This document shows positions 1-23,512 of a stretch of 23,512 bases of DNA, piece by piece; the first letter of the stretch is position 1; the number at the start of each line of letters is the position of its first letter. The stretch is taken from positions 1 through 23,512 of the forward strand of contig NW_021836602.1 of assembly GCF_006345805.1 (NCBI RefSeq). Direction: 5' to 3'. The notes under the pieces are model-generated. The model did no database searches. It saw only the letters and a program-made list of their open reading frames with translations, and was not told where the DNA came from. The translations under genes were made by a program, and so were the position numbers. The stretch is from Octopus sinensis (Eukaryota).

Positions 1-5
1 AGGGG

Positions 6-407
6 GACATCACTAAAGTGACACAGGGTACAAAGTGGTACCAGCATTGCTAAAGAATAAGTTAAAATGACTCATTAGCTACAAGAGCACTATCTTAATA
101 AGTTGACAAGGGAGCCATAGCTTCCTACGGTCACAGATATAACCATATTACATGGTATAGAATTTTGATAGATAGCATCTTAATCAGTGACTCTTACTGT
201 GCCTGTGGTTAAGCTCAACTCACCCCATCAACTCATAAGAAAAACTGTTGAAAACATGCTGATTTTAAAAACAGTAAAAGTGAGAACTATAATGTGTCTC
301 CCTTATCAGTTTATTAAGATAGTGCTCTTGTGGCTAATGAGTCATTTTGACTATTATTTCTAGCAATGCTAGTACCACTTTGTACCCTCTGTCACTTTAG
401 TGATGTC
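6..407. mobile_element. MITE / foldback element with ~110-bp terminal inverted repeats
   Basis: 6-114 (gacatcactaaagtgacacagggtacaaagtggtacc...gggag) is the reverse complement of 298-407, with scattered mismatches. Non-coding spacer of ~180 bp. Right flank TATA. The left TSD is not recognisable. Confidence 0.85.
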
Positions 408-458
408 TATAAATTTGCCTTTAGGTTGTTACATTGCTAATAAGCCACCTACATTATT

Positions 459-690
459 TATATATATACATATATATATATATATCCATGTGTGTGTCTC
501 TGTTTGTCCCCGCCCATCACCGCTTGACAACCATTGTTGGTCTTTGTCCCCATAACCTAGCAGTTCAGCAAAATAGACTGACTGACAGAATAAGTACAAG
601 ATTTTAAAAAAAGTAAGTCCTGGTATTTTGTTCAACTAAAAGGTGGTGCTCCAGCATGGCTGCAGTCACATGACTGAAACAAAAGAATAC
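459..690 (+). mobile_element. 3' half of an abundant octopus-type SINE, preceded by a (TA)n microsatellite
   Basis: (TA)n at 459-485, then ...cgcttgacaacc...gaataagtac...ggtggtgctccagcatggctgcagtcacatgactgaaacaaaaga. Recognised from memory as the dominant octopus SINE tail. Confidence 0.65.
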
Positions 691-1555
691 GTAAAAACAT
701 GAAAAATATCACATTGAAGAGAATAAGTCAACATATGGAAGGTATTAGCTTTTCTTCTGAACATTACTGAATGATGAGCAAAACATAATAATAGTTTCAA
801 ACAAGGCTTCTGTTGCAAGTCATTCCTCTTCCACATTTTTCATACAGGCACTGATCTGTAGGTGTACAAGAGCTGCACATGCACCACATCAAATTCACTA
901 GTCATGAAGACTTGCAAAACTGCAATGACTATGGACATTGTCTCTTTATTAAGATTGGCAGATAAATAAATATGAAAAAATAAATCAATTTCTCCATTTC
1001 AAAATTATGTAGAGAGAAGCATGTCACAAAGGGGTTTTAAACTGCTTGAACTCATTGTCTCTTTTAGTTTAATCATTTTCTTCCATATTTCTGTAGAAAC
1101 TCTTGCCTTATTTCAATTAATTTTGAAAATAATGAATGTAGTAAAATAATTTTGTGATCATTAAGCTGATATTTAGAATATAAATGTGAAATTCTGATGA
1201 AAGGATTTTAGATCCCTTTAATTCCTTTTCTAACATATTTCTGTTAGAATACTGTTGTGGAAGGATCCTGACCACCCCCACATGACCAAAAGTGGACTGA
1301 CACATTTCAATAAAATAACTCTGTGAACTGTTTGCAGTTGACAGCATTTATTGTTCGTACTGATTTACTGTGTTAGTTTAATATCGTACCTCCCTACATT
1401 ATGTGTGAACATATTAATTTTGGGAAAGGTTATTTTAAATAACCGTATCCAAATATTTATTTGGGTAATACTATTCCCAAACCCTTGTATCTACTCCAAC
1501 ATTGTCATAACATTATTGGCAACAAGATATTCAAAAACCCCACAGACATAACGAT

Positions 1556-1568
1556 TGGCGACAAGGAT
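1556..1568 (+). promoter_or_regulatory. Primer-binding site complementary to the tRNA-Ser(GCU) 3' end
   Basis: TGGCGACAAGGAT matches 12/13 to TGGCGACGAGGAT, the complement of the tRNA-Ser(GCU) 3' end as I recall it. It lies just upstream of gag. Confidence 0.7.
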
Positions 1569-1597
1569 ATTCTAACTTAGGCTGGATAAATTGTTGT

Positions 1598-2076
1598 TTG
1601 GAACATGGAAGAATTACAAGCTTCAGTAATTGGCAGCAAGAACAGCTGATACTCAAGAAAACAGAAAATATATTGACCTCATTCGCCTCTGATACTGTTG
1701 CAAATTCCATCGGTGAATTCACATATAACCCAGATGAGGGTATTGCCTTTCCTGTGTACTACAGAAGGTATGAGGAGGTTTTTAAAGCAGAGTGCTTGGA
1801 CTGGCAAGATGAAGAAAAACCCTGACCCTTGTTAAGTTGGCCCCAGCTGAGCATGAAAAATACTGCAAAGGGACCGGTGGAAGTCTGTTTTCAAGAAACT
1901 GTTGATACCTTTTTAAAGATTTTCAGCAAGAACAGCTCTTTATTTAATATGTGCTGGCAATGCATGAATATTTCAAAAAAAAGAGGACAAAGATTTTATT
2001 ACATATGCTGGAATTAATAGGGAATGTGAGAAATTTAAAATTAATGAACCAACACCTGATATGCTTAAATGCTTAA
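1598..2076 (+). pseudogene. Gypsy/Mag gag remnant
   Basis: ANSIGEFTYNPDEGIAFPVYYRRYEEVF...QETVDTFLKIFS..SSLFN...RECEKFKINEPTPDMLKCL, with stops and frameshifts. This is the typical K02A2.6-like gag N-terminus. Confidence 0.85.
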
Positions 2077-2077
2077 A

Positions 2078-2225
2078 TGCACAACCCAAAAGTGACAGTC
2101 TGGTGTGCTGTTGGAAAAGCTGCCATCATTGGTTCTTTTTGAAGGCAATAATGAAAATGCAGTTACTGTGAATTCCAAGCATTACATTGAGATGATAAAC
2201 AACTTCTTTGTGCCCGAGTTACGAC
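2078..2225 (+). mobile_element. Internal DD41D mariner transposase fragment at the Gypsy gag/integrase deletion junction
   Basis: Encodes PKVTVWCAVGKAAIIG..EGNNENAVTVNSKHYIEMINNFFVPELR. No TIR or TSD. 2085-2214 is identical to the reverse complement of 12014-12143. Confidence 0.92.
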
Positions 2226-3235
2226 AATGTGTTGATGTAAGCACAAATAGTCATAGTGTCAACCACACTACAGAAGCGATTACTAATGAAATTTCATATT
2301 GGTCACCCAGGGATTTTGAGAATGAAATCATTAGTGTGAAGTTATGTTTATTGGCCTAGAATGGACTGTGACATTAAAGAACTAGTGAAAGCATGAGAGG
2401 TTGCGCCCTGGTTGCAAAAGCACCTACCAACTGTATCCAAAAACAGATATTCCATGGTCCTGGCTGCATGATCATTATGCAGGTCCACTTAAGGGTTCAT
2501 ATTACCTTGTTGTGGTGGACAGTTTTTCAAAGTGTTTACAGTAAGTTTTTTTACAGGAATTTTTCACCAAATATGGTATTACTGATATCATTGTGTCTGG
2601 TAATGGAACTCACTTTACTTGAGATGAGTTCAGAAAATTTTGTAAAATATTATTTATCAAACACGTGGCAACTCCGCTGTATCATACTAGATCAAATGGA
2701 CAAGCAGAGCGTTTTTTTAATACTTTTAAGAGAACTTTAAAAAAGCAAAAAATGAAGTAATGGATCACCTAGCACTTCAACAATTTCTAAGAGTGTACTA
2801 TGTAACATCTAATCCGAATACCCTGTCGGGAATGTCACCTGTGGAATTAATGTTCACTAGAAAGATCAGATCCATCTTTGACAAGTTGATTCCAAGTAAA
2901 AGTATAAAAAACGACAAACATCAAAAATACTTCAAAATTCTTCAAGTTAGGTGACAAAGTTTTTGTTAAATCGTATAGATATTGTAAAGAAAGCTGGGAG
3001 GATGGTGTAATTAAACTAATTGGAAGAATGTTATTCCTGGTAAAAGGAAAAAAAAATTTGAACATAAAAGACATGTAGACCAACTTGAAAAAAGATGTAC
3101 GAAAGAAACTGTCACAAGAGATGAAATTCTCATGGAAGTATTGTACAACATGTTTGAGGTGTTTTCAAGTAACAGAACAAGGAAAAGAACAGAAATACTA
3201 GAATTTAACCTTAGGCGTAAGAGATATGAAAACTC
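2222..3235 (+). pseudogene. Gypsy/Mag integrase remnant (H2C2 zinc finger, DDE core, C-terminal part)
   Basis: FHIGHPGILRMKSL..SYVYWPRMD, GCALVAKAP, YAGPLKGSYYLVVVDSFSK, LQQFLRVY..T.NPNT.SGMSP.ELMF.RKIRSIFDKLIP, read across frameshifts. Confidence 0.88.
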
Positions 3236-5074
3236 TGGACAGAATTTAATTCTCAAAAAGGAGAGAAGTTATGGAAAGCTTATTCACATGACCAAAAGTG
3301 GACTGGCACATTTCAATAAAATTAAAAAAACTCTGTGAACTGTCAGCAGTTGACAGCATTGATCATCCATATTGGATTGCTGTGTTTAGTTTAATATCGT
3401 ACCTATGTTTGGCTTAGTATGGGGATGGTGTAAGAAGAGAGAGATAGAAGTGGTTCAGGAAGGAGAATACTAGTGGGGTGGCATTCAAGATGTAAGATGG
3501 TGGAGAGGGAGGTGAAGAGGTTTAAGGGTGGGTCATGAAGGCAGACATTGAAAGGATGTTGGGAATGATAATAGATATGAGGGAGAGATAGCTGAAAGTA
3601 GAGAAAGGAAGTGGTGATCAATAGAAATGGTGTTGGAAGAGTAATGGGTGTTAGAGGATGATATTTGTTGGGGAATACTTGACTAAGTGGAGAGAGAAGG
3701 AAGGGAAGAACAAGGCCCTGCATGTACAAACCTAACCAAAGTGACTTTAGGACATTTTTTTGCTGAGAAGGATGGGTCTCCTGAAGCACAGTGAATCACC
3801 AATTATCTTGTCGTCCCTCCCATAAGGTTCAGCATCCAGAGATTAGCTTCCACTACTTTGTCTCAAGTTTTCTGGGTCTCCCTCTTACACAAGTTCCATC
3901 CACTTTAAGCAACCTGCACTTTATACATGTCATCATACATATGCATCATAGACCTATCCAGTATAGTCTTTTCTCTTGCACACTACATCTGGTTCCCCCG
4001 ATGTCTAGTTTTTCTCTCAGTATATCAGCACTCTGTCACATGCTGCACAGTGATATTGCACATCCATCAGAACATAGTAGCTTCATTTCTCTCAGTTGTT
4101 GCATTGCTATTCATATACAGGCATCATACAATCTAATTTTTACTCTAAGGGACAGTAAGACCTTTTGTTGCCAACAGAGGCAAAAGCTCTCTGAACTCTT
4201 TTCATTCCATTTTTATTTGAGCAACTATACTTCCAGAACAATCTTCTCCACTGCTAATTAGCTCACGCAGTTAACAGAAACTTTCTGCTATCTCTAGAGA
4301 GCCTCTAGAGTATTCATTCAAGAAAATATATTTCTCATGTAGCCTTAGTGTCAGTGGCTCCACTTTCTCTGTTAACTTTACTGTTGTTCCACTGCACTTG
4401 TACGTCTATAGCTTGCACTGAGTATGTCTAGCTTGCACAGGTGTGGAATTTCTGTCTGTTTTCTTGTTTAGCTAAGTTAACCTTGGGGAGGTTTGATTCC
4501 AAGTTTTGCTTCTGTACATGTAGTTTCTTTCCTAAGTCAATTACAGATTCTGTTCTGAGAATGGGATCATCAGCATATTGTAGTTCCCAAAGCAGCCAAT
4601 GTTAAATTCCTCTGTTATGGAGAACAATGATGAGTAGGAGGCGGCTAAGAACAGAGCTCTGAGGAACTCCCGCCTGCACTCTAATTTCATCACTATACGT
4701 ATGGCTAATCCTCACCTTACTGACAGCTCCCTTGTATATGGCTTGTATGACTCTCAAAAGACTTTTGTCTGCTTGTATCTTCCTCATAGACTCAGATCAC
4801 AGAGTGATGGACTCTTGTCAAAGGCTTTCTCTAAATCACTGAATGCCAAGTACTTCTGCAGTTGGCTGACTAAGGTAACATCAGCAATACTTCTCCCAGT
4901 CACAAAACTGCATATCTTCTACTCATGATTATGTTCCTAATTAATTTGGCTGTAAATCTCTCTATTAATTTCATTACCTGGTCCAACAATTTGATTCTTC
5001 TGTAATTACTTCCGTCCTTTGTAACTGCTGCTACACTAGTCATTGTATATCTTCTTGCATAGCCTGATTAATTA

Positions 5075-5203
5075 TGGGGGGGTGCTGAAAAGTTCCTGGC
5101 TGTAAGGGTATCACAAAAGTTGGAGGCCCAACTTTCTGTGTTCTTTTACAGGGCTTAGAAAAACTGAAGGACCACTGCAGTGTGTAAATTTGAGAAGGAA
5201 TAT
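5075..5203 (+). mobile_element. Truncated mariner-derived MITE inserted in the LINE
   Basis: TA (5073-5074) followed by TIR-like gggggtgctgaaaagttcctggc...ggcttagaaaaactgaaggacc, recognised as a common octopus MITE. The right TIR is missing. Confidence 0.6.
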
Positions 5204-5727
5204 CCTCCTGTATTTTCTGTTCCCCAAAGCATTCGTATATGGATGACTTAGTTGTGTCCTTCTCCACTAGAAATTTTAAGCATCTCAACAATAATTCCAG
5301 ATGGACCAAGGGCTTTCCCTGCTTTCATGTCCTTAATCTTTCATACTGCTATCTATCACTTGGTCCTTGTGTTGGGTCAGTGTTGGAGAGATACACTTGT
5401 GCATTTTCCTCAATAACCTTTCATTGCAGCACTTTCGTGCCTCTTTCTTTTCAGAATTGCTTTGTACAATCATCCTATTATCTATCCATACATACTTCTC
5501 TCCCACTTCTCAATTCTCTCTCATATACCATCTTGCAATCCAGAACACCTTATTCCTCTGATCTTCATGCTGTGGAATATTTACAGATCTCACCCTTTCT
5601 GTTCCTTCCTTTGCTATGTAAACCTGTCACCACCACCATGTCACCCTCAGTCAGAGTTGATCTGTTGCCCTCAGTAGGTTTTCCCCCGTAAGAACTTTGA
5701 GTTCTCTATGTTATACATCTCAGCGCC

Positions 5728-5954
5728 ATGGTGTTCCCAAAGCAACACTTTGCTAATAAATCGAGTGTGCTCCACACTGAATTTGCATGGCGCTTAGTGA
5801 CTTTGAAGCACAGAAAAATAATTTCGTGCTGCTTTGCAATCCATTTGCCATCAGTGTAGAAACTGCACCTGTACAGATTCAAATGGAGCTGAGAGAACTG
5901 CAGTGTAATGGGACATTAAAAGCTTAGTATAAGTTTGTGGGGCCCACACAGTTC
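5728..5954 (+). mobile_element. Internal hAT (GTF2IRD2/Buster-like) transposase fragment inserted in the LINE
   Basis: VFPKQHFANKSSVLHTEFAWR, then a frameshift, then SDFEAQKNNFVLLCNPFAISVETAPVQIQMELRELQCNGTLK. LINE coding sequence resumes on both sides. Confidence 0.8.
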
Positions 5955-6719
5955 ACTATTACTTCTTGTCAAGAGCTTCAACTAATACTTTTCTAAATTT
6001 CAGACTCTTTGCTGGGTCTTTGAGTTTCCATACTTTCCTTTTCCAGAATGGTTTGTTTTTCTAAGCCTTTCTAGCTCTAACTTTGAAGTCACTAATCAAC
6101 CTGTGTTGGGTTGTACATTCATTACCTGAGAAAGACTTTTCATTCCTGAGCATCTATCTTGTGTGCCCTCCAAATTGATAGGTGGTTGAGTGGCTGCTAG
6201 TTTCCTGAAGATGCTGTGGCAGATCATCAGATCATTTGCATTACAGGACACAAGCAGCCTTTTCACCCTCCTCATTTCTATACCCAAAGCCATAACCTCC
6301 ATGCACCCAAGGAAATCTGTGAGAATGCTGCCTATCATGTCCACTGAAATTACCAGCCACAACAATAAAGTTACTGTCATTTGCTATTGAGGTAGTTTGC
6401 ATAAAGGACCTTGAAAAATTGGTCCTGCCAGCCCAAAATGTGGAGCATGAGCAGAGATTAATTTAACTGTTGATTTTATCTAAAACTAAACTCAACTTAA
6501 TTGCCCTATCACACACACTTACTACCTCAATTACCTTATCTAATTTTATCTACACATTTTTGCCAAAAGTATGCTTACATCACCCATCCTGTCACTGCTA
6601 CATACCCAAAAATAATTTAAACCTCTCTTCCTTACCCATGAGAAATCTAGCTAAGGCTCCTTTCCATCTTACCTCTCGCACACAACAAGAAGGCATGGAT
6701 GTTGCTGAGGGCAGCAAAG

Positions 6720-6825
6720 TACTCTATTTGTTGATGCCGCCATTTGGACTAATTTCATGCTGATATTAAAATGGTCCTGCGGGCCAGATGAAATTGCTGC
6801 ACAGGCCAGGAGTTTGACGTGTCTG
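6720..6825 (+). mobile_element. Possible hAT right terminus
   Basis: gcgggccagatgaaattg...ggccaggagtttgacgtgtctg resembles hAT subterminal/TIR ends. No partner end was found. Confidence 0.3.
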
Positions 6826-7780
6826 ATCTAGTGCAAGCAACAACAAAGATGTGAGAAGATAGGGTTTCAGTCTATCTAGAAGGGAGCAGAAGGTGGGTAC
6901 ATAGCAAGAATTAATATCCACATACTTACCCATACACGCACACTTATACATCTTGACTGCATAACTACACACGCACGCGTGTGCGCACATACGTGTATAC
7001 AATTCAACATCCCCACATATATTCAAGTACATGGTGGAAGAAGGGAATACACTTCAATATAAAATTTATACATAACGAAGGAGTGAGGTTGTGTAACGAG
7101 TTGCTAGGGGAGAAAAATTCACGTTTCAATCAAAAATAGTGGTGGTTTTGGAGGTAGAAAAAGTGAGGTGGGATTTGAGCTGTTTTAAACTGTATTCGAA
7201 TCTGTTGTAGCATACTCATAACTAGATGAACTTCATAAATTTATTTTGTAGTATTTAATTATTAATACTGCTAGAAGTATATACTGATACATTTAATGGT
7301 TAGATATATATAAAACAGTCAATAATAAGAAAAAGATGACATGCAGAAGAAATGGAACCTACTGTGGCTCAGAATGTGAGAGACAGGAAATGCACCAATC
7401 TATAGGGTTAAAAAAAAAATGAAATGTAAAATTCATCTATGGAAACAGGTACACCAATTATATCTAGTAATGCACGACACAAGTCACAAGACTGAAAGTT
7501 GGTGGAAATTCATATCAGGAAGGTATATTGACTTCTAAAAAAGCATTATATTTTCAATATCAGTTAAGCTTTTTGAAATACCACAACCACAATTTCTTTT
7601 TTTAATGAAGTAAGAGATCTAATCACTATTTGCTAATCATGTTGCTAATCACTTGTAGTGAAGCAGAAAGTATGAACTTTTATGAAATATATAATTAGTA
7701 AATTTGGTTGTTCACTTAGACCACTATATATATATTTCCTGAGGCAATTCAGGTTTTAAATTGTTATTTTATAATTTTAG

Positions 7781-7880
7781 CATGGAAATTGAAAATCTAC
7801 ACACCCAAATTGAGCAAATGGCCCAGGATAATGGTGTGAAAGAGAAAGACTTGGAGGATAAGGCCAAAACAATATCTCAG
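7781..7880 (+). CDS. TPR: TPR coding exon A (first exon seen in window): MEIENLHTQIEQMAQDNGVKEKDLEDKAKTISQ
   Basis: Acceptor ataattttAG (7779-7780), donor GTacat (7881). 100 nt, open frame. Ends KAKTISQ and splices to LKKIGRKYK, matching vertebrate TPR KVKTITQ-VKKIGRRYK (recalled sequence). Confidence 0.9.
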
Positions 7881-8372
7881 GTACATTTTACTGAACCTAG
7901 TTACTAATTACTGAGCAAATTAGTAAATCTACTTTGCTCCTCTTTTTACAATTAATCAATATCATTATTTGCCCTGATTTTTCCTTGTATCTTTGACAGT
8001 AAATTGAATTAAATTGGACAAGGTCTTGGATGATAGATGACATAGTGTTCTTTTGTGAAGTCATTGTTCATAGCCCATCAAATTGTAATCAATCTCACAA
8101 ATAACTTTGCTCTACCTTTGGCTGGGTAGTTTTGCATTTGAAAAGATTGGTTGTTGATTACTAAAAGTGTATCCTAAAGAGACAATCAATTCTCAGTAAT
8201 TGGTTTTAGATGGTTGGAAGTAGATATCTTACTGAGATATAGTTCATCCTTGTAAACAGTATCAACTGAAGTAACTTCTATGATAACCTCACTTCATATA
8301 TTTAAAGTTATCGTTATATGTATGTATGCATAAATCCAAGTAGTAAATAACTATATTGTTAATTTTAATCAG

Positions 8373-8615
8373 CTGAAGAAAATTGGACGTAAGTACAAAG
8401 AACAAGCTGAAGACACTGCCAAGCAGTTGAATGAACTGAGAGATATGCACCTAAGTAGTAGCAATGTAGATACCAGTAAACCTGACCAGATGACAGCTGA
8501 TACTAATGAAGCTATGGAACAGTTGAAGAAAAAGGCAGAAGAAGCTGAGCGAAAATTGAAAGAAGTTGAAGAAATTAAGGCTTCATTCCAAGAACAAATG
8601 AATAAATTGGAACAG
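8373..8615 (+). CDS. TPR: TPR coding exon B, coiled coil: LKKIGRKYKEQAEDTAKQL...EQMNKLEQ
   Basis: ttttaatcAG acceptor, GTtatt donor. 243 nt, phase 0-0. Carries the conserved Tpr/Mlp KKIGR(R/K)YK motif and an E/K/Q-rich heptad pattern. Confidence 0.95.
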
Positions 8616-9099
8616 GTTATTTTTGTTTTTATTCACCCTGTTGTATTGCTATCTTTTATGAGTTTACTTGACACCTTTGGCCCTTGAAATAATGGTAAGG
8701 TTTATAGTTATTAACATATAGGATCACATCAAATGGCTGTCCTATTGAACAAATTATAGTGGGGAATACATGTGTAGTTGGTTTGTTTAGCATGGAAACT
8801 TCAGAATTGTTGTGGGGGGTTATTGTTTTGCCCTAGATCTATGTTCAAAAGTATCTCATCCATGGCCATCTCAGTCTTTCCCTCACCCCCACCCCCTGAC
8901 ATTTTCCAGATAATTTGGTCTCAGTAATCAACCAGCTTTAGCTGGCTAGAAGTAGATATCCTACTTAAAAACATTTTATCATAGAGTATCTAACGCTACA
9001 TTTCCAGCCTTTTTCATTTTTTTCTTTTTAAATTGTAAGGTGCATTTTCAGAAAGATTTGGTTGCTATTTCTAGCAAGTCTAATTACCATGTTACCTGT

Positions 9100-9865
9100 G
9101 GCTTATTGTTGTAGCAATTAATTTGCAACTGTTAGGTAATGAGATTAAATCATATCAAAGTAAAATCAGCCCTCTCCACTTTTCTATCCAAGTTACTGTT
9201 ATTCAAATGTAGCATAAGTTGCCAGTTCTTCCAGTTTCCAAGCCTTTCTGAACTGGAGGAGAAAAATTATACCTGGATGAGCTATGCAGAAGCATTTGAC
9301 AAATTTCAGGGTATTTATTTTTGCTTAAAATACCAGTCTGGATACTTCCTAGATATCAGTATTGAGGAAACAAGAATAGTGGCAGAACTGGTTTCACTTT
9401 AAAATAACATTGAGCCGAGGCCAAAGTTCAAAAGTTCATGTCAGGATTTTTAATTGCAAAAATATATTTCTGACAGCTACCCTGCACTATGGAACAAAAT
9501 CAAAATGTACTTTATTTCCTTTCCAACATCATATTCTGTAAAGTGGAATTTCAGTGCAGTCACCTAGATTCTTTCTAAGCAAAGAAACAGACTGAAAATT
9601 ACTGAACATGAGGATCTAAGATTACGTCTTAATACCTCTCTGTCTGATGTCATATAACTAATATTCTTGTACCATGTACAGCCATCACATTAAAAATATG
9701 AAAACAATGTAACTACAGGTGGGATGTAAATTTACTTTTTGATATTTAAAAACTGTGAAATACTGTTGTTTTGAATTTGCAGTAGAAAGAGATTTGTGAG
9801 GTGATGGCCTAGGAATATAACCTGAGTGCAAGGGGCAGCAACCCCAAGAAGTTTGGGAACCATTG
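9100..9865 (+). mobile_element. 3' part of a hAT-Charlie (ZBED5/SCAND3-like) DNA transposon
   Basis: IKVKSALSTFLSKLLLFK..FQFPSLSELE, YPALWNKIK..FISFPTSY..FSAV..ILSKQRNRL.ITE..DLRL. Ends with the hAT-type terminus aagtttgggaaccattg (9849-9865). Confidence 0.8.
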
Positions 9866-10393
9866 GTCTCTAGCAAAATATATCTTCTATATATTTTTGA
9901 TATGATAAATAGGTATAATGTAAAAATTATCACAAATGTTCTCAAAATATCTCAAAGAAACACTTTATATATAATCACTTATTTTTAATGGAAACAATTG
10001 AAAAGACATGCATATTCTCAAAGTAGCTGGAGAAGATTGTTATAATCACTTATTCTTAATACAAATAATTGAATATAGCAGTAGAGAAAGTGAGGATGTG
10101 CATGCCACAATGATTAAAGATATTTTAATGAAAACAATTGAATAGAGTGATAGAGAGCAAGTGATGGAGAGAGAGAGAGATCTATCACAATGAAAGTTAG
10201 CTTTGGGACTGAACTTCATTTTGATTATAAAACTATATTAAATGCATGAAACTTAAAAAAATATTTTAGACTTTGATTATTGCTTTCCTTTAGCATAAGT
10301 CACATGATTCCAACTAATAAATAAGCAGCTTTCTTTATTATAGTGTAGACATGTAATTTTTGTATTGTTTTTTTTTCCTTCTCCCTCCCCCAG

Positions 10394-10589
10394 CAATTGA
10401 ATGAGTCAAAGGAAAGTGAGACTCAACTGAAAAGTAAAACCCAAGAGATGGAGACTACCCAGAATAGATATAAGAACCTCCTTCAGAGTGCTAAAACCAG
10501 GATGACCAGTCAGAAAGAACAACTGGAGAAGATGACTGCTGAAATGAATGAACAAAAGAAGTTGCTGGAAAATATGGATAAGGCTAAAA
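10394..10589 (+). CDS. TPR: TPR coding exon C, coiled coil: QLNESKESETQ...NLLQSAKTRMTSQKEQL...MDKAK
   Basis: Long pyrimidine tract plus cAG (10391-10393), GTaagt donor at 10590. 196 nt, phase 0-1. LLQSAKTRM aligns with the TPR AIVAAKSKI region. Confidence 0.93.
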
Positions 10590-10860
10590 GTAAGTGGATG
10601 GATTCTGGACATAGTCCAGTAAACCTTAAGATTTCTTTGACATTGAATGTAGGTGGAGAGTTTAACTACTGATAGGATAGTCCATGTGGATGTAGGTATT
10701 TGTGTAAATAACTATGCAAACACGACAATTTCATGCTTAAATAGATATAGTATAAGTTTGAATTGGCTGTGCAATGATGTCTTACTATAGCACTGAAGCA
10801 AGGTTTAACTCTTCACCTCACAGTGAATAATAACAAACATCACTTCACAACCACACATGC

Positions 10861-10880
10861 ATGTGTGTGTGTGTGTGTGC
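10861..10880. repeat. (TG)n microsatellite
   Basis: atgtgtgtgtgtgtgtgtgc. Confidence 0.9.
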
Positions 10881-11519
10881 ACACATAACAATTTAAATCA
10901 GAACAACTAAAATTTAAGTATTACACCTCACTGGGAATTAAAGAAGCATGCAAACACATTCTTTCTATGTTGCTGATGTGCAGAAAAAAGGAGTAAGTTT
11001 CTTGACAAAGTGTTTTATGGTTTATTGATCACTCTTCAGAAAAGACATACTCAGCTTCCTTTCCTGGCCAATACCACAGGTCAGCTGCTGTGTAAAGAAA
11101 TCATGAAGTGGTGTAGCACATTACTAGACACCCTAATTTGCATACTTGTGCTTTTGACTGACTTGTCATTAATTAAATAATGTCTATTTTATGCACAGCA
11201 CTGTAAATTAGAACTGAAATAGTTAAGATACTTCACAGCCCTACTGTGAGTGAGTTAAGAATGTAAATTCAATCTTAAGACTTTGTATTTTGTCAGACAA
11301 AAGTCTAAACATTGCTCAATACACAATTATATTTCTTTCAAACTTGCTCTTGAATAGGATTGACCATGCAAAGTACATTAAACATTGAGATTTGTGATTA
11401 AATTTGCATACATTACATTTATGCATATGTTTCAGCATTGGAAAATTGCTTATGGTCTTTTATATATACACTTCTACACTCCAACATGTGTATATCTGTA
11501 TGTGTGTGTGTCAGATGTA

Positions 11520-13425
11520 CAGGGTAGAGCAGAGAGGACAGAATATTTTTGAAAAATTCACAAAATCATTAATTTTTGCTGCAAACAAATGTTATTGACA
11601 TCAGTGTATTCATATTCAATTAGTTTTTGTCAAAATCAGATGTGGAAAACAGCATCCATCCTGTGGTATCCATTTTCATTGATGCATTTCTGAAGGCATT
11701 CTTGGAGATTGGCCTCCACTCTCTCCAGCATTGCTCTGTTGATTTGGGTGACTTCCACGCAGATAGCTTCCTTCATATTGTACAGGGCTTATGCACATAC
11801 AGATGTGCCTTGAGGTTTCCTCACAAGAAAAAAATCAGACATGGAGAAATCAGGGGACCAAGGAGGCCAAGGAATGTCAGCAGACCTGGAAATAAGGTGG
11901 TCAGTGGAGAGAGGGCAAAGAACATACATTGATGCTCTGGCTGTGTGGAGCATCACCCCATCCTGCTCACACCACACACACATTAAAGAGGCATACGTTT
12001 TCATAATAATTTAGGCACAAAGAAGTTGTTTATCATCTCAATGTAATGCTTGGAATTCACAGTAACTGCATTTTCATTATTGCCTTCAAAAAGAACCAAT
12101 GATGGCAGCTTTTCCAACAGCACACCAGACTGTCACTTTTGGGCTGCACAGCGGTCTTTCATGTTGTTCTCTCAGATTTTCATGAGCCCAATAACGACAG
12201 TTCTGTTGGTTCACCATGCAAATGAGATGAAAATGAGCTTCATCACTCATTAACAAAATGAGGTTGTCATTTGCCTCAAAAATTGCTTCCATCTGACATG
12301 CAAAGTTAAGCTGCTGTGCAGAGTCCCATGGTTTCAACTGCCGTCCAGTGACTAACTTTTACAGGTGGAAATGCAGGTCTTCATGCGAAATATGCCTTAT
12401 CAGTCAAATACCAATGCCAAGTTCCGTGGAATGCCCACAAGCAGAGCGATTTTGACCCCATATTCAAGTTTGTCTGACATAGTAAAGATTGTTTGCCAAC
12501 ATAACATGGCAGTCCTGGTTTAGGATGAACGTTGCTGTAATTTGGCCCCAGGAGTCATTGTTTCCAGCTGGCTATATGACATGATCAGTGTCCTTATATT
12601 TTCGACCAAGGGAATTTAGCACCCTCACTCAGCTCAAAACAATATCTGTGTATTGTGATTTTCTGGTTATATTCCTTCATCAGCTCAGAAGAATTGTTCG
12701 GCTAGAGGTGGTACTGCCAAATTCCCATTTGAAATATATAGTTTTCAAAGTGACAACTAGTCACTGATCTATAAACTAGAAAATTACTTTTTTTTTTACT
12801 TTTCTGTACTGATGAAGGGAAATAACCTGGAAATCGCGATACACAGATATTGTTTTTGTGCTGAGTGGGAGTGCTAGATTCTTTTGTTTGAAAATATAAG
12901 GACACAGATCGTGTCGTATAACCAGCTGGAGACGAGGTCTCCTGGGGCTAAATTACAGCAACATTTGTCCTAAACCAGGACTGCCATGTTATGTTGGCAA
13001 ACAATCTTTACTACAAAGTACTGTTGCTGAATATCTCTTGTTGTGAGATTTTTAAAAAAAATAGTAATTTGTCTGACATGTTCCACATTTTCCGAGGTCC
13101 ATACCATTTATGGCACTTTCACCAGTCTCCTATTCATTAGTGTACCTCATGTACGAAGTGTATTCACCCAGTCTGATTTCAGTGAATGTTGAAGTGGCGC
13201 CAAAATTCATGCTGAGCTGCTGTGACAGATTCATTATTCATCAGGTAACTGTCATAGGCAAACAAACCATGCTCTATTGTCCACAGTACCATGGCTTCAC
13301 CTGAAAAGAAAAAGAAAATGCTATGATACCATGGACTGAATGGTACCTGTTGGACGTATGTCTCTTCCCCTGTGGTTGAGGTAATAGCCATTTCAAAAAC
13401 GTTCATCCCTCTCTGCCCCACTCTG
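11520..13425 (-). mobile_element. Full-length decayed Tc1/mariner element, DD41D (rosa/Visitor) type
   Basis: TA TSDs at 11518-11519 and 13426-13427. TIRs of ~34 bp, CAGGGTAGAGCAGAGAGG... and CAGAGTGGGGCAGAGAGG... (8 mismatches). Minus-strand transposase remnants: YDSYLMNNESVTA.Q.EF.RHFN, MSDEAHFHL..VNQQNCRYWA.EN, and QDG-(41 aa counted)-DFF. Confidence 0.92.
12481..13067. mobile_element. Foldback/MITE insertion (~210-bp inverted arms) inside the mariner transposase
   Basis: 12480-12690 is the reverse complement of 12802-13013, with scattered mismatches. The whole insert is flanked by the direct repeat TTTGTCTGACAT (12469-12480 and 13068-13079). The mariner frame (ENVEHVRQ...RSA..HSTELGI) joins across it. 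Confidence 0.88.
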
Positions 13426-13439
13426 TATATGTTAGATAT

Positions 13440-13582
13440 GGATGAATGGTTAAGAAGTTTGCCTCACAATCAGTAGGTCTTAGGTTCAGTCTCATTGAAT
13501 AGCACCTTAAGATAAGTGTCTTCTGCTACAATAAACCTGTATTGAGCCAAGCTCTCATTGTAATTGGGTAGGCAGAAACTGT
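13440..13582 (+). mobile_element. tRNA-derived SINE 5' fragment
   Basis: A-box-like TGGTTAAG and B-box-like GGTTCAGTCTC, then gcaccttaagataagtgtcttct...gtaggcagaaactg. Confidence 0.65.
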
Positions 13583-13787
13583 GTTATTCAACTTAAGTTT
13601 CAATCTTGCAATTTCTTCAGGAATATCACATTATTCCTGGAGAAGTCACAATTTTGAAACTTAAATCGAATAACTCCAAATTAAAGTGTCATTTGTTATT
13701 TTATTTTATGACACACATGCACATATGTAGTATGTAGATATATGTAGCATGCTAAAATATCTGTATTGTTTATTTTTAAATGTTCAG

Positions 13788-13948
13788 CTGAAAGTGTCAT
13801 GCGAGAGAACAGTATTAAGAGTCAATATGAGAGTCGTATTAACAACCTTGAGAGAGAGCTGGAAGAAGCAAGACGAGCTGTTAGTGCTGCTCCAGCTGCC
13901 GGTGACTTAAAACAGATCCAGAAAGAAAATGCTGAACTACAAGCTAAG
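13788..13948 (+). CDS. TPR: TPR coding exon D: ESVMRENSIKSQYESRINNLERELEEARR...ELQAK
   Basis: tgttcAG acceptor, GTtact donor. 161 nt, phase 1-0 keeps the frame. KSQYESRINNLEREL matches the TPR hallmark KSQYEGRISRLEREL. Confidence 0.96.
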
Positions 13949-14158
13949 GTTACTCTGTTTAATTCTGTTATTTTTCCTTAATTTTATCCAGTATGTATTG
14001 ATGGTCCTTCCAGGATCCCTTTCTCTCATCTTTTGTCCCTCTACCTATCTGTATAACTCTTTTTCAGTCCCCTTTTATCTTCCTTACACTCCATATATTT
14101 CTTTTTTACGATGTCCACCGCTTCATTCTAATTCAATGTACAGTTTTTGTTCCTGCAG

Positions 14159-14253
14159 GTGCAACAAATCCAAAAGCAACTGGAGGTGAAACAGAAACAG
14201 CAACCACCATCATCGAGAACAACAACACCTGCTGCATCTGCTGATAGACTTAG
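14159..14253 (+). CDS. TPR: TPR coding exon E: VQQIQKQLEVKQKQQPPSSRTTTPAASADRL
   Basis: tcctgcAG acceptor after a pyrimidine-rich 210-nt intron, GTaaca donor. 95 nt, phase 0-2, in frame with both neighbours. Confidence 0.88.
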
Positions 14254-15513
14254 GTAACATCAATTACTCTCATATTGTTTCTCTTTTGGTGGTAGTGATG
14301 CTTTCAAGTTAAGAACTTTGAAAAGAACTTGATTCTTAGAGGAATTACTCATTCCTTCAGTGTAGGAAGAGCCTGTGAAGGAACTCTGAATGGCAGTACA
14401 ACTTTTCTTCAAACCAATTAATTAATAGAAAACAAGTTTATTATTGGAATGTTGTAACAGTAGTAGCAGTAGCAGCAGCACATAGTTATTATGGGTTGCA
14501 ACCTATCTATGCCAAATTCTACATTCTGAACTCCCATGTTTTACAAGCTTGATAGGCTAAACTCCCCCCTGTTCGGAGACCCTACTGTAGTTTTCACTTT
14601 ATAATTGTTTAGGCCAGGGGGTTGCCAAAGGAGGTCTGAGGGATCCCCTACGGGCCAGTGAGAAATAACAGGGAGTCGATGATAGCCAAGGGGTCCAATG
14701 GGGGTTGGCATGCTAAAGACCAGCTCACCCAGATGAACTACTTGAATACTTAGTCAGCGCCCATCCCACACATTCATGTTGCCAATTTCAATAAAAGATA
14801 TTCCAGCAATATAATGTGTTCTTTACATTTTCTAACCATGAAAACAATTTCATTATAATTGGGAGTTTAATACTGTATCCTTGTAAGGGTAGTTTTAAAT
14901 GTAAAAAGTGTGTCATCTTCAATAGAATTTCTTAATTTGTTGTACATGTATATTTTAGCTAACATTTTAATTGCCACCATCAGTACCTGGTTTGCATTTA
15001 AGATATGGTACAGTAGGGTATTAAGATATTTTAAATGAGGAAGGTGGTCAATGCGAAAGGACAAGTGGCTAAATGTGGTTGATGGTCAAAAACGTTTGGT
15101 GGCTCCTGATTTAGGCCAATAGTGCAGAGCCTGTTACAAGTGTGCTGTGTTTAGCAGAAAGTTGGTTGGGAAAAATGAGATAGTATCTAATCTGCTATTT
15201 GGATAAAAAAGAAGTGTCTTTATTATGACAATTATGAGTTTTATTGTGTTCAAGAAAGTCTATTGGCCTGGGCATATAATCATTTTATAAGGTAAGTACT
15301 TAGATACATAAAAGTATATACTTTTATTTTTCGCTACTGATATTATATGCATTTGCTGACATTAGAGTAGGGGACATGAGGGACAAGCTTGAGTCGTAGA
15401 AGTGACTAATGAAACAAGTTGGCTCATATTTTAGGATGTATGAATACAGGGATAAGTAATAAGGAAAACTAGGAGCTAAATCCTAGTCAATTAAAATGAA
15501 GTAAGCACCAATA

Positions 15514-16072
15514 AGGTGCAGGTATGGCTGTGGTTAAGAAGTTTGCTTCTAAACCACACAGTGTGGCTTTTGGGGCAAATGTTTTCTAATATATATTTCT
15601 TTAATGCTCACAGGGGGCTAAACATAGAGTGGACAAAGGAATTGTCGATTGTATCAACCCCAGTCTGTAATTGGTACTTATTTAATCAACCCTGAAAGGA
15701 TGAAAAGCAAAGTCAACCTAGGCAGAATTTGAACTCAGAACATAATGGCAGACGAAATACCACTAAGCATTTCGCCTGGCTTGCTAACAATTTTGTCAGC
15801 TCACCACCCTATGTTTTCTAATGTAGCCTTGAGCTAACCTAAGCCATGTGAGTAGATTTGGTAGACAGAAACTGAAAGAAGCTTATGTGTGTTTGTGCCT
15901 CTTTGTCTTGACATCACATGATAGTTGTAAACAAGCATCATTGTTATACAAATGGCATCCTTTGTTTCGATCCTTCTGTGAAAACATATCTAGTCAGGAG
16001 GAAATATTACTTTGCTTGGAAACAGGTGAGGGTTGGTGGCATGAAGAGTATCCTGCCATAGAAAATCTACCT
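15514..16072 (+). mobile_element. tRNA-derived SINE interrupted by a nested second SINE
   Basis: Head aggtgcaggtatggctgtggttaagaagtttgct. The body resumes at 15823 with gtagccttgagc...gatttggtagacagaaactgaaagaagc...ggaaacaggtgagggttgg...gtagaaaatct-like tail. Confidence 0.65.
15591..15810 (-). mobile_element. Nested tRNA-derived SINE, 220 bp, with 12-bp TSD
   Basis: TSD ATGTTTTCTAAT at 15579-15590 and 15811-15822. The minus strand reads ggtggtgagctgaca...gagttcaaattctgcc (B box)...ctttgcttttcatcctttcagggttgattaaataagtacc, with an AT tail. Confidence 0.85.
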
Positions 16073-16269
16073 CTACTGGAAGTATTTATTGATTACATAG
16101 TGTACTTACTGTTTAAAATATGTATTGGTTATACAGTTTGTGTACTGTTTAAAGTACTTAGAGTACTTATACAAAGTACTGACTGCTTAAAACAGTCACC
16201 TATACTTCTTAGTCAGTGTTGGATGTCTTTGGTAGGGACCATGTATTGCACAAGCCAACTAGGAAGCTT

Positions 16270-16452
16270 TGACGTGCTAGAAATAGCAGTTCAGTCTCTC
16301 AAATTAAGGACCTTCACCTTCAACAATTGAGCATACATCAGATAATGTACTCCAGATACCCTCCTTAAAAGGCAGGGTGATCATGACTGAAATGTACTTG
16401 ATCATAGACCTACTCAATCAGGATTGGAATGACCTACGACTAAATGACAATA
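16270..16452 (+). mobile_element. SINE 3' fragment
   Basis: gtgctagaaatagcag...gataatgta...gatcatagacctactcaatcagg...ctaaatgacaa, recognised from memory as an octopus SINE tail. Confidence 0.4.
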
Positions 16453-16640
16453 GCGTAGGACTGGTGACAGGCTATGAATTCTCACTCCCTTTTCTTTCAT
16501 CAGACACTGACACCTCCCCTCATTTTCACACCCTTATAGTTCTCTACTTGTATGTTAGGTAATTATTTGTTGAGTGGATAGAACAAATGTTATTGAATTT
16601 CACTCGAAATAAATGTTTTGTTTGTAATTACCATTTTTAG

Positions 16641-16873
16641 CCTCCCTGTGGGTGAAGCTCCTAAGATGGCCAACATAAGGCCAATGACCTCAACAACACC
16701 AGCTCCTGTGAGGCAGACAGCTGTCCAGCATGCATCTGCTGCTGCTGCTGCAAAAGCAACTGCAAGTATAAAACCCATGGCAATTGCTTCCACCACAGCT
16801 AGTCCAGTTTCTGCCACAACACCAACAGCCACTGTTATGCCAACCACCATTACAGCTCAAGAACCTCATGATG
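16641..16873 (+). CDS. TPR: TPR coding exon F, start of disordered tail: LPVGEAPKMANIRPM...ASIKPM...PTATVMPTTITAQEPHD
   Basis: ccatttttAG acceptor, GTaaat donor. 233 nt, phase 2-1. ASIKPM and TTPTATVMPTT match the vertebrate TPR motifs ASIRPM and TTPTATVMPTT. Confidence 0.95.
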
Positions 16874-17409
16874 GTAAATATTCTTTACAAATGAAATGTT
16901 CTTTTACTCTTCCTATTTTTTCTCTTTCATTCTTCTTAAGCCTCTTTCTCTCTCAGCAACACATCTCCTTTCTCTTATTTCATTATCTGACTTTGCATGT
17001 CATCATTATAGTATTTATGAAATTTAGTACCACCAAGTAATGGAGTTGAACTGATTGAGTGAATTTCTTCCCACTAAAAATCTCTGGCTTTGGATCTGTG
17101 TTAGAAATCATTTTTATTATTACACCTGAGCCGACCATTCTGTGGAGCTTATACAAATGTTCTCACAGAAAAGACAAGGCAAGAGTTTACTCTAATTGAG
17201 AAGAGAGTTATTACACTGGAAAGAAAACTGGGTGACAGCTATCTGTAGAACATATTGGTTGATGTGGTTCAAATAAAAGGCAAATCAATGAAACTATTAA
17301 AATGGTGAGTTTTCTGATTGTCTTTTTTTTTTTATCCACATATTTCTGTGAACAGCCAAATCATTGGTTCACAGCATTTCTAGTGGTAAGAATCACAAAG
17401 AAGAGTCTT

Positions 17410-17475
17410 TGCCATTTGGTCAAACCTAGAACCATGTGGTTGTGAAGAAAACTTAACTGCACAGTCATAGCATGT
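17410..17475 (-). mobile_element. SINE tRNA-like head, antisense
   Basis: aacctagaaccatgtggttgtgaagaaaactt...cacagtcat is the reverse complement of the head type at 15514. Confidence 0.5.
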
Positions 17476-17899
17476 TGTAGGTTCAATTCCAGCTGAACAC
17501 GTTTTGTTTTTTATAGTGTTAGTCTTAATTTTTACATTTCTTTAATTTCATTCCTTGGGTCAGCATTGATCCAGTGATGAGTGTAGTATAACAATAAAAC
17601 AGGTTCAATGAATATTGGCTTCTGAGATTCTGTCAGTCACCTATTATACATTAATGAAAAATTAGTTTTAGGTTCTCTGTGATAAACTAACACCCTAGCT
17701 AGGGGTACATTTCTCTTGCTATCTAAGGTCTTCAGAGGCTGAAGTCATGTGCAGTGTACATATTGTTTGAGAAAAGAATGTACTTTTGTGTCAGCTCTCT
17801 GTAATTCTTATGATCCTAACCAATTTAAAGGTTGAATTTGAAAGAGAAGAGTAACAAAGAAACATATACGTCATTTAATGTTCATATTCCATGCCAGTT

Positions 17900-18235
17900 T
17901 GGGTTGGATGGTTTTACAGGATCCAGTGAACCAAAGTACTGAGTGGGGTGGTGTTGTGTTGAAGGAGCTGGTTTTCTGCCAGATGCTGAGAGGTTAAAAG
18001 CATGATAGGAAGACTTGAATAGGTGTCTTGTTGCAGAGGAGCTACATGGATATCTTAACAAGAAAGGGAGAAAGGATGGTGGAGATGAGGCATCAGGATG
18101 TGCCCTCCTGGTACAAGTTGTTTTATAGAGAGAGAATAGGGATAGAGGATTAAAGATGAATAGGTTTGTAGAAGTCTGAAAGGTGAGTGACTGGCATAGA
18201 AATGAGCTAATCTGTAAAACCTTGAGAATATAATC
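17900..18235 (-). mobile_element. Interspersed repeat, probably an RTE LINE 3' UTR fragment
   Basis: Minus strand cttgtacc...catgtagctcctctgcaacaagacacct..., recognised from memory. Purine-rich plus strand, as at 3405-3735. Confidence 0.35.
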
Positions 18236-18952
18236 TGAGAAGTTTATATTCTCAAATTTTTTTTATCTTCAGTTGTATCTATCCTTTTTGTGTGATGTTT
18301 ATTGATAGCAGGATAGGAAAATGGAAGTAGCATATGTTGATTTCATTATTTAGTAGCAGTAGTGGTACTGGTTGTGGTGGTGACTCAATGTAGAGCTAAA
18401 TGAGACATAATCAAAATGGATCAATTAATTGTTCATGAAGTTGAGAGTCTGCATCATTGCATATTCTTATAATTGAAGCAGATATGAATATTTAACACCA
18501 TACAGATGTTACAGGTTTGTTTTAGGCTTGCAATTACTTCCTAGCTCTTTAATAGTTTTTATCTTATATTTTTGTTGGTGGGAGTAGATTCCTTATCACA
18601 AAGAGTTTCTGATATAAAAAAATATGAGCCCTTCATGTAAGGGGGGAGACTCACATTTAATCACTTTTTTATAAAATGTGCCACAAATCAGAATCCAACA
18701 ACATTGAGTTGGATTCTTGAAAGCTCCAATGGTCCTGTTTATGGTAGGCAGAACAATGAATTAATGCTTGCAACAGTATCTCTATTTTTTAATAAATTAA
18801 AATAGTAACAAAAAAAATCTGCTGTCATCTCTCTATCATTTGTCAAAATGCTCCTGGTCTGTATTATTTAGCTGTATGACTGAAATGTCTTTGAGTTGCA
18901 GTCTCTTGTACTAATTTCAAGTTTGTTTTAAATAATGTCTTTTATTGCTCAG

Positions 18953-19069
18953 GTGTTACAGATAGTCCCCCTTCAGCCATTAATCAACTTAGTAGTACAT
19001 CAGTGCCTTTGACTAATCGACCAGTTCAGCAGATCCAGCGTGTTACTCCTCAAATTGAGTTGATGCAAG
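18953..19069 (+). CDS. TPR: TPR coding exon G: VTDSPPSAINQLSSTSVPLTNRPVQQIQRVTPQIELMQ
   Basis: ttgctcAG acceptor, GTaagt donor. 117 nt, phase 1-1, open and frame-preserving. Confidence 0.85.
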
Positions 19070-19338
19070 GTAAGTGTATTGATGGTGACTGTTGACAAGT
19101 AAATAAAAAAATAAAAAGATTCACTCTATTTCTCTCTCTAAATTTTATATAGCTTCTTGACTTTTCTTTTACCTTTTGAATTAAATACTTACTTTTCTTG
19201 TATACTTTTCTTAAATACTTTCTTTCTTGCATGAGTTTATTAAAAATTTTAAAGATCTTTATTCTTGATTAAACATATTGGCCTCTTTGCCATCTCAGTA
19301 TACTCTCTCTTGCTTTGTTTTATTTCCACTTCCTGTAG

Positions 19339-19654
19339 AGTCTCCTTTATCTGTAACACCAACGTCAGTTGCACCAATTCAGCAGGTGGATGTGGAATAT
19401 CCTTCAATGTTGGTGATAGCAAGTACTTCTACTGTGACATCAACACCTGGTTCAGTTGTTTTAGTATCTTCATCCTCAAGCACTTCCACTAACTCCTCAC
19501 TCTCTGTCACTTCGAACTTGAGCAGTCAAGAAGGGGAAGGCAGCGATATTCAACAATCAGCTGTTTCTGCAGGGAATGGCCAGAGTCAATCCCAACACTC
19601 ACAAGCATCAGCGTCTCAGTCTACCATTAAAAGAACACGAGAGGATGTTGAAGC
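19339..19654 (+). CDS. TPR: TPR coding exon H, S/T/Q-rich, ends TIKRTREDVEA
   Basis: cttcctgtAG acceptor, GTatgt donor. 316 nt, phase 1-2. KRTRED corresponds to TPR KRTREE in the NLS region. Confidence 0.92.
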
Positions 19655-19872
19655 GTATGTACTTACTTTTGTTAGTCTCATTTAGCCAAGTTAATTACTG
19701 TGACAGCTCATTAACTAAAGGATTATTATGGAGTCATAAACTCCCATGGAAAGTTTCTGGTAAAGATTCTTAATATCTCACTTTCTCTTGAAATAGTTAC
19801 TGTGGAATCGGTATACATTTCTACTATCAGTAACTGTTGTGTTAATTATCTATGGAATTAAAATCTTTCTAC

Positions 19873-19938
19873 AAGTCTGAAGAAAGCTGTAACACACTAT
19901 TCTGTAAGTCTGAAGAAAGCTGTAACACACTATTCTGT
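19873..19938. repeat. Perfect 2 x 33-bp tandem duplication
   Basis: AAGTCTGAAGAAAGCTGTAACACACTATTCTGT at 19873-19905 and 19906-19938. Confidence 0.97.
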
Positions 19939-20125
19939 TGCCTTATATGAAGGTCTTCACTGGTGCCACAATAATTGACTTTGTTCTGGGACATTATCAA
20001 TTAATTCTGCAACCGTTTTATGTATATAATAGAGCAATATTTAATGGGTGGGCTATTGTTCTACAACTATTATCACTTATTGATCATCAAAAACCTTGAC
20101 TTTATTTTCAACTCTCTTCTTTCAG

Positions 20126-20168
20126 ACAAGAAGATAACAGTCAAGTAAAACGCTCAAAAACAAATCAA
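20126..20168 (+). CDS. TPR: TPR coding exon I (43 nt): QEDNSQVKRSKTNQ
   Basis: ctctcttctttcAG acceptor, consensus GTAAGT donor. Phase 2-0 exactly bridges exons H and J. Confidence 0.85.
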
Positions 20169-20391
20169 GTAAGTCTACCCCTTTTGTTTATTTTTTATTT
20201 ATTTTTTATTTCTTCTCTCTCAAATTATTTCAGATTCTTTGGTTTCCATTTAAAATACTTTTCTATCACAGGTATATAGAAATTGTTTTTTTTTTTCCTT
20301 TTCTTTATCATTTATTCTTTTGGCCCTGACAACTGAGATTACTAAAGTAGATGTGTGGCACACTAATCTCAATTTTAAAATGATATTTCAG

Positions 20392-20484
20392 GTCCCCTCT
20401 GCTAGTTCTATACCTGTGATTACTGTAACTGATGGCCAAAATCATACCATTATTTTAGAATCTGGTGATTCTCAGAAAGGACAG
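20392..20484 (+). CDS. TPR: TPR coding exon J (last seen in window): VPSASSIPVITVTDGQNHTIILESGDSQKGQ
   Basis: atatttcAG acceptor, GTaagc donor. 93 nt, phase 0-0. The gene continues beyond the window. Confidence 0.82.
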
Positions 20485-21743
20485 GTAAGCCCTCTCACGC
20501 AAATAGTTTAGTTTACACCTCTGGCTTTATCAAACTATCTAGCTAATACCCTCGTAGAATTTCTGTAACTCAGACATGCACACACATGTATGTGCATGCT
20601 ACCTGATGGTGTTTATATTGTAGACACCTGAAAATAGAATTTGTAACTCTTTTTGAGTTAGAAATTGTTATATTCTTGGCCTCAGCAAACAATAGGTATT
20701 GTGGAGTAGAGGTAAGTTTTCAGTGAATTCTATTTCACTATTTCCTTGAAAAAGGCATGAAATTTCAACTTCCTTTTCTTTCTTTTCTAAAAACTCCTTG
20801 GTGTTAGCTACTCTGTAAAAAGGCTAAGATTAATGTATTAATAATATTCCTGCATTCATGAAATATTTTTAGAGGGTAGTTAAAATATTAGACCTGCTAA
20901 TCATATCATCAATAGTTCAGTTATATTGGCATTCATTGCCTTTATACATTGCACCATATGGTGTTGCTTAATTTACCTTAAAACAACTGTATGAATGTGT
21001 AGGGTGGCAACCATGTAGATATATTTGCGAAACATTTACTCTGTAAGTCATGAAAGTTGTCACATTTAGAAAAGCCCTCCAACTTATAATGTCATAGAAA
21101 AATATACATAAAATTATCACCAAAGAAATATGCTTCCCTCTCCTCCCTGGAACAAGATAGACTGTTCTTATGCCTCTCTCATTATACTACCGTATTCTTT
21201 AGGGAGGTATTCTTTGGATGGAAGTATATTATGTAGGAGTGGTAGCCTGCATCTGCTGGTATAAATATTTCCTGGTTAGATTTTCTTGTTGCACTTGTGA
21301 GAGTGTGATTGGCATATACATCTGCCTAAATTCGAGTTAGATGTATGAAGTACAAATAGAAAGGGCATTTGGCTGAGTTTCAACAAGGTACTGGATTAAC
21401 AGGTTGAGAAGTCAGTAGTTTGTATCATGTGACTGTGACAGTGATATGTCAATAGCGAAGAACTCTGCATCTCACTGTAGGTAGCCCATATTCTAAACAC
21501 TGCTATATGCAGTGGAGCAGCAGAACTGTAAAAGTCAAGACCTGTTTTCAGCTTGTCCAGTAGATGAACTGGATTCTGCTTTGTCTAGGAATTAGATTTA
21601 TGGTCTATATTGATGCATGTTTATGATCATAGACGGTTTAGAAATCAAGTGAATACCCGGCAATTAGCAGAGTCGCTAAAGAAGCAAGTAACTGATTTTA
21701 AAAACTGGGCTTAATCCAAAGTCTTTGTGAAAACTTATCCTAA

Positions 21744-21954
21744 CCCTTTTGATAGAAACCTGCCTGAAACCGCCTCTGGCTTTGTAGTACAAATGTTTTG
21801 TTTTCAAAAGTTCTGAATTAAAATCTTCCACCAAACCTTAGTTACAATTTATATTCCTAACTCTACCTAAGTTGTTTTACTAAATTATTTTATGTTATGT
21901 TTAAAATTAGTTGAAAGAAACACACATCTCAACAGAAATGTGATAACAAAAGGG
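21744..21954 (+). mobile_element. piggyBac-type MITE (~211 bp)
   Basis: (C)TAA-CCCTTTTGATA ... TAACAAAAGGG-TTAA. The termini are homologous to those of the 22373-23435 element. Confidence 0.82.
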
Positions 21955-22372
21955 TTAATGATCCTGAACCTTCATTAATAAGCTACTAACCCTTGCTTCC
22001 TAATTGTGCTTAACTGACTTCTAAAATATTCACATCTAATCCAAAACTGCTTCATTCTTCCAACTATCTGGCTCTTTAACTTCCGAATCTCTGTACGCTA
22101 CAAGAATTTATATCCTTAATGCTGTGTTAAAAGCAAATTCTATTTTTACTAGTGGGACCCATGGAAATATCATGATGTAAGTCAGCCTACTTGGAAACAT
22201 TACATGAAGGCTTGTCTTTAATATATTAAACTTAATATATCAATATGAATATATTAATTCTGCCATTTAATCAAAATTGTACTTTTAAAAATATTCCAAA
22301 TGAACGTAGAAAGTATTGCTTAATTACCTTCTTTTAACATATTTGACAGATATGATTTGTTTTATAGGTTAA

Positions 22373-23435
22373 CCCTTTCGTTACCAAACCGCCCGAAAAA
22401 ATTTTGGTTAATGTGACCAAACCGCCCAAAGTCGCCCGAATTTACCTATTCATATTTAAATGAGAATATCAGAGCAAATCTCTTTAGTACATTCATGAAA
22501 ACACGTGATTATACTTCGTAAACAGTTCATCTACAGTTTTGTACAAAAATCGAAGTGTAATTTTAATTCCGTGAATTTTGGGAGATTTTTTTCCGAAATT
22601 TGTTTCTATCGTGTTTTCAAAATTTGTAATTCTGACAAAAAATGGATACGAATTTCATTATATCAAGCAGCGAGTCAGAATTCGAAGGATTTTCTACTGA
22701 AGACCTTCATAAATCTAACTCTATGACTGAAAAAAAAAAGCATGTGGTATTTGATAATGAATCTGATGTTTCATTTTCTGAAAGTGAAAACAGTGAATTC
22801 GAGAGCTCCGACATCAATAAAGAAAATGAATTGGCACCTGAATGGAGTGAAAATTTAAAAACTGTTTCTTTCGGTGATTTTTCTGAAGAAACTGGACCAA
22901 GCCACAGACTTTCCCAGAAGAGTAAAGCCTTAGACTATTTTTTTTTTACTTTTTCGAATGAGCCTATTTGAAATCATTACGGCGGAAACGAACCGTTATG
23001 CTAAATGTAAAAAAAACGAAAGAAAGGATAGTTAGTGGTTTCCCATAACCTTAAATGAAATTAAGACTATTTTGCCATTAATATTATTATGGGTATCAGA
23101 AAGTTACCCAGAATAACAAATTCTATCGTAAAATTTTGTTGTATACCCAATTGAATATTAGCTAATAACCCATTTTCTATAGCGATGTTTGAACAAAATT
23201 TTAATAATTTTATATTTTGTTGAATTTACCTGTATCTACCTGCAATTAGTCACTTTGTGACAAAAATTATAGTATAGAATTGGTTGAGAACATTTCATTA
23301 AATTATCTTCCAAAATTCACGTTCATATATTGATAAATAAAAAAGTTATAGTTTGTTTAATGAAACCAGACTAAATTTATGATTATGTTAGAAATTAATT
23401 GAAACACATACGTCAGAAATATAGTAACGAAAGGG
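22373..23435 (+). mobile_element. Internally deleted piggyBac transposon (1063 bp)
   Basis: Perfect TTAA TSDs (22369-22372, 23436-23439). Perfect 12-bp TIRs CCCTTTCGTTAC. Subterminal ACCAAACCGCCC twice (22383, 22416). N-terminal transposase remnant inside. Confidence 0.95.
22642..23115 (+). pseudogene. piggyBac (PGBD4-like) transposase N-terminal remnant
   Basis: Acidic N-terminus, WSENL...FSEETGP, LDYFF..F.NE, then after frameshifts EIITAETNRYA, WFPITLNEIK, YFAINIIMGIRKLP. The catalytic DDD core is absent. Confidence 0.88.
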
Positions 23436-23512
23436 TTAAGGAAAAATAAGTTTGAATTAAAAAGCTAAAACAGCATATAGATATATATCTCAGAGGTGAC
23501 TCCAGGTCATCA

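Follow-up and report, generated by a model that had tools for sequence, protein, structure and literature searches.

A perfect 130-nt inverted repeat in decayed transposon sequence of Octopus sinensis, most likely made by recent local gene conversion

How can two pieces of decayed transposon DNA that lie 9.8 kb apart be identical to the last nucleotide? In the window analysed here (the whole stretch of 23,512 nucleotides from Octopus sinensis), base-by-base comparison bears out the original prediction that block A equals the reverse complement of block B at 130/130 positions (Table 1). The inverted pair is also recovered by a repeat search within the window and as a 133-nt match of 99.2% in a self-BLAST of the window, which shows no similarity between the two neighbourhoods beyond this pair; about 1e-65 such pairs of 130 nt would be expected by chance in 23.5 kb. 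The flanking strings quoted previously are correct and the abrupt divergence beside the block is apparent, with a mismatch directly adjoining it at both ends (A versus G at 2084, C versus T at 2215). Zero differences over 130 positions bound the pairwise divergence of A and B at ≤2.3%.

Table 1. Coordinates of the features discussed in the text, numbered from the first letter of the window.
Feature	Position	Strand	Basis or remark
5′ LTR-like direct repeat	1279–1391	+	repeat search, alignment
gag-like part (DUF7083) of the retroelement hosting A	1634–2075	+	Pfam and tblastn
ATGCTTAA x2.6 (8-nt tandem repeat), abutting/overlapping the left junction	2061–2081	+	read from the sequence
Mariner-derived fragment A, ~148 nt	2078–2225	+	blastn against relatives, alignment, tblastn with P0001
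Block A	2085–2214	+	130-nt core, matches reverse-complemented block B throughout
Integrase part (H2C2 zinc finger and rve core) of the same retroelement	2220–3242	+	Pfam and tblastn
TACGAC, possible 6-nt microhomology at the right junction	2220–2225	+	alignment
3′ LTR-like direct repeat	3285–3404	+	alignment against 1279–1391
Candidate coiled-coil exon of the A–B interval (cag|CTGAAG ... GAACAG|gt), 243 nt, phase 0	8373–8615	+	
Second candidate exon of the A–B interval (polypyrimidine tract, cag|CAATTG ... GCTAAAA|gtaagt), 196 nt	10394–10589	+	
Mariner B, decayed Tc1/mariner-type element, DUF4817-type N-terminus	11515–13433 (about)	-	homology and TA-flanked decayed terminal repeats
Block B	12014–12143	-	130-nt counterpart of block A, part of the dead, full-length mariner-type element
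MITE-like palindromic insert within mariner B, flanked by TA	12480–13013	.	arms 12480–12690 and 12802–13013
Next candidate exon, downstream of B	13788–13948	+	phase continues from 10394–10589

Mariner B shows the transposase homology of Tc1/mariner elements (DDE/D catalytic region and N-terminal helix-turn-helix) and is 68% identical to the intact 364-aa protein P0001 (PF16087, DUF4817; E 2.5e-94), of which tblastn covers residues 1–362; its 3′ 957 nt are 81% identical to intact relatives at the nucleotide level. Pfam searches of its three raw frames gave no match, and the family was recognised via P0001. In intact relatives the 36-nt terminal repeats are perfect, and the repeat of one of these elements, L007, is matched at both ends of mariner B, where a TA adjoins CAGAG... 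and ...CCCTG. Compared to each other, the terminal repeats of B differ at 9/40 aligned columns plus gaps (22%), close to the 8/34 counted in the original prediction. Its reading frame is broken by many stops and frameshifts and by the 534-bp nested palindromic insert, leaving it non-autonomous; mariner B is an old, dead copy. The arms of the insert are 13.3% diverged (10% outside CpG). The inverted repeat at this place, considered at first as another mariner copy from which family divergence might be measured, is the palindrome nested in B and was rejected for that use.

The original prediction took both blocks for parts of old transposon insertions, and this stands for B, which lies in a mariner element; A is an internal mariner fragment inside a decayed LTR-type retroelement. 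It corresponds only to positions 726–876 of the 1.37-kb L007 (tblastn with P0001 covers 2077–2227) and lacks terminal repeats, a TA target duplication and element ends. We therefore reject its arrival by transposition, and the assumption that two old elements inserted independently does not hold. Its flanks are gag and integrase, as found together in LTR (Ty3/gypsy-like) retroelements: the DUF7083 match reaches E 7e-6 and 26.5 bits (cut-off 27), Integrase_H2C2 is found with E 2e-8 and 34.6 bits, and rve is weak. By tblastn, P0301 matches the retroelement with E 3e-47 (integrase) and 4e-22. Homology to gag stops exactly at 2075 (...LKCL) in four relatives (tblastn: P0301, P0309, P0208 and P0233), and homology to integrase begins at 2220 (YDNVLM). 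Between these positions, Pfam and tblastn find no protease, reverse transcriptase or RNase H, only fragment A, which thus bridges a large internal deletion. The LTR-like repeats (113–120 nt) lie in the expected places with 84% identity (10.6% mismatches and 7 gap columns); TG..CA ends and a matching target duplication were not seen. At the right junction, TACGAC is common to the retroelement (Tyr-Asp codons) and the ancestral mariner (TTACGAC).

Within the block, comparison with nine relatives confirms the lesions that had been noticed in both copies, a 5-nt deletion (TTACT) that breaks IGPYFFE and a change of SERY to SKHY. In total, ~14 substitutions, this deletion and 4–5 decayed CpGs distinguish the block from intact relatives, and all of them are common to A and B. 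The best relative is 79% identical in protein and 83% in DNA; a 111-aa query around the block reached at best 79%, i.e., it found no same-genome copies. Exact-protein look-ups for independent assemblies found nothing on record for the ORFs at the A junction (2105–2359) and in B (12086–12337), nor for the neighbouring ORFs 3791–4261 and 11627–11932, and the block sequence with its deletion had no match in two DNA scans of metagenomes. A homology search with the A-junction ORF returned no candidates and is unreliable, since the query has over ten 5-residue words in common with P0001.

The outermost parts of fragment A (2078–2084 and 2215–2219, or up to 2225) are mariner-like yet unlike B. They differ from B at 6/12 (unambiguous) to 9/18 positions, compared to 0/130 in the core (Fisher p = 9e-8 to 7e-10), and match the ancestral state, as given by the nine relatives, at 9/12 unambiguous (p = 4e-4) or 15/18 positions (p = 3e-7). 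Eight of the nine differences are transitions, and most of the nine do not fall on ancestral CpG sites. The derived state is in B at six of these sites and in A at three, showing that the ends of A and B have separate histories and the core does not. The block is thus an identity tract bounded on both sides by homologous diverged sequence, as expected of gene conversion, though with very short flanks: the mosaic rests on few sites, the unconverted ends being only 12–18 nt long, and the six positions of TACGAC may be retroelement and not mariner sequence. The end divergence of ~50% also exceeds the 10–20% expected of two copies of one family, which CpG hotspots and tracts ending at mismatch clusters explain only partly. 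Age markers inside the window range from 10 to 22% (repeat pairs), with 10.6% for the LTR-like repeats, 13.3% for the palindrome arms and 22% for the terminal repeats of B.

Fragment A and mariner B sit in different introns of a candidate coiled-coil gene on the plus strand, for which the candidate exons gave only generic coiled-coil noise and no gene name in Pfam and PDB searches. A lies upstream of the first candidate exon in Table 1 and B downstream of the second, so that they bracket two exons, at distances of about 6.2 kb and 1.4 kb, in the arrangement of flanking repeats known from circular RNAs. The three candidate exons are co-oriented and keep their reading phase at both junctions between them, including across B, which argues that the interval between A and B is not inverted. 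A crossover or inversion between the two copies was rejected on this ground, and any exchange between them would be of the non-crossover kind.

The identity of A and B most likely arose by recent local gene conversion, a known process, and the local non-reciprocal copying (gene conversion or templated repair) suggested by the original prediction gains support from the identical core with its diverged ends and from the age markers. We consider a history in two steps probable, namely an old filler or nested remnant followed by a recent non-crossover exchange between A and B. In the first and old step, the region for protease, reverse transcriptase and RNase H would have dropped out of an LTR-type retroelement, and ~148 nt of internal mariner sequence would have come to bridge the gap, either as break-repair filler, for which the mariner 9.8 kb away may have been the source, or as what is left of a nested copy. 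In the second and recent step, fragment A would have undergone homologous exchange with the inverted full-length dead mariner B, as ectopic gene conversion or as synthesis-dependent strand annealing after a break; 130 nt would have been overwritten and only the outermost 7 and 5–11 nt of the fragment left unconverted. We infer this exchange from the mosaic of identical core and diverged ends. Transfer from B to A is weakly favoured. Against an exchange speaks the substrate of 148 nt with ~85–90% prior identity, a short one for homologous recombination. Transposon copies are documented to undergo gene conversion, with an enrichment within ~10 kb (PMC11226609).

Could the two copies be identical without any exchange? 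Both might derive from one already defective subfamily source, with 130 CpG-free nucleotides that simply stayed unmutated while CpG-rich surroundings decayed. The block is indeed free of CpG (zero counted, as originally described) in a strongly CpG-depleted window (observed/expected 0.22), and the right flank of the block in B is ancestrally CpG-rich and 26% diverged from relatives. However, the age markers still show ~10% divergence outside CpG, at which 130 identical positions have a probability of ~1e-6, and most of the flank differences lie outside ancestral CpG sites. Moreover, mariner B is old, with terminal repeats decayed from a perfect state and an old insert nested in it, so that private mutations would be expected in its block, yet A shares all of them. 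We regard this explanation as unlikely, and slightly less credit goes to an artefact of assembly, consensus or polishing, a caveat already raised in the original prediction, by which one of two truly different sequences at A and B took on that of the other. The block is near short-read length, but the window has no Ns or gaps, and multi-mapped reads should have pulled all 1.3 kb of B to the family consensus, whereas B is heavily diverged outside the block. The unique retroelement flanks would also anchor reads over the 148-nt fragment, making it improbable that such overwriting reached to 7 and 5 nt of its ends.

It seems quite improbable that everything happened in a single recent event, with ~130 nt of filler copied from B during repair of the deletion and the mariner-like ends owed to coincidence or junction mutagenesis. 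Fragment A does bridge a deletion junction that features the TACGAC overlap and the 8-nt tandem repeat, and repair junctions are known to carry templated fillers (PMC2943611, PMC2567098). Yet random error cannot produce ends that match the ancestral mariner so closely at sites derived in B, and it is mismatches, not microhomology, that directly adjoin the block. Least probable of all is that selection for an RNA duplex, in exon circularisation, ADAR editing or small-RNA production, maintains the perfect identity. The pre-mRNA could form a perfect 130-bp duplex joining the intron before exon 8373–8615 to the one after exon 10394–10589, with a predicted energy of -241.6 kcal/mol and no competing pair in the window, and intronic inverted repeats of 30–40 nt suffice for circularisation in reporter constructs (PMC4201285). 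However, duplex functions tolerate mismatches and do not need perfection, the sharp mosaic boundaries would stay unexplained, a copy event would still be required for the identity, and the fold of the block alone is nothing special (z = +1.2). Of the selection proposed originally, we recover the intronic placement around two exons and nothing else, and it thus goes unsupported. Hardly more probable is a reading in which the duplex is no passive by-product: the pairing made by conversion would now drive back-splicing (a 439-nt circular RNA of the two exons) or dense A-to-I editing of the pre-mRNA, and selection or recurrent conversion may keep it perfect.

Recent gene conversion between A and B, if real, would be a clean single-locus case, from the genome of an invertebrate, in which ectopic conversion acted on transposon debris that is very short (~150 nt), old and dead. 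No new mechanism is revealed, the process being already known. It would mean that decayed debris can be re-homogenised long after its decay, by which transposon ages based on divergence would be misled, and that a perfect intronic inverted repeat can arise in one step from decayed repeats. The one notable consequence of the A/B identity is that two introns, one on each side of a pair of exons, carry sequences predicted to pair perfectly as RNA. Perfect intronic inverted repeats also favour double-stranded RNA editing. Their geometry favours exon circularisation (PMC4201285, PMC4617980).

Among known systems, the locus resembles the ectopic gene conversion between transposon copies described for Drosophila (PMC11226609; Fawcett and Innan 2019, PMC6598467, as cited there) in its short identity tract within diverged paralogous sequence, partners in cis within ~10 kb, non-crossover outcome and participation of dead copies. 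It differs in that the partners are inverted and one of them is a 148-nt orphan fragment inside another element, of which nearly all homology was converted. Arm-to-arm conversion in palindromes like P6 of the human Y chromosome (PMC3723533) likewise keeps inverted intrachromosomal copies identical without inverting the spacer, but acts on arms of kilobases to megabases rather than 130 nt, and the arms here are transposon debris instead of genes and seem to stem from one event, not from continued homogenisation. Filler DNA and templated insertions (SD-MMEJ, PMC2943611; NUMT fillers, PMC2567098) share with fragment A that a foreign fragment unable to transpose bridges a large deletion with possible junction microhomology (TACGAC). 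In contrast to SD-MMEJ inserts the 148-nt fragment is long, and filler DNA would account for where fragment A came from in the first step but not for its perfect core with diverged ends. As in circularising intronic repeats such as Alu pairs or Drosophila laccase2 DNAREP1 (PMC4201285, PMC4617980), complementary transposon-derived repeats flank internal exons at this locus, though the likeness shown for A and B is one of geometry, and they lie at the kilobase distances from the exons given above.

The 130-bp inverted repeat described in the original prediction is perfect, with 130/130 positions identical between block A and the reverse complement of block B, and a repeat search gives the same pair (I2). 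Insofar as the assembly is trustworthy the repeat is real, and chance is no explanation, with ~1e-65 pairs of this length expected. By self-BLAST, the block is the sole similarity joining the two neighborhoods; at both of its edges the immediate neighbor positions mismatch, and beyond them ungapped identity is at background level. The block is also free of CpG as originally described (0 CpG), in a window with a CpG observed/expected ratio of 0.22.

Repeats, mobile element remnants, and candidate gene parts in the window
Feature	Position	Strand	Details
Foldback or MITE-like palindromic element	6-407		arms 6-117 / 295-407, ~89-96% complementary, ~177 nt apart
LTR-like direct repeats	1279-1391, 3285-3404		10.6% mismatches, plus indels; 9.7% outside CpG
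Tandem repeat of 8 nt, ATGCTTAA	2061-2081		2.6 copies; abuts left junction of fragment A
Fragment A (mariner-derived piece)	~2078-2225		
Block A (core of fragment A)	2085-2214	+	130 nt
Decayed LINE-type reverse-transcriptase fragment	~4400-5000	-	...DLEKAFD..., ...YADD...; known from translation only
Candidate exons	8373-8615 (243 nt), 10394-10589 (196 nt), 13788-13948	+	canonical splice sites, consistent reading phase
Mariner B (Tc1/mariner-type element)	~13433 to 11515	-	TA on both sides; terminal repeats 22% diverged, 17.5% outside CpG
Block B (within mariner B)	12014-12143	-	130 nt
Palindromic insert interrupting mariner B	12480-13013		TA-flanked; arms ~211 nt, 13.3% diverged, 10.0% outside CpG
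Palindrome, 92 nt	13583-13674		76% self-complementary; closely upstream of exon at 13788
Further ORFs of the same candidate gene	16618-17040, 19278-19685, 20320-20511	+	ORFs only
Tandem pair of a 33-nt unit	19867-19932		94% identical; closely downstream of candidate exon 19278-19685
piggyBac-like transposase start	22642-23512	+	cut by window end; assigned by motifs alone
Left of block			ancestral TGCA(C/T)AG; A TGCACAA; B TGTGCAG
Right of block			ancestral TGAATTACG(G/A)C; A CGAGTTACGAC; B TAAATTATTAT

The frameshift-corrected minus-strand translation around block B has its matches among intact transposases of 364 aa that carry a DUF4817 N-terminus (best match P0001; 68% identity, E 2.5e-94), and DNA of intact relatives (L004-L007, ~1.37 kb) aligns to 13433-13069 plus 12478-11515. 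Judged from these matches, mariner B is a full-length yet dead element of ~1.9 kb. Identity with intact relatives is 81% across the 3' 957 nt of mariner B, and 9/40 aligned columns differ between its terminal repeats. The lesions reported before are confirmed, namely a 5-nt deletion that disrupts IGPYFFE and SKHY in place of SERY. In the palindromic insert, the outermost 46 nt are identical between the arms despite their overall divergence. Apparently intact copies of the same family are found in ENA/JGI metagenome assemblies (L004-L007) and at a further locus, L008; L004-L007 encode one identical 364-aa transposase, and their terminal-repeat ends match those of mariner B, with perfect 36-nt terminal repeats in L007 when read directly. 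Because unrelated assemblies, several in number, contain this family, there may be a host in which it is active or was so until recently.

The two independent mariner insertions initially assumed do not hold for fragment A, which is an internal piece only (L007 positions 726-876) without terminal repeats. On its left side is a region resembling gag (Pfam DUF7083), with homology to 4 relatives that ends exactly at 2075 (...LKCL), and on its right side an integrase (H2C2 zinc finger and rve) with homology from 2220 (YDNVLM) to 3242. Because gag homology stops and integrase homology starts at these points, fragment A must span an internal deletion of an old LTR-type retroelement from which protease, reverse transcriptase, and RNase H are gone. 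The TACGAC motif at 2220-2225 is assignable to the retroelement or to the mariner and is therefore a possible junction microhomology, and the ORF at the A junction has >10 5-residue words in common with P0001 (NAVTV ... VPELR). In the retroelement relative P0301 (782 aa), too, no protease, reverse transcriptase, or RNase H separates the gag-like from the integrase part, so that this layout may exist beyond the locus, or it may be a gene-model artefact. At the far end of the window, the piggyBac-like start comprises an ORF with an acidic N-terminus (22642-22971; no match in Pfam) followed by ...ETNRYA...W.P.T..E... in a different frame.

In an alignment of A, B, and nine relatives with the ancestral state assigned per position, 9 of the 12 unambiguous positions in the ends of fragment A carry the ancestral mariner state (p = 4e-4); with TACGAC included the count is 15/18 (p = 3e-7), and the ends are thus mariner-derived. 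Compared to mariner B, these ends differ at 6/12 to 9/18 positions versus 0/130 in the core (Fisher p = 9e-8 to 7e-10). Transitions account for 8/9 differences, and at the 9 differing sites the derived state is found in B at 6 and in A at 3. Inside the block, A and B depart from intact relatives in common, at ~14 substitutions and 4-5 decayed CpGs as well as in the 5-nt deletion. This mosaic points to a single history for the core and two separate histories for the ends.

As age markers we used three repeat pairs, each presumed identical at formation, namely the LTR-like repeats, the palindrome arms of the insert, and the terminal repeats of mariner B. Under 10% divergence, 130 identical positions have a probability of ~1e-6, and 0 differences in 130 nt limit the divergence since the copy event to <= 2.3% (95% upper bound); set against the age-marker divergences, this bound makes the copy event much younger than both elements. 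Identity over the block could also be a family-wide property that involves no exchange, which seems unlikely. The nearest relatives found reach 79% identity in protein and 83% in DNA, pattern scans of metagenome DNA for the deletion-bearing block sequence gave no match, and for four ORFs of the window no exact protein was on record. We regard it as unlikely that an assembly artefact produces the A/B identity. The best reading is that fragment A and mariner B, inverted relative to each other and 9.8 kb apart, recently underwent homologous exchange with a non-crossover outcome, and the identical core, diverged ends, and older age markers support the gene conversion or templated repair suggested in the original prediction.

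On this reading, the exchange was either ectopic gene conversion or the repair of a break by synthesis-dependent strand annealing, and its tract would comprise almost all homology available between A and B. Crossover is excluded because the candidate exons are co-oriented and keep their phase across mariner B. Ancestral CpG sites have decayed at 5/5 in the block, 7/9 in the flanks of B, and 0/2 in the ends of A, which weakly favors transfer from B to A. Fragment A itself could be filler DNA at a mended break or the leftover of a nested copy; a templated copy from nearby B, divergence, and later re-homogenization would be the simplest account of A-B proximity.

Blocks A and B lie in separate introns of a plus-strand coiled-coil candidate gene, with the exons of 243 and 196 nt between them. 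In the layout of this gene, Ser/Thr/Ala-rich ORFs come after a coiled-coil part, and searches of Pfam and PDB gave generic coiled-coil noise and nothing else. The predicted A-B duplex is a perfect 130 bp with a cofold energy of -241.6 kcal/mol, and self-BLAST finds no rival repeat pair in the A- and B-bearing introns. In the pre-mRNA, A and B could pair into this duplex, with back-splicing as a prediction only. Fold analysis of the block alone gave nothing unusual, and nothing in this analysis points to selection on the duplex.

The same intron geometry promotes back-splicing in other systems (PMC4201285, PMC4617980), and at this locus it lends a known process a testable side-effect. Gene conversion among transposon copies is established and enriched within ~10 kb (PMC11226609), and templated filler is known from repair junctions (PMC2943611, PMC2567098); the A/B case is an instance of a process already known.
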